Virus record (IMG/VR): IMGVR_UViG_3300025861_000007 | DNA from: a virus | Direction: 5' to 3' (one strand) | Length of the DNA stretch: 64,000 nucleotides | Shown here: positions 1 through 64,000 of the stretch, in pieces | Layout of the letters: every line of letters begins with the position of its first letter | Position numbering within the stretch: position 1 is the stretch's first letter | Program-made: the position numbers and the translations under genes | Notes under the pieces: model-generated | What the model was told of the DNA's origin: nothing | What the model saw: only the letters and a program-made list of their open reading frames with translations | Databases searched by the model: none

Positions 1-1
1 T

Positions 2-1990
2 CCTGACCTTATCGAAGAAAAGAAATTTGTTATAAAAACAAAAAAGAAATCTGAACCAGCAACCGATTTTGATTTCGGCGGTGGAGAAGGTGGTGGAAAT
101 GAAACCCCTGATTTTAACTTTGGTGGAGATGAGGGTGGAGATACACCTGATTTTGACTTTGGTGGTGGAGAAGAAGGTGGTGATACTGAAGAAGTTGATT
201 TCGGAGGTGGAGATGACTTAGATTTAGAAGGTGGAGATGATGAATTATCCGATGAAGATGACCCAATCAAGAGTATCCAAAAAATGACTGGTAAATTAGG
301 TCAAAAAATTAGAGATACTGAAGATATATCTTCAGATATGAGTAAATGGGTTGCCAAAAGTGTTCTTTCAGCTTTAGATTTAGATGGAATGGATAATGAA
401 GATAAGAAAGACCTTATCCGCACCATTAAAAATGATGAAGCAGAAGGTTCTGATGAAGAAATTGACTTCATGGATGATGACGATTGTGTAAATTGTGATG
501 GTTCTGGATATGATGAAAATTATGAAGAATGTGTTAACTGTGGTGGTACTGGTGAAGTAGAATCAGATGACATGGTTGATTGGAATTCAATGAGTCCTGA
601 AGAAAAATCTGAATTTGTTCAAGCTTCTTTCCCTGGTGATAGTGAAAAACCTATGATGGATTGGGATGAAGATGCTCAAATAGGTAAATACGATGATTTA
701 GTTTCACAAGATGAACCATATAGAAGAACTGGTGAATCACAATATATGTTATTCGACCCAGAAGAGGTTGATGTTGATTATATGAGTGATGAAGAAGAAC
801 TTTATGGTCCTGGTGATGAGACAATTGAACAAGGTGAGGAACTTTTGAATGATGAGTTACCATATTATGAAGATGAAAATCGACAAGAATATTTTGGTGA
901 CGAGGATTGGATGTCTGATGAAGATGAGACTTATCCATACTATGAAAAAAATACTGATTATATGTCTAAATTCGCTGGAGATGTTAAACGTGGTTTAAGT
1001 TCTGGCGGTAGAAATTTAGAAATGTATGAGTTAGATACACATTTAAGAAAAATTAAAGCCAAATTAGGTGGTAGAACTACACATATTGATAACAATATGG
1101 TTGTGGGTTCTTTCGGATTTGTTAAAGTAACTAATAACGGATATGAATTACACAGAGAGGGTGAAAGATTCCCTAGAACATTCAGATTTGATGAATTAGG
1201 TAAACTTAAAAACGCTTTAAGTGGTGTTGACTATATGGACTACATGGAAGATGATGTTCGTAACCCAGCTCCAGCACCAACTAAACCAACAACAAAACCT
1301 GATGTAAAACCAGGTAAACCTGGCACGGACAAACCAAGTCCAAGTAAACGTCCATTTACTCCTCCACCTCATATTACGCCAGGTGAGGAACCAGCTCCAA
1401 AGGCTAAAGATAAATGGTCAAGAACAAAACCTTACGATGAGAAGTATGTAGACTATCCTTACGAACACTTTGAAGGTGAATATGATTATATGGATGATGA
1501 TGATAGTTGTCCAACATGTCAAGGTAGAGGTCATATGAGACAACCAATCGGTTTCAACAGAGGTAGTATTCCACAATGTACTGAATGTGGTGGTTCTGGT
1601 AAAAGATTTGTAGGTGATCAACCTAACATTAGTAGTGAAGATGAAATAACCGAACCTTATGTAAATAACCCTTTTGGTTACGAATCAAATAGTACATTAC
1701 CTAACGGTTTAGATTATACAATAGATTATAAAGAGAAATTCAGTTTCCCTTTCCCTGTTGGAAATATTGATTATATGGATGATTTTGATGATATTTTACC
1801 AAGTAACAAAAAAAGATTTAGACCAATGAATCCAGCTCCAGCACCAACTAAACCTAGTACTAAACCTGATGTAAAACCAGGTAAACCAGGTACAGATAAA
1901 CCAAGCCCTTCTAAGAGACCGTTTACTCCTCCACCTCATATTACGCCAGGTGAGGAACCATCTCCAAAGGCAAGAAATCGTAGATTCTAA
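2..1990 (+). CDS. Acidic low-complexity modular protein, probably head-associated (5' end outside window)
   Basis: Frame is open from base 2 (PDLIEEKKFVIK...DFDFGGG...) into the track ORF at 284; four CxxCxGxG motifs, repeated DYM(D/E/S) motifs, duplicated Pro-rich 49-aa block. Confidence 0.75.
   Translation, partial: PDLIEEKKFVIKTKKKSEPATDFDFGGGEGGGNETPDFNFGGDEGGDTPDFDFGGGEEGGDTEEVDFGGGDDLDLEGGDDELSDEDDPIKSIQKMTGKLGQKIRDTEDISSDMSKWVAKSVLSALDLDGMDNEDKKDLIRTIKNDEAEGSDEEIDFMDDDDCVNCDGSGYDENYEECVNCGGTGEVESDDMVDWNSMSPEEKSEFVQASFPGDSEKPMMDWDEDAQIGKYDDLVSQDEPYRRTGESQYMLFDPEEVDVDYMSDEEELYGPGDETIEQGEELLNDELPYYEDENRQEYFGDEDWMSDEDETYPYYEKNTDYMSKFAGDVKRGLSSGGRNLEMYELDTHLRKIKAKLGGRTTHIDNNMVVGSFGFVKVTNNGYELHREGERFPRTFRFDELGKLKNALSGVDYMDYMEDDVRNPAPAPTKPTTKPDVKPGKPGTDKPSPSKRPFTPPPHITPGEEPAPKAKDKWSRTKPYDEKYVDYPYEHFEGEYDYMDDDDSCPTCQGRGHMRQPIGFNRGSIPQCTECGGSGKRFVGDQPNISSEDEITEPYVNNPFGYESNSTLPNGLDYTIDYKEKFSFPFPVGNIDYMDDFDDILPSNKKRFRPMNPAPAPTKPSTKPDVKPGKPGTDKPSPSKRPFTPPPHITPGEEPSPKARNRRF
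1262..1972 (+). repeat. Two ~145 bp intragenic direct repeats (about 1262-1405 and 1829-1972)
   Basis: Both encode NPAPAPTKP(T/S)TKPDVKPGKPGTDKPSPSKRPFTPPPHITPGEEP(A/S)PKA, with mostly synonymous differences. Confidence 0.95.
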
Positions 1991-2412
1991 TGGGTAAAGA
2001 ATTATACTTAATATATATAAATAAAATTGGAACTAACTTTAAAGGGGAACACATGTTTGAGTTCCTCTTTTCTGATAAAACCAATTTAGATTGGGATGAA
2101 AGTTGGTACGAATCTTCTGTTATTTCTGATAAGAATGATTTGACACCTGACCCAAGTTTTATTAAATTTGTAGGGAACTTAAGAACTAATGAATTAGATT
2201 TAGAATTAGTTCAAAATTCTGGAGTTTTCCAAGTTTACAACGCTGTTGAGGGTATAATTGCATTAGGTTGGGAAAAATTAGAAGACAGTGATGAAGACTA
2301 CCCTGAAGAAAGATTAGTCTTTAGGTTTGGTGAAACACGAGAATCTGTTGAAGAGAAATTGTATTCTATAGATTTGGTGTTTAATAATACTGAAAGTAAA
2401 GTATCAAAATAA
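1990..2412 (+). CDS. Hypothetical protein
   Basis: 140-aa ORF, TAATG-coupled to upstream gene. Confidence 0.75.
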   Translation: MGKELYLIYINKIGTNFKGEHMFEFLFSDKTNLDWDESWYESSVISDKNDLTPDPSFIKFVGNLRTNELDLELVQNSGVFQVYNAVEGIIALGWEKLEDSDEDYPEERLVFRFGETRESVEEKLYSIDLVFNNTESKVSK

Positions 2413-4166
2413 TGGGTAGAAGATTAAGGGAGGTTGAAGAAACTTATGATGATAAGTTAAGGTTTATAGATGATAAATTAAATTCCTTAAATTTAAAATC
2501 TAAAGAACTAGAAGACCAAGTACAAAATAGTAAAGTTCAAGCTTCTGCAGCTCAATCCCAAGCGAGTAGAGCAGTAGGTGTTAATCCTGAATCAGAGGCA
2601 CAAGATAAAAAAATGAAACAGGCTTTAGCGGCCAAATCAAGATCTGATATGAAATATTATCAGGACGAACTTCAAAAGCTTAAATCTGAAATTGATTTAG
2701 CTAACCAAGAAAAAGTTAACTTGCTGAACCAAAAAAAAATGCAAGGGGTTCAAAAAGAACAAAAGATGGCAAAAGTGAGTAAAGAACAAATTCTTAGAAT
2801 GGTTGAATCGAATGAACCAGCTAGGATGAAAAAAAGAGAATTGATAGAAAGTATTTCTAACCTTATATTAAAAGAAGACATGAATGACGATATTAGACGT
2901 AAAATAGAGAGTGGTGAGAATGACTACTCCGAACATTTAGATGCTGACACAGTTAAAAGAATGGCTGACAGTATCATGAATGATGTAAGAGCCAACCTAC
3001 AAGCAAGAATGGGTCGTGGTAATGCAAATATGGACCAAGCAAGTAGAGTGTTAGCCCAAGGTTTAATGGGGGCTTTACCTAAAGAAATGCGTCATAAAAG
3101 AGAATTAGAACAATTAGCCGTACAATTAGTACGTCAAGAATATGATGTTCCTGAAGATGTTGTAGATTTTGAAGCACACATTACTGGACATCCTGAAATG
3201 GGTGGTGAACCTATCCGTAAAACAGGTTTAAAATTGAGAAGAGGTAATAAAAGACCACCTCAAGGAAAAACCGAACAAGAATTAAAACCAAACATTACTA
3301 AACGTAGGTTAATGAACGCGATGATGCACGGTGCAGCACGTAAAGGTCAAAACTTGTTCCATATGGCACAGGACCAATTGAATCGTATCGACCCAAGTTT
3401 AGTACAAGATTATAGTAAGTTAATGGCAGGTAACGACTTCATGTATTGGGGTCTTGATGACCAAACCATTGCTAACGAAAGTGAGGGTGGTACACACGCA
3501 GGACAAGTTAGGGTAGATTTATCTGGCCCAAGACCAAAAGTAATTGCTCACGGTATGACTTTCCCTTTCTTATTACACGAATTAACTAAAGGTATATTAG
3601 AATTGATGTCTTTACATGGGTTAGATGCTGATAAAGAAACTAGAGACTATGTATTAGATAAAACAGATAACTTAGAAGCTGAACCTTGGGATATCCGTCT
3701 AGGGCCAAAAATTTGGGAGAAATTCCTAGAGGCACTTGATGTTGATGATTTACCTATGAAGAGTCATATCTTCAATAGATTAGCAACACTTCCACCAGCT
3801 GAATTCAATTCAATTGTACATGGATTATTAAACGACCAAGAACAAGCTAAAAATGCTGTTAGAGAATTAGCTGAAGAAGTTCGTAGAGAACTTAACCAAG
3901 AAGAAGTTGATTCAGCTTTAGGTCAATTCAGTGATGAAGGTAGTGCTGAAGAACATCCTGACGGTCCTCAAGAGGATGATGATGAAGATCCAGTGTTAAA
4001 AGGTCTTTTAGGTAATAAAGGAGAAGAACCACAAGGTGAGGAAGAATATGACGACCCTGAAAATTGGTCTAAGAGAGAATTGGAACAAGAAATTGATGCC
4101 GCTCTTGATGATGGTGACTATGATACCGTTAGAAGATTATCTGACATCCTTAATAGAAAATACTAA
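2412..4166 (+). CDS. Hypothetical protein upstream of terminase; N-terminal coiled coil, C-terminal UVR-like helical motif
   Basis: 584-aa ORF; ends ELEQEIDAALDDGDYDTVRRLSDIL. Confidence 0.7.
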   Translation: MGRRLREVEETYDDKLRFIDDKLNSLNLKSKELEDQVQNSKVQASAAQSQASRAVGVNPESEAQDKKMKQALAAKSRSDMKYYQDELQKLKSEIDLANQEKVNLLNQKKMQGVQKEQKMAKVSKEQILRMVESNEPARMKKRELIESISNLILKEDMNDDIRRKIESGENDYSEHLDADTVKRMADSIMNDVRANLQARMGRGNANMDQASRVLAQGLMGALPKEMRHKRELEQLAVQLVRQEYDVPEDVVDFEAHITGHPEMGGEPIRKTGLKLRRGNKRPPQGKTEQELKPNITKRRLMNAMMHGAARKGQNLFHMAQDQLNRIDPSLVQDYSKLMAGNDFMYWGLDDQTIANESEGGTHAGQVRVDLSGPRPKVIAHGMTFPFLLHELTKGILELMSLHGLDADKETRDYVLDKTDNLEAEPWDIRLGPKIWEKFLEALDVDDLPMKSHIFNRLATLPPAEFNSIVHGLLNDQEQAKNAVRELAEEVRRELNQEEVDSALGQFSDEGSAEEHPDGPQEDDDEDPVLKGLLGNKGEEPQGEEEYDDPENWSKRELEQEIDAALDDGDYDTVRRLSDILNRKY

Positions 4167-4172
4167 AAATAT

Positions 4173-4247
4173 ATCACGTTTAGGACCGTGATTGTTACGA
4201 GGTGAAAACCCTCACTAACCCGTCTGTTCGCTCCAGACGGGTTTTTT
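4173..4247 (+). terminator. Intrinsic terminator preceded by two small hairpins
   Basis: AACCCGTCTG-TTCGCTC-CAGACGGGTT plus T-tract at 4217-4247; ATCACG/CGTGAT stem at 4173-4192. Confidence 0.75.
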
Positions 4248-4299
4248 ATTATGTTTTGATGGCGTTCTGATATTTATATAATAAAAGAACGTCATTTTT

Positions 4300-6120
4300 A
4301 TGCCTAATATACCACAAAATAAAGGACAAAAATTATTAGAGATAGCCAAGTGTATCAAAGACCCTATCTATGCGATAGAAAGTTATCTCGAGACTTTCGA
4401 CCAAACACAAAAAGGTTTTGTTAATTTTAAATTGTTCCCTAAACAGAAAGAATTAGTTGATTCTTATAGACGAGAAAGATTTAATATAGTGATGAAACCC
4501 CGTCAGGCGGGAGTATCAACTACAACAGCGGCTTATATAGCTGTTATGACGGCATTAGCCGACCCAAACAGTCCACAAAGGGTTCTTATTCTTGCTAATA
4601 AACAAGAAACAGCAATTGAATTCCTTAAAAAAGTTAAAGATTTTACATCACAACTACCCGCATGGATGAATGTGTGGGCAGGACCTGGTAGTGATTCTTG
4701 GTTCGACCCTGAAAAAAATTCAGCTAAACATTATCGTCTAAGAAACGGTTCTGAGGTTAAAGCGGTAGCAACTTCAATGGATGCTTTACGTGGTTATACC
4801 CCTACACTCCTTGTCATGGATGAGGCAGCATATATTGAGGGTGGTGAAGAAGTTTATTCAGCAGCTCAACCAGCACTTTCTACAGGTGGTAGGGCAATTC
4901 TTATTAGTACACCTAATGGTATGGACCCATTGTACTATAAAACCTACATGTCAGCTAAAACTAAAGAAAAAACAAACAATCCATTTAACATTGTTGAGAT
5001 GAGATGGTTCCAAGACCCTCGTTACAACAAAGATATGAAATGGCAGAAGAAAAATGAGGCAGGTGAGGTTATAGAAGAGAAAATCGATATGGATTACTCT
5101 CATTTCACACAATTAGAAGAAGAGGGGTGGGAACCAACAGCACCTTGGTTTGAAATGATGTGTGGTCAGTTAAATAACAACGCTAGGATGATTGCACAAG
5201 AGTTATTATGTGCCTTCAACGGTTCTGGTGATAACGTTATTAACTCAAAATATATTGAATATCATAGAAAACATAATGTTCAAGACCCTATTAGAACTGA
5301 ATGGTTAGATGGTGGTATGTGGATATGGGAAGACCCAATCCTAGGACATGAATATATAATGTCTGTCGACGCTGCGTCTGGTTCAGCTGACGACTTTGCA
5401 TCTATTTGTATTACCGATTTCACAACAGGTAATCAAGTAGCTGAATACCACGGTAAAATAGCCCCTGATGTTTTGGGTGAGATAGCAACTGAATATGGTA
5501 ATCGTTATGAGGCTTATGCTGTTGTTGATATTACAGGCGGTTATGGTGTTTCTTCTGTATTAAAAATGATTGAGTTGGGTTATCCAGCAAAAAGAATGTA
5601 TTATGACCAAGTAATTGGTATTGATTCTGTTAATAATAATAAGAATCTAGAAAAACATATGAGAGATGGTAAATTACCAGGTCTCAACTTCCAAAAGAAT
5701 AGAAATACAATTGTTACCAAACTAGAAGAATCTATACGTTTGAATTCGTTTAAAGTTAGGTCTGTTAGGGCTTTAGCTGAGATGGATACATTCGTATTTA
5801 AAAATGGTAGACCTGACCATATGAAAGGTTATCATGATGACTTATTAATGGCTATAGCTATGTGTTGTTTCGTTTCTCAAACATCGTTTAAGGATTTTGA
5901 GAAGAGTAAGGGTGTAGCTAAAGCGATGTTAGATTCTTGGGTTGTTTCTACTACAACAAATGAAACAATAACTGAATTAAACACAACTGAAAATAATTTC
6001 ATGTCGATGAGAGGTGATTTGACAAATCACGTACAAACAGCAGACTCACCACATAATTGGGTATTTCTTGGTTTAACAGGTTTCAAGGATAAAGATAAAA
6101 ATAGAAAAATTATAAAATAA
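4300..6120 (+). CDS. terL: Terminase large subunit (T4 gp17-like)
   Basis: Walker A KPRQAGVSTT, Walker B LLVMDEAA, nuclease motifs SVDAASG and HDDLLMA. Confidence 0.95.
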   Translation: MPNIPQNKGQKLLEIAKCIKDPIYAIESYLETFDQTQKGFVNFKLFPKQKELVDSYRRERFNIVMKPRQAGVSTTTAAYIAVMTALADPNSPQRVLILANKQETAIEFLKKVKDFTSQLPAWMNVWAGPGSDSWFDPEKNSAKHYRLRNGSEVKAVATSMDALRGYTPTLLVMDEAAYIEGGEEVYSAAQPALSTGGRAILISTPNGMDPLYYKTYMSAKTKEKTNNPFNIVEMRWFQDPRYNKDMKWQKKNEAGEVIEEKIDMDYSHFTQLEEEGWEPTAPWFEMMCGQLNNNARMIAQELLCAFNGSGDNVINSKYIEYHRKHNVQDPIRTEWLDGGMWIWEDPILGHEYIMSVDAASGSADDFASICITDFTTGNQVAEYHGKIAPDVLGEIATEYGNRYEAYAVVDITGGYGVSSVLKMIELGYPAKRMYYDQVIGIDSVNNNKNLEKHMRDGKLPGLNFQKNRNTIVTKLEESIRLNSFKVRSVRALAEMDTFVFKNGRPDHMKGYHDDLLMAIAMCCFVSQTSFKDFEKSKGVAKAMLDSWVVSTTTNETITELNTTENNFMSMRGDLTNHVQTADSPHNWVFLGLTGFKDKDKNRKIIK

Positions 6121-6121
6121 A

Positions 6122-6364
6122 ATGGCAAACCGAAACATTTCACAAAACAACCCATTTCAAGGTCAACCAAACGTAAGACGTGGAGCTGGACCTCAAAATT
6201 ATAAATGGAAACCATTACCTTTTGAAAAAACTAGTAAGTTCATACCTAAAAGACAAGGTACGGTTACTTGTGATAATGTAATAGATAATGTAACTACATA
6301 TGTGTATGACGTAATGCCAGACGGTAATCATTTGGCATACGTATATTGTGATTACGTTGTTTAA
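6122..6364 (+). CDS. Hypothetical protein
   Basis: 80-aa ORF between terminase and portal. Confidence 0.65.
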   Translation: MANRNISQNNPFQGQPNVRRGAGPQNYKWKPLPFEKTSKFIPKRQGTVTCDNVIDNVTTYVYDVMPDGNHLAYVYCDYVV

Positions 6365-6442
6365 CATTCACATTTATATTCATTGGTTTACCTTTAGAAT
6401 GAATATTTATGTTTAATAACAAGTTTCGAAACTTAACAATTA

Positions 6443-8362
6443 ATGGCAGATAATAAAGACTTAACAGTATATCAAAAGTTGTTCTACCTTTTTGGGCAGA
6501 ATAAACCTACTCAAAGAGCAACTCCTAAATATAGTTTTAGTGATGGTGATTTAATGAGATCACAAGAGGAGTATAATAAACAAAAACTAGAACTACAACA
6601 ACAAAACTATCTTGAAGCTCAATGGCAAAGAGTGGATAGTGAATTGTACCAAAAAGCAGTTTACTATGAAACATCAAGGATTGCGTCTTATATGGATTAT
6701 GAGGCTATGGAGTTTACACCAGAAATTTCAGCCGCTTTAGATATTATGGCAGAAGAATCTTGTACACCTAGTGAACAAGGTAAAATTCTTACAATTCAAT
6801 CAAATTCAAAAAGGGTAAAAAATGTGTTAGAAGATTTATTCTATAATATTTTAGATATCCAAACAACATTACCAATGTGGACCCGTAACACATGTAAGTA
6901 CGGTGACAATTTCGTCTTCTTAAAAATTGACCACAAAAAGGGTATTATTTCTTCCGCTCAACTTACAAACATTGAAGTTGAACGTAAGGAAGAAGGTATG
7001 TTCACTCAAATACAAAAAGAGGGTGACCAAACACCAAAGAAAAGACAAGTTACTTTCCAATGGAGAGATAAAAATATGACTTTTAACCCATGGGAAATTG
7101 CACATTTCCGTTTATTGGGTGATGATAGAAGATTACCTTACGGTACTTCTATGTTAGAGAAAGCTAGAAGGATTTGGAAACAATTATTACTTTCTGAAGA
7201 TGCGATGTTAGTTTATCGTGTTGTTAGAGCACCTGAAAGACGTGTATTTAAAGTCTATGTGGGTAATATTGATGACAAAGACGTTGATGCTTACGTAAAT
7301 AAAGTTGCTAATAAATTTAAACGTCAACAAGTCACTGACCAAAAAACAGGTCAAGTTGATTTACGTTATAACACATTAGCCGTAGACCAAGATTATTTCG
7401 TTCCTGTTCGTGATCCTAACGCTCCGAACCCAATTGATACTTTACCTGGTGCATCTAACTTAGACCAAATTGCTGATATTGAATATATCCAAAGAAAATT
7501 ATTAACAGCATTACGTGTTCCTAAACCTTTCTTAGGGTTTGATGAGCCAACTGGTGATGGTAAAAACCTTTCTTTATTAGATATTCGTTTTGCACGTACA
7601 ATTAACCGTATTCAACAATCTATGATTCAGGAGTTGAATAAATTGGCAATTATACACCTATATATTTTAGGTTTTACAGACGATTTAAATAATTTCACAT
7701 TAAATCTTACTAACCCATCTACACAAGGTGAGATGTTGAAGATTGAACAATGGAAAGAGAAAGTTCTCCTTTACAAAGATTTAGTATCTCAAGTTGATGG
7801 TGGTATTGCACCTGCATCACATACTTGGGCTAAGAAAAATATCTTCAATTGGACTGATGATGAAATTAAAACCGACCTTGAACAACAAAGAATGGAACGT
7901 GCAGCCTCTAAAGAATTGGAGAATACACCTTCCGTTATCAAGAAAACAGGTTTCTTCGAAAGAGTTGATAAATTATACGGTGATGGTACTGGTCCACAAC
8001 AACCTACTGAAGAAGGTACTGGTGGTGGTGAAGACCTCGGTGGAGGTGGTGGAAGCTTCGGTGGAGGCGGAGGTGGATTTGATTTAGGTGGTGGTGAAGG
8101 AGAAGGTGAATTTGGTGCTGAAGGTGGACCTGAAATGGGTGGACCTGAAACCGCTGGAGAACCTGAGGTAGGTACTGAAACTGAATTTGGTGAAGGTTTC
8201 CGTAGTCAAAACAAAACTATTATTGATAAGTTATTAATGGAAGGTAGACGTAAAAATGAAGACATTATTATGATGACAGAAGGTATTAAAAACCTAATCG
8301 GTGATGATGATTCGGAAAACGAAGAAGAAGATGAAGATGATCTTAATTTATTAGAGAATTAA
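6443..8362 (+). CDS. Portal protein (T4 gp20-like) with Gly/Glu-rich tail
   Basis: YGTSMLEKARRIWKQL, EDAMLVYRVVRAPERRVFKVYVGN, DQDYFVPVR, IDTLPG, ALRVPK motifs. Confidence 0.95.
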   Translation: MADNKDLTVYQKLFYLFGQNKPTQRATPKYSFSDGDLMRSQEEYNKQKLELQQQNYLEAQWQRVDSELYQKAVYYETSRIASYMDYEAMEFTPEISAALDIMAEESCTPSEQGKILTIQSNSKRVKNVLEDLFYNILDIQTTLPMWTRNTCKYGDNFVFLKIDHKKGIISSAQLTNIEVERKEEGMFTQIQKEGDQTPKKRQVTFQWRDKNMTFNPWEIAHFRLLGDDRRLPYGTSMLEKARRIWKQLLLSEDAMLVYRVVRAPERRVFKVYVGNIDDKDVDAYVNKVANKFKRQQVTDQKTGQVDLRYNTLAVDQDYFVPVRDPNAPNPIDTLPGASNLDQIADIEYIQRKLLTALRVPKPFLGFDEPTGDGKNLSLLDIRFARTINRIQQSMIQELNKLAIIHLYILGFTDDLNNFTLNLTNPSTQGEMLKIEQWKEKVLLYKDLVSQVDGGIAPASHTWAKKNIFNWTDDEIKTDLEQQRMERAASKELENTPSVIKKTGFFERVDKLYGDGTGPQQPTEEGTGGGEDLGGGGGSFGGGGGGFDLGGGEGEGEFGAEGGPEMGGPETAGEPEVGTETEFGEGFRSQNKTIIDKLLMEGRRKNEDIIMMTEGIKNLIGDDDSENEEEDEDDLNLLEN

Positions 8363-8388
8363 TAATATTTATATCTAAAAGAGAAGTC

Positions 8389-9177
8389 ATGAATTTTGGA
8401 AACATAAAAGACATATACGCTAAATTTTTAGTTGATTCATATTTGAATGAATCGAAACAAAGTAAACATAAGAAACATTATAAGAATTTCATTAAAATGA
8501 TTTCTGAGAATCAAATTCTTAGAACACAATTCATTGTGTATAAAAACATTGAGAATGGTTACTTAACGTCTGAGGTTAGTGCGTCTGACTACTTAAAAGA
8601 AAATATTTCACTTTTTGATAAATTCTCTAAAAGAGATATTATTAGAGAAAATGAAAGGTTGTTATCTAAAACACCTTCTGATTATCTATTTGAACAAGGT
8701 TATGTTGGTTATACTGAGAAAAAGGAATTATATGAATCAATCCATAATTTAATTACTTTAGAAAAAAAGGCTGAAACTATTAATACTCTTCACGAATCTT
8801 TTGAATATATTAAAAATTGGTTGACAACGCCTAAAGAAATTGTTGAAACAAAGAAGCCTAAAGTTAACGCAAATAAATTCTTAAATGTTGCTGTAGAAAA
8901 GTATAACGAAAAATACTCAACACTAAGTGAGGAAGATAAAAAAGTACTTAAAACTATCATGTCCTCAAATAATGAGGAAAAAGAAACACTTTTAAAAGAT
9001 ATGGTTAAAGAATCCATAACTTTAATTAATAGTGCTCTTAAAGAATACGGTAGTAACTTAGAAGTTAAATCCAAATTATTAGAGGCTAAAGATGTAGTTT
9101 ATAATATTGAATTTAATGTGGATACCTACAAAGAAGACATCTCTAAGATTTACGACTTAAAGAAAAGTTTAAGTTAA
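8389..9177 (+). CDS. Hypothetical helical protein in head module
   Basis: 262-aa ORF after portal. Confidence 0.7.
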   Translation: MNFGNIKDIYAKFLVDSYLNESKQSKHKKHYKNFIKMISENQILRTQFIVYKNIENGYLTSEVSASDYLKENISLFDKFSKRDIIRENERLLSKTPSDYLFEQGYVGYTEKKELYESIHNLITLEKKAETINTLHESFEYIKNWLTTPKEIVETKKPKVNANKFLNVAVEKYNEKYSTLSEEDKKVLKTIMSSNNEEKETLLKDMVKESITLINSALKEYGSNLEVKSKLLEAKDVVYNIEFNVDTYKEDISKIYDLKKSLS

Positions 9178-9203
9178 TAACAATAAAGTTTAATCGGTTT
9201 CCA

Positions 9204-9446
9204 ATGGCTAAATCAGATAATTTAAAAAAACTATACGAAATTGTTGAGTCTTTTGAGTCGCAAAAAAACCAAAACATGGGTGATGTGACACAATATAAAG
9301 AATTAAATGATAGGATAGATATTTTAATACATTCTGAATTAGAAAAAATTGAAAAAGAAAAAGATAATAAACGTAAACTTAAAAGTTGTGAGACTTTATT
9401 CACTGCTATTATAGGTATACTTGAAGCTACTAAACAAATTGTGTAA
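9204..9446 (+). CDS. Hypothetical protein
   Basis: 80-aa ORF, coupled to next gene. Confidence 0.6.
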   Translation: MAKSDNLKKLYEIVESFESQKNQNMGDVTQYKELNDRIDILIHSELEKIEKEKDNKRKLKSCETLFTAIIGILEATKQIV

Positions 9447-9784
9447 TGTCAGAAGATTTTAAATCATTGTGGGCTGAATATTCGAAACTTGTACTAAAGG
9501 AATTGGACAGGATGAATTCTAATGTCGAAAACCTTAGAAGTGATTTTGATGAAAAGTTCAATCAAATAAATGAAAAACTTAGTGATGTTAAAAACACTGA
9601 GAAGGCTGTTACCGATTTAAAAATTTGGCAAGAAAAAGTAAATGAGGTATGGTCTCCTTCACAAATGAAAGAGGCTAAAGATGAAATTTATAAACAAAAA
9701 AATAAATGGATAGCTACAATAGCTATTTTAGCTTTCATTCAAATAATAATAGGAATAATCGTATCAATCAAAGGTGTATTATGA
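9446..9784 (+). CDS. Coiled-coil protein with C-terminal transmembrane helix (possible lysis accessory)
   Basis: Ends WIATIAILAFIQIIIGIIVSIKGVL. Confidence 0.6.
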   Translation: MSEDFKSLWAEYSKLVLKELDRMNSNVENLRSDFDEKFNQINEKLSDVKNTEKAVTDLKIWQEKVNEVWSPSQMKEAKDEIYKQKNKWIATIAILAFIQIIIGIIVSIKGVL

Positions 9785-10107
9785 CAACTGAAAAGAAAAA
9801 ATGGTATCAATATATTAGAATACAGTTATTAGCTGACATTCTAAAAGAAAAAGGAAAATATTCTCAAGGTAGAGTTTATTTGTTAATATCAATTTTAGCT
9901 TACTATCTTACTTTAGGTATTCTAACACATAGTGGGATTAAAAAAGGTTCTGAAATTGATTTAGCAACATTTAATAACATCATAGATGCATTACAATGGT
10001 CAATGGGTCTCTTCGCTGGGTACGTTTTCGGTGGTAAGGGTATTGAGGCCTTAAAAACAATAATAGGTAAGTCTGACACCCCAAAAACAGAAGGAACTAA
10101 TGTATAA
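9781..10107 (+). CDS. Small two-TM membrane protein (holin-like)
   Basis: Likely start MTTEKKKWY at 9781; hydrophobic segments VYLLISILAYYLTLGIL and ALQWSMGLFAGYVFG. Confidence 0.55.
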   Translation: MTTEKKKWYQYIRIQLLADILKEKGKYSQGRVYLLISILAYYLTLGILTHSGIKKGSEIDLATFNNIIDALQWSMGLFAGYVFGGKGIEALKTIIGKSDTPKTEGTNV

Positions 10108-10138
10108 AAGAAAACCCCGTTTGGGGTTTTTCTTTTTT
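10107..10138 (+). terminator. Intrinsic terminator
   Basis: AAAACCCC-GTTT-GGGGTTTT followed by T-rich run. Confidence 0.8.
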
Positions 10139-10210
10139 ATAGCGGTTTTCTAATTGAAGAAAAATCATTATAATTGATTATATAATAAATTTAAGCAAAA
10201 TGGCAAAATT

Positions 10211-11329
10211 ATGAGTAAAGTATTTTTAGAGTACATTTGGCTTGATGGTAATAAACCTCAAAAACTTCGAAGTAAAACTAAGGTGGTTAATGAGACTGAT
10301 ATCATTAATGCTGAAATTAAAGATTATCCACTATGGAGTTTTGATGGTAGTTCTACTAAACAAGCCGGTGATGAAGAATATGGTTTTAAAGGTACCGATT
10401 GTGTATTAAAACCTGTCTACATTGTTCCTGATCCCTTTAGAGAAAAAGGTCAACACAAATTAGTTTTATGTGAAGTTTACAATCCAGATGGTAAAACACC
10501 TCACAAAACAAACACAAGAAGTAAGTTAACAGAACTACTTAAAGAACTTAAGTTCAAAGAATATGATGCTAATTTAAAAGAAGTTCCTTGGTTTGGGTGG
10601 GAACAAGAATACATCATTACACACCCAGCAAACCAATCATCCCCATTTCAATTCGACGGGGGAATCCCATTAGGCTTTAACGCAAATCAAGAACACCCTA
10701 GACCACAAGGTGATTACTACTGTGGTGTTGGTGGATTAAATGTTATCGGCCGTGAAATAGTTGAGGAACATTTAAAAAAATGTGCTCAAATTGGGTTAAG
10801 TATTGGAGGTATTAATGCAGAAGTTTTAATAGGTCAGTGGGAATACCAAATTGGCCCTGTTACCGCTATTAATGGTTCCGACCAATTATGGATTTCACGT
10901 TATATTCTACAAAGAATTGCTGAAAACTATGGATTTGACATATCTTATCACCCAAAACCTGTTAAAGGTGATTGGAATGGTAGTGGATGTCACGTTAATT
11001 TCTCAACCAAAGAGATGAGAGAAAAAGGTGGACTTAAAAAAATATTAGAAGCGTGTGAAAAACTAGCGGAAAGACATAAAGAACATATCGATGTCTACGG
11101 TGAAGAAAATCATCTACGATTAACTGGTAAACATGAGACTTCTAGTATAGAAAAGTTCAGTTTTGGTAATTCTGATAGGGGTTCTAGTGTGAGAATTCCT
11201 GTACATACTTACACAAATGAAAAGGGTTATTTTGAAGATAGAAGGCCGGCAGCTAACTGTGACCCATATAAAGTTTCATTGGTGATGATTGAAACCGTAT
11301 TCGATAAAGCCGGTATAACAGTACAATAA
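10211..11329 (+). CDS. glnII: Glutamine synthetase type II
   Basis: EYIWLDG, WSFDGSST, WFGWEQEY, GINAEV..GQWEYQIGP, PKPVKGDWNGSGCHVNFST, RLTGKHET, GYFEDRRP; 372 aa. Confidence 0.95.
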   Translation: MSKVFLEYIWLDGNKPQKLRSKTKVVNETDIINAEIKDYPLWSFDGSSTKQAGDEEYGFKGTDCVLKPVYIVPDPFREKGQHKLVLCEVYNPDGKTPHKTNTRSKLTELLKELKFKEYDANLKEVPWFGWEQEYIITHPANQSSPFQFDGGIPLGFNANQEHPRPQGDYYCGVGGLNVIGREIVEEHLKKCAQIGLSIGGINAEVLIGQWEYQIGPVTAINGSDQLWISRYILQRIAENYGFDISYHPKPVKGDWNGSGCHVNFSTKEMREKGGLKKILEACEKLAERHKEHIDVYGEENHLRLTGKHETSSIEKFSFGNSDRGSSVRIPVHTYTNEKGYFEDRRPAANCDPYKVSLVMIETVFDKAGITVQ

Positions 11330-11340
11330 TTTATGGTTTC

Positions 11341-11772
11341 ATGAAAAGAGGGAAAGAAATCAAACTCAACCTACCTTACGAATATAATGTTATTTCAGGA
11401 GCAGTTGACAACAAAAATCCAGAGTCTATTTACATACAGATATCGGCTTGGGGAAAACCAAAAAACAAAGAAGAAGATAATTTTGATTCAATAATTAAAA
11501 ACAAATCTAAAGTAGTAAAAAGAAAATTATATGAAGTTTTAGACTACAATCAATTTTTACCTAACGCAATAGTGGATTTTAATATGGCATCATCTGGTGT
11601 GTCCTACGATAAACGTAGTTTCATGTCAGTAGAACTGACCTTATTTCAAAAAACACCCACCCCCGTTAATTCCGAAAAGTTACTACCTACCCTTAACAAA
11701 ATATCTGAAAAAATAATAACAGATGTTTTCGAACAGGATGAAGATTTTAAGTTTTATAGAAGAAAAGTTTAG
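11341..11772 (+). CDS. Hypothetical protein
   Basis: 143-aa ORF. Confidence 0.7.
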   Translation: MKRGKEIKLNLPYEYNVISGAVDNKNPESIYIQISAWGKPKNKEEDNFDSIIKNKSKVVKRKLYEVLDYNQFLPNAIVDFNMASSGVSYDKRSFMSVELTLFQKTPTPVNSEKLLPTLNKISEKIITDVFEQDEDFKFYRRKV

Positions 11773-11776
11773 AAAC

Positions 11777-11805
11777 AAAAAACCCCGAGTAATCGGGGTT
11801 TTTTT
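11777..11805. terminator. Bidirectional intrinsic terminator
   Basis: AAAAAACCCCGA-GTAA-TCGGGGTTTTTT between convergent genes. Confidence 0.85.
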
Positions 11806-11850
11806 ATTATGCCTTAGGAGATTTTAATTGAAGTTGTGGTTCAACTTCGG

Positions 11851-12426
11851 CTAAGATACTTTTTTATCCTTTGAGAATTTGTAGATAGTGTCAATGAAAC
11901 CTTTTTTCACTGAGTACTTAGTTTCACCTACGATAAGGTTTTCCTTATCTTCCTTTGAGATTTGTTCACACTTCTCAATTAATTCAGAGATAACTTCTTG
12001 GTTACGTTCAAGAACCTCGTTATTAAATTTGTAGGTTGTTTGTTCATCAACAACTTCTTCACCATATGTTTCTTTGAGATATTCTGCTCTTTCTTCGTTG
12101 ATGTTCTTATACTTGTCTTGTACAACAACCATCACGGACGCACCCTGTTCTGATGCTAAAATGAATGATGATTCACGTTTACCTGTACGTTCAATAAGGT
12201 TACTAAATTCGGACATCCCCAAGTCACGAACATAACCATCAGCATCTTTAATTTCAGCCTCTAATTTGTCAATCTGTTCTTTTAATGTAGCTAACTTTAC
12301 AAGTTTAGCATGGAATTCAGCCATCTCCACGGGAGATTCAAATTTTGGAATGACGTGAGATTTGTCATTAGATTTTGTTTTCTTCTCGGTTGATTTCGAT
12401 TTCGCTTTATTAAACAGATTTGCCAT
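11851..12426 (-). CDS. Hypothetical early protein
   Basis: 191-aa ORF behind a host-type promoter. Confidence 0.75.
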   Translation of the reverse strand: MANLFNKAKSKSTEKKTKSNDKSHVIPKFESPVEMAEFHAKLVKLATLKEQIDKLEAEIKDADGYVRDLGMSEFSNLIERTGKRESSFILASEQGASVMVVVQDKYKNINEERAEYLKETYGEEVVDEQTTYKFNNEVLERNQEVISELIEKCEQISKEDKENLIVGETKYSVKKGFIDTIYKFSKDKKVS

Positions 12427-12458
12427 ATTGAGTTATAAATTTTAAGTGGTTAACAGTA

Positions 12459-12489
12459 CAAAGATATAAACTTATTTCATTTAGGCAAA
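12459..12489 (-). promoter_or_regulatory. Bacteroidota-type primary sigma promoter
   Basis: Minus strand reads TTTG-N19-TATCTTTG (-33/-7 consensus). Confidence 0.8.
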
Positions 12490-12500
12490 AAAAATCTCGT

Positions 12501-13823
12501 TTAAAACGAGATTTCTTCTAACTTACCTTCCACTTCAAAAGGGAATATTGGAATCCACTCCGTTATCTCATTGGCCATAGCTGGTTTACCACCTTCTTTT
12601 CTGTTTATAGCAATAGTGATATGTGGGTCTCTATTTTTAGTTACGAATTGAGTTTCAACTTTAACAGCAACCACCTTATCAGTATAACCAATATGTGTAA
12701 CCAACAAATCAAATGACTGTCCTAATAATGGTCTATATTCTTCCTTAAGAGGCCCCATATTGATTGTCATATGATGAGCTAATAACTCCCATTCACCCTT
12801 TCTTAAGGCCTTTTTTAGGTCTTTATCTGTAATTGCGTTATCAAAAATATAATTCATCATTTCAGTTTTAGTTTTGTTTGTTAAAACAATACCTGAATAA
12901 GCAATTTTTCTTTTTGATTCACTCATTATCTTTTGGAATTTTTCTTTCTCTAACCTATCTTTTTCAATACCAATTTCTTTACCCTTAAATCCTAACTTCA
13001 TTAATTCATCACCAGAAGTGGTAATACGATATCTTAAAAATGAATCAATTAACTTGTTTGGTAATCCCATGAACTGACCAAATGTTTTTAATGTTTCATC
13101 TTTCATTCTAATAGTATCAAACCTTTCACGTAATTTATAATGTGAACCACTTATTGTTTGATAGAATTTTATTAAGAAAGCAATCTCTCTCGCTTCTTCA
13201 GAAGTATACTTAAGATTGTTAACTAATGTTCTTTCAACCAATGTAGGGTCGTTACTTCTCAATAAAGAAGCTATAAGTACGATTGGATCCTTCGTCTCAA
13301 TCAAAGGTTCTGTTGATACAACTAACCTACCAAATATCCAATCCCAAAGGTTGTATTTAGTAATTAATTGAATGAAATAACCTACAGATTGTGATTGTTT
13401 AATACCTTTAATAAATTCATCCCTAATTCTTTCTTGAGATAATGAAAGACCATTCCCACTTACTGGCGTTTTATCTTTCTTTATTGCATTTTGTATATCT
13501 TCATCTAATTCGGAACCTACACGGGCAGCAAATCTAAACGCTCTAAGTATACGTAATTTATCTTCATCGAATCTCTCAGATGCTGAACCAACAGTACGAA
13601 CTACGTTTCTTTCAAGGTCACCAATACCACCAACTAAGTCAACTACTTCACCTTTATCGATATCATAGAAAAGAGCATTGATGGTTAAATCTCTACGTAA
13701 AACGTCTTGGTCTATTGAAGTAAATTCAACAGAATCAGGTCTTCTACCTGAACCAGTAAATTTCATGAATTCACTATACTCTTTAGGTAGTAATTCTTTA
13801 GCTATTTGTTCCCAGTTTTCCAT
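12501..13823 (-). CDS. cca: CCA-adding tRNA nucleotidyltransferase, C-terminal piece, fused to a 2H phosphoesterase
   Basis: GSGRRPDSVEF, RRDLTINALFYD, RFDEDKLRILRAFRFAAR; C-terminal HHMTI...PHITI pair. Confidence 0.85.
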   Translation of the reverse strand: MENWEQIAKELLPKEYSEFMKFTGSGRRPDSVEFTSIDQDVLRRDLTINALFYDIDKGEVVDLVGGIGDLERNVVRTVGSASERFDEDKLRILRAFRFAARVGSELDEDIQNAIKKDKTPVSGNGLSLSQERIRDEFIKGIKQSQSVGYFIQLITKYNLWDWIFGRLVVSTEPLIETKDPIVLIASLLRSNDPTLVERTLVNNLKYTSEEAREIAFLIKFYQTISGSHYKLRERFDTIRMKDETLKTFGQFMGLPNKLIDSFLRYRITTSGDELMKLGFKGKEIGIEKDRLEKEKFQKIMSESKRKIAYSGIVLTNKTKTEMMNYIFDNAITDKDLKKALRKGEWELLAHHMTINMGPLKEEYRPLLGQSFDLLVTHIGYTDKVVAVKVETQFVTKNRDPHITIAINRKEGGKPAMANEITEWIPIFPFEVEGKLEEISF

Positions 13824-14031
13824 TTTTATCTTGTTTAATAATTATATGTGAAGACCATCTATGTGGGAAACTACCAAAAGTGGCTAATTCACACTTTGTA
13901 TCTTCACTATATTCTTCAATAGTTTTATCTATTATATTACGTAATTCAATTAACGAACCCTCAAAGTTAAAAGTTCCATTAATAGTTAAATCACCATCTC
14001 TATTTATATAGGTTGTTTTATTTTCGTTCAT
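13798..14031 (-). CDS. Small hypothetical protein inside the cca insertion
   Basis: MNENKTTY start overlaps the endonuclease stop; 3' end overlaps the cca C-half start. Confidence 0.55.
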   Translation of the reverse strand: MNENKTTYINRDGDLTINGTFNFEGSLIELRNIIDKTIEEYSEDTKCELATFGSFPHRWSSHIIIKQDKNGKLGTNS

Positions 14032-14702
14032 TTTAATTTCCATTTATAACCACCACATTTATTTCTATTACCATTTATTACTGACCAAATATTACCTTGA
14101 CTTAAACCAAGATGTTCGGCAGCGTATTTAGCACTCCTCCACTCTTTTATCACCTTACCTTCTTTATCTAATTGTAAAACTGACTGTGCATTCCAACTCA
14201 CAGTACCCTTTTTACTTTCAGATATTTTTTTCTTTGTTTCTTCACTATGTTTAGATCCCTTATGTCTATTATTACCAATAAGTGATTTACTAATTTTATC
14301 TCTAAATTCTTTAGTCCTCATATGTGACCTATCCATTTTTTTAGAAACCTCAGATATTTTCCTTTTAGCCTCATCACTATGTTTATGACCCATAGAACCT
14401 ACATCACCACCGATTGTTAGATTAGTTAATTTATGTCCGTTATTTTTAAACTCACTAATCCAAAACACCTCACGTTCGTTTAAAATGTATAAATCACATT
14501 CTTCTAAAATTTCTATTTTAACATCGTTTAATAAACCCTTATCTCTTAAACCAATTAACCAGCTATTTTTATGGCTAATACTTTTATCAATATCATTTAA
14601 ATGTCGATATAATCTAACTTTAAGTTTTTGTATAGTTTTACCGATATATCTACATTCATTATTTGTTGGATCTATTAATTTGTAAATGTAACCTTTTTCC
14701 AT
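14028..14702 (-). CDS. GIY-YIG homing endonuclease
   Basis: GYIYKL...RYIGKT, EREVFWI, NUMOD3-like HSDEAKRKISE repeats, C-terminal NUMOD1-like HTH; own ATATTTAT promoter. Confidence 0.9.
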   Translation of the reverse strand: MEKGYIYKLIDPTNNECRYIGKTIQKLKVRLYRHLNDIDKSISHKNSWLIGLRDKGLLNDVKIEILEECDLYILNEREVFWISEFKNNGHKLTNLTIGGDVGSMGHKHSDEAKRKISEVSKKMDRSHMRTKEFRDKISKSLIGNNRHKGSKHSEETKKKISESKKGTVSWNAQSVLQLDKEGKVIKEWRSAKYAAEHLGLSQGNIWSVINGNRNKCGGYKWKLK

Positions 14703-14742
14703 GATATTTTATTTATAAATATCATGATATTTCTGAATGTAG

Positions 14743-15162
14743 TTATTTCATTTTTAGTTTCTCTAAAAATAGTTCATAACTACCGTTATTTAACGTTTTC
14801 AAATACACTAAAAAAGAACTCATACTTTTATCTTTAAAAGATAAATCACGTCTAAAAGTAGCTATTTCATACTGACCATCTTCGGTAACCACGTTAACAA
14901 TAGCAAACTGTTCACCCATATCAATGGTACGATACATACGTAACATAGATTTAACTTTATCTGGTGTTGCATCTGTGGCTAGGTCAAAATCTTTAGGTTG
15001 ATTACCCATTAATAAATCTCTAACAGCTCCACCAACAACGTATAATTCATGACCGTTTTCTTTAAAAATACGATTCATCCTTAATACGGATTCGGGTAAA
15101 TCCATACCTATCTTCTTTCTTACAATTTCCTCTTTCAATAAATTTCTAACCGTGTTCCTCAT
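14743..15162 (-). CDS. cca: CCA-adding tRNA nucleotidyltransferase, N-terminal piece
   Basis: YVVGGAVRDLLMG...KDFDLAT (catalytic DxD), YEIATFRRD, then a non-homologous 33-aa tail. Confidence 0.85.
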   Translation of the reverse strand: MRNTVRNLLKEEIVRKKIGMDLPESVLRMNRIFKENGHELYVVGGAVRDLLMGNQPKDFDLATDATPDKVKSMLRMYRTIDMGEQFAIVNVVTEDGQYEIATFRRDLSFKDKSMSSFLVYLKTLNNGSYELFLEKLKMK

Positions 15163-15211
15163 ATATTGTAAATATCAATATTTATGGCATATTTATAAAT
15201 AAAATCTACAC

Positions 15212-16048
15212 ATGAAAATTTTAAAACCAGGTGAAACAAACGTAAAAGGATTCCTAGTGGAATACGATTCAGGTTTCATATCACCCAATTTAGAATACAA
15301 AGGTAAGAAAAATTTAGATTTAATTAAAGAACATCTAACTCCAATGAGTTTCTTAAATGAATTTAAATCAGGTACCAATATAGGCAAAGATGGTAGTTTA
15401 CCAGATGTTGTTATAGTATATGCTGTATTACAAAAATGGGGTGTTGAAAATAAAAACGGAAGAATATATCCAAAAGAAATTCTCGAGAGAGAAAATAAAA
15501 AATATCAAGAATACATTAAGATGGGAACTTCTCTAGGTGAGTTAAATCACCCAGAGTCTTCAATTATCGATGCTGATAGGGTTTCACATAGAATTACTGA
15601 AACTTGGTGGGAAGGTAAAACCTTAATGGGTAAATTAGAATTAGATACCACACCTGGTTATCATAAACTTGGTGTTATTAGTTCTGTTGGTGACAAAGTT
15701 GTCAACATGATTAGAAAAGGGTGGACTGTTGGTATCTCATCTCGTGGTGTTGGATCCCTTAAACAAGAAGGTGGTAAAAATGTAGTACAAGACGATTTCG
15801 AATTAATCTGTTGGGATATCGTTACATCACCATCGACTCCAGGTTCTTGGATTTCTACTGATGACGGTGATTTAAAACAATTTACAGAATCCTATAGTAG
15901 AGATAATAATTGTAATGGATATACATGTCAATGGAATTTAGTAGAAGGATCATCTTCAATAACAATACCAAGTGATACTATTTTTAACGTACAAGGTACA
16001 AATAGAGATGTTAAATTATTAGACGGGTTAAACAAATTTTTAAAATGA
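15212..16048 (+). CDS. Prohead core protease (T4 gp21-like)
   Basis: NKNGRIYP, LGELNHP, VGISSRGVGS, DFELICWDIVTSPSTPGS. Confidence 0.93.
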   Translation: MKILKPGETNVKGFLVEYDSGFISPNLEYKGKKNLDLIKEHLTPMSFLNEFKSGTNIGKDGSLPDVVIVYAVLQKWGVENKNGRIYPKEILERENKKYQEYIKMGTSLGELNHPESSIIDADRVSHRITETWWEGKTLMGKLELDTTPGYHKLGVISSVGDKVVNMIRKGWTVGISSRGVGSLKQEGGKNVVQDDFELICWDIVTSPSTPGSWISTDDGDLKQFTESYSRDNNCNGYTCQWNLVEGSSSITIPSDTIFNVQGTNRDVKLLDGLNKFLK

Positions 16049-16422
16049 AAAAAGTAGTTAGACTTAAAGAAAATGATATTGAGAAACTCGTTAAGAAAAT
16101 CATCAGAGAAAATGATGAACAGTTGGGTATGGATCCTGAAGAAGAAGAATTTGGGGAGGAAGATGAAGATTACGGACAAGGTTATGAAATGGGGGAAGAA
16201 TTTGCAGGAGGACTTTTAGAAGAAATTCAATCTATTAGAGATAATGAAGAATTACTAGATACAGCTTTAAGAGGTTTTGTAGATGGTTTTAATGCGGAAA
16301 TGGAATCCAACGGAATTAACTTAGAACTTTCACACCTAATGCAAGGTTGGAGAGAAGGTATGGTGGAATCTTATAAGTTAAAAAATATTATTGACTATAA
16401 GAGAACTAAACGTAAAAAATAG
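16045..16422 (+). CDS. Acidic protein with putative capsid-targeting leader
   Basis: MKKVVRLKENDIEKLVKKIIREN; leader nearly identical to that of 24345..24779. Confidence 0.7.
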   Translation: MKKVVRLKENDIEKLVKKIIRENDEQLGMDPEEEEFGEEDEDYGQGYEMGEEFAGGLLEEIQSIRDNEELLDTALRGFVDGFNAEMESNGINLELSHLMQGWREGMVESYKLKNIIDYKRTKRKK

Positions 16423-16433
16423 ATATTTAAATT

Positions 16434-16472
16434 GCGCAGCTGCGCTTTTGCAAAAGCAGCTTAGCAAGCAGC
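16434..16472. other. GC-rich overlapping palindromes in intergenic DNA
   Basis: GCGCAGCTGCGC (16434-16445) and GCTTTTGCAAAAGC (16444-16457), plus AGCAGC repeats. Confidence 0.7.
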
Positions 16473-16493
16473 AAAAGATCAAAAAATTAAAAA

Positions 16494-17122
16494 ATGGAAA
16501 ATAGAATTAATAGACTTATTTGGGAAGCAAAAAATCAGGAAAACCTGTAAATCCTTGGGCTATTTGCACATCTTCAGTTGGTGGTAAAATTGGTGACACC
16601 AAAAGAACTGACTGGACTAAAGATCAAAAAGAAAGATATGAAAAATGTGTTAAAGATGTTAAGAAAAAATCTCCAATAAAAGAACATCATGGTGAAGATT
16701 GGAATCCAAAGATTTTAGATATGTCTTTAAATACTTTCTTAGATAAACTTAAGAATATTGATAAGTCTGGTTATGATAGAATAGAAGATATTATCGATAG
16801 AAATAAATCCAAAATTGTTAAGGAAGGTAGAATTAATGAATATGGTGGTTACGATGATCCAAGTATGTACGCTAGACACGCTGGTTCTTACATGGGTAAC
16901 GTAAAAGATGGGTATAATGCTATCGCAACAGTTTTAAATCATTTCGATAAATTAAGTGCTGAGATATTGGATGATAAATTACGTAAAGAAGTTGAAAAGT
17001 TTCTACTCCAAGTTCAAAATCCTTTAACTAGTTTAGGTAAAACAATTATCGATACTGAGAAAAGACATATAGGAAATCTTAGAGGTGGAAGACCAACTCC
17101 AAGACCTGAAGAAGGAGAGTAA
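16494..17122 (+). CDS. Putative head protein requiring a -1 frameshift at A6 (16529-16534)
   Basis: ATG 16494 gives MENRINRLIWEAK then stops at 16548; the -1 frame continues KSGKPVNPWAICTSSVGG to 17122. Confidence 0.65.
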
Positions 17123-17142
17123 TAAATAAAAATACTATAAAT

Positions 17143-17178
17143 AGGGGGATATGATTTACATATCCCCTTATTTTTTTT
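17143..17178 (+). terminator. Intrinsic terminator
   Basis: GGGGATATG-ATTTA-CATATCCCC followed by T-run. Confidence 0.75.
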
Positions 17179-17215
17179 ACTCTTAATTCAACATAAACAA
17201 TCAAAAATTTTAAAA

Positions 17216-17446
17216 ATGGATAGTGTAGTAAAGTACTTCTTAGTGAAAGTAGAATTTGAAACCATTAACGAGAGTAATGGAAAACAAAAAAAGATTAAAA
17301 CACAGTATCTTGTAGATGCTATGACGTGTACTGAGGCTGAAGCTCGTGTACGTACGTATTTGAAAGATTCTGTAATGGATTACGAAATTGTGAGCACAGC
17401 GAAAAGTCCTATTGAGGACGTAATTCAAGTTCCTGTAAAAGCTTAA
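17216..17446 (+). CDS. DUF4494-like small protein (Bacteroidota family)
   Basis: YFLVKVEFET..NGKQKKIKTQYLVDAMTCTEAEARV. Confidence 0.65.
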   Translation: MDSVVKYFLVKVEFETINESNGKQKKIKTQYLVDAMTCTEAEARVRTYLKDSVMDYEIVSTAKSPIEDVIQVPVKA

Positions 17447-17916
17447 TGACGATATTTTTTAGGTAAACCAACACGGTCAGCTAAATCTTGGAATATTCCT
17501 CCATGATTTCTTGCTTCTTCATCTTCGATACCGTGTGCCGCATGAATTAATTCATGTTTAATAATATCTTCAACGTAATCAGTGTCATTTAAGGCCTTGG
17601 GGTGTATTTTCATTACTCCAAGGTCTTTTTCATTTTCTGGGTGTTTAAAAGCACCTATCTTTCCGTCTTTAATATTATCATCAACTTTGATTACAATATT
17701 ATCACCGTTAACAGGTTCTTCACCTGTTAAGTCTTCGTAAGCATCCTCAACGTCCTGTTGAATCTGATCCTTCATATAAGAAACTTTTCTAGTAGCTTTT
17801 GGATATTTTGAATTCTTATCCAATTTTTTTTGCATATAGTCTGCCTTATCAGAAATATCGTTTTTTGTACGATTTTCAACGAATTCTCTTAGTACTCTTT
17901 TAATATTGTGTCTCAT
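17443..17916 (-). CDS. SprT-like zinc metallopeptidase
   Basis: IIKHELIHAAH followed by NHGGIFQDLADRVG; leader MRHNIKRVLRE; ATATTTAT upstream. Confidence 0.7.
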   Translation of the reverse strand: MRHNIKRVLREFVENRTKNDISDKADYMQKKLDKNSKYPKATRKVSYMKDQIQQDVEDAYEDLTGEEPVNGDNIVIKVDDNIKDGKIGAFKHPENEKDLGVMKIHPKALNDTDYVEDIIKHELIHAAHGIEDEEARNHGGIFQDLADRVGLPKKYRH

Positions 17917-17994
17917 TTACAATAAATATCTTTCTTTTTTAATAAAATTTTTTTCTTTTTTCTATTGACTCTTTGCACTTTGCGTGTGGCACAC

Positions 17995-18002
17995 ATATTT
18001 AT
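17995..18002 (+). promoter_or_regulatory. Putative phage late promoter ATATTTAT (example; about 18 copies in the window)
   Basis: Sense-strand copies shortly upstream of starts: + at 4270, 6403, 15189, 21514, 22476, 24322, 55489, 62432; - at 14715, 17922, 28144, 31712, 48390, 52573, 56658, 58416, 62164. Confidence 0.7.
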
Positions 18003-18004
18003 AT

Positions 18005-18167
18005 GACGGAGCGCTGCAAAGAATATATTAAAGCAAGGAATAAACATATTGTCTGGTTGTGGGATGCAGTCGGACACAAAACAAAAACAGGAGGAGGCGT
18101 TACCATTAGGTGAGTCTATGATTCCTGAAGCCCAACCTATCGCCTCTGGCGTGGGTGGGTAGTTCAC
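18005..18167 (+). mobile_element. Internally deleted IS200/IS605 element (tnpB 3' end / omegaRNA region)
   Basis: Starts GACGGAGCG; encodes TnpB tail AAKNILKQG...SGCGMQSD...EAQPIASGVGG*; ends TAGTTCAC. Confidence 0.8.
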
Positions 18168-18224
18168 TAATGAAATCTTGCACCTAATGTGCAAGTGATA
18201 ACCATTAAAAAGAAAAAATAGAAA

Positions 18225-19649
18225 ATGGCAAAAGAAAAAAAATCAATTATTGAGGAAGCTCTTCTTGAGGCTGAACAAATTGACGCCACTTTCAAATCTA
18301 ACGCAAAAGAAATACTAGCTCATACAATGAGTTCAGAAATTGAAGAAATGGTAAAGGAATCATTAACTGGTTCGAAAAAAAGAAGATTGAAAGAAGACGA
18401 AGAGGAAGAAGAAACAGATTTAAACCTTGATTTAGATTCTGACGAAGGTTCTGAAGATTTAGACCTAGATATTGACACTGAAGAAGGTGACGATGAAGGT
18501 GCTGAAGATTTAGACTTAGACGATGAATCTGAAGATGGTGAAGAAACTGAGGAAGATGAGTTGGATTTAGATTCTGATGATGAAGGTACTGAAGATGATT
18601 TAGACCTTGATTTAGGAGGAGAAGAAGACTTTGACCTTGGTGGTCTTGACTTAGGTGGTGAAGAACTTGAGGGTGGTATGGATGTCGACACTGTAGATCT
18701 TACAGGTGCTAGTGACTCCGATGTAATCTCCGTTTTTAAGAAAATGGGCCCAGAGGATGAAATCGAAGTTGTTAACGACAACGGTATGGTTACTCTCAAA
18801 GACAACAAATCTGGTTCTGAATATAGAATCGAACTTAACACTGGAGCAGGTGTTCCTTCAGTAGAAACTGAAGAACTTCAACTTGGTGAAAGTGAAGAAG
18901 AAGTAGATTCTGAAGAGGTTATCTATGAAATCGAAGTAGATGATGAGGATGAAATGTCTGACTATATGGAAATGGAAGACGATATGTCTTACATGAATAT
19001 GGGAAGTGAAGATTACATGTACAATGAACACCCAGTTTCCGATGAAGATGCGGTTAACGCAATGGGTCGTGAAGATGAAATGTCTGACTACATGTCACGT
19101 ACTTCTTATAATCAAGGACCTAACAACAAGCCTTTCCACAGAGAAGAGGGTACTGGTCATAGAAGAACTCCATACACAGGATTGGGTGAATCTACAAACC
19201 TTAAGACTCAAAAACTCATCAAAGAAAATACAAACTTAAATGTTAAAAATTCAACTCTTGAAAGTGAGAATAAAGAATTAAAAGAAAACCACGAAAAAAT
19301 GGTGGACGCTTTAAAACAATTCAGAAAGAAACTTCAAGAAGTGGCTGTGTTCAACAGCAATCTTACTTACGCTGTAAGACTATTCACTGAAAATTCAACT
19401 ACAAAAGAAGAAAAGAATGAAATTCTTAAAAGATTAGATTCTGCTAAGACTTTAAAGGAATCTCAATCTATTTATAAGCAACTTGTTAAAGAATATTCAA
19501 ATGGTAAAGCTCCTATTAAGGAATCTGTTGAAGAAAAAATAAACAAGACTGCAACTAGTGGTTCTGCACAAATCAGTGAACAAAGCGTTTTTGTACACCC
19601 TGAGTTACAAAGTATGAAGAAACTTTGGGAATATAGTTACAAAAAATAA
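18225..19649 (+). CDS. Prohead scaffold/core protein
   Basis: Very acidic, C-terminal coiled coil, lies between protease and capsid gene. Confidence 0.8.
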   Translation: MAKEKKSIIEEALLEAEQIDATFKSNAKEILAHTMSSEIEEMVKESLTGSKKRRLKEDEEEEETDLNLDLDSDEGSEDLDLDIDTEEGDDEGAEDLDLDDESEDGEETEEDELDLDSDDEGTEDDLDLDLGGEEDFDLGGLDLGGEELEGGMDVDTVDLTGASDSDVISVFKKMGPEDEIEVVNDNGMVTLKDNKSGSEYRIELNTGAGVPSVETEELQLGESEEEVDSEEVIYEIEVDDEDEMSDYMEMEDDMSYMNMGSEDYMYNEHPVSDEDAVNAMGREDEMSDYMSRTSYNQGPNNKPFHREEGTGHRRTPYTGLGESTNLKTQKLIKENTNLNVKNSTLESENKELKENHEKMVDALKQFRKKLQEVAVFNSNLTYAVRLFTENSTTKEEKNEILKRLDSAKTLKESQSIYKQLVKEYSNGKAPIKESVEEKINKTATSGSAQISEQSVFVHPELQSMKKLWEYSYKK

Positions 19650-19683
19650 TAATAAAATAAAAACAAAAAAAAACCAATTTAAA

Positions 19684-21426
19684 ATGGGATATTTATTAAA
19701 ATCAGGTGAGGTTGGAAATATCGGATTAAAACACCAAAAGGCTATCCGTGAGGCAACCGTAAACAAATGGGATTCATTAGGATTCCTAGAAGGTCTTGAA
19801 GGCCACATCAGAGAGAACATCGCTTTGTTATATGAAAACCAAGCATCAGTTCTTATTAACGAATCTACACAAGCTACTGGTGGTCAATCTACTGGTTCTT
19901 TCGAAACTGTAGTATTCCCTATCATAAGACGTGTGTTCTCTAAATTATTAGCTAACGACATCGTATCAGTTCAAGCATTGAACTTACCTATCGGTAAATT
20001 ATTCTACTTCATCCCTAAAACGGCTGATAGAAACGTTGACGGTACACACGATTCAATGTTCGTAGCAAACTGTGTTAACTGTTCTGAGTCTACATTCTCA
20101 GATTGTATGAAGAATCTTTACGATATTTTCTACAACGATGGTATGTATGATAACTCTAAAGGTGCTATCACAGTAGTAGCTGCTACAGGTACAGCAGTAA
20201 CTTGGACAGCTTGTACAACAGGTCATACCATGGAATTTGCAGCAGGTAAAACTCCAGCAGCAACTGACGGTACATTACGTCACCAAATCATCGAAGTTAA
20301 AGGTTTCTCTTCTTCAGCTCCTGGTCGTTTAATCGGTCCTGATGGAAATGAAATGGATACAGAATCTTTCTTAGCTTCATTAACTGTTGTAGCTAACGCT
20401 AACATCCTTGACCCAGATGGTCAAACTATCTTGTCAGTAGGTGACACAGTTCCTTTCCGTTTAGTAGCTCAAAAATACGGTAGAGGTATCGTAGATTACG
20501 GTGATATTTGTTCTCCTGATGGAAAACTTTACATCGAAATCGATTTAACTCACCCAACTTGTGTTTCTTGTTCAAGAAACACATTCGATGGATACATCGG
20601 TGCTAACTATACAGCAACAACAATCAACAACTCTAGTATGTTAATCACTTTCAGACAGTACGCTGACCTTGAAATGGAAGACAGAATGGGTGAAGTAACT
20701 TTCGAACTTGAATCTGTAACTGTATCTGTTACTGAACGTAAGTTGAGAGCTACATGGACTCCTGAATTAGCTCAAGACGTTAGTGCATTCCACAACATTG
20801 ATGCTGAGGCAGAATTAACAGCATTGTTATCTGAACAAATTGCAGCTGAAATCGACCGTGAAATCTTGATGGATTTACGTAAAGGTGCAGCATGGCAATT
20901 ACGTTGGGATTACAACGGTTGGAAGCGTTTACCAAACAACAATGGTTACACTCAAAAAGATTGGAACCAAACGTTGATGACAGCTATCAACCAAATTTCA
21001 GCTCAAATCCACAAAGCTACATTGAGAGGTGGTGCTAACTTCGTAGTTGTATCTTCTGAAGTATCAGCAGTATTCGATGATTTAGAATACTTCCACGTAT
21101 CAAACGCAGCTCCTGAGCAAGACCAATATAACATGGGTATCGAAAGAGTTGGTTCATTAAGCGGTCGTTACACTGTTTACCGTGACCCATATTCTCCTTC
21201 TTACTCTGTGTTAATCGGACACAAAGGTAAGTCATTGTTAGACACTGGTTACATCTACGCTCCATACGTACCGATGCAGTTGACTCCTACAATGTACAAT
21301 CCGTTCAACTTCGTACCTGTTAAAGGTATCATGACTCGTTACGCTAAAAAAATGGTCAATAACCGCTTCTACGGGCATATCCGTGTAGATGGTTTAAGAA
21401 CATTTGACGTAAGAGAATTAAGATAA
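19684..21426 (+). CDS. Major capsid protein (T4 gp23-like)
   Basis: RKLRATWTPELAQD, IDAEAELTALLSEQIAAEIDREIL, YIYAPYVP, GIMTRY. Confidence 0.96.
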   Translation: MGYLLKSGEVGNIGLKHQKAIREATVNKWDSLGFLEGLEGHIRENIALLYENQASVLINESTQATGGQSTGSFETVVFPIIRRVFSKLLANDIVSVQALNLPIGKLFYFIPKTADRNVDGTHDSMFVANCVNCSESTFSDCMKNLYDIFYNDGMYDNSKGAITVVAATGTAVTWTACTTGHTMEFAAGKTPAATDGTLRHQIIEVKGFSSSAPGRLIGPDGNEMDTESFLASLTVVANANILDPDGQTILSVGDTVPFRLVAQKYGRGIVDYGDICSPDGKLYIEIDLTHPTCVSCSRNTFDGYIGANYTATTINNSSMLITFRQYADLEMEDRMGEVTFELESVTVSVTERKLRATWTPELAQDVSAFHNIDAEAELTALLSEQIAAEIDREILMDLRKGAAWQLRWDYNGWKRLPNNNGYTQKDWNQTLMTAINQISAQIHKATLRGGANFVVVSSEVSAVFDDLEYFHVSNAAPEQDQYNMGIERVGSLSGRYTVYRDPYSPSYSVLIGHKGKSLLDTGYIYAPYVPMQLTPTMYNPFNFVPVKGIMTRYAKKMVNNRFYGHIRVDGLRTFDVRELR

Positions 21427-21454
21427 TCTTAGTTGAATAAGATAAACAAAAATT

Positions 21455-21481
21455 AAAGGGAGACTAAGTCTCCCTTTTTTT
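21455..21481 (+). terminator. Intrinsic terminator after capsid gene
   Basis: AAAGGGAGAC-TAA-GTCTCCCTTT plus T-run. Confidence 0.9.
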
Positions 21482-21526
21482 ATACCCTATTTACAACAAA
21501 CGTTATTACGGTTATATTTATAATAT

Positions 21527-22207
21527 ATGAAACGTAAAAAATTTTCACAAGAAGAAGTAAATAAAATTATTAAAATGTATACTGAAGAGTATAAAGGTAC
21601 GCCTACAATATCTGAAGAGTTTAATTGTTCTAAAGCTGTTATTAATCGTACATTACGTGAAAATAATATACAGTTAGGCCCTTCTGGTCGTAAATGGACT
21701 GGTGGTAAAGAAGTTGCTGATAAAAAATGGAGAGAAAAGAATAAAGATAAAATAAACGACTACCATAAAGAATGGTTTCAAAAAAATAAAGACCATCGTA
21801 AACAATACCATAAAGAATGGCGGGAGAAGAACAAAGAAACCTATCAAGAATATCGTCGTAATTACGAAAAAACCAAAAAAGATTCCGACCCAAGTTACAG
21901 ATTGGCAAGTTATACCCGTACAGCAATTTATACTTGTTTAAAAGAACGTAATATTAACAAGTATAAAAATACATTTGATTTATTACCTTATAACTTGGAA
22001 GATTTAATAGTACATTTGGAAAATAAATTTCAAGATGGTATGAATTGGGAAAACTATGGTCAATGGCATGTTGACCATATTAAACCAATGAGTTCTTTTG
22101 TTTTTGAAAATTTCGAAGATAAAGAATTTCAAGAATGTTGGTCGTTAACCAATCTCCAACCATTGTGGGGTCAGGAAAACTTGTCTAAAGGGTCTAAAAT
22201 TATTTAA
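21527..22207 (+). CDS. HNH homing endonuclease
   Basis: WHVDHIKP...WSLTNLQPLWGQENLSKG; N-terminal HTH; own ATATTTAT. Confidence 0.85.
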   Translation: MKRKKFSQEEVNKIIKMYTEEYKGTPTISEEFNCSKAVINRTLRENNIQLGPSGRKWTGGKEVADKKWREKNKDKINDYHKEWFQKNKDHRKQYHKEWREKNKETYQEYRRNYEKTKKDSDPSYRLASYTRTAIYTCLKERNINKYKNTFDLLPYNLEDLIVHLENKFQDGMNWENYGQWHVDHIKPMSSFVFENFEDKEFQECWSLTNLQPLWGQENLSKGSKII

Positions 22208-22440
22208 TCTTCCTCATCATAGATATCACTGTTATCCCTATAAGCTTTTAAATTAGCCAATTCAATAGAAATTCTTTTATTTTCGTCATTTAATATTTTA
22301 ATATCTTCTAACTTTTCGGAAAATAAGTTAAACCCGGATTCAATAATAGTCATTTCATTGTCAGTTAAATCTTCTAAACTAACTGATATTTTATTAGCCA
22401 TCAACTCAATATATTGTTCTTTAAGTGATTTAAATTTCAT
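22204..22440 (-). CDS. Hypothetical protein
   Basis: 78-aa ORF with TATATTTG (-7 box) just upstream. Confidence 0.65.
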   Translation of the reverse strand: MKFKSLKEQYIELMANKISVSLEDLTDNEMTIIESGFNLFSEKLEDIKILNDENKRISIELANLKAYRDNSDIYDEED

Positions 22441-22487
22441 AAGACAAATATATGAATTATTTTTAAAAAAACCTTATATTTATAATT

Positions 22488-22802
22488 ATGAAAGACTTAA
22501 TATATAAAATATTAAAAGAATCGGAATTTGATTGGTTACCAGATAGTCCTTTTGGTATCGACGATAATTTAATGAATTATCTGATTCAAAACTATCCTGT
22601 TGGTAAATACCGTGAAAGTGCTGCAGAATTTTTAGGTGACAAATATGTAATGGTAGATGAAAAGCCATATCCACTTGAAAATCGTAAAAAACAAATAACT
22701 AATAAAATTTATTGGGAGGTTGTTGATGAATTTCCTAATGTAAACGAACCTGTTTTAAGAAGAACAATTAAAACGTTTTTAAACAATGCCGCTGGTAATT
22801 AA
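22488..22802 (+). CDS. Hypothetical protein with putative capsid-targeting leader
   Basis: MKDLIYKILKESEFDW; ATATTTAT at 22476. Confidence 0.7.
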   Translation: MKDLIYKILKESEFDWLPDSPFGIDDNLMNYLIQNYPVGKYRESAAEFLGDKYVMVDEKPYPLENRKKQITNKIYWEVVDEFPNVNEPVLRRTIKTFLNNAAGN

Positions 22803-23123
22803 ATGTTGCCACATATTACCATCCCAAAATTCTAATCGATGCAGTTCTTGATTCCAAATTACGGTTCCAATTGCGTGCAATCTACCTGTAATTCGCATAT
22901 CACCATCAGCATCTAAAACAAGTCTTTCTTGACCCCCTAAATTAACTTGCCACATGTTTGGGTATGTATCGTTTGTAAGTGGGCCACCGATGGTTATTAC
23001 ATCACCTAAATCGATATCATAATGTAATTCCTCCGAACATAATATAAGACGGTGTTTTTTAATTCTTTTTTTAATCACAAAGCAAAAATAAAAATGGGAA
23101 GTACTTTTGTAAATACTCCCCAT
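22779..23123 (-). CDS. Hypothetical protein (start uncertain)
   Basis: C-terminal GTVIWNQELHRLEFWDGNMW resembles fibre/chaperone motifs. Confidence 0.45.
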   Translation of the reverse strand: MGSIYKSTSHFYFCFVIKKRIKKHRLILCSEELHYDIDLGDVITIGGPLTNDTYPNMWQVNLGGQERLVLDADGDMRITGRLHAIGTVIWNQELHRLEFWDGNMWQHLITSGIV

Positions 23124-23163
23124 TCTATTATATATTTGTTAAATCTATTTATTCTACCTCTAG

Positions 23164-23937
23164 CTATAATAAATTAGAATTTCCTTTGTAAGTATCGTCT
23201 TTAATACCTCTTTCTTTTGCCAACTCTTTGTTGGACTTACCTTTGAGAGTTGTATTAACAATTTTCATAACATCTTGTGGGATAACTTCCATCAATTCCA
23301 TCATACCCATAGCGTTCAATTGAGCGTCTTTGGAGTCCCAAATGGTTGTAGCTGACTGACCAGTTTTGGTTTTATCGTGGTGGAAAGCTACTTTTGAATA
23401 GATGTTATCACGAGTTTGTTCTTCTTTAACTCTCTTGTCGATTACATACACAAGAACACCGTTCTCAGTATATTGGTTGAAGTACTTCTTGAAATCATTT
23501 GATTCAGAAGCCACACACCACTTAGTAGACTTACCGTAAACATTAGAACTACGAGAAGTAAGTGGTTGGATAACTAAGAAGTTATTATCTTCATGGAGAG
23601 TCACAGTTTCAAACTTCTTAACTTGACTCTTAGTTACTTTTTCACGAGCCAATTTTATTGTGTCGACAATTTCTTGGTTAGAACCATAGGCGTAGATATC
23701 CTTGTTCTCCAATAAATTCTTTTGTGATAATTCTTCAAATTCTTTCACAATGTCAAACATTTCTTTAAATGTATTGGTCTTAAGTTCTTCTTTTAACCAA
23801 TCAACCCAAGTCTCTGCTTGTTTAATCATGAAAGGAAGATATTTGTTTGTAGCTGTAGGATCGTTCTCAGCTAAAATTTCGATAATATCAACACTAAACT
23901 TAGGATTTTGTTCTTTTAGGTCTTTCTTTTTTGCCAT
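23164..23937 (-). CDS. Hypothetical protein
   Basis: 257-aa ORF with YGKSTKWCVAS motif. Confidence 0.75.
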   Translation of the reverse strand: MAKKKDLKEQNPKFSVDIIEILAENDPTATNKYLPFMIKQAETWVDWLKEELKTNTFKEMFDIVKEFEELSQKNLLENKDIYAYGSNQEIVDTIKLAREKVTKSQVKKFETVTLHEDNNFLVIQPLTSRSSNVYGKSTKWCVASESNDFKKYFNQYTENGVLVYVIDKRVKEEQTRDNIYSKVAFHHDKTKTGQSATTIWDSKDAQLNAMGMMELMEVIPQDVMKIVNTTLKGKSNKELAKERGIKDDTYKGNSNLL

Positions 23938-24008
23938 AATTCGAAACGGTTATTCTTTTATTTGATTACAATATTAAAATTACTAATTTGATTTGATTGT
24001 GTCAACAA

Positions 24009-24287
24009 TTACACGACATATTCACTTAAATTAATTTCAATGCCTGTTTGTTTTTTAATAGTCCAAGAAATATTATGGAAGGCTTTATAAACATGACCTG
24101 CATGTTGTAAAGATGAACTATATGGTGATACCCACATAAATTGTCCTCCACTCATGTGATGGGTGTTAACTCTAGTTAATTTCCATCCTTTAAGAAATTT
24201 ATCGACAATATCTTTTTGTGGTTTTGTGAATTTTATCTTATAAACTGATAAAATATTATTTAGTTGACAATTTTCTTTCACTTCCAT
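24009..24287 (-). CDS. Hypothetical early protein
   Basis: Likely start MEVKEN at 24287, directly after host-type promoter. Confidence 0.65.
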   Translation of the reverse strand: MEVKENCQLNNILSVYKIKFTKPQKDIVDKFLKGWKLTRVNTHHMSGGQFMWVSPYSSSLQHAGHVYKAFHNISWTIKKQTGIEINLSEYVV

Positions 24288-24291
24288 AACA

Positions 24292-24322
24292 CAAAGATAG
24301 TGAATTTTATTCATTTACCAAA
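24292..24322 (-). promoter_or_regulatory. Bacteroidota-type promoter, back-to-back with a late motif
   Basis: TTTG-N19-TATCTTTG on - strand; ATATTTAT at 24322 on + strand. Confidence 0.8.
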
Positions 24323-24344
24323 TATTTATAGTAAAAGAAATTTC

Positions 24345-24779
24345 ATGAAAAAGGTAATTAGACTTAAAGAAAATGATATAGAGAGACTTGTGAAGAAAAT
24401 CATCAAAGAAGATGATGGCCAACCACAAGTAGAAAAGAAAGAAAAAACACCAGAACCGATTAGAATGCATCAAGTTGGTGATGGAGTTCTTCCAACAATA
24501 GATGATATTATATTAGCAATCCAAAAGGCTAAAATGTCTTTCGAATCTTTGGTTAACACAAAATTAACAGGTAAAGAGGGTTACGTAAAAGAAATTGATG
24601 GAATTGTTAATGACTTCACTAAACTTGAAGATAAGGTTAGAAAGTCTAAAGAAAAAATTTCTTCATTCGTAATCCAACAACGTGAAAAAAAGAAAGTTGA
24701 TCACATGGCTCACAGAAAGATGGAGATGAGAAACAAAAGACGTGAGGCTGAAGATAATGGAAACCTATACGCGTATTAA
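24345..24779 (+). CDS. Hypothetical protein with putative capsid-targeting leader
   Basis: Likely start MKKVIRLKENDIERLVKKIIKED at 24345. Confidence 0.7.
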   Translation: MKKVIRLKENDIERLVKKIIKEDDGQPQVEKKEKTPEPIRMHQVGDGVLPTIDDIILAIQKAKMSFESLVNTKLTGKEGYVKEIDGIVNDFTKLEDKVRKSKEKISSFVIQQREKKKVDHMAHRKMEMRNKRREAEDNGNLYAY

Positions 24780-24834
24780 ATAACGTGAGGCCGAAAAGAC
24801 GGTACTATCACGACAATATAAAAACAAAAACAAA

Positions 24835-25071
24835 ATGGAAGTAAATTTTCAAGGTAATAAGGATATCATCCTTGTACAAGAACAAAAAGTAAGTGTTAAC
24901 AAATTAACTATTAATAGAATGGTTGATTTACCAGCACAAAAAAAGGTTGTAGTTTTCGTAAAAGAAATTCCTAAACCAATTGTGTTATGGGAAGGTGATG
25001 CTTATGATGCTGCTGGACAATGGAGTGATGCTGATGTCGCTACTAGGTTACAACAAATCTACGGAGCTTAA
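24835..25071 (+). CDS. Hypothetical protein
   Basis: 78-aa ORF with A-rich leader. Confidence 0.7.
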   Translation: MEVNFQGNKDIILVQEQKVSVNKLTINRMVDLPAQKKVVVFVKEIPKPIVLWEGDAYDAAGQWSDADVATRLQQIYGA

Positions 25072-25114
25072 TCAATAGACTTTACATAGGGAAATGTGTT
25101 TGTATTTTTATAAA

Positions 25115-25327
25115 GACGGAGCGTAAAACCAAACCATCTTTAGTGGTTTGGATGTAAGCGACAAAATTTGTATATTTGCATTGTCAGTATAAGACATTAA
25201 AACCTCGTAAGGGACTTGCGAGTACACGAGTGGAGCAAAAATAAGACTTCTAACTTCTTCGGAAGCAGTAAGCACAAGCTATGAAACTCGAAGCACATTC
25301 ATCACGAAGTGTGGATGTGTAGTTCAC
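25115..25327 (+). mobile_element. Miniature non-autonomous IS200/IS605 derivative
   Basis: Left end GACGGAGCG plus hairpin CCAAACCA-TCTTTAG-TGGTTTGG; TnpB-tail-like GTCEYTSGAKIRL; right end TAGTTCAC. Confidence 0.75.
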
Positions 25328-25343
25328 ATAAACACATTTTTTT

Positions 25344-26168
25344 ATGCAAAAAATTCACTTAATAGCAGGACTACCAAGAAGTGGTTCTACACTTTTATGT
25401 AATCTTTTAAACATGAATCCTAAGTTTCATGCAACAGCAACATCTCCTTTATTGGATGTTATGAGAAATATTAGGACCACGTTTTCACACAACCCAACTT
25501 ATAAATCACACAATAGATTAGAAGAGTTAGATAATATCAAAAGAGCTACTAAAGCTTTCATTGAAAATTATTACGACCCAACAAAAGAAGTTGTTTTCGA
25601 TAAATCTCGTGGGTGGGTTTCTAATCTTATGATTTTAGATGAGATTTTAGGTCATAAAGAGACTAAAATTATTTGGACTTACCGTGACCCCGTTGAGATT
25701 ATTTCTAGTATTGAAAAACATCACAATAAAACCTTAATGTTTGAAAATGTTGATGAATCAAATGGTTTAGATTTTTCTACATTAGAGGCTCGTGTTAATA
25801 ATTTTATCAATGATAATGGTATTGTGGCTAGACCAGTATGGTTATTAAATGATGCTTATGATATGGGATTCAACGATAGAATTTTAATAATCAGATATGG
25901 TGATTTAACGATGTATCCACAAGAAACCTTAAATAAAATACATGATTTCTTAGGGTTAGAGAAATACCACTATTCTCAAAATGATTTTAAAGATTTAAAA
26001 CAAAGTACTTTTGAATGGGACGGAATCTATAACTATAAATTCCCCCACACAATTAAAGAGGGTGAGGTTAAGTACGTTAAACATAATGTAAAATTACCAG
26101 ACCATATTAAAGAGAAAATTAATACTAGATTTTCTTGGGTTAACGACTTAGTCCGAGGAATGAAATAA
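25344..26168 (+). CDS. Sulfotransferase family protein
   Basis: IAGLPRSGSTLL (5'-PSB), FDKSRGW, YRDPVEIISS (3'-PB), IRYGDL. Confidence 0.85.
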   Translation: MQKIHLIAGLPRSGSTLLCNLLNMNPKFHATATSPLLDVMRNIRTTFSHNPTYKSHNRLEELDNIKRATKAFIENYYDPTKEVVFDKSRGWVSNLMILDEILGHKETKIIWTYRDPVEIISSIEKHHNKTLMFENVDESNGLDFSTLEARVNNFINDNGIVARPVWLLNDAYDMGFNDRILIIRYGDLTMYPQETLNKIHDFLGLEKYHYSQNDFKDLKQSTFEWDGIYNYKFPHTIKEGEVKYVKHNVKLPDHIKEKINTRFSWVNDLVRGMK

Positions 26169-26198
26169 AAAAACCCCGAATATTCGGGGTTTTTTATT
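26167..26198. terminator. Bidirectional intrinsic terminator
   Basis: AAAAAACCCCGAA-TA-TTCGGGGTTTTTT. Confidence 0.85.
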
Positions 26199-26218
26199 GG
26201 AAGAAATCTTTGGACTTG

Positions 26219-26573
26219 TCAGCGAAAAGCCTCATTCACAGGATTAAATACGTTAAATCTTTTCCATGAATAAGGGTCAATAGACATTTTTAAATAATCT
26301 AAAGCCCAATCAAAATCATCACCCTCTACATAGGCCTGACCTTTCCATTTTTGGATAGTGGCAATTGTATACCTAACATTTTCTTTAGTTGGATTTAATT
26401 TTAATTCAGCTATTGCCTCACCAATCTCATCATCTGATTGATATGCCTGACCCCCCCATTCTTCAAGGACCTTTTATTCCGTCCTCAACCCAAGGTAAAT
26501 AAACGTTCATTGGTTTAATATCATCAAACCATTCTTGTTCTTCTTTTAATATTTTCTTGATTAAACTTCTCAT
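26219..26573 (-). pseudogene. Frameshifted gene (missed by ORF track) with putative capsid-targeting leader
   Basis: MRSLIKKILKEEQEWFDD...GIKGP* (stop 26463-26465); +1 frame continues VLEEWGGQAYQSDDE...NEAFR* to 26219. Confidence 0.6.
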
Positions 26574-28129
26574 TAACACCAATCTTTTTCAGATACAACT
26601 TCAAAAGGTATGATATCAGGATAAGTTCTAACCTCATTACCTGATTCTATTTTAATTTCTAAGAAATAATCGTTTGGAATAAACCAAGAAGTATCAACTA
26701 AGAAGAAGTTACCGTCAGGAGTTCTACTTACCTCCTGCCAGTCAATATAATCGATTTGGATGTGTCCACCTTCTTTAATAAATATTCTATAGTAAACTTT
26801 ATCTAAAGTTGCCGTTTGGTCATATGTGTAAGGAATACGTACTGCAACGTTAACACGTCTTGTATCACCCCTTTTAATTTTTTCTTTTCTCTTAATACCC
26901 GTTACATTAAATTCATAATCATAGATAGAAAGATTGTTTGTACTACCAACACCTAAACCGTTAGCTCCAGCCGCGTTAGACGAACCAATATTATAATAAC
27001 CTTTATCATCTAATACAATAAAGTTAAGTTCAACATCACCTAAGTTTTTAGAACCTATAGTTACATCTTCCCAAACATCACGGAATTGAATGTTACCACA
27101 ATAACCTGAAACAGGATCGTCATCTACACAAACATTCACACAATAAACACCTGTTGTTACTTGAGTAATTCCTGAAGGTGGTATAGTTTGATATACATAA
27201 TCATTTTGGTCATAGATTGTAACACCTGAGAAGGTTGCATTTACAGCCTGCCCTCCAGCGTTAACATATAAACAAAGATTATTACATTTATTTAAATAAA
27301 ATTTGTTACGGTCATCCTTAATCATATCATCCCAAGTGGTTTCAATGAAAGGTTCATAAACAGTATTGGTTTCACGACCAAAGAACCCAACATATTCAGC
27401 ATCCTCTAAAGGAGCTATTTCCAATGGGTTATGGAAGGCTAAACCTAATCCGTATGTTAAACCCGTATATCCACTGCTTATGAGACCGTTAATGTAGTCT
27501 GTAATATCAATACATACGTTTTCATTACCGTGGTCGAAGTGTTGTGTGGCAATGATTAAATTAGTTCCTCCACTACATACCGTTGTGCCTGTTGTACCAC
27601 TAGTACCACCACTTGTAGTACCTGAAGAACACCAATTTGTTGGGTCATCGTATATACCTGGGTTTGACCAACAAGTGATTAAATCTTCTCTAACAAACCA
27701 ATTGGATGGCCCTTCACAATAAGTCTTATCACTATCAGCACAAGAAACTCTTGTGTATGTATAATCGTAACCGTTACCCTCACACCACGCTTCAGGTACT
27801 TCGAATAAGATTAAATCAAAACAAGTAGCTCTTTTAACATCACCTAAACAAGAGGCAACAGTTTTACAGAATTGTTCTTGGTCGAAACAAGATGTGTTAG
27901 TCATCTTGAGAACATGTCTCATATTATTAACCTCACTAATTTCTTTAGTATTAATTTTTTGGATTATTTCTTCAAAATTTAAATCAAAAATATATCTTGA
28001 ATATTTTACCTCATCGGGGTTTAATGAACCACCGTGAAATAATTCAACAATAGGATTTCTACCCGTATTAACATACGAATTTCTAACTATTGTATTGTCT
28101 TTGGAGAAGTATGTACGTAGTATTCCCAT
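26573..28129 (-). CDS. Cys-rich putative virion structural protein
   Basis: 518 aa, SGT-rich linker, ATATTTAT upstream, next to baseplate gene. Confidence 0.65.
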   Translation of the reverse strand: MGILRTYFSKDNTIVRNSYVNTGRNPIVELFHGGSLNPDEVKYSRYIFDLNFEEIIQKINTKEISEVNNMRHVLKMTNTSCFDQEQFCKTVASCLGDVKRATCFDLILFEVPEAWCEGNGYDYTYTRVSCADSDKTYCEGPSNWFVREDLITCWSNPGIYDDPTNWCSSGTTSGGTSGTTGTTVCSGGTNLIIATQHFDHGNENVCIDITDYINGLISSGYTGLTYGLGLAFHNPLEIAPLEDAEYVGFFGRETNTVYEPFIETTWDDMIKDDRNKFYLNKCNNLCLYVNAGGQAVNATFSGVTIYDQNDYVYQTIPPSGITQVTTGVYCVNVCVDDDPVSGYCGNIQFRDVWEDVTIGSKNLGDVELNFIVLDDKGYYNIGSSNAAGANGLGVGSTNNLSIYDYEFNVTGIKRKEKIKRGDTRRVNVAVRIPYTYDQTATLDKVYYRIFIKEGGHIQIDYIDWQEVSRTPDGNFFLVDTSWFIPNDYFLEIKIESGNEVRTYPDIIPFEVVSEKDWC

Positions 28130-28159
28130 TAAATCTTTTTACTATAAATATCACAAGAT

Positions 28160-29263
28160 TTAGTTAGTTTTCACACCTTTACTTAGGAACCTACAGTTTT
28201 CTATTTCTTTGTATTTTGTACCATCAGGAGATTCTTTTTCTACAATATTACCCATATTGTTATTGAACCATTTGATTAAATCATTTTTAGTTTGGTCACC
28301 GTCTGGTTCTCTTCTGGAACCTTTATGAATATGACCTTCAACATAGGCTCTCATTTTAGTCATAAATTCCCATATCACATCACCATAGGGAAGTGGATGT
28401 AATTTTTCGTTCTCAATTTTTATTTGGGTTAAAATATCATCCCCTTTAATGATGGGTTTAACAAAACCTTTTTTACTAGAACCCTCATGACTGATAAGGT
28501 TAAGTTTGTCTGCAACGATATTAACATGTGTTCTATCTTTGTCTAGGTTAAGTTTTTTATTTGTTTCTCTACCAGATGCACTAGAACTATATGTTTGTGG
28601 TAAGGTGTGGTTTATTGTAATATAAGCAGGATTTTTTTTATTTAACTTAAAACTACCACCTTGTACGTTATTTTCATTTTCGTTCTGATTACCTATTATC
28701 GATTGATAGTCTATTTTACCTGCTCTTAAAATAACCTCATCATAGTTTTCTTTATAACGTAAAATAAAGTCAGTGTTTCTTCTACCTGATATACCAATAT
28801 CTTCTTTATCGGGATAAATCTTCCAATCACCATCAATTGATTCTGGTTCTTGTGTCCAAGCACCGTTATAGTTATCCACTTCTACTTTCCATTTCGATGG
28901 AAAGAAAGGTGAATTCATAAAATCAGGCGGTCTTTGTTGTACAATAACAGGACCTATATATTCTCTTCTAATTTTTTTGTTACGATAATCAAAAACAGCT
29001 ATCTTAACAGTCTCACCAACCTTAGGAATTACATTGATAAACTTAGGCATTAATGGTTGACACCAAGGTAAACCACCTTTAATTGGATCATTTAATTCTG
29101 TGGCTTGAGGTACATCATTATCGACACCTTCAATACGAACTCTTATTCTACCAGCATCATAAGGATCATCAATAGAAACAACAATCCCATAATACCATAA
29201 AGGAAACGTTTTTTGGTCGGCTTTTATATTACCCCAACCTAAATCATATCTTTTCTCACTCAT
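28160..29263 (-). CDS. Baseplate hub/spike protein (T4 gp5 N-terminal OB-fold-like)
   Basis: YYGIVVSIDDPYDAGRIRVRI, LPWCQPL, PKVGETV; no lysozyme domain seen. Confidence 0.75.
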   Translation of the reverse strand: MSEKRYDLGWGNIKADQKTFPLWYYGIVVSIDDPYDAGRIRVRIEGVDNDVPQATELNDPIKGGLPWCQPLMPKFINVIPKVGETVKIAVFDYRNKKIRREYIGPVIVQQRPPDFMNSPFFPSKWKVEVDNYNGAWTQEPESIDGDWKIYPDKEDIGISGRRNTDFILRYKENYDEVILRAGKIDYQSIIGNQNENENNVQGGSFKLNKKNPAYITINHTLPQTYSSSASGRETNKKLNLDKDRTHVNIVADKLNLISHEGSSKKGFVKPIIKGDDILTQIKIENEKLHPLPYGDVIWEFMTKMRAYVEGHIHKGSRREPDGDQTKNDLIKWFNNNMGNIVEKESPDGTKYKEIENCRFLSKGVKTN

Positions 29264-29442
29264 TTGTTATTAACACCAAATCTTTCGTTTAATTCTTCTT
29301 CGATTTCTTTGTAGTTCTTTTCAATAGACATCCAATAATCGTAAAGTTTAATTAAATCAATTCTAACCTTTTCAAATTCAGTTTTAAGTTCTAACTTAAT
29401 TTTATTTAGTTCTGAATTTGATTTATTTTTAATATTTTCCAT
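29260..29442 (-). CDS. Hypothetical protein
   Basis: 60-aa helical ORF, coupled. Confidence 0.55.
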   Translation of the reverse strand: MENIKNKSNSELNKIKLELKTEFEKVRIDLIKLYDYWMSIEKNYKEIEEELNERFGVNNK

Positions 29443-29870
29443 TATCTCATAATTGCGTTACCTGCTGCAATACCGACAACTGTTCCTGCCACCTGTACAG
29501 GACCACCCGCATTACCACCTGTACCTTGAATTACCGTACCAGGTTTGATAGCGACATCCATCACAGCCTCTGTTGTTATTGCTTTAATGATTTCTTCAAC
29601 CCTAATTCTTTCCATAATTTCATCTGGAGATATTTCTCCACTAGGTAGTGGACCCACGGGTATACCTGCCTCAGCTTGACGTTGTATTATTCTGGCCGCC
29701 ACCTTTGAAGGACTTAACCCTGGTCTAGCTGTTGAAGCTAAAATCAATGGTGTAGGCATACTTTGTGACCTTGAGGTTGGTATTTTAAACAGATTTAAAA
29801 TCGAAGATAAAATAGATTTTGGATTTTTAAAATCTGTTTGGTTTGGATTAATTTCTTTACACTTTGCCAT
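29442..29870 (-). CDS. Hypothetical protein in baseplate region
   Basis: 142-aa ORF. Confidence 0.7.
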   Translation of the reverse strand: MAKCKEINPNQTDFKNPKSILSSILNLFKIPTSRSQSMPTPLILASTARPGLSPSKVAARIIQRQAEAGIPVGPLPSGEISPDEIMERIRVEEIIKAITTEAVMDVAIKPGTVIQGTGGNAGGPVQVAGTVVGIAAGNAIMR

Positions 29871-29874
29871 ACTA

Positions 29875-31308
29875 TTATGTAAATTCAGATGTGTTAGGTA
29901 CTGGTATTGTAGATATTAAACCTTCTGTAAAACCAGTTACAATACTTGCTATAGCTTTTATTCTTAAATCGTCCTGTTCTTTTACAATTTTCAAAGCGAT
30001 TTCACCAACTAATTTCATAATTTCATCTTTAACTTCCCTAAAAATGATTTCTAATAAAGCCGCTAAAGATTCACGAGTAACAAACTCAAAGAATACTTTT
30101 GTTGCTTTTGCGTAATCAAAACCATCCGTGGCATTAACAGTAATATCATTAACTGTTTTAGATGATATTTGATACAGTACAACTATCTTAGGTTCTAATG
30201 CAATGTTAGTAAATACCTTTGGTATGTTGTTTATTAATTTAGCGTTGATAGATAATTTGGCTACCTTTTTATCTTCTTCAGGGACATTATTAGTTAAATT
30301 ATCGTTTAAAGATTCTATGGATTTTTTAATAACAACATCAACCTTAGATGGTGGTGTATTTCTAATTTCATCAAATACATTTTTAACTAAAGTAGGATCT
30401 ACTGTAATCTCTTGAATACCACAACCTAAATCTAATTTAGTAACACCTTTATATTTTTGGTTGGCAGAATCTTCCATTTCAAATAACTCATCGTTAGTGA
30501 AGGTGAAAAAACTATCATCATATTCATACTCTTCTTTACAAGGATCGGTACTATTAATTTTGTCTTGAAGATTATTAACTTTTTCAATTGCCAATAACTT
30601 ATCTACACTCATGTTTGTATTAGGTAGACTAGCACCCATTGAACCTGTTAGTCCATTCATTAATTTAGACATCATACCTTCCAAAGATAAAAGTTCCATA
30701 GAATTAATGAAATCAAGTAGAAATTCGTCGAATTTTCTACCGCTATATGAATTATTAACCTTAATTTTTAAATCTTGGGTTGTAGGAAAATATGTTAAAT
30801 CAAGAATATTTTTCCAAGTTGCTGACCCACCCGATTGAACAAGATTATAGAGAAACCAATTGAAATCGTTAGTGGCATTTTTACCATAAAAAGTGGAACC
30901 AACATCACTATTGGGGTCTATTTTTAATAAATCAGTAAAATCTATTTTATTAAGATTAACTGTGGTTTCAGGAGTTGGACTTGGTATTGTAAAATCAGCT
31001 CCACAAGCTAATCCAGCTTTGATACCTTGAATAAAACCCTCTTTTAGTATTCTAACTAATGCAGGAAAAAATTGTACTAAAATATGTATAAGAATTACTG
31101 TGGCCTCACATTTAGCTCTATCCTTAGGGTTCTTAGAGTTATCTTTACAAGTAACACTTAATAAGTCAATTAAAAACGGTAATAAATTTTTACTTGTTGA
31201 ATTAACAGAATCCAATGAGGAAGTTACTCTTCCTTTTGGTAGATTGCCCAAAACTTCGAAGAGTGCAACATTATTAACTGATTGTTTCTTATCATCAATA
31301 AACCCCAT
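29875..31308 (-). CDS. Hypothetical (probably structural) protein
   Basis: 477-aa ORF in late operon. Confidence 0.7.
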   Translation of the reverse strand: MGFIDDKKQSVNNVALFEVLGNLPKGRVTSSLDSVNSTSKNLLPFLIDLLSVTCKDNSKNPKDRAKCEATVILIHILVQFFPALVRILKEGFIQGIKAGLACGADFTIPSPTPETTVNLNKIDFTDLLKIDPNSDVGSTFYGKNATNDFNWFLYNLVQSGGSATWKNILDLTYFPTTQDLKIKVNNSYSGRKFDEFLLDFINSMELLSLEGMMSKLMNGLTGSMGASLPNTNMSVDKLLAIEKVNNLQDKINSTDPCKEEYEYDDSFFTFTNDELFEMEDSANQKYKGVTKLDLGCGIQEITVDPTLVKNVFDEIRNTPPSKVDVVIKKSIESLNDNLTNNVPEEDKKVAKLSINAKLINNIPKVFTNIALEPKIVVLYQISSKTVNDITVNATDGFDYAKATKVFFEFVTRESLAALLEIIFREVKDEIMKLVGEIALKIVKEQDDLRIKAIASIVTGFTEGLISTIPVPNTSEFT

Positions 31309-31694
31309 TATTTAACGTTGTATTCTTTTTTGTCATCATCTTTATCGTCCTTATTGAATATGTCACGTAACATTGCCATATCCTCAGGAGTTAAATTACC
31401 ATCACCCTTACTACCTTCACCACCAGCACCTGGTTTGAAGATTAATTGACTCATCAATTTAACCAATGTAAGTTTTTTATCAATTGTAGTGTCAACTATT
31501 TTAAGTAAATCAGTGTTGGCTTTGTTTAGGTTGGTTAAATCGTGCATATCTTCAACATTAACTTTATTTTTATTTTCGTTAATGGTTCTAATACACGTAC
31601 TTCTTTGTTCGACTAACTCATTATAGGCCTCTTGTGCCATCGATAGGAAACTATCAGTGGTTAGTTGAATCTCTTTTTTCTTAGGTCTTGCCAT
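31308..31694 (-). CDS. Hypothetical protein
   Basis: 128-aa ORF, ATATTTAT upstream. Confidence 0.7.
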   Translation of the reverse strand: MARPKKKEIQLTTDSFLSMAQEAYNELVEQRSTCIRTINENKNKVNVEDMHDLTNLNKANTDLLKIVDTTIDKKLTLVKLMSQLIFKPGAGGEGSKGDGNLTPEDMAMLRDIFNKDDKDDDKKEYNVK

Positions 31695-31733
31695 ATGAAA
31701 TTGTTTTGCCTATAAATATCAAAATGGTGGTTT

Positions 31734-32510
31734 TTATAAACCACCATCTTTAATAAACTTATATATTGTCTTATATCGTTTCATTGCGTTCCTAATATCT
31801 TTAGTACCTAGGGAAGTCATTTCTCTCATATAATAAAGTATTAAGTTTTTATTATACTTGTTGGTGGCATCCTTACCTTCAAAAACATTCTCCCAATTTT
31901 CTAAGATTGAAATTAATGCGTTACCCACCCTAATTTCATTCTCTGTTAGAATTTTACTCTGTAATTCTTCCTTTATTGAGGAACAGATATCGTCAATGAG
32001 ACTTGATAAATCAATATCGTGTTTGTCCATCTCATATGAATATTCCTCATCCTCTTCAAGGTCTGGAGCAACATCTTCATATGAAATAAGTGTTTTTAAT
32101 TTTTTATCGTCTTTAATAAGTTTACCTAGAAGGTAGTGTTTACAAACAGTACCGTAGTAAGAGTAAGATTTCTTCCCTTTTGATGGTTTAAACTTATGGA
32201 ATTTTATCATTAAAAATGATAAAGTATCAGAATGTAGGTCTTCGAAGGACATACTCTTGGAGTAGAGTTTATACCTTCGAATAATACTTTCTATCATTTT
32301 ATCTAATGGGGCTTGTAGATGTAAACGATAAATTTCATTTCTTCGAAATTCATCTTTTGTGGTGCCAGTCCATCTAAAACCTTCTAATGCATTAGGATCT
32401 TCAACTAAGCCACCTAAAGAAAGAAATTCTTTAACAGCCGTTTCCTCCACATGTCCAAAGTAAGGATCTTTCGATGGTTTTCTTCCCCTCTTCTTTTCTT
32501 CTGTAGACAT
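31734..32510 (-). CDS. Phage RNA polymerase sigma factor (gp55-like, probably late)
   Basis: Region-2-like EDLHSDTLSFLMIKFHKFKPSKGKKSYSYYGTVCKHYL. Confidence 0.6.
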   Translation of the reverse strand: MSTEEKKRGRKPSKDPYFGHVEETAVKEFLSLGGLVEDPNALEGFRWTGTTKDEFRRNEIYRLHLQAPLDKMIESIIRRYKLYSKSMSFEDLHSDTLSFLMIKFHKFKPSKGKKSYSYYGTVCKHYLLGKLIKDDKKLKTLISYEDVAPDLEEDEEYSYEMDKHDIDLSSLIDDICSSIKEELQSKILTENEIRVGNALISILENWENVFEGKDATNKYNKNLILYYMREMTSLGTKDIRNAMKRYKTIYKFIKDGGL

Positions 32511-33304
32511 TATTGGATTGTAGCATTTTCTCTATCAAATTTTATTCCCCTATCTTGTTTAAAATAACACTCTTTTCTTGCTGTATTGAACCAAAATCTA
32601 GCTTCAATAACATCGATTTTCTCACTTTCAACATTGTAGTAGTTAAAGAATAGAGAGTCTGGTCTCATATTTGTTTTCTTGTAACCCAATTTAGGGATTG
32701 TCATCATTTTTTTATCATAATATGACATTCTTAATAAGAATTCATAAACAAAATGAAGTCTGATACTTGACTTTAAACCACCTACCGCTTTGAAAGCACT
32801 AACTTTAATTACTGCTCCTGATAGTTGGAAATTGGGGAAATTTAATAAAGCGTCATTATCTAAGAATCCCATTTTATCGGAAAATTCTTTTGCCCATACA
32901 GGTTCGTTTGTGAAATGTAAGAATCTACCTTCAACACTTACGTCTAAAACAATCGGTAAAAACACATCAACATCTTCGTAAGCGGTGATATATTTTGCTA
33001 CATTGTCAAACCAAATTTTAGAATACTCATCATCAATTTCAAGGATACTGAAATATTCAGTCTTAGTGTTTTCAACACCAAAGTTAACTTGTGAAGCGAA
33101 ATCAGTTTTACCTTCATTTTCTACAATACGATAGTTAACGTCCTTTAAAATTTCTTTATTCAATTCTAAACCTTTAGGGATTACAATCAATAATTCTTCA
33201 GGTTTTACTTTTTGTTGTTCAATACTCTTAATCGCTTTTTCAAAATAAGAATTAAGATTTTCATCCATCTTATGGATTGGTAATATTACTGTTGTTTTTG
33301 TCAT
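32510..33304 (-). CDS. Glycosyltransferase, GT2-like (GT-A)
   Basis: TTVILPIH, VNFGVEN..TEYFSILEIDD. Confidence 0.8.
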   Translation of the reverse strand: MTKTTVILPIHKMDENLNSYFEKAIKSIEQQKVKPEELLIVIPKGLELNKEILKDVNYRIVENEGKTDFASQVNFGVENTKTEYFSILEIDDEYSKIWFDNVAKYITAYEDVDVFLPIVLDVSVEGRFLHFTNEPVWAKEFSDKMGFLDNDALLNFPNFQLSGAVIKVSAFKAVGGLKSSIRLHFVYEFLLRMSYYDKKMMTIPKLGYKKTNMRPDSLFFNYYNVESEKIDVIEARFWFNTARKECYFKQDRGIKFDRENATIQ

Positions 33305-33309
33305 ATCAA

Positions 33310-34383
33310 TTAGTTTTGTGTTTCTACATTATTTTCAACTTCAACTGGTAGAGACGATTTTAATTCGTTAATTCTATCATTGATTATTTTTTCATACACT
33401 TCTTTGATTTTAACCTTTTGTTGTTCAACAGTATATGAATCATTCATTTTTGACATTTCTTCATATAATTCTTTCGGTTCACCATCTTCTAACCATGCTT
33501 GGAAATAGTTAGCCGCTAAATCAGATATAACTAAATTATCATGTGTCCATAAACCATTTTTATCTGTCATCCATTCTGGGACCATATTAGGAACTTTACC
33601 TAATACAGGAACACCACATTTCATAGCCTCAATAGGGAATGTACCGAAAGATGAAACTTCATCAACCCAAATAGCTAAACATGATTCAGCTAAAGATTTA
33701 GCGAAAGTTTCTCTTGGTAACCCTCTCATATCACGGAATGATACCCATTTAAGGTGAGGATATTTTACATAAAATGCTTTATAGATTTTAACCAAATCTC
33801 TTTGGTCACGCGTTGAAATTGCAATGATTGGTTTTTTAGGTTTGTCTGAAGCTTTAAAATAGGAAGGAATACTAACAGGAACTACTTCAGCTTGAACTCT
33901 CTTGGAGAATAAGTTTTCTACGTATTCTTTTTGTCTTTCGGATGTTGTGATAACAGTATTAATACCGTAGTCAGCCCAATTTTTACCTGGCATCAACATT
34001 TCGAAAATATAATCATATGACTGAGCGAACACAATTCTTTTACTAGGTAATTTGGAGGTCTGTTCCATTACGTTAGCAAAAATTTCAGGAATCACAATAA
34101 AATCCTGAGTGTTAACTTTTAATTGTTGTTTATCGATTGATACGTGAGGTATCTCAGCGTATTCCTCACCCAATGAAGTACCTACAGGTGTGTAGTCACT
34201 TTTTTCATGTAACATTTGGGCATCATACCCTAATTCACGTAATAATTTAGCGTGTTCATAAATGTTAGTTAAACTAGCTACAGGATTACCTTTGGTATCC
34301 ATTACGAAGAAATAAATTTTGAATTCCTTCTTTTCAAGATTGCTTACAGCATCTTTGATGAGATTTTTTAAATTATCTTCCAT
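33310..34383 (-). CDS. Glycosyltransferase, GT-B fold
   Basis: SFGTFPIEAMKCGVPV. Confidence 0.8.
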   Translation of the reverse strand: MEDNLKNLIKDAVSNLEKKEFKIYFFVMDTKGNPVASLTNIYEHAKLLRELGYDAQMLHEKSDYTPVGTSLGEEYAEIPHVSIDKQQLKVNTQDFIVIPEIFANVMEQTSKLPSKRIVFAQSYDYIFEMLMPGKNWADYGINTVITTSERQKEYVENLFSKRVQAEVVPVSIPSYFKASDKPKKPIIAISTRDQRDLVKIYKAFYVKYPHLKWVSFRDMRGLPRETFAKSLAESCLAIWVDEVSSFGTFPIEAMKCGVPVLGKVPNMVPEWMTDKNGLWTHDNLVISDLAANYFQAWLEDGEPKELYEEMSKMNDSYTVEQQKVKIKEVYEKIINDRINELKSSLPVEVENNVETQN

Positions 34384-34771
34384 CTTCTTTGATTATTTGG
34401 TATTTTAATAGAGTGTTAAATGATATTTTGAAAGGAATAGAAAGTTGTTTACTCAATTGCCCATATCCCATGGCCTCATCTACAGGACCTTGTTCACTAA
34501 GAACAGATTCTATCATAACTTTTGTGGTTTCCCACTTAGTTACGTCAATGATTTGGGTGTAAAGTTCATGAGGTACTTCTTCCGTTTCTTCATCATTTTC
34601 ATTATTTTTATTTTCTAATTCTTTTTTTGCCTCACCTAAAATGTCATCGACACTTTCAGATTTTTCAATACGTATAAACTGACTTAATGCATCTAAGTCG
34701 AAATAATACTTACTTCCAGCAACGTCAAAAAGTTCTGAGGAATCATCCCCACTGTTTCTTAGTCTATTCAT
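34373..34771 (-). CDS. Hypothetical protein
   Basis: 132-aa ORF. Confidence 0.7.
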   Translation of the reverse strand: MNRLRNSGDDSSELFDVAGSKYYFDLDALSQFIRIEKSESVDDILGEAKKELENKNNENDEETEEVPHELYTQIIDVTKWETTKVMIESVLSEQGPVDEAMGYGQLSKQLSIPFKISFNTLLKYQIIKEDGR

Positions 34772-34809
34772 GAGATATATTTAAACATGAAATGTTATAA
34801 GTAAACCTT

Positions 34810-35466
34810 TTAGTTAAACAAGTCTAAACCTTCAAGTTCTTTTATAGTATTAATACTATAATCAGAAGGTATGTGTTGATTAAACGGTTTCTCGATTTTA
34901 ATAGTAATCTTACCCTCAGGTTTTGATTGTAAAATTTCAGGATGGTCTGTAATCATACAGTCTACGTCTTTCCAACAATCAACAGTTGAGGTTGTAAACT
35001 TAAGATTAGGTATCATACAACCAGTTTTTGAGAGAAAGAAAAGTGTTGCTGAAACACCTCTACCGGCTTCACGACTTGTGATAACAAATTCATGTTTACC
35101 TGTACTGAATAAAGCTACATCATTTAAAGTTTGTACTGCCCCATCGATAACTTCATCAGCATAACCGAATATTTCTAAACAACATTTATCGTAAATGAAA
35201 TCTTCTACAGTTATACCGTCATCTTTAACTTCTTGTAACTCAAAAGTTGCATCAGTTTTTATAAATTCTTTCTCATCGAAATTTGGGTTGAATTCGATTT
35301 CTTGACGTACAATTTCTTCTTCTGGAAATTTAACCCACTCTTCTAAATTGTAATCTCTTACAACAATCTCTTCACCGTCTTCTGGGTTAAAGTATTTTGT
35401 GTGTGTTTTTTCTATTTGTCCAAAAAAATCTCTTAACACACCATTAATGGAAACACCTATTTTCAT
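34810..35466 (-). CDS. HAD-like 5'(3')-nucleotidase homologue with degenerate motif I
   Basis: MKIGVSINGVLRDF (DxD replaced by SxN), DCMITDHP, KPFNQ. Confidence 0.65.
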   Translation of the reverse strand: MKIGVSINGVLRDFFGQIEKTHTKYFNPEDGEEIVVRDYNLEEWVKFPEEEIVRQEIEFNPNFDEKEFIKTDATFELQEVKDDGITVEDFIYDKCCLEIFGYADEVIDGAVQTLNDVALFSTGKHEFVITSREAGRGVSATLFFLSKTGCMIPNLKFTTSTVDCWKDVDCMITDHPEILQSKPEGKITIKIEKPFNQHIPSDYSINTIKELEGLDLFN

Positions 35467-36254
35467 TAGTCTTTTAAAATTTGTTTTTTTGTTATTTTCT
35501 CTTCTTCTAATTGGTCGAAGATTTCTTCAATCACTTTGATAATTGGATTTCTAACAATATCTTCCTCATTTCTAAGTTCTACTGTACCAAACCCTTTTTT
35601 ATCTTTAAACCTATCGATAACTACCTCCAAAGAACTTTCTTTCTTGTTACGTATATCTTTTTGTTTAACATCACCTAGGATTATAATTTTTGAATTATCA
35701 CCAATACGTGTCATCAAAGTTCTCATATTATCTAAACTAATATTTTGTGCCTCATCTATAATAATAATAGACTTGTCAATACTTCTACCACGTACATAAG
35801 CGATTGGTTTAATTTGAATAAAACCTAAATCTCTTAATTTATTGGTGTTTGCTTCACCGATGATTTTATTGAAGTTGTCTAAGAATGAATCCATAAAAGG
35901 TTCCATCTTTTCTTCCATAGTTCCTTTTAGGAAACCAATTTCTTCATCCTTAAGAGTAGTAACTGATTTAACTAAAATTATTTTCTGAAAACTATTTTGT
36001 GGGTTTTTGATTAATTTCAACGCTTCAGCACAAGCCAAGAAAGTTTTACCTGTTCCAGGGTAACCAGATGCTATTGTAATTTCATTTTCTTTGATAGCTG
36101 TAACCAATTTTTTTTGGTTTTCAGTTTTAGGTTTAACCTCAATCCTAATGGTATTGAGTGTTTTTCCTTCTTCTGGTGTTTTACGATACATAAAGTTGTC
36201 CACATCTGTGGCCTCTTCATCGGTTAGTTTTTTGTTACTTCTTCTTCTGCTCAT
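35466..36254 (-). CDS. phoH: PhoH-like ATPase
   Basis: GYPGTGKTFLA, IGFLKG, YVRGRSI, IIIDEAQN, GDVKQKD, DIVRNP. Confidence 0.93.
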   Translation of the reverse strand: MSRRRSNKKLTDEEATDVDNFMYRKTPEEGKTLNTIRIEVKPKTENQKKLVTAIKENEITIASGYPGTGKTFLACAEALKLIKNPQNSFQKIILVKSVTTLKDEEIGFLKGTMEEKMEPFMDSFLDNFNKIIGEANTNKLRDLGFIQIKPIAYVRGRSIDKSIIIIDEAQNISLDNMRTLMTRIGDNSKIIILGDVKQKDIRNKKESSLEVVIDRFKDKKGFGTVELRNEEDIVRNPIIKVIEEIFDQLEEEKITKKQILKD

Positions 36255-36263
36255 AGTTTTAAT

Positions 36264-37256
36264 TTATCTTAAAGATTTTTTACCTTGCAAAACATCCATC
36301 CAATGATCACACATTTCATGCATCATCCCTTCAAAGGTGTAGGTTGGTTTCCAGCCTGTGAGTTCTCTTAATTTAGTGGAATCTCCCTTTAAATACGGTA
36401 ACTCTTCTGGTCTTAAAAATTTATCATTTTGTACTACATAATCCCTGTAATCTAAACCTAGATATGAGAACACAACTTCACACATTTCTCTAACTGAATG
36501 TGTCTCCATTGTTGAGACAACGTAGTCTCCAGGTTCATCTAGGTTCATAATCAAATGCATCGCTCTAACGTAGTCTTTTGAGTGACCCCAATCTCTATAT
36601 GAATCCATATTACCTAATTCTAACTTATCGGTTAAACCTAGTTTAATACTACAAGCTGCTTTAACAACTTTATTTGTTACGAAGTTAGAACCTCTTCTTG
36701 GTGATTCGTGGTTGAATAATATTCCGTTTACTGCGTGTAAACCGTAAGCTCTTCTATAGTGTCTAACCATATTGTAGGCGAACACTTTAGAACATCCGTA
36801 GGGTGAAACTGGGTTCATTACGGTTGTTTCCCTTTGAAAACCGTCTGGTTCAACGGTTAATCCAAACATTTCTGATGATGATGCTTGGTAAAATTTAGCC
36901 TCAGGACAAATCCTTTTATAGGCTTCCAACATATTAACAACACCAACAGAATTTGTTTGTACTGTAAATTGTGGTATATCAAAACTAACTCTTACATGAC
37001 TTTGAGCTCCAATGTTGTAAATTTCATCTGGCTTAATTTCGGATAATAATCTTTCAATTGAAGTTTGGTCTAATAAATCACCGTAATAAGTATGGATTTT
37101 ATCCTCAACTTTTGATAATCTACTAGATTGATTTTCTGATGTAGAATTTCTTCTAATCATTCCGTGAACTTCATAACCTAATTCTACTAAGTATTCAGCT
37201 AGGTAACTGCCGTCTTGTCCACCGATACCTGTAATAAATGCTTTCTTTTTATTCAT
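36264..37256 (-). CDS. gmd: GDP-mannose 4,6-dehydratase
   Basis: ITGIGGQDGSYLAE, AQSHVRVSF, QASSSEMFG, PVSPYGCSK, LFNHESPRRG, LGNMDSYRDWGH. Confidence 0.95.
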   Translation of the reverse strand: MNKKKAFITGIGGQDGSYLAEYLVELGYEVHGMIRRNSTSENQSSRLSKVEDKIHTYYGDLLDQTSIERLLSEIKPDEIYNIGAQSHVRVSFDIPQFTVQTNSVGVVNMLEAYKRICPEAKFYQASSSEMFGLTVEPDGFQRETTVMNPVSPYGCSKVFAYNMVRHYRRAYGLHAVNGILFNHESPRRGSNFVTNKVVKAACSIKLGLTDKLELGNMDSYRDWGHSKDYVRAMHLIMNLDEPGDYVVSTMETHSVREMCEVVFSYLGLDYRDYVVQNDKFLRPEELPYLKGDSTKLRELTGWKPTYTFEGMMHEMCDHWMDVLQGKKSLR

Positions 37257-37416
37257 TCTCTAAATGTGATTTTTTTATGATACCATCTTTGTCTGTTATA
37301 ATGGTGTTTTTATTTTCTTTGAAAATAATGTATAATTCGTCAAAGTCACCTCTATCGATTAAAAAAAGAGGTAAAATATCAGTTTCGTCCTCACATATTT
37401 GCCATAGTTCGTACAT
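37249..37416 (-). CDS. Small hypothetical protein (55 aa, below track cutoff)
   Basis: MYELWQICEDETDILPL...SHLENE*, fills the gap between DegT and gmd. Confidence 0.55.
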   Translation of the reverse strand: MYELWQICEDETDILPLFLIDRGDFDELYIIFKENKNTIITDKDGIIKKSHLENE

Positions 37417-37424
37417 AGTCGATA

Positions 37425-38042
37425 TTAATTACTTTTTACTAGTTTATTTTTGAAAACTTCCATTTCTGTTAAATCAGGCCAATCACTCACAACCCATTGT
37501 CTAGGTTTTGTGTTTATGGCGTTTTCTAATTTATCTAATCCTATTTTTGCTGACTCTGGTGTCATATAATAGTGATAACCAATAGTATCAATATTTTGAT
37601 TTCTCCAAGGTATATTAGGTAATCTACCATCGTAAGTCATTTTCTTTAACATTTCAGCATCTTCTTTGTTATCACAAAGTATCATACCACCTCTACCAAT
37701 GTTTAAATGTTTTTGGTATTGGAAACTAAGACACATAAATGTGTTAGGTATGTAACTACCCTTTTTCCATAGAACAGCCGCATCGATAATCTTCTTATCA
37801 CCAAAGTTAACTGTATAATAATCAACCCAATCCTCATCTCTCCATACTCTTTCTAAACCCATTTTTTCGGCTAAAAATGGTACAGATAGATAAGTTCTTT
37901 TAGGTACTGTTATTCTTTTCTCATTTGTATAACGTAAACATAGTTCGATACCATGTGTACAACTATCGACTGCGATAGCGTATGGTGCACCAAAAAATTC
38001 GGCCACTTTATTTTCTAATTCAGTAACAACGTTAAAATCCAT
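37425..38042 (-). CDS. Compact DegT/DnrJ/EryC1 PLP aminotransferase
   Basis: AVDSCTHGIELCL, IIDAA, SFQYQKHLNIGRGGMI (PLP Lys). Confidence 0.8.
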   Translation of the reverse strand: MDFNVVTELENKVAEFFGAPYAIAVDSCTHGIELCLRYTNEKRITVPKRTYLSVPFLAEKMGLERVWRDEDWVDYYTVNFGDKKIIDAAVLWKKGSYIPNTFMCLSFQYQKHLNIGRGGMILCDNKEDAEMLKKMTYDGRLPNIPWRNQNIDTIGYHYYMTPESAKIGLDKLENAINTKPRQWVVSDWPDLTEMEVFKNKLVKSN

Positions 38043-38836
38043 TATTTTATAAATTTTTCATATATGTAATCCTCTGCAATAGGTAAATTCATAGCTATTT
38101 CAAAGTTATTCTTAACAGAATCTATTTTAGAAAAATAGAGTTCTTTACTTAAGTCTGTTGGTTTAAATTCTTCTGTTAATTTAATAATACCATTGGCATC
38201 AAAGATGGTTGATATCTCATCACATCCATAATATATCGGTATTGTCCCAGTAACAAAACAATCAGTTATTTTTTCACTGTAGGCAATTGGATAGGTATGG
38301 TTTTCCATTGTAATAGAAAAGTAGTAATCATTAAGACCATCTTCTTTTCTGTTTAAATTATGGTATCCACGACCGTAATGATCCATCTGACCTCTAAATT
38401 TTTGTATTATGTGTTGTCTATATCTATGTTCTTCACACATAACCTTAGATGATGCTATCATAGATAGTAACTTACTTTTGTTATGTATACCACAGTCTTT
38501 AACCCAAGGTAATGCACTACAAACAACCCATTTAAACTTATCACTTAACTTAAGTAATTCTAAGTCATGTGTGAATAGTAATTCAAAATTGTTCTCGATA
38601 TAATCAACATTCTTTTTACACCACTCATACACACCTGAGTTTATAGTTTTAGATTCAGATAACCAAGCGTAATTTTTCTTGGTTGGGTCAGGTTTAATTC
38701 CGATGACTCCGTGGTCTATATGAATTGAGATTGGGGCTTCACCCTTTACCCATTCTATTAATTTAGGTACACTCCCAGCTGATGAACAAACATCATGTTG
38801 AAAGCCTCCACCAACCATATTTATTTTTTGTTTCAT
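38042..38836 (-). CDS. GT10-like (alpha-1,3-fucosyltransferase-like) glycosyltransferase
   Basis: YYFSITMEN...YSEKITDCF..GTIPIYYG. Confidence 0.7.
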   Translation of the reverse strand: MKQKINMVGGGFQHDVCSSAGSVPKLIEWVKGEAPISIHIDHGVIGIKPDPTKKNYAWLSESKTINSGVYEWCKKNVDYIENNFELLFTHDLELLKLSDKFKWVVCSALPWVKDCGIHNKSKLLSMIASSKVMCEEHRYRQHIIQKFRGQMDHYGRGYHNLNRKEDGLNDYYFSITMENHTYPIAYSEKITDCFVTGTIPIYYGCDEISTIFDANGIIKLTEEFKPTDLSKELYFSKIDSVKNNFEIAMNLPIAEDYIYEKFIK

Positions 38837-39375
38837 TTTAAGTCAGACTCTTCTTTTCTTAAATTTTCAGCGTGTTTTAATATTAGTTCTTTATCTCTAA
38901 GTTTAACCGCTTTAGCTGGGGAACCTACATATATAGTCCAAGGCTCTGTTGATTTTGTTACAACCGAACCAGCTCCAATAACTGAACCTTCAGCTAATGT
39001 CACCCCCGGCATTATAACACAATTAACACCAACACAGGCGAATTTTTCTATGGTAACAGTAGTGAATTTAGTTTCTTTATATTTTAAAGGTATTTGTGGG
39101 TTTAACATTCCTTTAGTGAAATCATCACTTCCACAAACTATTTTCGAACCAGCTGCAATACCACTAAAGTCACCCATAACTAATTTAGCCTTTGCTCCAC
39201 CAATTACACAAACATATGGAGCTATATGTACATAATCACCTATAGTACTTTCAGTTGATAAATACACTCCAACATCTATCGCCACATGGTCACCAAATTC
39301 GGTTAACTGCGGTTGTTTAATGATAGCTGTGTCATGAACAAATAAATCAATTCCTTCTTTTTTAAATTTTTCCAT
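38833..39375 (-). CDS. Hexapeptide-repeat acyltransferase
   Basis: TIGDYVHIAPYV, VIMPGVTLAEGSVIGAGSVVTK, YVGSPAK. Confidence 0.88.
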   Translation of the reverse strand: MEKFKKEGIDLFVHDTAIIKQPQLTEFGDHVAIDVGVYLSTESTIGDYVHIAPYVCVIGGAKAKLVMGDFSGIAAGSKIVCGSDDFTKGMLNPQIPLKYKETKFTTVTIEKFACVGVNCVIMPGVTLAEGSVIGAGSVVTKSTEPWTIYVGSPAKAVKLRDKELILKHAENLRKEESDLK

Positions 39376-40022
39376 TATAGTAATCCTCCACTTATGTTTA
39401 TATTTTGTCCTGTTATATATTCCGTTTCAATTAAGTAATCTATCGTTTGTGATAGTTCTTCAAGGGTACCCCATCTCTTTAATCCGATAGAATTTTTTAT
39501 AGGTTCTACAAATTTTTCTGGTAACCTATGACACATACCACCATCAAAATAACCTAACCTAATACTGTTACAAGTTATACCTTTACTAATGTTTTCAGAA
39601 CTAGCCGTTTTAACCAAACTATCAATGAAAGATTTAGCACCACTATAAAGTGATGTTCCATGTACTACTTTTTCTGATAACACCGAAGACACCAATATAA
39701 TTCTACCATATTTTTTATCTCTCATACTTGGTAGTGCTGAGGCTAAAATATTGACATTACCTTTAATGTTGATGTCTACCATCTTATCGATATTAGACTC
39801 ATCACTAACTTCTAACTTATGTAAGAGTGAATCAAAATTATAACCCGATAAGTTAATAATCACATCAAATTCTTTTTTATCGAAAAAAGATTTCACCTCG
39901 GTTAGATTACTAACATCAACTTCATTCGATGAGGGTGATGTCACCTCATATTTTTTTTCTAAAAGTGGTTTTAATTGAGAACCTAAACCCCCGCTACCAC
40001 CGAATAATAATACTTTTTTCAT
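39375..40022 (-). CDS. SDR family oxidoreductase
   Basis: GGSGGLG, YSGAK (YxxxK), ITGQNINISGG. Confidence 0.88.
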   Translation of the reverse strand: MKKVLLFGGSGGLGSQLKPLLEKKYEVTSPSSNEVDVSNLTEVKSFFDKKEFDVIINLSGYNFDSLLHKLEVSDESNIDKMVDINIKGNVNILASALPSMRDKKYGRIILVSSVLSEKVVHGTSLYSGAKSFIDSLVKTASSENISKGITCNSIRLGYFDGGMCHRLPEKFVEPIKNSIGLKRWGTLEELSQTIDYLIETEYITGQNINISGGLL

Positions 40023-40801
40023 ATTTTATATGTTTTATTTATTGTTTTTGAAAATCCCATTGAGGTGTTATTTAAATTACTAGGTTTATATATCAATGTA
40101 GAACATTTGGATAGGGATATCATGTCTAAAAACGAATCCTCCCAAAAAGACTTGGTGTGCATTTCTCTTGCCATGTATAGTCCATAATCTTTACCCCCAC
40201 CTTCCATATGGTGTCTATTACCAACCTCATTGGTTAAGACAATGTCACCGTAATATTTTTTTAATGTGTTTAGTGATTCTACATTATCGGAGGCAATAAA
40301 CAATTTATTATTACTGGTTAATATAGAATCTATTTTATCTATATAATTTTGTGTTGTATGTTGGTTATGGTGTTCTGGGTGGTAAGCTGCCATATCAGTT
40401 AGTCTAACATGTACACCTATTGTGTTTTCATCAATATTTTTATTAACCCTATCTAAAACAGAATTTTTTATTTTTATCTTATCACATATTAAACGAAATC
40501 TATTAAATTGTTCAACCATTTTAGTTGTTAATATATCATGATCCGTATATGACTGTCTTGGGATTGCAGGTATAACCACATGTGGAACTAAAAGTTCTTG
40601 GTCTAAAACAAAATCAAAAGGGTTTTTAGTTTCATTTTCAATTACTCTTGGTTGAGTGTTTCTATCTAACCTACCGTAGTCGACGTTTATATAGATACTA
40701 TCAATATCTTTTATGTCGATATTAGTATCAATTAAACTTTGTACCCCAACCATAAATTTGGAGAAAATTCCACCACCTACTGTTTTGATTAAGACATTCA
40801 T
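40019..40801 (-). CDS. NodZ/O-fucosyltransferase-like glycosyltransferase
   Basis: GGGIFSKF, IGVHVRLTD, LFIASDN, DMISLSKC. Confidence 0.6.
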   Translation of the reverse strand: MNVLIKTVGGGIFSKFMVGVQSLIDTNIDIKDIDSIYINVDYGRLDRNTQPRVIENETKNPFDFVLDQELLVPHVVIPAIPRQSYTDHDILTTKMVEQFNRFRLICDKIKIKNSVLDRVNKNIDENTIGVHVRLTDMAAYHPEHHNQHTTQNYIDKIDSILTSNNKLFIASDNVESLNTLKKYYGDIVLTNEVGNRHHMEGGGKDYGLYMAREMHTKSFWEDSFLDMISLSKCSTLIYKPSNLNNTSMGFSKTINKTYKI

Positions 40802-40803
40802 TT

Positions 40804-41220
40804 TTAAGATTCAATAAAAACTTTATCTAAGGCCTGACCTTCATAAGGTCCTGTTTTATATTCATAAACAATAGTATCATCATCTAAAATTTGATACGTA
40901 TGTCCCCCGTGTAAAGTGAAACTAGCATCACCAGCACCAATTATTGGTGTAGCGATTATTGTGTCGTCAATATCGTATAAAATACACTTAACCCTACCTT
41001 TGATTACAACCCAAGATTCTTGTGCTATTTGGTTTGTATAGGTACGTTCTTTTTCGATATGTTTATGTGGTGGGAATGTTTTTCCTTTTTCCATTCTAAG
41101 TGTTGCACATTGAATGAAATTTTCTTCAGGTACAACATCATTTCTTTTTTCAATTTCAGAAACACGATTTATTATGTGTAATAATTTATTCGGTTCTACT
41201 TTAGAATATATTTTTTCCAT
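40804..41220 (-). CDS. WbuC-like cupin
   Basis: FPPHKH...QESWVVIKG, GGHTY, EYKTGPY. Confidence 0.65.
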   Translation of the reverse strand: MEKIYSKVEPNKLLHIINRVSEIEKRNDVVPEENFIQCATLRMEKGKTFPPHKHIEKERTYTNQIAQESWVVIKGRVKCILYDIDDTIIATPIIGAGDASFTLHGGHTYQILDDDTIVYEYKTGPYEGQALDKVFIES

Positions 41221-41223
41221 AAC

Positions 41224-42033
41224 TTAAATTTTAATCCATTCATTAGGTAAGACATCATTCGTATTCCAAGTACGATATGCAATACCGAACCAATTAATTG
41301 GTCCTACTACTATTTTATCTTGGTGGTTATTTAACCAAGCACCCCACCAAGAAAAACTTGAGTTGGCGATTATATTATTATTACACATAGACATTAAGTA
41401 TAATTCAATGTAGTCCTTTTCGTTTTCAATGAAGATAAATTCATCACCAATGAAAACACTTTTACACCAAGCCACATCATCACTAAAAATAACGTACTTA
41501 TCGGTAACATCTTTTGTCAATGATAACGCCTGACGATAATAATCTAAAGTTTGTACTGGGTGGTGATTTGGGTGATTCAAATAGTCACCTCTTCTAACAT
41601 GTATAGAAGTTGTTCTATATGTTAAAAGGTCACTATATCTTTCTTTAATAGTTTCTACAATTTCATCTGTAGGTCTAAATAAGAATCTAATCTCTTTTTC
41701 ATTATTTTTAAAATATTTTTCACTCTGAAAGAACCCATCCAAACCAATTTCTTCACCAATTAGTTCTTTATGTTCGTAATGAAATGGGTAGTAATAAGGT
41801 ATAACGTTTTGAGGTAGTGGGTCTGTTCTTAAATCTTTAATGAAGTTTAATTTTTTATATTCAAAAGCATCACCCATTCTTCTGTTTAAATGTCTGTGTT
41901 GATTGAGGTATGTTAAATGGTTATCTAAACTATGAAACGAACAATCAGTGTTATTATCCATGGCTATCGATTTGACAGCTGCAATTTGGAACATCATATT
42001 CGCTAACCCACCTCTTAATGTAAAATGAATCAT
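41224..42033 (-). CDS. Alpha-1,2-fucosyltransferase-like (GT11)
   Basis: GGLANMMFQIA, GFFQSEKYF, SIHVRRGDY, IFSDD, IIANSSFSWWGAWL. Confidence 0.88.
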   Translation of the reverse strand: MIHFTLRGGLANMMFQIAAVKSIAMDNNTDCSFHSLDNHLTYLNQHRHLNRRMGDAFEYKKLNFIKDLRTDPLPQNVIPYYYPFHYEHKELIGEEIGLDGFFQSEKYFKNNEKEIRFLFRPTDEIVETIKERYSDLLTYRTTSIHVRRGDYLNHPNHHPVQTLDYYRQALSLTKDVTDKYVIFSDDVAWCKSVFIGDEFIFIENEKDYIELYLMSMCNNNIIANSSFSWWGAWLNNHQDKIVVGPINWFGIAYRTWNTNDVLPNEWIKI

Positions 42034-42035
42034 AC

Positions 42036-42695
42036 TTAGTATTTTTTTAAAAAGTTATAATCCATATAAGCACCTTGTATATCTGAATGACCGTCTTTTT
42101 GCCAAGCCAAATGAGGTATAGAACAATACACATTCAAAACCCTGTGTAGTTTAGCTAAAAAATAGTCAGCAGCAACCGAAGGTTTGAACATGGTATCTCT
42201 GTTATTAACAACTTTATTTATACTGTCCTCTAAGAAGGATATTAGTAAATCAAAAGATGAGTTTTTAATACCACAAGCGTGGATTGCATAACTACCACCT
42301 AATTTGACAACACCTTCGGAGACTGGTTGCATACCACCAACGTGATTACCACCGAAAAATATAATATCCCAATCTTTAGGTGTGTTTTGAATAAACTTAG
42401 AGAATAACTCATTACTGTCGTCTCTAAAAACCACATCATCTTCTAATAAAAGTAGATTTTGTACATTTTCTTCTTTAGCTTTTTTAAGTGCAGCTAGATG
42501 ACTCATACTACCAGCCAATTCAGAGTTATAGGTTTGTCCGTGTGGTAAATCTAAAAGTTTACCATCTGTAGCGGAAAATCTTTCAACGGTTAACCCCAAT
42601 TTTTTAAATTGTGGTAAACAATTTTCTTCCCATCTATCAGGTCTTCTATCAAGATTTATACAATAAATCTTATCGAAATATTCATTTATTCTCAT
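42036..42695 (-). CDS. GT25-like glycosyltransferase
   Basis: YCINLDRRPDRW, FSATDG, MSH, LLLEDD. Confidence 0.85.
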   Translation of the reverse strand: MRINEYFDKIYCINLDRRPDRWEENCLPQFKKLGLTVERFSATDGKLLDLPHGQTYNSELAGSMSHLAALKKAKEENVQNLLLLEDDVVFRDDSNELFSKFIQNTPKDWDIIFFGGNHVGGMQPVSEGVVKLGGSYAIHACGIKNSSFDLLISFLEDSINKVVNNRDTMFKPSVAADYFLAKLHRVLNVYCSIPHLAWQKDGHSDIQGAYMDYNFLKKY

Positions 42696-43465
42696 ACAAA
42701 TAGATTATCAACTTTTTTAACTGTGTGTAATGTACTTGGTAGTCCTCCCCATAGAACTTTATCTGGATATTTCCAATTATTGTAGTGATTTACAATCTTA
42801 TTAATGTCATTACTGAAATTACCCGAAGCCGAACTATTAACTAACTTTGTCCTTATGTTGTCTCTAATGTAGGAACCGTGATGCATTTGAATCTGTTCTC
42901 TAGTTAAGATTAAAGGTTTGTTAGTTGGTGACATTCTTCTTGTAGGGTCTACCAAAACTGGTGCTGGAGCACCTAAAACATATGATGATTCTGTTTTTAT
43001 TTTAAAAATAAGGGAAACATAATAATCTTCGGGTGGGTTTAATGAGTACTCCCAAGATTTATAGTAGGTTTGCATTTGACAAAAAGAAGAATCATAATCA
43101 TTCTCCTCTACCAATTTTTTTAGACCTTCAAATTCTGATGCAATATAATACTCATCAGAATCCATTGACATGTGGTGAGTACATCCAGCTCCTTGGGATA
43201 GAGCTAGACCAATATTTCTTTTTTGAATTTCATTGGAATGTCCACCTTTATTAACTTTTGGGACATATTCGAAGAGTTCGTCTACTAACCCTTCTGATTT
43301 TAATCTTTCTAAGAGTGGAACCAATCCTGGATTGCAGGGGTTACCAAAGTTAGATGTTGTCTGATAGACTACACTCACATAGTCTACTAATTTTCTGATT
43401 TGTTTGATTGATCCTTCTAATAATTCTTCTCCGTCAAATAAGTTATACGAAATTCCTAAACGCAT
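42692..43465 (-). CDS. Putative glycosyltransferase
   Basis: SYNLFDGEELL, KRNIGL, MSMDSDEYY (DxD). Confidence 0.65.
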   Translation of the reverse strand: MRLGISYNLFDGEELLEGSIKQIRKLVDYVSVVYQTTSNFGNPCNPGLVPLLERLKSEGLVDELFEYVPKVNKGGHSNEIQKRNIGLALSQGAGCTHHMSMDSDEYYIASEFEGLKKLVEENDYDSSFCQMQTYYKSWEYSLNPPEDYYVSLIFKIKTESSYVLGAPAPVLVDPTRRMSPTNKPLILTREQIQMHHGSYIRDNIRTKLVNSSASGNFSNDINKIVNHYNNWKYPDKVLWGGLPSTLHTVKKVDNLFV

Positions 43466-45044
43466 TTTGTACATCAGTTGTTGTTAACTGCTTACTTCTT
43501 TCCATTAAAGTTTCAAAATCTCTTGCTTTAATGTTATTGAAGTAGTTATATGTTTTTTTATTCTTAAGAATAAATGGGATTAGACGTTTTGTGTAGTCTT
43601 CACCCTCACGTTTAAGTTTTTCTTCGTCTTTATTTCTTGTTTGACTTTCATAGTGATAACAAACTGCATTACCAAGGAATATGTTTTCTTTACCTCGATT
43701 AATACATTCAATGTTTAATTCAACATCTTCAAAACATTCACGATATGAAGTATTAAAACCGCCAATATCATCGAATAATTTTTTACTAATCATCATGAAA
43801 GCAGCTGTATTACCAAACACATTTCTCATCATCGAACTGTGGTAAGTATGGTAAGAACGTAAACCGTGGTGCGTTATACCAATACCCATGTCTTGTCTTA
43901 CGAACATCATAATACCAGAATGTTGGATTGTGTTGTCCCCGTAATGTAAACGAGCACCGATAGTACCAACAGTTTTCTTATTTTTAAGGTAGGTATCTAC
44001 CATTAAATCAATAGCATTGTTAATTACCTTAATATCGTTATTACAGAATAACAATAACTCAGTATCTTTTTCAACATGATTTTCAACCACATCGTTATTA
44101 ATTACAGCGAAGTTATAAAAATCATATTCAACAACTTTTACAAAATGAGCATGATTGGATCTAAATTGTAATCCACTAACATAACTCTTTAACTCTTCTA
44201 ATTCTTCAGGTGTAGATCCAGTATCAGCTATAATAGTTCTCATAGCGTGACCTAAATAACCACCTTGTCCGTATAGAGATTCAACACATTGTTTAACCAA
44301 CTCAATATTACCTTTGGTTGGGATGATTATAGAAACTTTAGGATATTCCTTTAAAGGTTTATGTTTAACCTCATATCTAATTTCAGGTTTTATGTTGTGG
44401 GGTAATTTTTCTTTATACTTTTCAACGAATTGTTCACGATTTTTTTCCCACTCGTCATTAGTCTTACCGATAGACTTATGAGTGATTTTAAAATCAAACA
44501 TTACACCTACTTTAACACCGTTAATATGGTTATTGAATGTGAAATCTATATCATAGAAGTGGAACCCTTTAAAAGATTCATCAAATCTTTCTTTAATTCT
44601 TTCTTTATGTACAACAAAAAATAAACCATCTAAAATGACGGTTTCTATGATTTCATCTGAAAAATTATTGGAATATCTATTCTCCCAAGTCTTACCTTCA
44701 TGAGAATGTGAAACAATACCAACCATTTTGGTTGAATCTTGCCACCAACGACCTATTTCAGGCATGTCAGTAGTACCAGCCTTACCTAAAATACCATAAT
44801 CGGTATTCTTGAAGTGTTTTAAAACCTTTTTACCCCAACCTTCACCTAAGATGATATCGTCGTGACAAAAAACAACTATGTTATTTTTACTTCTATCTAA
44901 CCCTTGATTGTAACATTCAGTTAGAGAGAATTCACCGTTATTTACGATTTCAATTATCTCGAAATCTTTAACCCCTATTGTTTTATTAACGTGATTCTGA
45001 AATTCCTTGTTCGGGGTCCTGGTTGAATAAACGACTGTTATCAT
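43443..45044 (-). CDS. Two-domain GT2-like glycosyltransferase
   Basis: Domain 1 VFCHDD, GFHFYDID; domain 2 VSIIIPT, FCNNDI, EDVEL. Confidence 0.85.
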   Translation of the reverse strand: MITVVYSTRTPNKEFQNHVNKTIGVKDFEIIEIVNNGEFSLTECYNQGLDRSKNNIVVFCHDDIILGEGWGKKVLKHFKNTDYGILGKAGTTDMPEIGRWWQDSTKMVGIVSHSHEGKTWENRYSNNFSDEIIETVILDGLFFVVHKERIKERFDESFKGFHFYDIDFTFNNHINGVKVGVMFDFKITHKSIGKTNDEWEKNREQFVEKYKEKLPHNIKPEIRYEVKHKPLKEYPKVSIIIPTKGNIELVKQCVESLYGQGGYLGHAMRTIIADTGSTPEELEELKSYVSGLQFRSNHAHFVKVVEYDFYNFAVINNDVVENHVEKDTELLLFCNNDIKVINNAIDLMVDTYLKNKKTVGTIGARLHYGDNTIQHSGIMMFVRQDMGIGITHHGLRSYHTYHSSMMRNVFGNTAAFMMISKKLFDDIGGFNTSYRECFEDVELNIECINRGKENIFLGNAVCYHYESQTRNKDEEKLKREGEDYTKRLIPFILKNKKTYNYFNNIKARDFETLMERSKQLTTTDVQNAFRNFV

Positions 45045-45184
45045 CCTTTAATTTTTTTAATTCTTCTATTTTTTCTCTTATCCACATCAAACACCAACCC
45101 ATCATGGTATCCACCCATGGCTAGTTCAACTTTTAACCTGTTAAGTTCCTTTTCTATCTTTTCGTCTATCATCATACGAATCAT
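45041..45184 (-). CDS. Small hypothetical protein (47 aa)
   Basis: MIRMMIDEKIEKELNRLKVELAMGGYHDG..., ATGA overlaps at both ends. Confidence 0.45.
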   Translation of the reverse strand: MIRMMIDEKIEKELNRLKVELAMGGYHDGLVFDVDKRKNRRIKKIKG

Positions 45185-45366
45185 AGAGTTTCATGAGTTT
45201 GTAAAGAACCAATCTTTTCGATTAGTTTATTAATGTCCTTGTCTCTAAAAACAACGACATCTTGGTTTAAACCACCCATATATAAAGTGGCCTCACTTCT
45301 TAAAAAGGCATTCCACTCTTCTGTGTAAATGTTGAAGTGGAATAGGTAATCATATAAATTTTCCAT
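45181..45366 (-). CDS. Hypothetical protein
   Basis: Likely start MENLYDYLFHFN. Confidence 0.6.
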   Translation of the reverse strand: MENLYDYLFHFNIYTEEWNAFLRSEATLYMGGLNQDVVVFRDKDINKLIEKIGSLQTHETL

Positions 45367-45402
45367 TTTTTTATTATTTGTAAAATTAAACTTCATTTAA
45401 AA

Positions 45403-45894
45403 TCATTTATTTACCGTAATTATATTTATCGGTTCTTCACATAGAATCGATAAATGACAAGCTGTTTTAATTGCGTCACTAACGGAAGAACCTAGATATA
45501 AGGCCGCTAAGGCGAAATCCATACCAGCTCCGATTGCTGCATAATCTTTAATTTCTTTAACATAAAATCCTTCAACTAAGAAAGCCTTACGTTCGAATAT
45601 GATTATATAACTGTTTGATAATTCGTTGTTTTCTGTTTTTTCTTTATTCCATTGGAAAAAATCAAACATATATTCAGTTATTGCTTCAACACTAGATTCT
45701 CTAGGTTTTCTAGTTTTAGAAAAGATTTGAAATAACGCACCTTCTTGTGCATCACCTACATCACCTACAGTCATCCATTCATTTTGGAATAACTTGGCTA
45801 ATTTATCTTTTTCTTGGGTATACCCCGAAACTAATATACTATCAGCTCCGATAGTAATCTTATCTTTTTCTACTCTAACAGCTACTACTGACAT
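45403..45894 (-). CDS. Ntn-hydrolase (HslV/proteasome-beta-like) protein
   Basis: MSVVAV...IGADS, AAIGAGMDFALAAL; Ser at the N-terminal nucleophile position. Confidence 0.6.
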   Translation of the reverse strand: MSVVAVRVEKDKITIGADSILVSGYTQEKDKLAKLFQNEWMTVGDVGDAQEGALFQIFSKTRKPRESSVEAITEYMFDFFQWNKEKTENNELSNSYIIIFERKAFLVEGFYVKEIKDYAAIGAGMDFALAALYLGSSVSDAIKTACHLSILCEEPINIITVNK

Positions 45895-46193
45895 TATTTT
45901 TTAGGTTTATAAAATGTATAACTAGCAGTTAATTCTTCTCCTGCTTTAATTTCTCTAATAGTTTCTAAGAAGATGAAATCACCTTCATAGACTACTTTAC
46001 AATTAGGTTTTTCCGAGTGGTTAAAAAATCCACCTAACGGAGTTCTTGAATAACCATCGGGAAACCTAAAATCTCTAACATGTGTAACTCCAATTCTAAA
46101 ATTAGGGTCTATATTGTCTAAAGCAAAAAGACCTAAACCTTCTATATTAGAAGTTTTAATGGTTAGATATTCGGGTAATGGTCTATAACTCAT
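45894..46193 (-). CDS. Minimal SET-domain protein
   Basis: IEGLGLFA, GGFFNHSEKPNC, IKAGEELTASY. Confidence 0.85.
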   Translation of the reverse strand: MSYRPLPEYLTIKTSNIEGLGLFALDNIDPNFRIGVTHVRDFRFPDGYSRTPLGGFFNHSEKPNCKVVYEGDFIFLETIREIKAGEELTASYTFYKPKK

Positions 46194-46837
46194 TATTTTT
46201 TACCTGTTGATCCGAACCCTCCAGTCCCTCTTTCGGTTTCAGACATTTCACTCACTGATTCTAATTCAATCATAGCACCAAAATCATTACTTACTCTAGG
46301 TGCGATAACACCTTGTGCAACTCTCTCACCTTGTTCTATGATTTGTTCTTTATCACTAAGGTTAATCATAATAACTTTGATTTCACCACGATAACCTGTA
46401 TCTACTGTACCTAAAATAGCCATAAGGCCTGTTTTAAATGAATGACCACTACGAGGTCTAATTTGTAACTCGTAACCTGTCGGTAATTCAAAATATAATC
46501 CTGTTGGGATTAAGGTTCTTTCGAGAGGTTTTAAGGTTAGTTTACCACCAACCTCAGATAATTCAGCTCTTAAATCAAAACCTGAATCACCATCTTTTGC
46601 CCAAGTAGGATTCTCATTTTTAGATGTGTTAACAAATTTAATTGGTAATTTGAACGCATCTTTGTCGGCTTTAAATGAATTATTTTTACTATCTAAATCT
46701 TCCATTATTTTAATTAAATTATCTAATTCTTTTGCTTGGTCACCACTTATTACTCCTATGGACTTCAAGTGTTGTAATTCTTTAATGTATTCTTTAATAT
46801 CGTTATTCATTTGAATTGTATTTTTTAATAATTTCAA
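46193..46837 (-). CDS. dut: dUTPase
   Basis: SGFDLRA, QIRPRSG, GTVDTGYRGEI, RGTGGFGSTG. Confidence 0.93.
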   Translation of the reverse strand: MKLLKNTIQMNNDIKEYIKELQHLKSIGVISGDQAKELDNLIKIMEDLDSKNNSFKADKDAFKLPIKFVNTSKNENPTWAKDGDSGFDLRAELSEVGGKLTLKPLERTLIPTGLYFELPTGYELQIRPRSGHSFKTGLMAILGTVDTGYRGEIKVIMINLSDKEQIIEQGERVAQGVIAPRVSNDFGAMIELESVSEMSETERGTGGFGSTGKK

Positions 46838-47540
46838 TTGTTAGTTTTATTTCATTTTCACAATACTCAACAACCTTATCAATTTCATTATTCCAATAAT
46901 AATGAGAAATTTTATCACCCTCAATAGTTGACTCATTTTCTATACCTAATAGATTAGCAACCATAGTTAATGAACTGAAACTTTTGAAACCACCGAAAGT
47001 CCAAACATCCCTTGTATCTAGAGCTTTAATCTCCCAAGGTTTAGTTTCATGAGTTGGTAATAGTACTGGTGGTTTTAATCCGTTAATTAGATAACGTTTT
47101 CCTAAATAAGGGATGTCGAAATTTTTAATATTATGACCACATAATGTATATTTCTGTGATGCTTTATCTAATACAGCTCTAACTTTCAATAAAATGTCTT
47201 TTTCATCACCTCTAAAGGTTGATACTTTAACATTCCCCTCATTATCAAGGGCACCTAAACTCACACAGATAATTTTACCAAATTCTGGATAAATACCTGC
47301 ACATTTTTCATATAGAAAATTAGAATCTATTCTACCGTTCTCTATCCCACTTTTATATTCAGGAAATCTGTCAGCAAAAGAAAACCTACTATCACTAAAA
47401 ATTTTAGCAATAATAGGGTTCTTGGATTCTAAATCTGAAAATGATTTTTCTTGTGAAGCAGTTGCTATTTCAATAAACAACAACTTATTTAAGTCAAAAT
47501 TTGATTCTTCTAATGTACTTGTTTTACTTATTTTTAACAT
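46803..47540 (-). CDS. PolB-related 3'-5' exonuclease homologue with degenerate active site
   Basis: YPEFGKIICVS, GHNIKNFDIPY, KPWE..LDT; ExoI reads FIEIATA, ExoIII reads YCENE. Confidence 0.7.
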   Translation of the reverse strand: MLKISKTSTLEESNFDLNKLLFIEIATASQEKSFSDLESKNPIIAKIFSDSRFSFADRFPEYKSGIENGRIDSNFLYEKCAGIYPEFGKIICVSLGALDNEGNVKVSTFRGDEKDILLKVRAVLDKASQKYTLCGHNIKNFDIPYLGKRYLINGLKPPVLLPTHETKPWEIKALDTRDVWTFGGFKSFSSLTMVANLLGIENESTIEGDKISHYYWNNEIDKVVEYCENEIKLTIEIIKKYNSNE

Positions 47541-47689
47541 TGTTATGCGTTTGCAAATTTAACAACTTCTTTCACTCTTTCACTACCTTCTCTTTACATA
47601 TAATAACCCACCCTTTGTTTTTGCCGTATGATTTTAATGTCTCTACACTAACATTTAATGAGTTTTCTTTTACATAATCTTTAAATGAA

Positions 47690-48373
47690 TTATAACATTA
47701 AGTCATTATTAGGTGTTTTAATTATCCATTTAATTTTTTGTTTTTCTGATATTTTATTTTTAGCGTTTTCTGTATGTCTATATTTTTTATTCTTTTCTGA
47801 TAAAATTTTTTTAGATTTTTCTGTATGAGATTTACCCTTCATCCAAGGTGTTTGACCTTTTTTAGATACACTAATTTTATTTTTAGTCTCTTGTGATAGT
47901 CCCCTACCTTTTATAGAGTGTGGTTTACCTTTTTTGGATTCACTGATTTTTTTCTTGGTTTCTTCAGATAACGGTTTTAATTTTCTATTTTTTAATTTTT
48001 TACTAATTTTTTTCTTAGTCTCTTCTGAGATTATAACAATTTTACCTTTATTAGATTTACTAATTTTATTTTTAGTATCTTCTGAATGTTTTTTCCCTAA
48101 CATAGGTGAACCACCATCACCGCCGTTAGATATGTTATACCCTATTTTAGGGTTTTGTGAGTTAAGTTTTTCTATCCAAAATGTTTCACGTTCATTTAAT
48201 TTTTTACGTGTATCACAATACTCAATTATCTCTTTTTTAAAATTTTCTATACCATATTTTTTTATAGCTCTTTTTAATTTTATTCCAGAACCTAAGTATT
48301 TTGGGTTGTTTTTGACATCCTTGCCAATATAAAATTTATTATTCAATAAATTAGTTGTTTTATATATAACCAT
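47690..48373 (-). CDS. GIY-YIG homing endonuclease (probable +1 frameshift near 3' end, extension to 47572)
   Basis: MVIYKTTN..NNKFYIGK, YLGSG, ERETFWI, repeated SEETKKKISE. Confidence 0.88.
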   Translation of the reverse strand: MVIYKTTNLLNNKFYIGKDVKNNPKYLGSGIKLKRAIKKYGIENFKKEIIEYCDTRKKLNERETFWIEKLNSQNPKIGYNISNGGDGGSPMLGKKHSEDTKNKISKSNKGKIVIISEETKKKISKKLKNRKLKPLSEETKKKISESKKGKPHSIKGRGLSQETKNKISVSKKGQTPWMKGKSHTEKSKKILSEKNKKYRHTENAKNKISEKQKIKWIIKTPNNDLML

Positions 48374-48414
48374 AATAGTATTTTTATATATAAATATTTA
48401 TTACTTAGATGTAG

Positions 48415-49740
48415 TTACCTAAAATTATTAATTTCTTCTGTCAATTTTTTGACATTTTTTTCATTACTGGTCATGATTTGTTTATACCAAGAAGCTCTTG
48501 TTTTGGTTACAACATCGATATGATATTTTTTAACAACAGTATCATAAAGATTTTGACCCATTCTTTCAACCATATGTGGGTTTTTCTCTAAAAATTTAAT
48601 GGCTTTAAACCAATCTTTATGATTCTTAGTTGAATCGACAAGGATTGCATTACCATTCTCATTTATTGTACCACCATACTCAATTACATTGACTAAATCA
48701 ATAGTGTATGGTCCAAAGTTCTGTGCAATTAAGGCTTTCTTGTGGAAACCAGCCTCGATAACTTTAAGTTGGGATTTACACTTATTAAAGATATGGTCCT
48801 TAATTGGTGCCAACGAAATATCGAACATATTATAGTTTGAGGCGTATGTTGTAATCGGTTTAGTCCACACTCTTCTATAATTTTCGTTATTGTCTTTATA
48901 TTCATTATCTTCATCCTGATTGTATTTCAACAAATGTTTTTTATATTCAGGACTGATAATTTTATAATTGTCGGTAAACATTTCTTCATAACGACACCAA
49001 ACACTTTCTTGTGGTAAAATCTTTCTTGTTCTTTGTTCACCTGTTTGTGGGTTTGTTTCTGTGATATTACCTCTTAAGTCAAAACCACAAAGAACTAATT
49101 GTGAATCCTCACCTTGAGGTGAATGCATCCATTGATTCAAACCTTGTCTAACAAGTTCTAAGTCTCTTAAGTGGGAAGAACCACCTAACCAACCAATTCT
49201 CATTTTTTTATTACTGATAACTTCTTTCTTTTGGAACTGTTCTTCAGATGGGTCAATAGCGTTAGGAATTACAACAACATTTTTATTGAACTTAGATATT
49301 TCTTGAGCGAATATTTTAGTAGTCGTTGTTACATAATCAACAACCTTTAAATTGGCTTTAATTTTTTCATCAATTTTAGATTGTTTCAATAATGGGTATG
49401 CTGGGTGATCCATAGTAGGCATCCAATAATCATCTAAATCCATGATTGTGATAATACCCATACCTTTTAATTTATCAAAAATCTTTTTAGCATGTTCATC
49501 ATAAACAGGTTGTAACTGACCATTTACAATGTCACTTACAGTTCTATGGAAATGTACAATATGGAATTGTTTTAAATAGTTATCATCATTCCAATGAACA
49601 CCATCAGTACCTGCTGTTACTATATCAATGAAAAAATCATCAGGAAATAATTCATGTAATTTTAAGTGTGGGTCGACTGACCTAAATTTTGATACCCCAC
49701 TTCTGTCTGAAGGTATTACTAAAACTTTAATTTGACTCAT
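48415..49740 (-). CDS. GT4-like glycosyltransferase
   Basis: IMDLDDYW, VIPNAID, IGWLGGSSH, KSQLKVIEAG. Confidence 0.85.
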   Translation of the reverse strand: MSQIKVLVIPSDRSGVSKFRSVDPHLKLHELFPDDFFIDIVTAGTDGVHWNDDNYLKQFHIVHFHRTVSDIVNGQLQPVYDEHAKKIFDKLKGMGIITIMDLDDYWMPTMDHPAYPLLKQSKIDEKIKANLKVVDYVTTTTKIFAQEISKFNKNVVVIPNAIDPSEEQFQKKEVISNKKMRIGWLGGSSHLRDLELVRQGLNQWMHSPQGEDSQLVLCGFDLRGNITETNPQTGEQRTRKILPQESVWCRYEEMFTDNYKIISPEYKKHLLKYNQDEDNEYKDNNENYRRVWTKPITTYASNYNMFDISLAPIKDHIFNKCKSQLKVIEAGFHKKALIAQNFGPYTIDLVNVIEYGGTINENGNAILVDSTKNHKDWFKAIKFLEKNPHMVERMGQNLYDTVVKKYHIDVVTKTRASWYKQIMTSNEKNVKKLTEEINNFR

Positions 49741-49771
49741 ATTAATTCTTAAATTCTTATTATTATAAAAT

Positions 49772-49802
49772 AAAAAACCCTCTACAAAAGTGAGGGTTTT
49801 TT
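49772..49802 (-). terminator. Intrinsic terminator
   Basis: AAAAAACCCTC...GAGGGTTTTTT. Confidence 0.75.
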
Positions 49803-49822
49803 AGTTTTTTGTAAAGGTTACA

Positions 49823-49879
49823 TTATTTTTTTCCTTTAGGAGTACCTTTCTTGCCTTTACATCCACAACCTTTTTCCAT
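49823..49879 (-). CDS. Putative 18-aa basic micropeptide
   Basis: MEKGCGCKGKKGTPKGKK*, A-rich leader, terminator downstream. Confidence 0.5.
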   Translation of the reverse strand: MEKGCGCKGKKGTPKGKK

Positions 49880-49903
49880 TTTTCTTTTTTTTTAATTTAG
49901 ATG

Positions 49904-50557
49904 TTATCCTTTTCTCTTTGGCATTGGCATTACGGTACCAGAAAAGATAGTGTTACCTGCCTTAAATTGAACATTTTCTTTAACCAAACGAGATTCAAAG
50001 TAGTGTTCGATAATTTTAGGGAGAGCCTTTGTTATTTCTGAAGCTATTAACTTTCTTAAATATTTTTCGTCAACATTAACTGGTTCAGATATTTGTTCTT
50101 GAATTACCCTCTTTTTTTGTGTTTGTGTTCTTCTTACGGGTTTTTCGTACATATCAATCTCATCTTCCTCACTGTAAGTTGAATGATTTTCTCTAACATC
50201 ACCTCTTAATTCTCTAATAGCATCTTCATCTACATCCATTCCCATAAAATCTGGTTGTGGGATTGGGTTTTCTAACATTGCCTTTTGAATTGCTGGAGGT
50301 AATTTACAACTTGTAACTCTTTGATTGTACATCTCAGAGCCGACATCTTTTTTAATTGATGTTACATTCTCCGATACCATCATGTTACCACCTGAATGTG
50401 CCATACCAGCTTCTTCTGCGGTAATTAATTTAGTACCATCGATTTGATCGTATAGACCTGCTGATTTCGATTTTTTGGGTGCCCCGTTATCAAACTTTTC
50501 AGCTGCCTTATCTATTTGTTTGGCCTTTTTTAATATTTCTAATAATTTTGGATCCAT
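49904..50557 (-). CDS. Hypothetical protein
   Basis: 217-aa ORF. Confidence 0.7.
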   Translation of the reverse strand: MDPKLLEILKKAKQIDKAAEKFDNGAPKKSKSAGLYDQIDGTKLITAEEAGMAHSGGNMMVSENVTSIKKDVGSEMYNQRVTSCKLPPAIQKAMLENPIPQPDFMGMDVDEDAIRELRGDVRENHSTYSEEDEIDMYEKPVRRTQTQKKRVIQEQISEPVNVDEKYLRKLIASEITKALPKIIEHYFESRLVKENVQFKAGNTIFSGTVMPMPKRKG

Positions 50558-50943
50558 TAAAACCTTGCTTGTTTATATATTGTTATCATACTTCTATCAC
50601 CTCTAGGGTTATATTTCGGTATATTTCTTACTCTGTCTGAAATTGGTGTTCTAAAAGGTAGTTCTCCAGTTTCATCCCAATCTAATATTCTATCCAATCT
50701 AAAAGTTTTCCATCCTGGTTGTTCAGTATCGGTAACACCTTTATATTGGTAGGCACGTAAAATTGGGTTGCCTGCAAGTGATAGTCCTAGTACATAGGGT
50801 TCAATAAATCTCTCCCCTGGTGCTTCAACCTCATCACCACCATAATTTATTCTAACACGGTTATGGTTTGTGATTGCTCTCTCCACTTCTGACCTGTAGG
50901 CAGCTTCTAAAATAATCTCATTTAGAAGAGAGTAAAGTTTCAT
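50557..50943 (-). CDS. Stand-alone WYL-domain protein
   Basis: Likely start MKLYSLLNEIILEA; INYGG...RFIEPYVLG...LRAY...WKTFRLDRI. Confidence 0.75.
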   Translation of the reverse strand: MKLYSLLNEIILEAAYRSEVERAITNHNRVRINYGGDEVEAPGERFIEPYVLGLSLAGNPILRAYQYKGVTDTEQPGWKTFRLDRILDWDETGELPFRTPISDRVRNIPKYNPRGDRSMITIYKQARF

Positions 50944-50944
50944 T

Positions 50945-51295
50945 TTACCAATGTTGTTCAGGATAGTTTTTATCGTAGTAACCCATACCTGGTTTATATT
51001 TGTTACCAGATGAATAAACAAGTGTGTTTTTAGTCATGATATCAGTCTTAGTACCAACCTGATTATTCATTTCACCACGTCCATGTTCATCCATGTTACT
51101 TAAAGCGTTAAGGTGTTGAGCACCATATCTATCATTATCATTATCCTTATAATCATTAAGGACAGTTAATTTTAGACGTTCAACATCAGCTGTTTGCTTT
51201 AAACTAGGTAATTGGTTTAAAACACCACCTGGTCCCATATCCTGAACACTAGCGTTGTCAGTAAGAACTGGTGAAATTACTTGTCTGTGTGCCAT
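50945..51295 (-). CDS. Hypothetical protein
   Basis: 116-aa ORF. Confidence 0.65.
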   Translation of the reverse strand: MAHRQVISPVLTDNASVQDMGPGGVLNQLPSLKQTADVERLKLTVLNDYKDNDNDRYGAQHLNALSNMDEHGRGEMNNQVGTKTDIMTKNTLVYSSGNKYKPGMGYYDKNYPEQHW

Positions 51296-51813
51296 AATTC
51301 TTTGTTTTTATCGAAAATGTTTATTAAGGATTCCATCATTCTCATTTCTTGGATTCCTCTATTATCATAAATATGCCTTGATGAAGAACTTATTTTACCA
51401 TTTTTAACTTTAACATTGTCTGTTGAGATTCCGTCTTTAGTATGTGTCTTCATATATTGATTTTGCATACCCGTATTCTTCTTAGCCTCTTTAGGGTTTT
51501 TAATTGCCTCTCTAGCTTTATTTAAACTATCATTAACCCAAAATCTCATTTTAGAACCACCATTAAGAATAAATTCGGTATCTTGTTTCTTATCATCCAT
51601 GTCTTTAACTCCAGCTGTTTTATGTGAATCAAAAAAGTTTTTAATTCTTTTTAATTCTTCATAACTAACTTTTGGTGTGTTGACTAGATTTCTAAGTCTT
51701 TGATAACCTTTTTGGTTTTTATCACCTTTGTAGGCATTTAAAGTTTTTTTGAGGTGATTTTGTAATTCCTCAGGTATGTTCCAAGTATATCCCTGTAAAG
51801 AACTATTTGCCAT
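51277..51813 (-). CDS. Hypothetical protein
   Basis: 178-aa ORF; VSYEELKRIKNFFDSH...LNGGSKMRFWV. Confidence 0.7.
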   Translation of the reverse strand: MANSSLQGYTWNIPEELQNHLKKTLNAYKGDKNQKGYQRLRNLVNTPKVSYEELKRIKNFFDSHKTAGVKDMDDKKQDTEFILNGGSKMRFWVNDSLNKAREAIKNPKEAKKNTGMQNQYMKTHTKDGISTDNVKVKNGKISSSSRHIYDNRGIQEMRMMESLINIFDKNKELWHTDK

Positions 51814-52556
51814 TATCTTAATTTTTTTAACATTTCTTGTTTATATTCGTTAGGAATATCTACAGTACCAATATTATTGATTAAGAAATTAAGAATAATT
51901 CCTTTTTGTTCTCCACTTGCTTGATTCTTCTCAATGATGTCAATTAAGTTTTTAACTTTTCTAACTAAAACAGGGTTTTCTTCAATAACGTCTATATTTG
52001 GAATTCCGTTTCTACGAATTTCACCGTCTGATTTAATCTTATTCAAAACATCTTTAGAGAAATTTTTAGAAACAATATCCTCAACATATTCCTCCATTTT
52101 AGCTTTTGATGCCTCTTTAATTCTTTCTTTAGATTTAGTTACCTTATCAATCATTTTATCTCGATAAGAATCATTACCCTTTTTTTCGGGTATGTTATGA
52201 GAAGGATTATGTTTTAAAGTTTTCTTAGACTTTTCAACCTTTTTTCTCATTTTATCTCTATAACTTTCTTTTTCATCCTCCATATAATCACTAGTACTTT
52301 CATCATCACTAACTGTTCTAGCAATACCAGCCGCACGTGCTGGAAGTGGTACTAAACTGTACGGAAATTTTCTATATCCTTGTTGACGTGTACTTTGAAC
52401 TGTGGAATTTTTTAATTGATCACCATCTTCAGGGTTGAACATGGGGTCCATAGTACTATTAGAGGCAGATTTGGCGTTATCAACACTTAATTTAACATTG
52501 TTACCACCAATTCTAACACCATCTTTATCTACAAATTCATTTATCCAATTAATCAT
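51813..52556 (-). CDS. Hypothetical protein
   Basis: Likely start MINWINE after ATATTTAT; internal SYRDKM..KV.KSK duplication; SDYMEDE motif. Confidence 0.7.
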   Translation of the reverse strand: MINWINEFVDKDGVRIGGNNVKLSVDNAKSASNSTMDPMFNPEDGDQLKNSTVQSTRQQGYRKFPYSLVPLPARAAGIARTVSDDESTSDYMEDEKESYRDKMRKKVEKSKKTLKHNPSHNIPEKKGNDSYRDKMIDKVTKSKERIKEASKAKMEEYVEDIVSKNFSKDVLNKIKSDGEIRRNGIPNIDVIEENPVLVRKVKNLIDIIEKNQASGEQKGIILNFLINNIGTVDIPNEYKQEMLKKLR

Positions 52557-52599
52557 GTTAAATTCTTTTCTTATAAATATCAAAGAATTTTCATTTATT

Positions 52600-55425
52600 T
52601 TATTGGTTTTCTTGAATTTCAGGAATTTCTTTAAAACGGTCTCTAATCATATACTCGGAAGAGATACCCTTACTTCTCCAAAATTCAACCTCACCATCAC
52701 TCATAGTCATTAATTCTTCAAGTGTATCTTGGTCTTCAGGATTTGTTGGAATACCACCTACTAATTCTAATTCTTTTGAAGTGAAGAATTGTTTTAACTC
52801 AGGATTATCGATGATTAACGATTCTCTAACGTGGAGTGGGAATACAACCAATAAAGGTTCTACTTTCTTGTTGAAAGCTTCAATATATTTTGGAACATTA
52901 TAGTCACCGGTTAAATCAGGATTCTTTTTAATTTGTTCTTCTGTAATTAAATAACAATTAAATTTAAGTTCCCCTTCAGGTGTTTTTTTAGTTTTACTAA
53001 AAGATATATCCGCGTGTGACTTACGAGTACCATTATTAACGTAATATAAAGTGTCCCCTAAATTAACATGTACTTGGTCACGAATAATTAATTCCATGTG
53101 TGCTTGTCTAGGTAAATCTCTACCGTTTTTATCTAAACCTCTTTTAAGGTAAGACTCAACAGTTTTTTTAACCTTTGATTTGTTAGCAATATCAACTAAT
53201 GGGATTTGTTTATTGTAAATTTTCTCTAAATACTCATAATAGAAATCAACAAATTCCTTACCCTTACCGTCTAAAAGTAATCTGATACCTTTAGCTAAGA
53301 ACTTCTCAATATATTTTGGTATGGTTTTACCTTTGATTGTATTACCTGTTAATTTTACTTTACCACCTGGTTTTAAAATGGCGTAATTCTTTCTTGAAAA
53401 GTTTACAGTGGCCTCCATAATATCGTCGATATCAAGACCCATAGCCCCGAACATATATCTTTCATTATATTCAGCAACATCGGCATCAATACCTTCATAG
53501 ACAACATCTTTCTTAACAAAACGATGTAATCCTTTACCTGTATATCTTCTAGTCTCAACATCATCAGGACAAGAGAAGTTAACACCGTCAGTATCTAATA
53601 CTAATGGTTTGTAACCCCTATCCATAAAGAATTTAATCATCAAACGTAAATACTGACGACCTGTACAAGTAATTTGTTCACCAATATCAATATCACCCCA
53701 AGGGAAGATATAAGGAGCGGAAATAGAACCGAAGGCAGAGTTATTTAAAATCTTAATCGGTAATTGTTTTTTATCATACATTGAAGCCATTCTAGCATTA
53801 CCTGCTGCATTAGCCTCATTCATTAACCCTTTATATTTGTTACGAGTATCAGATAGATATTTTAACATAGCTCGTAAAGCACCTGTGATATCACAATCAG
53901 GAAACACTTCATGAGTTAACTGAATCGATGGATAAAGTGATGCGTAGTCAAACTTAGCAACTTTTCTACTATAACCTAAGTTTAATAACCTCGATAAACC
54001 ACCAACGAAATCACGTTTTGGTAACATGTCAGGGAGTGCTAGGTTATTTTCATAAGACCAAGCCATCATCAATAATTTCCACATTGTGGCCGTACCCATT
54101 GTGATTGAACGACCAAATGTTGTTGGTACCAAAGCCGCCGTTAAGAAACCGGCTTGTGTGTAGATATCATCAACTTGTTCGGTTTCTAACAAGTCATCCG
54201 TTAAGTATTCTGTAATTAAAAAACGACCATCAACAACTTCCCATCTATCCTCATAACCATCAATAACAACTATTTCACCTTTTTTATTTTCATGTGTTTT
54301 AGGTTCTGGTTTAATACCATCTAAATCATACCACTGTCCACTTGTTGGGTTATAGTTATAATTTTTATTTTCAACCCACATTCTACCCAATTGAGCACCA
54401 TCTACATATACACGAGTAGGTCTTTCTACTTTTGCTTCTTTTGCAATATATTTCAAACCAGCTTCACGAATATTTGAGTTAAGAGCTTGTGCTTGTCTAA
54501 CTCTGTGTAATGTATCTAAAATATTAGTACCCCACATTACAGTTTGTTCATACTGTTCAAGTTCAGCACCTAATTTTAAACTTGCCTCTTTTCTTTTTAA
54601 ATCAATTAATGGGTGTTTGGTTTTAGCTACCTTGGTAATATCCATTCCAAGAAGTCTTGCTCGACCTAGAATATAATACCAGTCAAAGTTCTCAGAGTTA
54701 TATCCTGTAATAATTGAAACATTACGTTCATGGATAATATCAAAAAACTTTTTAATCATGTTACGTTCACACTCTTCTGAATGTTTCTTCCCATTCTCAT
54801 CGTATGAATCAAGAATTGTACGGAAACCACGGTTATCTTTAATACCTATTAAGAAGATATGTCCTTCTTCTGGGTCTAAAGACGTGGTCTCAATATCGAA
54901 TACTAATTTGTGAACTTCTGTATAATCCTCAAATCCTTTAAACAAACGTTTACCTGTTTGAATCATAAATTGTTCAATAGGTTGTACCATTTGAATTAAG
55001 TCTCTTCTTTTCCAAGGGTCTAATCCACCTCTTTTAAAGAAATTAACTAAATCACGATAAGTACCTGAACTTTTTACTATGAATTTAAAACCCTCTTCAA
55101 GACGTTCATTATCGTCAGTTCTAAGTTTCTCGGTGAAAATACCGTACTTCTTAGCCTCTTTACGCATTTTCTCTACGTCATCACCATAAAATCCACTACC
55201 TCTTAAAGATTTTGTCCATAAGAATGGTGTAAACTTTTGTGTTTTAATCATCTTACCCTTTTTAGGGTCGTCAATAATAGTATAAACTCGGTTGGATTCA
55301 TCTACTGACCAATCGTCTGTTTGGTCAAGTTCTACAGCCACTATATATTTTTCGGAGTCGTGGCCTTCTAAGAACACCTTAATATCTTCAGGTGTTGCCT
55401 GTATAATTTTTTCTTTCTTACTCAT
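52600..55425 (-). CDS. polB: Family B DNA polymerase
   Basis: FDIETT (ExoI), GYNSENFD, FDYASLYPS, KKQLPIKILNNSAFG, LDTDG; no intein seen. Confidence 0.95.
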   Translation of the reverse strand: MSKKEKIIQATPEDIKVFLEGHDSEKYIVAVELDQTDDWSVDESNRVYTIIDDPKKGKMIKTQKFTPFLWTKSLRGSGFYGDDVEKMRKEAKKYGIFTEKLRTDDNERLEEGFKFIVKSSGTYRDLVNFFKRGGLDPWKRRDLIQMVQPIEQFMIQTGKRLFKGFEDYTEVHKLVFDIETTSLDPEEGHIFLIGIKDNRGFRTILDSYDENGKKHSEECERNMIKKFFDIIHERNVSIITGYNSENFDWYYILGRARLLGMDITKVAKTKHPLIDLKRKEASLKLGAELEQYEQTVMWGTNILDTLHRVRQAQALNSNIREAGLKYIAKEAKVERPTRVYVDGAQLGRMWVENKNYNYNPTSGQWYDLDGIKPEPKTHENKKGEIVVIDGYEDRWEVVDGRFLITEYLTDDLLETEQVDDIYTQAGFLTAALVPTTFGRSITMGTATMWKLLMMAWSYENNLALPDMLPKRDFVGGLSRLLNLGYSRKVAKFDYASLYPSIQLTHEVFPDCDITGALRAMLKYLSDTRNKYKGLMNEANAAGNARMASMYDKKQLPIKILNNSAFGSISAPYIFPWGDIDIGEQITCTGRQYLRLMIKFFMDRGYKPLVLDTDGVNFSCPDDVETRRYTGKGLHRFVKKDVVYEGIDADVAEYNERYMFGAMGLDIDDIMEATVNFSRKNYAILKPGGKVKLTGNTIKGKTIPKYIEKFLAKGIRLLLDGKGKEFVDFYYEYLEKIYNKQIPLVDIANKSKVKKTVESYLKRGLDKNGRDLPRQAHMELIIRDQVHVNLGDTLYYVNNGTRKSHADISFSKTKKTPEGELKFNCYLITEEQIKKNPDLTGDYNVPKYIEAFNKKVEPLLVVFPLHVRESLIIDNPELKQFFTSKELELVGGIPTNPEDQDTLEELMTMSDGEVEFWRSKGISSEYMIRDRFKEIPEIQENQ

Positions 55426-55501
55426 ATGTCTTTATCTTTTTTGGACAGGGTAAAGATTTAACCGTTCGTAATTTTATTTTAATCATAAATATTTATTATA
55501 T

Positions 55502-56221
55502 ATGAGTAAACGGTTAACAAAAAATGATTTTATATTAAAAGCTAAAGAAAAACATGGGGATAAATATGATTATTCTTTAGTGGTTTATAAAAACAATAAA
55601 GATAAGGTTGAAATCATTTGTCCCATTCATGGTGTTTTTAATCAAAGACCTAAAGATCATATGAGAGGTGATGGTTGCCCCAAACATAAAAATCAGGGTG
55701 ATAAATTATCTCACAATAATGATATTTTCATAGAAAAGGCTAAAATAATTCATGGTGATAAATTCGAGTATGATTTAGTAGATTATAAAAATAATTACAC
55801 TAAAGTTAAGATAAAGTGTAGGTTACATGGTATTTGGGAACAAAAACCATCTCACCATTTATATGGAAAGGGGTGTCCATCTTGCAATACGTCAAAAGGG
55901 GAATTAAAAATTCAAAATATTTTAAAAAATAAAAATATTAAATACTTAACGCAATATAGTTTTGTTGATTGTAAATATAAAAAACCTTTAAAATTTGATT
56001 TATATTTACCCGATTATAACACCTGTATAGAATATGATGGACAGCAACACTTTCAACCTATATTAAAATTTGGTGGTGATAAAAAATTAGAGTTGAATCA
56101 ATTACGAGATAAAATTAAAGAAAATTATTGTATAGAAAATAATATTAATTTAATACGTGTTAAATATTGTGATAATATAGAAGAATTGTTTTCCAAAATA
56201 CCCACTCGTTTTAAAAATTAG
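55502..56221 (+). CDS. Zn-ribbon / PD-(D/E)XK (Vsr/Hef-like) homing endonuclease
   Basis: Repeated C..HG.......H..G.GCP modules; FDLYLPDYNTCIEYDGQQH. Confidence 0.8.
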   Translation: MSKRLTKNDFILKAKEKHGDKYDYSLVVYKNNKDKVEIICPIHGVFNQRPKDHMRGDGCPKHKNQGDKLSHNNDIFIEKAKIIHGDKFEYDLVDYKNNYTKVKIKCRLHGIWEQKPSHHLYGKGCPSCNTSKGELKIQNILKNKNIKYLTQYSFVDCKYKKPLKFDLYLPDYNTCIEYDGQQHFQPILKFGGDKKLELNQLRDKIKENYCIENNINLIRVKYCDNIEELFSKIPTRFKN

Positions 56222-56262
56222 TAACTAAATAAAAATCGTAAAAAATTGGTGCGTTGTAAATA

Positions 56263-56652
56263 TTAACAAACAATTTTAGCGTTAGTAAAACTGTCAAGTA
56301 CATTCACATATAAATCTTCTCTGATTGGGATAATTAAAGAACATCCATCATCTAGAAAATCAATTCTAAACTCAGCTTTGAAAGAACCAGATTGATTTGT
56401 GTCTTTAACATCAAATTTGTAACCTAAATAATATTCACCATCTTCAGGACAAATCTCCTTATCAACAGGTAACAATAAACCTTGTTTATTGAATACTTTA
56501 TAATTACCTTTTTCATCCATCATAGAGAATGTGATGGCAGCATTTTCTAATCTATCGTAAATTTTACGAAAATCAGCTCTACCATCATTAATTACCTTCA
56601 ATTTGAGAAGGGGTAAATTTGAATTTTTTCTTATAAAGAAATTTTGTGCCAT
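56263..56652 (-). CDS. BppU N-terminal-like baseplate/tail protein
   Basis: FFIRKNSNLPLL...DTNQSGSFKAEFRI. Confidence 0.5.
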   Translation of the reverse strand: MAQNFFIRKNSNLPLLKLKVINDGRADFRKIYDRLENAAITFSMMDEKGNYKVFNKQGLLLPVDKEICPEDGEYYLGYKFDVKDTNQSGSFKAEFRIDFLDDGCSLIIPIREDLYVNVLDSFTNAKIVC

Positions 56653-56664
56653 ATCTAATAAATA

Positions 56665-58410
56665 TTAATCACACGGTATAAAAATATACGGTGGTAATGG
56701 TCCACTTTTACATTGTCCACAAAGATTTGAATCAGGTTGGACTATTTGTGATCCTCCGAATGTATCGGGTCTACAATATCTTCTACAATCAACAAAGAAG
56801 TTATTTCTAATCTCTAGGACATTTAATGGTTTTTCATAAAATCTTAATTGTGATAATTCACCTTCAAAAGTACCTGCAAAATTTTCTTGTAATAATTGGT
56901 TTCTATCTGCCATATCAGGACCACCAAAAGTTTGACTTTCTGCTAAACCTTGTGTTCCACCACCCCAACTCATGTTAAATGGTACCCCAATTTGTTTATC
57001 ACTCCACTCATTAAGAGCACGAAGTTGTAGACCAATGAAATCTTCTACTTTATACTTAACCAAACCATTAACCCAAAATCTTAAAGTCCCTGACGGTAAA
57101 GTATTTTTAATACCACTACCTGCTGTATAAGTTACAGCAATGTGATTCCAAGTATTACCTGTTGGCACCATATTAGGTTCTGAATAACCCTCTTCCATTG
57201 TAGTACCTGTAATTCTAAATTTATTGTTGAAACAGTTACCAGCAACAGTCATTTTTCTATAACCAATTCGGCCGTCATCGGTAATTCTAAACCCTAAAGC
57301 ATTTTCAGATAATTGGTCACAATAATTTGATGTTTTACCTGTTGTTACACTACTTTGTGTATTTCCAGTACATCCACTACAACATGTATTACAACAACCA
57401 AAATCCCAACCAAAATCAGAAATGGCAAACCAATTTTGACCACCATCTATAATATTTGATTCGTATTCTGTTGAAGCAGTCCAAGATAATGGTATTCCCG
57501 TAGAAGTTTCTAAACCTGTTTCACCTGAAAACTCATTCCAAAATTTATTTTCAGCTCTTGTACCGATATAAAAGAAGAAGTTTTTATTATTAGGATAAAC
57601 ATCATTTAAAGTAGTACCTGTAATACAAACTGTATCCCCCGAAGTTTCACCCGTAATACATTGACAGTATTCATTATCCCATTTAATCCAAGTTTCCATG
57701 GACCAACCTACTGGAAAATCTGTTGGCATTACTTGCCAAGCGGTAGTTGCTGAAACGGCGGATAATGTATAACCACTATGTCCGCAATCATCAACCGTTA
57801 ATATTTTTGTTGGTGCTGGTTTTTCGGTGTCTAATTTAAAGAATCCTTGATAGAATCCACCATCCAAACAAACTGTATTACCAACAGGACATCCTGCAGC
57901 ACTTGTAGTACCTGAATGAAATACCCAAGGATAATAATATAATCCAGAACTTACTGTACATCCCGTTGTACAACCTGAAGTACTTCCTGAAGTACAACCT
58001 GTTAAATTATAAGTAATTGTATAACCAGTAACGGGATATAAAACTAATTTTGTATCGGCAGATGTGATAACTAAAGTTTCACCCGATAAACAATCAACCC
58101 TACCATTATCAACACCCGTTAACCCCCAATCATGTAATGTAAAACCTGAAGACGGGGTTATAGTCTTACCCGACCATTCAATTAATGAAGTTAAAGAAGT
58201 ACCATCTAAAGTAGTACCACTTTTATTAATATCAAACCAAACAACCAAACCGTCAGATACAATATCATATTTACAAGAATCTTTACAGTTTGTGGCATAA
58301 TTTAAACAATCACCAATCCTATCGGGAGTAAGATTGAAATCCCAATATTCGTTGTATACTAAATGTATACCGTCAAAGTTTTTAAAGTAGTAATTGTTGT
58401 TAATATCCAT
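56665..58410 (-). CDS. Cys-rich LamG/ConA-like virion protein
   Basis: WSMETWIKW, WNHIAVTY, FWVNG, FEGELSQLRFYEKPL. Confidence 0.75.
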   Translation of the reverse strand: MDINNNYYFKNFDGIHLVYNEYWDFNLTPDRIGDCLNYATNCKDSCKYDIVSDGLVVWFDINKSGTTLDGTSLTSLIEWSGKTITPSSGFTLHDWGLTGVDNGRVDCLSGETLVITSADTKLVLYPVTGYTITYNLTGCTSGSTSGCTTGCTVSSGLYYYPWVFHSGTTSAAGCPVGNTVCLDGGFYQGFFKLDTEKPAPTKILTVDDCGHSGYTLSAVSATTAWQVMPTDFPVGWSMETWIKWDNEYCQCITGETSGDTVCITGTTLNDVYPNNKNFFFYIGTRAENKFWNEFSGETGLETSTGIPLSWTASTEYESNIIDGGQNWFAISDFGWDFGCCNTCCSGCTGNTQSSVTTGKTSNYCDQLSENALGFRITDDGRIGYRKMTVAGNCFNNKFRITGTTMEEGYSEPNMVPTGNTWNHIAVTYTAGSGIKNTLPSGTLRFWVNGLVKYKVEDFIGLQLRALNEWSDKQIGVPFNMSWGGGTQGLAESQTFGGPDMADRNQLLQENFAGTFEGELSQLRFYEKPLNVLEIRNNFFVDCRRYCRPDTFGGSQIVQPDSNLCGQCKSGPLPPYIFIPCD

Positions 58411-58560
58411 TAACTATAAATATTAGGATATTGGTTATATGATAACCCAATTTTTAGGTGATCCTGTCAAACTATTTATAGCTGAAATACTAGCATTTGT
58501 TTGAAAATCCCAATAAGTTACAACTTTATTATTGGAATTGAATACGCCTCTACTCATTTA

Positions 58561-61008
58561 TTATGTGTAATCATTACCCACAGTCCAATACATAGCAGAA
58601 CCGTTATACGTGAAACTTAATATATCTATAGCGTTAGCTGTTGCTGTTAATGTTGGTGATCCACCCCCACCGTTTACCACTCTATGTGTTGATGCCGCAC
58701 CATTTACGGTACCAAAAGTTAAAGTACGTGAACCGACAGCATCCTGTTGTACTATAATAGTACCATATTCACCATTTCTAACATTAGTTAAATTTAATGT
58801 TGTGTTACCCGTTAAAGTTGTTTGATAATTTGTTGAATTTCCTGATACATCCCAAGTAAATGTTGTTGTAGAAGGTTGTGGGTAGTAAGGATCAATTGTA
58901 GGTCCACTAGAACCACCACCACCAGTTGTACCAGTTACCACAAATCCGTTGGCGTCTAAACCTAAATTTATTACAGATGTTCCCGTACCTATGATACCTA
59001 TGTTTAAATTAGGGACATAAGTTGTGTTTGAACTAACGTTTGTTAAGTTATCAACACCTAAGACTGTAATTTTTGTTTTATCATCACCTATTGTATTGTG
59101 ACTACCACCGATAATATTAATAAAAGTATTACCACTGTTTATTGTATTACCAATACCGTTAATTATAGCATTAAAGTGTGTGTCATTAGTAATACCAATA
59201 CCGTACGCGTATATCGTATTACCACTAGTGTTTAATAATAAATTACCTACGTGATTTGTTATACCCGCATCATTATTACCAACTATAGTGTCATATAATG
59301 AATTTATTAATGTGGATTGATAATTAACACTATCTATGAGGGAGTTCTCTGTGTTTATCATAACACCCCCATCACTAGTAGTTCCACCAGATATAACAAT
59401 AGCAGCTGAATCAAACATCAACCAAGGACCTGTTGAATTTAGATTAAGGTCTGCAGAATTTATAATAAATGGATTGTTTATACCCACAAAATTAGATTGA
59501 GATACGGTAAATAGTTTTAAATCATTACTATTAGATGCATAAACCCCAGTACTGTTAAAACTAACAGATTCATCGGAACTTATAAAAGTATTGGGGTCCC
59601 CATCACCACCAAAGATAAATGAAAGTTGTGAGGAACTAACTGTATTGTTATTTGTATTTAATACTATAGATTTATAGGATTCAAAAATACTACTATCAGT
59701 ACTACCTATAATTGTTGAATATGATGATGAGTTTGAAGTACCTGTAATACCACATCCCTTACTACCGATAATAGTTTCATGAACACCTATCTCAACAGGA
59801 CCATGTATTGTATTATCCCTACCACCAATAATAGATGCGTATGTATGTTGGTTTACTGTATTACCAGAACCACCCATAATTGATGAGTAGTTGGAACCAC
59901 TAATAATTGTGTTGTAAATACCATTTATAATAGTGGCCGCATTACTAGAATCTAAGTTATTATAACCACCGTTAATAATTGAAGAAGCTAATGACTGACT
60001 TAAATAATTACCTCTACCATTAGTGATTTCACTATATCTAGAGTTATATACCGTATTACCAGAACCAGAACCAATTAAATCATAAGTCGCTGTCGATAAT
60101 GTATCAATTATCTTATTTTGTTTACCAGAGTTTATGACACTATGAGCAACAGCCCTACCTAATTCATTTTGAAGTCCATTTACTATAGTACTATAACTAC
60201 TAGCGCTAATAATATTACTATTACCATTTAATATTGTAATACTATTATTACCGCCTTGTACCATATTATTTAAAGTACCAGTACCTATTAAACAATATGT
60301 TTGATTTGTTCCACTAATAGCGTTACTTAAACCACCAAGAATAGTATTGTAAGTACCACCTTCAAGTGGTAGGTATATAGTGTTCGTATTACCGTTTAAT
60401 ATTGAATTATATTGGGTAAAACTATTAACTCTTTGGATTAAGTTATTCTGACCACCACCAATGAATGAATATCTACTGTTTATGATGTCGTTAGTTAATC
60501 CATTAACAATGGTAGAACCTTGTGATGTTGTTGATGTACCTGAAATTTCATTACCAGTACCACCTAAAATTACACTATAATTCGAATATGTTGTGTTACT
60601 CCCTGAAAGTGGGATAATATCACCTGAGTTTGAACCAAAAATATAAGGTCCAGTACTACCTGTTAAAAGAGTGGATGCTGGGTACCAAGTAACACGACCT
60701 GTCGCATCTAAACCACCTAAAATATATCCTGTTACATCAACAGTTGTTGTACCTGTTGATCCACTTTGTAAAATAATTGGGGGTTCTACGATAAAAGATG
60801 AAGGTTCACCGATATTAATATAACCAGCAACACCGGCAATAACATATTGTGTACTAGCTGACGTACTACCTGTAAAATCTAATAAAGGTCCGTTTATACG
60901 GATAAAACCATTATTATCTATATAAGTTTGACCTGACAAAGAAATGGTTTCACCACTCCATTGTACTATTTGTCTATCTTCAAAATGGGGTCTAGTTAAA
61001 AATGGCAT
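58561..61008 (-). CDS. Tail fibre / receptor-binding protein with IIGGxxN-type repeats
   Basis: Dozens of (S/T)I(I/L)(G/N)GxxN units; C-terminal IVQQDAVGSRTLTF...DILSFTYNG. Confidence 0.8.
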   Translation of the reverse strand: MPFLTRPHFEDRQIVQWSGETISLSGQTYIDNNGFIRINGPLLDFTGSTSASTQYVIAGVAGYINIGEPSSFIVEPPIILQSGSTGTTTVDVTGYILGGLDATGRVTWYPASTLLTGSTGPYIFGSNSGDIIPLSGSNTTYSNYSVILGGTGNEISGTSTTSQGSTIVNGLTNDIINSRYSFIGGGQNNLIQRVNSFTQYNSILNGNTNTIYLPLEGGTYNTILGGLSNAISGTNQTYCLIGTGTLNNMVQGGNNSITILNGNSNIISASSYSTIVNGLQNELGRAVAHSVINSGKQNKIIDTLSTATYDLIGSGSGNTVYNSRYSEITNGRGNYLSQSLASSIINGGYNNLDSSNAATIINGIYNTIISGSNYSSIMGGSGNTVNQHTYASIIGGRDNTIHGPVEIGVHETIIGSKGCGITGTSNSSSYSTIIGSTDSSIFESYKSIVLNTNNNTVSSSQLSFIFGGDGDPNTFISSDESVSFNSTGVYASNSNDLKLFTVSQSNFVGINNPFIINSADLNLNSTGPWLMFDSAAIVISGGTTSDGGVMINTENSLIDSVNYQSTLINSLYDTIVGNNDAGITNHVGNLLLNTSGNTIYAYGIGITNDTHFNAIINGIGNTINSGNTFINIIGGSHNTIGDDKTKITVLGVDNLTNVSSNTTYVPNLNIGIIGTGTSVINLGLDANGFVVTGTTGGGGSSGPTIDPYYPQPSTTTFTWDVSGNSTNYQTTLTGNTTLNLTNVRNGEYGTIIVQQDAVGSRTLTFGTVNGAASTHRVVNGGGGSPTLTATANAIDILSFTYNGSAMYWTVGNDYT

Positions 61009-61009
61009 A

Positions 61010-62149
61010 TTATATTACGAACATTCCTAAAGGTCTATATTGTAATGCTTTATTTAACATCTCAGCCTCAGTAGCCTTACGTGTTAACATAGCGTCAGGT
61101 CTCAATCTCTCTAACCTTTCATTAAGTCTTTCCATTAAAGCTGTTTTATCTTCTTTAGCTTCACTTAATAACGATTCGTAGTCCATTGTAACTTCAGCAT
61201 CAGTAACACCAAGTGCACCACCGAATTTACCACGAACTCTACCTAGGGTTTCTTTACATAAAGCGGTAAAATAATCCCTTACCCATTGTTTTGATGGGCT
61301 ATTTAATTCACTAAAATTAACAACATCGACAGGAACGTCTGAAGGTAATTTAACAATATCTTTATTTGCGTTTAAACATCTTTGTCTATCTTCATCAGAA
61401 GTTGTTTCATAGTACCAATACCAAACCTTACTACCTGTAACGTTTATACGTTGTCCACCAATACCACCACCAAATACTAATCTACTACCTGGAGTAGACA
61501 TTAAGTGGAGTAATTTAGTTCCATTAGGACCGCCTGTAATTTTATATACAAGGTCCGAACTAATCATTCTTTGTTTTAAATTGTAATCAGCATTTCTTAA
61601 TGCAATATCAAAGGCTGGGGCTAAATAAAAACCACCATAACCGAAACCACCTGCCGCAGCACCATAAGGTAATTGACCTACACCACCACCAAATCCGTAA
61701 TCTCCGAATCCGTAGTTAGAATATAATGCGTAATCAATTGTTGGTGGTTGGAAGTATAATACTTCGTTTATTTCTCTACCAGCTGGTATGGAATAAACTT
61801 GTTGTCCTGCTTGAATTGTAACGAAATCTTGTTTCAATTCCCAAGGACCTCTAGCTTGTAAACCAACGATTTTGGAATAGGCATAAGTGAAAGAATCTTC
61901 ATACCCTAAACTTCTTGTTGTTAAAGCTTTTGCTAAATCAGCTGTATCTAAGTTAATACCATCTAAAGATGACCATTGGGTTTCAATTAACCAGTCATTG
62001 ATGTAGGATGAATGGTCTTCAATTGCAATCTCCAATAAAGTGCACATTTGTTCATCCTCCAACTCAATTTTTCTAAGTGGAGCTCCCAATCTATGTCTTA
62101 CTTGACGAAATAATTTTTGTTTTTCTGCTTCTTCTATTTGTAGCGACAT
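61010..62149 (-). CDS. Neck protein (T4 gp13-like)
   Basis: RLGAPLRKIELEDEQ, WVRDYFTALCKETLGRVRGKF. Confidence 0.7.
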   Translation of the reverse strand: MSLQIEEAEKQKLFRQVRHRLGAPLRKIELEDEQMCTLLEIAIEDHSSYINDWLIETQWSSLDGINLDTADLAKALTTRSLGYEDSFTYAYSKIVGLQARGPWELKQDFVTIQAGQQVYSIPAGREINEVLYFQPPTIDYALYSNYGFGDYGFGGGVGQLPYGAAAGGFGYGGFYLAPAFDIALRNADYNLKQRMISSDLVYKITGGPNGTKLLHLMSTPGSRLVFGGGIGGQRINVTGSKVWYWYYETTSDEDRQRCLNANKDIVKLPSDVPVDVVNFSELNSPSKQWVRDYFTALCKETLGRVRGKFGGALGVTDAEVTMDYESLLSEAKEDKTALMERLNERLERLRPDAMLTRKATEAEMLNKALQYRPLGMFVI

Positions 62150-62200
62150 GTGGACTTTATTTGATAAATATCCACAACATAGATTAATGATAAGTTAATA

Positions 62201-62404
62201 TTACATTTTTAACTTCTTGATTGGACCCATTTTTATTAGTTCTTTAAATAAGTCCTCATCTATCGTTACTTCTGTATTAGTTTCACCCATAACAGTACTG
62301 ATAATATCTCTTTTTCTTTGTAGAATATTAAAGATTTGGATATCTAAAGTGTTGTCAGCAATAGGGTAGTAGATATTAACAGTATTTTGTTGACCGATAC
62401 GGTA
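62201..62404 (-). pseudogene. Stranded alternative 3' end of the SNF2 helicase
   Basis: YRIGQQNTVNIYYPIADNTLDIQIFNILQRKRDIIS aligns with the helicase WRIGVEHIVNVYYPIAVGTIDEMIYNVLDKKKRIIS. Confidence 0.85.
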
Positions 62405-62444
62405 AAATTTTGTCCTAATCAGTATGCCCACATATTTATATAAT

Positions 62445-63158
62445 ATGAAAGGTGTGTACTTAATTAAAAATATTAAAACAGGAAAAGTCTATATTGGTTC
62501 TAGTATTAAGTTAGAGGCTAGGGAACAAAGACACTTTAAAAATTTAATAGATGGTAATCACCATTCTAATAAATTACAAAATTCATATAATAAATACGGT
62601 AAAGATTTTTTTATTTTTGAATCTATTGAAGAGTATGAAGAAATAGATAACAATAAGTTAATTCAAAGGGAACAATATTGGATTGATTATTATAACAGTT
62701 ACAATAATGGTTATAATTGTAGACCTAAAGCTGAAAATAATTATGGACATGAACACTCTGAAGAAACTAAAAAATTAATGTCTAAATTACATAGCGGTAA
62801 AAATAATGCTATGTATGGTAGGAAATTATCTGAAGAAACTAAAGAAAAAATTAGACAAAAGATGTTGGGGAGATTTGTTAGTGAAGAAACTAAAGAAAAA
62901 AAGAGAAAGATTGCGTTAAATAGAAAACACTCTAAAAAAACTAAACTTAAACAAAGTAGAATTAAAAAATCAAAACCAATATTACAATTAGATAAAAATT
63001 TTAAGATAGTGAAAGAGTGGTATTCTAAACGTGAGCCTTTACGTGAATTGGGTGTTAGAGTAGATTACGTGGTTAAAAGTAAAAATAAATTTTCTAAGGG
63101 TTTCTATTGGGTATATAAAAATGAATATGAATTATTTTTTAAAAATAGAACTAATTAA
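62445..63158 (+). CDS. GIY-YIG homing endonuclease
   Basis: MKGVYLIKN..TGKVYIGSS, REQYWID, NUMOD3 repeats; ATATTTAT at 62432. Confidence 0.9.
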   Translation: MKGVYLIKNIKTGKVYIGSSIKLEAREQRHFKNLIDGNHHSNKLQNSYNKYGKDFFIFESIEEYEEIDNNKLIQREQYWIDYYNSYNNGYNCRPKAENNYGHEHSEETKKLMSKLHSGKNNAMYGRKLSEETKEKIRQKMLGRFVSEETKEKKRKIALNRKHSKKTKLKQSRIKKSKPILQLDKNFKIVKEWYSKREPLRELGVRVDYVVKSKNKFSKGFYWVYKNEYELFFKNRTN

Positions 63159-63998
63159 ATCTTCAGATATATCAAGTTCTTCAAAATTTTCTCCTATAGC
63201 TTGTGATATTATACGTTTTTTCTTATCTAATACATTATATATCATCTCATCTATGGTACCAACGGCAATCGGATAGTAAACATTAACAATATGTTCAACC
63301 CCGATACGCCACGCACGATCCTCAGCTTGAGCATGGTTAGCAGGAACGAAATCTAAATCATTCATAATAACAATTTGTGCTGCAGTTAAAGTGATGGCAG
63401 AACCTGCTGAAATAAGATTACCAACAAAAACCATAACATTTGGGTTTTCTTGGAATTGGTCTATTGAGTTTTGTTTTTGTTTCTCGTTCATTCTACCGTT
63501 ATGTCCAACAGCTAGTTTACCAAAATGTGACATTAAAGCATCAAATGAATGTGTGAAGTTGGTGAAGATAATTACTTTCTGACCATTTTCAATTGCCTGT
63601 TCAGCTAATTCAATACTGTGTCTAACTTTTTCTTCTGCCAAATATTTTCTAAGAACTACTAATTCAACCATGTGTCGACCAGCACCTAGATTTTTACCCT
63701 CACTTTTAGCCCATTCAAGATACTCATCAAAAACTCTTTCATATTTACCCATATCATCGAGTTCTATGTAGTAAGGTGATACAATTTTAGGTGGTAAATC
63801 TAGATGGTCTTCCTTCTTTCTTCTTAAGATTAAATTTTTAGTTCTTTTATGTAGTTCTTCCAAATTAGAAGCACCATCTGTAACCCAAATTATTCTTTCT
63901 TTACCTAATTTAGTTTTCTTTCTAAATCTTTTAGCTGCACAATAACGGAAAGCGTAGAACTGCCAGTTGGCAGTTACTGGGGAATTACAAAGATGTAA
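63132..63998 (-). CDS. SNF2-family (HARP/SMARCAL1-like) helicase, C-terminal part (5' end outside window)
   Basis: Frame open to window edge (FRYC...GASNLEELH); KVIIFTNF, GITL-like AITLTAA, HAQAEDRAWRIG. Confidence 0.9.
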   Translation of the reverse strand, partial: LHLCNSPVTANWQFYAFRYCAAKRFRKKTKLGKERIIWVTDGASNLEELHKRTKNLILRRKKEDHLDLPPKIVSPYYIELDDMGKYERVFDEYLEWAKSEGKNLGAGRHMVELVVLRKYLAEEKVRHSIELAEQAIENGQKVIIFTNFTHSFDALMSHFGKLAVGHNGRMNEKQKQNSIDQFQENPNVMVFVGNLISAGSAITLTAAQIVIMNDLDFVPANHAQAEDRAWRIGVEHIVNVYYPIAVGTIDEMIYNVLDKKKRIISQAIGENFEELDISEDLISSIFKK

Positions 63999-64000
63999 TA

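Follow-up and report, generated by a model that had tools for sequence, protein, structure and literature searches.

The analysis centred on the 3-kb region at the end of the window, a 64,000-nt stretch of viral DNA (IMG/VR record IMGVR_UViG_3300025861_000007), where a helicase gene on the minus strand runs off the window end and has its stop codon at 63132-63134 in the ORF list. A GIY-YIG endonuclease gene lies in the opposite orientation at its 3' end, and beyond it stand a second copy of the helicase C-terminus and a downstream gene of 379 aa (61010-62149, minus strand). The features of the region, together with the native or imported origin proposed for them below, are as follows.

63132-64000, minus strand: 3' part of a SNF2-type helicase gene, residues 319-606 plus the stop codon (ORF list, Pfam Helicase_C)
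63642-63779, no strand: interval with the left recombination breakpoint, helicase residues 392-437 (sliding identity, informative sites, discordant trees)
62405-63700, no strand: imported tract of ~1.3 kb with an approximate left end, made up of 170-205 codons from the end of the helicase, the whole endonuclease gene and the leader of 40 nt
63135-63311, minus strand: replacement tail ('A' copy) that completes the helicase in frame; it starts with W of WRIGV in motif VI and includes the last codon
63132-63158, no strand: antisense overlap of the helicase and endonuclease 3' ends, 27 nt, of equal length in the window, L010 and L136
62445-63158, plus strand: GIY-YIG homing endonuclease gene, 237 codons from the conserved ATG (Pfam, PHROG, alignment with 1mk0)
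62405-62444, plus strand: endonuclease leader of 40 nt, right-hand end of the imported cassette, homologous to the L136 and L010 leaders
62201-62404, minus strand: putative stranded native helicase tail ('B' copy), a pseudogene fragment of 67 codons from Y of YRIGQ, plus the stop codon
61010-62200, minus strand: native spacer of 51 nt and the 379-aa gene beyond it ('nb'), directly adjacent to the helicase gene where relatives have an empty site

The full-length helicase (606 aa) was found in G001, a record 99% identical to the window across this region. This protein matched Pfam SNF2-rel_dom (E = 1.7e-32) and Helicase_C (E = 8.8e-13), the fragment in the window also matched Helicase_C, and the helicase matched the PHROG DNA helicase annotation with E = 4.6e-103. 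The host gene is a SNF2-family (SF2) helicase, with the N-terminal ATPase domain and a Helicase_C domain carrying motif VI. No Pfam match was obtained for the ORF over the stranded copy or for the downstream 379-aa gene, the latter showing a weak PHROG match to a head-tail adaptor over only 64 residues.

The longest ORF of the endonuclease gene spans 62424-63158 on the plus strand, and the homologues in L136 and L010 start at the second ATG (62445). The protein matched Pfam GIY-YIG (PF01541, E = 2.8e-10) and, over residues 108-144, NUMOD3 (E = 2.6e-12), and nearly its full length (residues 3-230) matched a PHROG homing endonuclease (E = 4.4e-32). The N-terminal domain aligned with the catalytic domain of I-TevI (PDB 1mk0, E = 2.6e-16), in register at the GIY (GVY), YIG (VYIG), R, H, E and N (GYN) positions. 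The enzyme is a GIY-YIG homing endonuclease of the I-TevI/Seg type, with a catalytic domain and a separate C-terminal NUMOD-type module. The L136 and L010 homologues are 80% and 67% identical to it, all three have 237 codons without indels, and the pairwise dN/dS values of 0.12-0.20 argue for purifying selection and for a functional protein; from these values, the aligned catalytic positions and the indel-free length in three lineages, the endonuclease is probably active. Its overlap with the helicase 3' end has exactly the same length of 27 nt in the window, L136 and L010; the conservation of this overlap in three lineages with 67-80% identical endonucleases is the observation from which the cassette idea taken up further below starts. 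No Rfam family was detected at E <= 0.1 in 61000-64000, hence no group I intron, and the ORF lies on the strand opposite to the helicase; an intron- or intein-encoded endonuclease was rejected on these two grounds, and the gene is thus free-standing. DNA and protein searches of an annotated phage collection returned no close cultured relative: at the DNA level they gave only GIY-YIG stretches of 80 nt from Klebsiella phages, and for the helicase no protein more than 34% identical.

An earlier note on this DNA had described two diverged helicase C-termini flanking an oppositely oriented GIY-YIG gene and sharing an RIG 8-mer, one of them stranded and still open for ~67 codons, and all of these features were found where it had placed them. 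The 8-mer CGTATCGG (codons R-I-G, minus strand) is present at 62394-62401 and 63301-63308. The stranded copy counts 67 open codons from Y (62404) to the stop codon at 62201-62203, and the mechanically called ORF over it begins with GTG at 62431 and ends at 62201 (76 codons). By BLASTP, this short ORF is 47% identical to the true helicase C-terminus over 58 ungapped residues (E = 1e-16), with the match between the tail copies beginning exactly at RIG of motif VI, and every helicase motif upstream of motif VI is missing from the stranded copy. The two tail copies are direct repeats on the same strand.

About 90 related metagenome loci were gathered through the helicase, the endonuclease and the downstream gene. 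Since the contigs of some relatives reach 300-380 kb, and that of G001, at 47 kb, is rated only 13% complete, the relatives are regarded as uncultured large phages. Of the 52 distinct helicase sequences that were tabulated, 20 have a gap of 20-52 nt between the helicase stop codon and the downstream gene, even at helicase identities as low as 42%, and this short-gap layout is, on comparative grounds, the ancestral 'empty' arrangement. In endonuclease-free phages (L007, L068 and ten others) a single helicase tail abuts the downstream gene. The presence of the endonuclease is polymorphic at this one site among related genomes, which were found empty, occupied, partly deleted or fully deleted; apart from L136 and L010, in which the site is likewise occupied, the states are represented by the following loci.

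Empty state, L007/L074 and L068/L069: helicase 72-73% identical to that of the window; a single tail (consensus YRIGQDK), separated from the downstream gene by the 51-nt spacer
Occupied state, window: intact endonuclease gene and 67-codon stranded tail
Partly eroded state, G001 and L005: ~24 nt in place of window 62345-63047; last 111 nt of the endonuclease gene and 51 stranded-tail codons kept
Fully eroded state, L006/L055: helicase 84% identical; endonuclease gene absent; ~38 stranded codons, 5 nt after the helicase stop codon

Because an A-type tail with a remnant of the B copy behind it recurs in G001, L005 and L006, whose IMG/VR record identifiers differ, an assembly chimera is disfavoured, and an assembly artefact is unlikely for the duplicated-tail architecture. 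Among all the other enlarged gaps between helicase and downstream gene that were searched, none contained a stranded tail, which makes the window lineage the only one to have it. The DNA identity between the window and L006 is ~80% in the imported tract and in the downstream region alike, which fits one invasion before the window and L006 lineages split, with repeated invasion as the alternative.

The window-type helicase is a mosaic. By sliding identity, its residues 1-150 are 72-76% identical to those of L007, L068 and L134 and 42-53% identical to those of the 'A' clade (sampled as L133, L093, L091, L086 and L084), and residues 426-600 are 82-90% identical to the A-clade helicase L133 and 40-68% identical to L007. 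The 71 informative sites changed from 33 L007-type and 10 A-type before residue 392 to 0 and 28, respectively, after residue 401 (Fisher P = 1e-11). Trees gave discordant positions on the two sides: over residues 1-400 the window lineage pairs with L007/L068 (support 96/90), and over residues 430-544 it falls within the A clade (94/92) and apart from L007 (94/91). A tree of the tails groups the intact copy with L133 and L006 among the A-clade sequences. This copy is 82-84% identical to the L133 and L136 tails and 44% identical to the L007 tail, and with this A-clade tail the helicase reads through to an end of normal length (606 aa in G001). On both flanks the neighbouring genes are of the recipient type. 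The upstream 172-aa gene is 79-83% identical to its counterparts in L007, L063 and L075 and 61-69% identical to those of the A clade, and the downstream gene is 82-87% identical to those of the L007 and L063 clades and 74-76% identical to those of the A clade. Since neither flanking gene is A-type, the foreign DNA is a patch of ~1.3 kb (window ~62405 to 63650-63780) and not a module swap, and the stranded copy sits at the place expected of the native tail. The closest donor found is only ~81-87% identical over the tract, so that the actual donor would be an unsampled phage.

The stranded copy, the spacer and the downstream gene are colinear with the single-tail arrangement of L007/L068 from window 62408 downward. 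The best matches of the stranded copy are the L007 tail (58% identity) and L063-type tails (55-57%). In the tail tree it formed a long branch without resolved placement, so its status as the native tail is drawn from colinearity and position, not from phylogeny; such a long branch and best identities of 55-58% are what a long-decaying fragment would look like.

Both ends of the patch could be compared with a donor-type arrangement. L136, a metagenome contig of the donor clade, carries an A-type helicase with motif VI WRIGV and a tail 84% identical to that of the window. Its endonuclease gene overlaps the helicase by 27 nt and is separated from the downstream gene by an unrelated gene of 635 aa, and the helicase tail is not duplicated. 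The cassette homology of the window with L136 and L010 spans the 40-nt leader and ends at ~62405-62410, the Y codon of the stranded copy being at 62404-62402. Beyond the endonuclease leader, the L136-type donor shares no sequence with the L007-type recipient. These junctions show the pattern expected if copying was driven by homology on the left and ended in an illegitimate join on the right. One-sided illegitimate repair has been demonstrated in T4 intron homing (Parker et al. 1999, as summarised in PMC2988022).

We therefore arrange the evidence in a historical reconstruction, highly probable in our judgement, in which the endonuclease would have entered the helicase gene together with a foreign end and left the native tail stranded. 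In the donor, the endonuclease gene would have stood tail-to-tail with a SNF2-type helicase in the A clade of uncultured large phages, as it does in L136, and it would have been copied into the helicase gene of an L007-like phage of a different clade, presumably by double-strand-break repair with homology on one side only. On the left, the recipient and donor helicases would have paired, and copying of donor sequence would have started at about residue 400-437 and continued past the helicase stop codon and across the endonuclease gene to the end of its 40-nt leader. On the right, donor and recipient had no homology, donor-type phages having another gene there, and the end would for this reason have been closed by an illegitimate join immediately 5' of the motif VI Y codon (YRIGQ). 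The product would be a hybrid yet complete helicase; the last 67 codons of the recipient would have been left behind between the endonuclease and downstream genes and would now be decaying. Later, G001 would have lost most and L006 all of the endonuclease gene, and both would have lost part of the stranded tail. We infer that the break was made by this endonuclease. The proposal of the earlier note that the endonuclease came with a replacement for the helicase 3' end, stranding the old one, is thus supported by the colinearity with L007/L068 and the A-clade grouping; alignment with endonuclease-free relatives, which that note had suggested as a check, shows the 62201-62404 copy in the place of the native tail and the intact tail to be foreign. 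The proposal is refined in three points. The imported helicase DNA is not confined to the part from motif VI onward but begins ~110-150 codons further upstream (residues 392-437), so that only the part downstream of the right-hand junction is duplicated. The endonuclease gene is free-standing, antisense and locked into the new tail by the 27-nt overlap. Finally, the new allele may resist a cut that would lie in the DRxYRIG codons, a proposal for which the correlation between motif VI codons and endonuclease-linked alleles described below speaks.

The same locus has received another endonuclease. In L056-L062, a different GIY-YIG gene (37% identical) stands at this place and likewise converges on the helicase. 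Over residues 1-450, the helicases of L056 and the endonuclease-free L064 are 96-100% identical; in the tail their identity is 61%, and there L056 is 91-98% identical to L072. Within the 217 nt upstream of this second endonuclease only ~10 nt of the old tail are left. L056 represents a very recent endonuclease-associated tail replacement, which supports the general model and shows that such an event need not leave a large stranded copy.

This second case also bears on the alternative that survives best, in which co-infecting phages recombined in the ordinary way and the endonuclease gene was a passenger in the donor DNA with no causal role. What is observed is sequence mosaicism, which such recombination would also give, the junction between helicase and downstream gene is a general insertion hotspot, and phage nuclease genes are found at exchange boundaries without proof that each event was driven by the nuclease (PMC10055350). 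However, the patch is short (~1.3 kb), has recipient-type sequence on either side and stops precisely where the endonuclease leader does, the endonuclease gene is under purifying selection, and the unrelated GIY-YIG gene at the same locus likewise accompanies a tail exchange of very recent date, seen when L056 is set against L064 and L072. On balance, we consider a mere passenger improbable.

We also considered whether the ORF at 62201-62431 could be an independent functional small gene, for instance for a regulatory peptide, or a reservoir for recombination, as Barth et al. suggest that such fragments may be recombination substrates (PMC10055350). The ORF is still open over 67-76 codons, all three descendant lineages retain the last ~38 codons of the stranded tail, and in its final 10 residues the window and L006 hardly differ. 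Against this, the 5' end has been cut at three different places, leaving 67 codons in the window, 51 in G001 and ~38 in L006 with no conserved start codon, the helicase motifs upstream of motif VI are missing, Pfam gave no match, and signals belonging to the adjacent downstream gene would account just as well for the survival of the distal part. A scan of the region for promoters and terminators of the downstream gene found no terminator, and fewer promoter-like sites than in shuffled sequence. As to selection on the stranded tail, synonymous sites are saturated (pS 0.76-0.80), which makes dN/dS unusable, and a comparison of the window with G001, which differ at 2 of 141 sites within the fragment and at 13 of 1140 within the neighbouring gene, has no statistical power. 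Overall, a small gene of this kind is very improbable. Least probable of all is a tandem duplication of the helicase 3' end within one genome, followed by insertion of the endonuclease between the copies and divergence in place: it would account for same-strand direct repeats that are 47% identical, but it is excluded in practice because divergence in place cannot yield a clade-discordant signal beyond the duplicated part, and here the intact copy and more than 100 unduplicated codons upstream of it group with a different clade at 28 of 28 informative sites.

Returning to the entry of the endonuclease with a foreign helicase end, the position of the junction draws attention to motif VI as the target. 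Motif VI reads [YF]RIGQ[DE]K in the 10 of 10 short-gap empty alleles examined. In the alleles linked to the window-type endonuclease it is WRIGV (window and L136) or RISQ (L010), and RISQ is also found with the second, unrelated GIY-YIG gene in L056 and L059, and in L072, which has the same tail and no endonuclease gene. The change from Gly to Ser requires two nucleotide substitutions. This correlation between motif VI codons and endonuclease was drawn from lineages that are non-independent samples; together with the junction position, it suggests that motif VI is the target and that the variant codons confer immunity. We infer, accordingly with reserve, that the imported WRIGV allele would be immune to cleavage, and that motif VI itself is the cleavage site is a proposal for which we see the chances as evenly balanced. 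The break could instead have fallen anywhere in the replaced tract, the far end of which lies ~400-500 bp upstream of the junction.

The leader of the endonuclease gene contains a stretch resembling YRIGQ. In L010 it matches motif VI at 18 of 24 positions, a score reached by 54 of 5000 shuffles (~1%), and in the window and L136 it is not significant (~20-24% of shuffles score equally). It may represent degenerate YRIGQ codons, which we treat as a lead for repeated insertion at the same point and not as evidence for it. A bolder and tentative reading, which we hold to be possible though doubtful, is that the endonuclease and the helicase tail form one interlocked mobile cassette, which would re-insert at the same motif VI nucleotide in successive lineages and bring an immune WRIGV or RISQ allele each time, the relic in the leader then dating from an earlier insertion. 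If true, the cassette would be a phage counterpart of the fungal mORF elements discussed below, spreading with one-sided homology and rewriting a catalytic helicase motif.

The locus is a natural record of a free-standing homing endonuclease that would have invaded a gene despite homology of donor and recipient on one side only, the host gene surviving through the replacement end carried by the element and the old end remaining as a datable fossil. As all four states survive in independent metagenome assemblies, a single event can be followed through the whole life cycle of the endonuclease, and its co-conversion tract can be traced. In motif VI, a conserved catalytic motif of this essential phage helicase, the unusual residues occur exactly where the endonuclease-linked alleles do, which suggests that selfish elements shape the sequences of core replication proteins. 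In annotation, it is worth asking whether a short ORF beside a phage endonuclease gene is the stranded end of the gene next to it.

Among known systems, the closest architecture is that of the fungal mitochondrial mORFs with a foreign C-terminus, described for atp6 of Allomyces macrogynus (Paquin et al. 1994) and for atp6, atp9, cox2 and nad3 of Glomus (PMC3630166). The parallel with fungal mitochondria drawn in the earlier note holds, as the arrangement matches the Allomyces and Glomus atp6 mORFs (PMC3630166): the endonuclease gene lies in the 3' part of the host gene, with a foreign in-frame C-terminus and the native C-terminus stranded downstream. In the fungi the inserted tail is phylogenetically foreign and the native tail matches close relatives; likewise, the inserted tail of the window is foreign and the stranded tail is colinear with L007. 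The host gene is, however, a phage helicase and not a mitochondrial respiratory gene, the endonuclease gene is antisense with a 27-nt overlap with the new tail, whereas in the fungal mORFs it lies downstream on the same strand or is fused in frame, and the imported tract reaches well upstream of the duplicated part.

The window case resembles the I-TevI/Seg type of phage T4 in having a free-standing GIY-YIG enzyme and flanking host sequence that would have been co-converted over hundreds of bp. Co-conversion by free-standing Seg/Mob phage enzymes is textbook knowledge, and a non-homologous junction is expected when only one flank is homologous (PMC2988022). Unlike the T4 cases, which were shown experimentally, the event in the window is reconstructed from comparative sequence alone. 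To our knowledge, the natural events described for the T4 family leave no duplicated gene end. In work attributed to Bonocora et al. in 2011, the endonuclease of the T4 mobA and gene 60 bypass cassette reportedly travels with an element that spares the host gene and removes the target site; the protective element there is a translational bypass insert, and here it would be a replacement gene end.

In the HEG islands of ICP1-like vibriophages, fragments of essential genes are held as small ORFs beside endonuclease genes (Barth et al., PMC10055350). The window shares with them an endonuclease gene at an exchange boundary and an adjacent small ORF that appears to be a fragment of the neighbouring essential gene. 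It differs from them in the endonuclease family (T5orf172 and HNH in the islands) and in the phages, and in that the donor clade, the recipient clade, both junctions and the stages of decay can be reconstructed here for a single event. What is particular to the present locus is the antisense 27-nt interlock, the SNF2-helicase target, an import reaching 110-150 codons past the duplicated part, and the presence of all the life-cycle stages in relatives.

The helicase/downstream-gene junction was compared among the related metagenome loci (L numbers, from uncultured large phages), and in the A-clade relatives, the donor-type phages, the gap was found to hold a gene of variable length (159-635 aa):

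L086:3505-4000, variable-length gap gene, A-clade relative
L093:3268-4000, variable-length gap gene, A-clade relative
L136:1549-3456, variable-length gap gene, A-clade relative
L010:2887-3995, variable-length gap gene, A-clade relative

The gap gene of the A-clade relatives is made of repeats, the start of which resembles MMRNLIKK..ESDFDWI, and it gave no match in Pfam or PHROG. In more distant relatives, the same gap is occupied by genes of about 500 aa and by other genes. The helicase/downstream-gene junction is therefore an insertion hotspot.

The gene order was also compared:

L088:8638-9123, continued in L133, minus strand, helicase inverted relative to the neighbouring gene

In L088 the helicase, rather than preceding the neighbouring gene, is inverted and about 3.5 kb downstream of it, convergent with a 131-aa gene whose homologue in L010 (region 2887-4381) lies downstream of the endonuclease. 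Gene order around the helicase thus varies from clade to clade.

A second GIY-YIG gene follows the helicase in another group of loci:

L056:1323-4000 (also L057-L062), region with the second GIY-YIG gene, convergent, after the helicase

This gene, 37% identical, is unrelated to the endonuclease studied in the window. Up to residue 450 of the helicase, L056 and the endonuclease-free L064 share 96-100% identity, whereas the L056 tail is of the L072 type (91-98% identical), with only about 10 nt left of the old tail. The tail of the L056 helicase was replaced very recently. In L006, motif VI (L006:5633-5700) reads PWRIGQDK, combining the W of the A type with the consensus GQDK, and the protein is identical to that of the empty-site phage L007 across RIGQDKTVNVYYP. 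This hybrid motif may reflect a later gene conversion, with the stranded copy or an empty-site phage as the source.

Homing endonuclease genes are abundant in the genome of the window, where two further sequences are similar (32-35% identity) to the endonuclease at 62445-63158. Two extra genes lie in L004 (G001), 99% identical to the window, in a region whose window counterpart is beyond the window end:

window 14103-14648, minus strand, GIY-YIG-like sequence
window 47921-48355, minus strand, GIY-YIG-like sequence
L004 (G001):5489-6280, minus strand, GIY-YIG/NUMOD3 gene just upstream of the helicase start
L004 (G001):6794-7495, minus strand, GIY-YIG/NUMOD3 gene just upstream of the helicase start

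The helicases of some relatives carry an in-frame insertion directly 3' of the motif I GLGK codons:

L136:4188-7049, minus strand, helicase with insertion
L084 and L085, 1012-3963, plus strand, helicases with insertion

These insertions measure about 350-380 aa. Since the L136 insertion matches LAGLIDADG_3 (Pfam), it is probably an intein carrying its own homing endonuclease. With this probable intein after motif I, no fewer than three types of selfish element thus target one and the same helicase gene.
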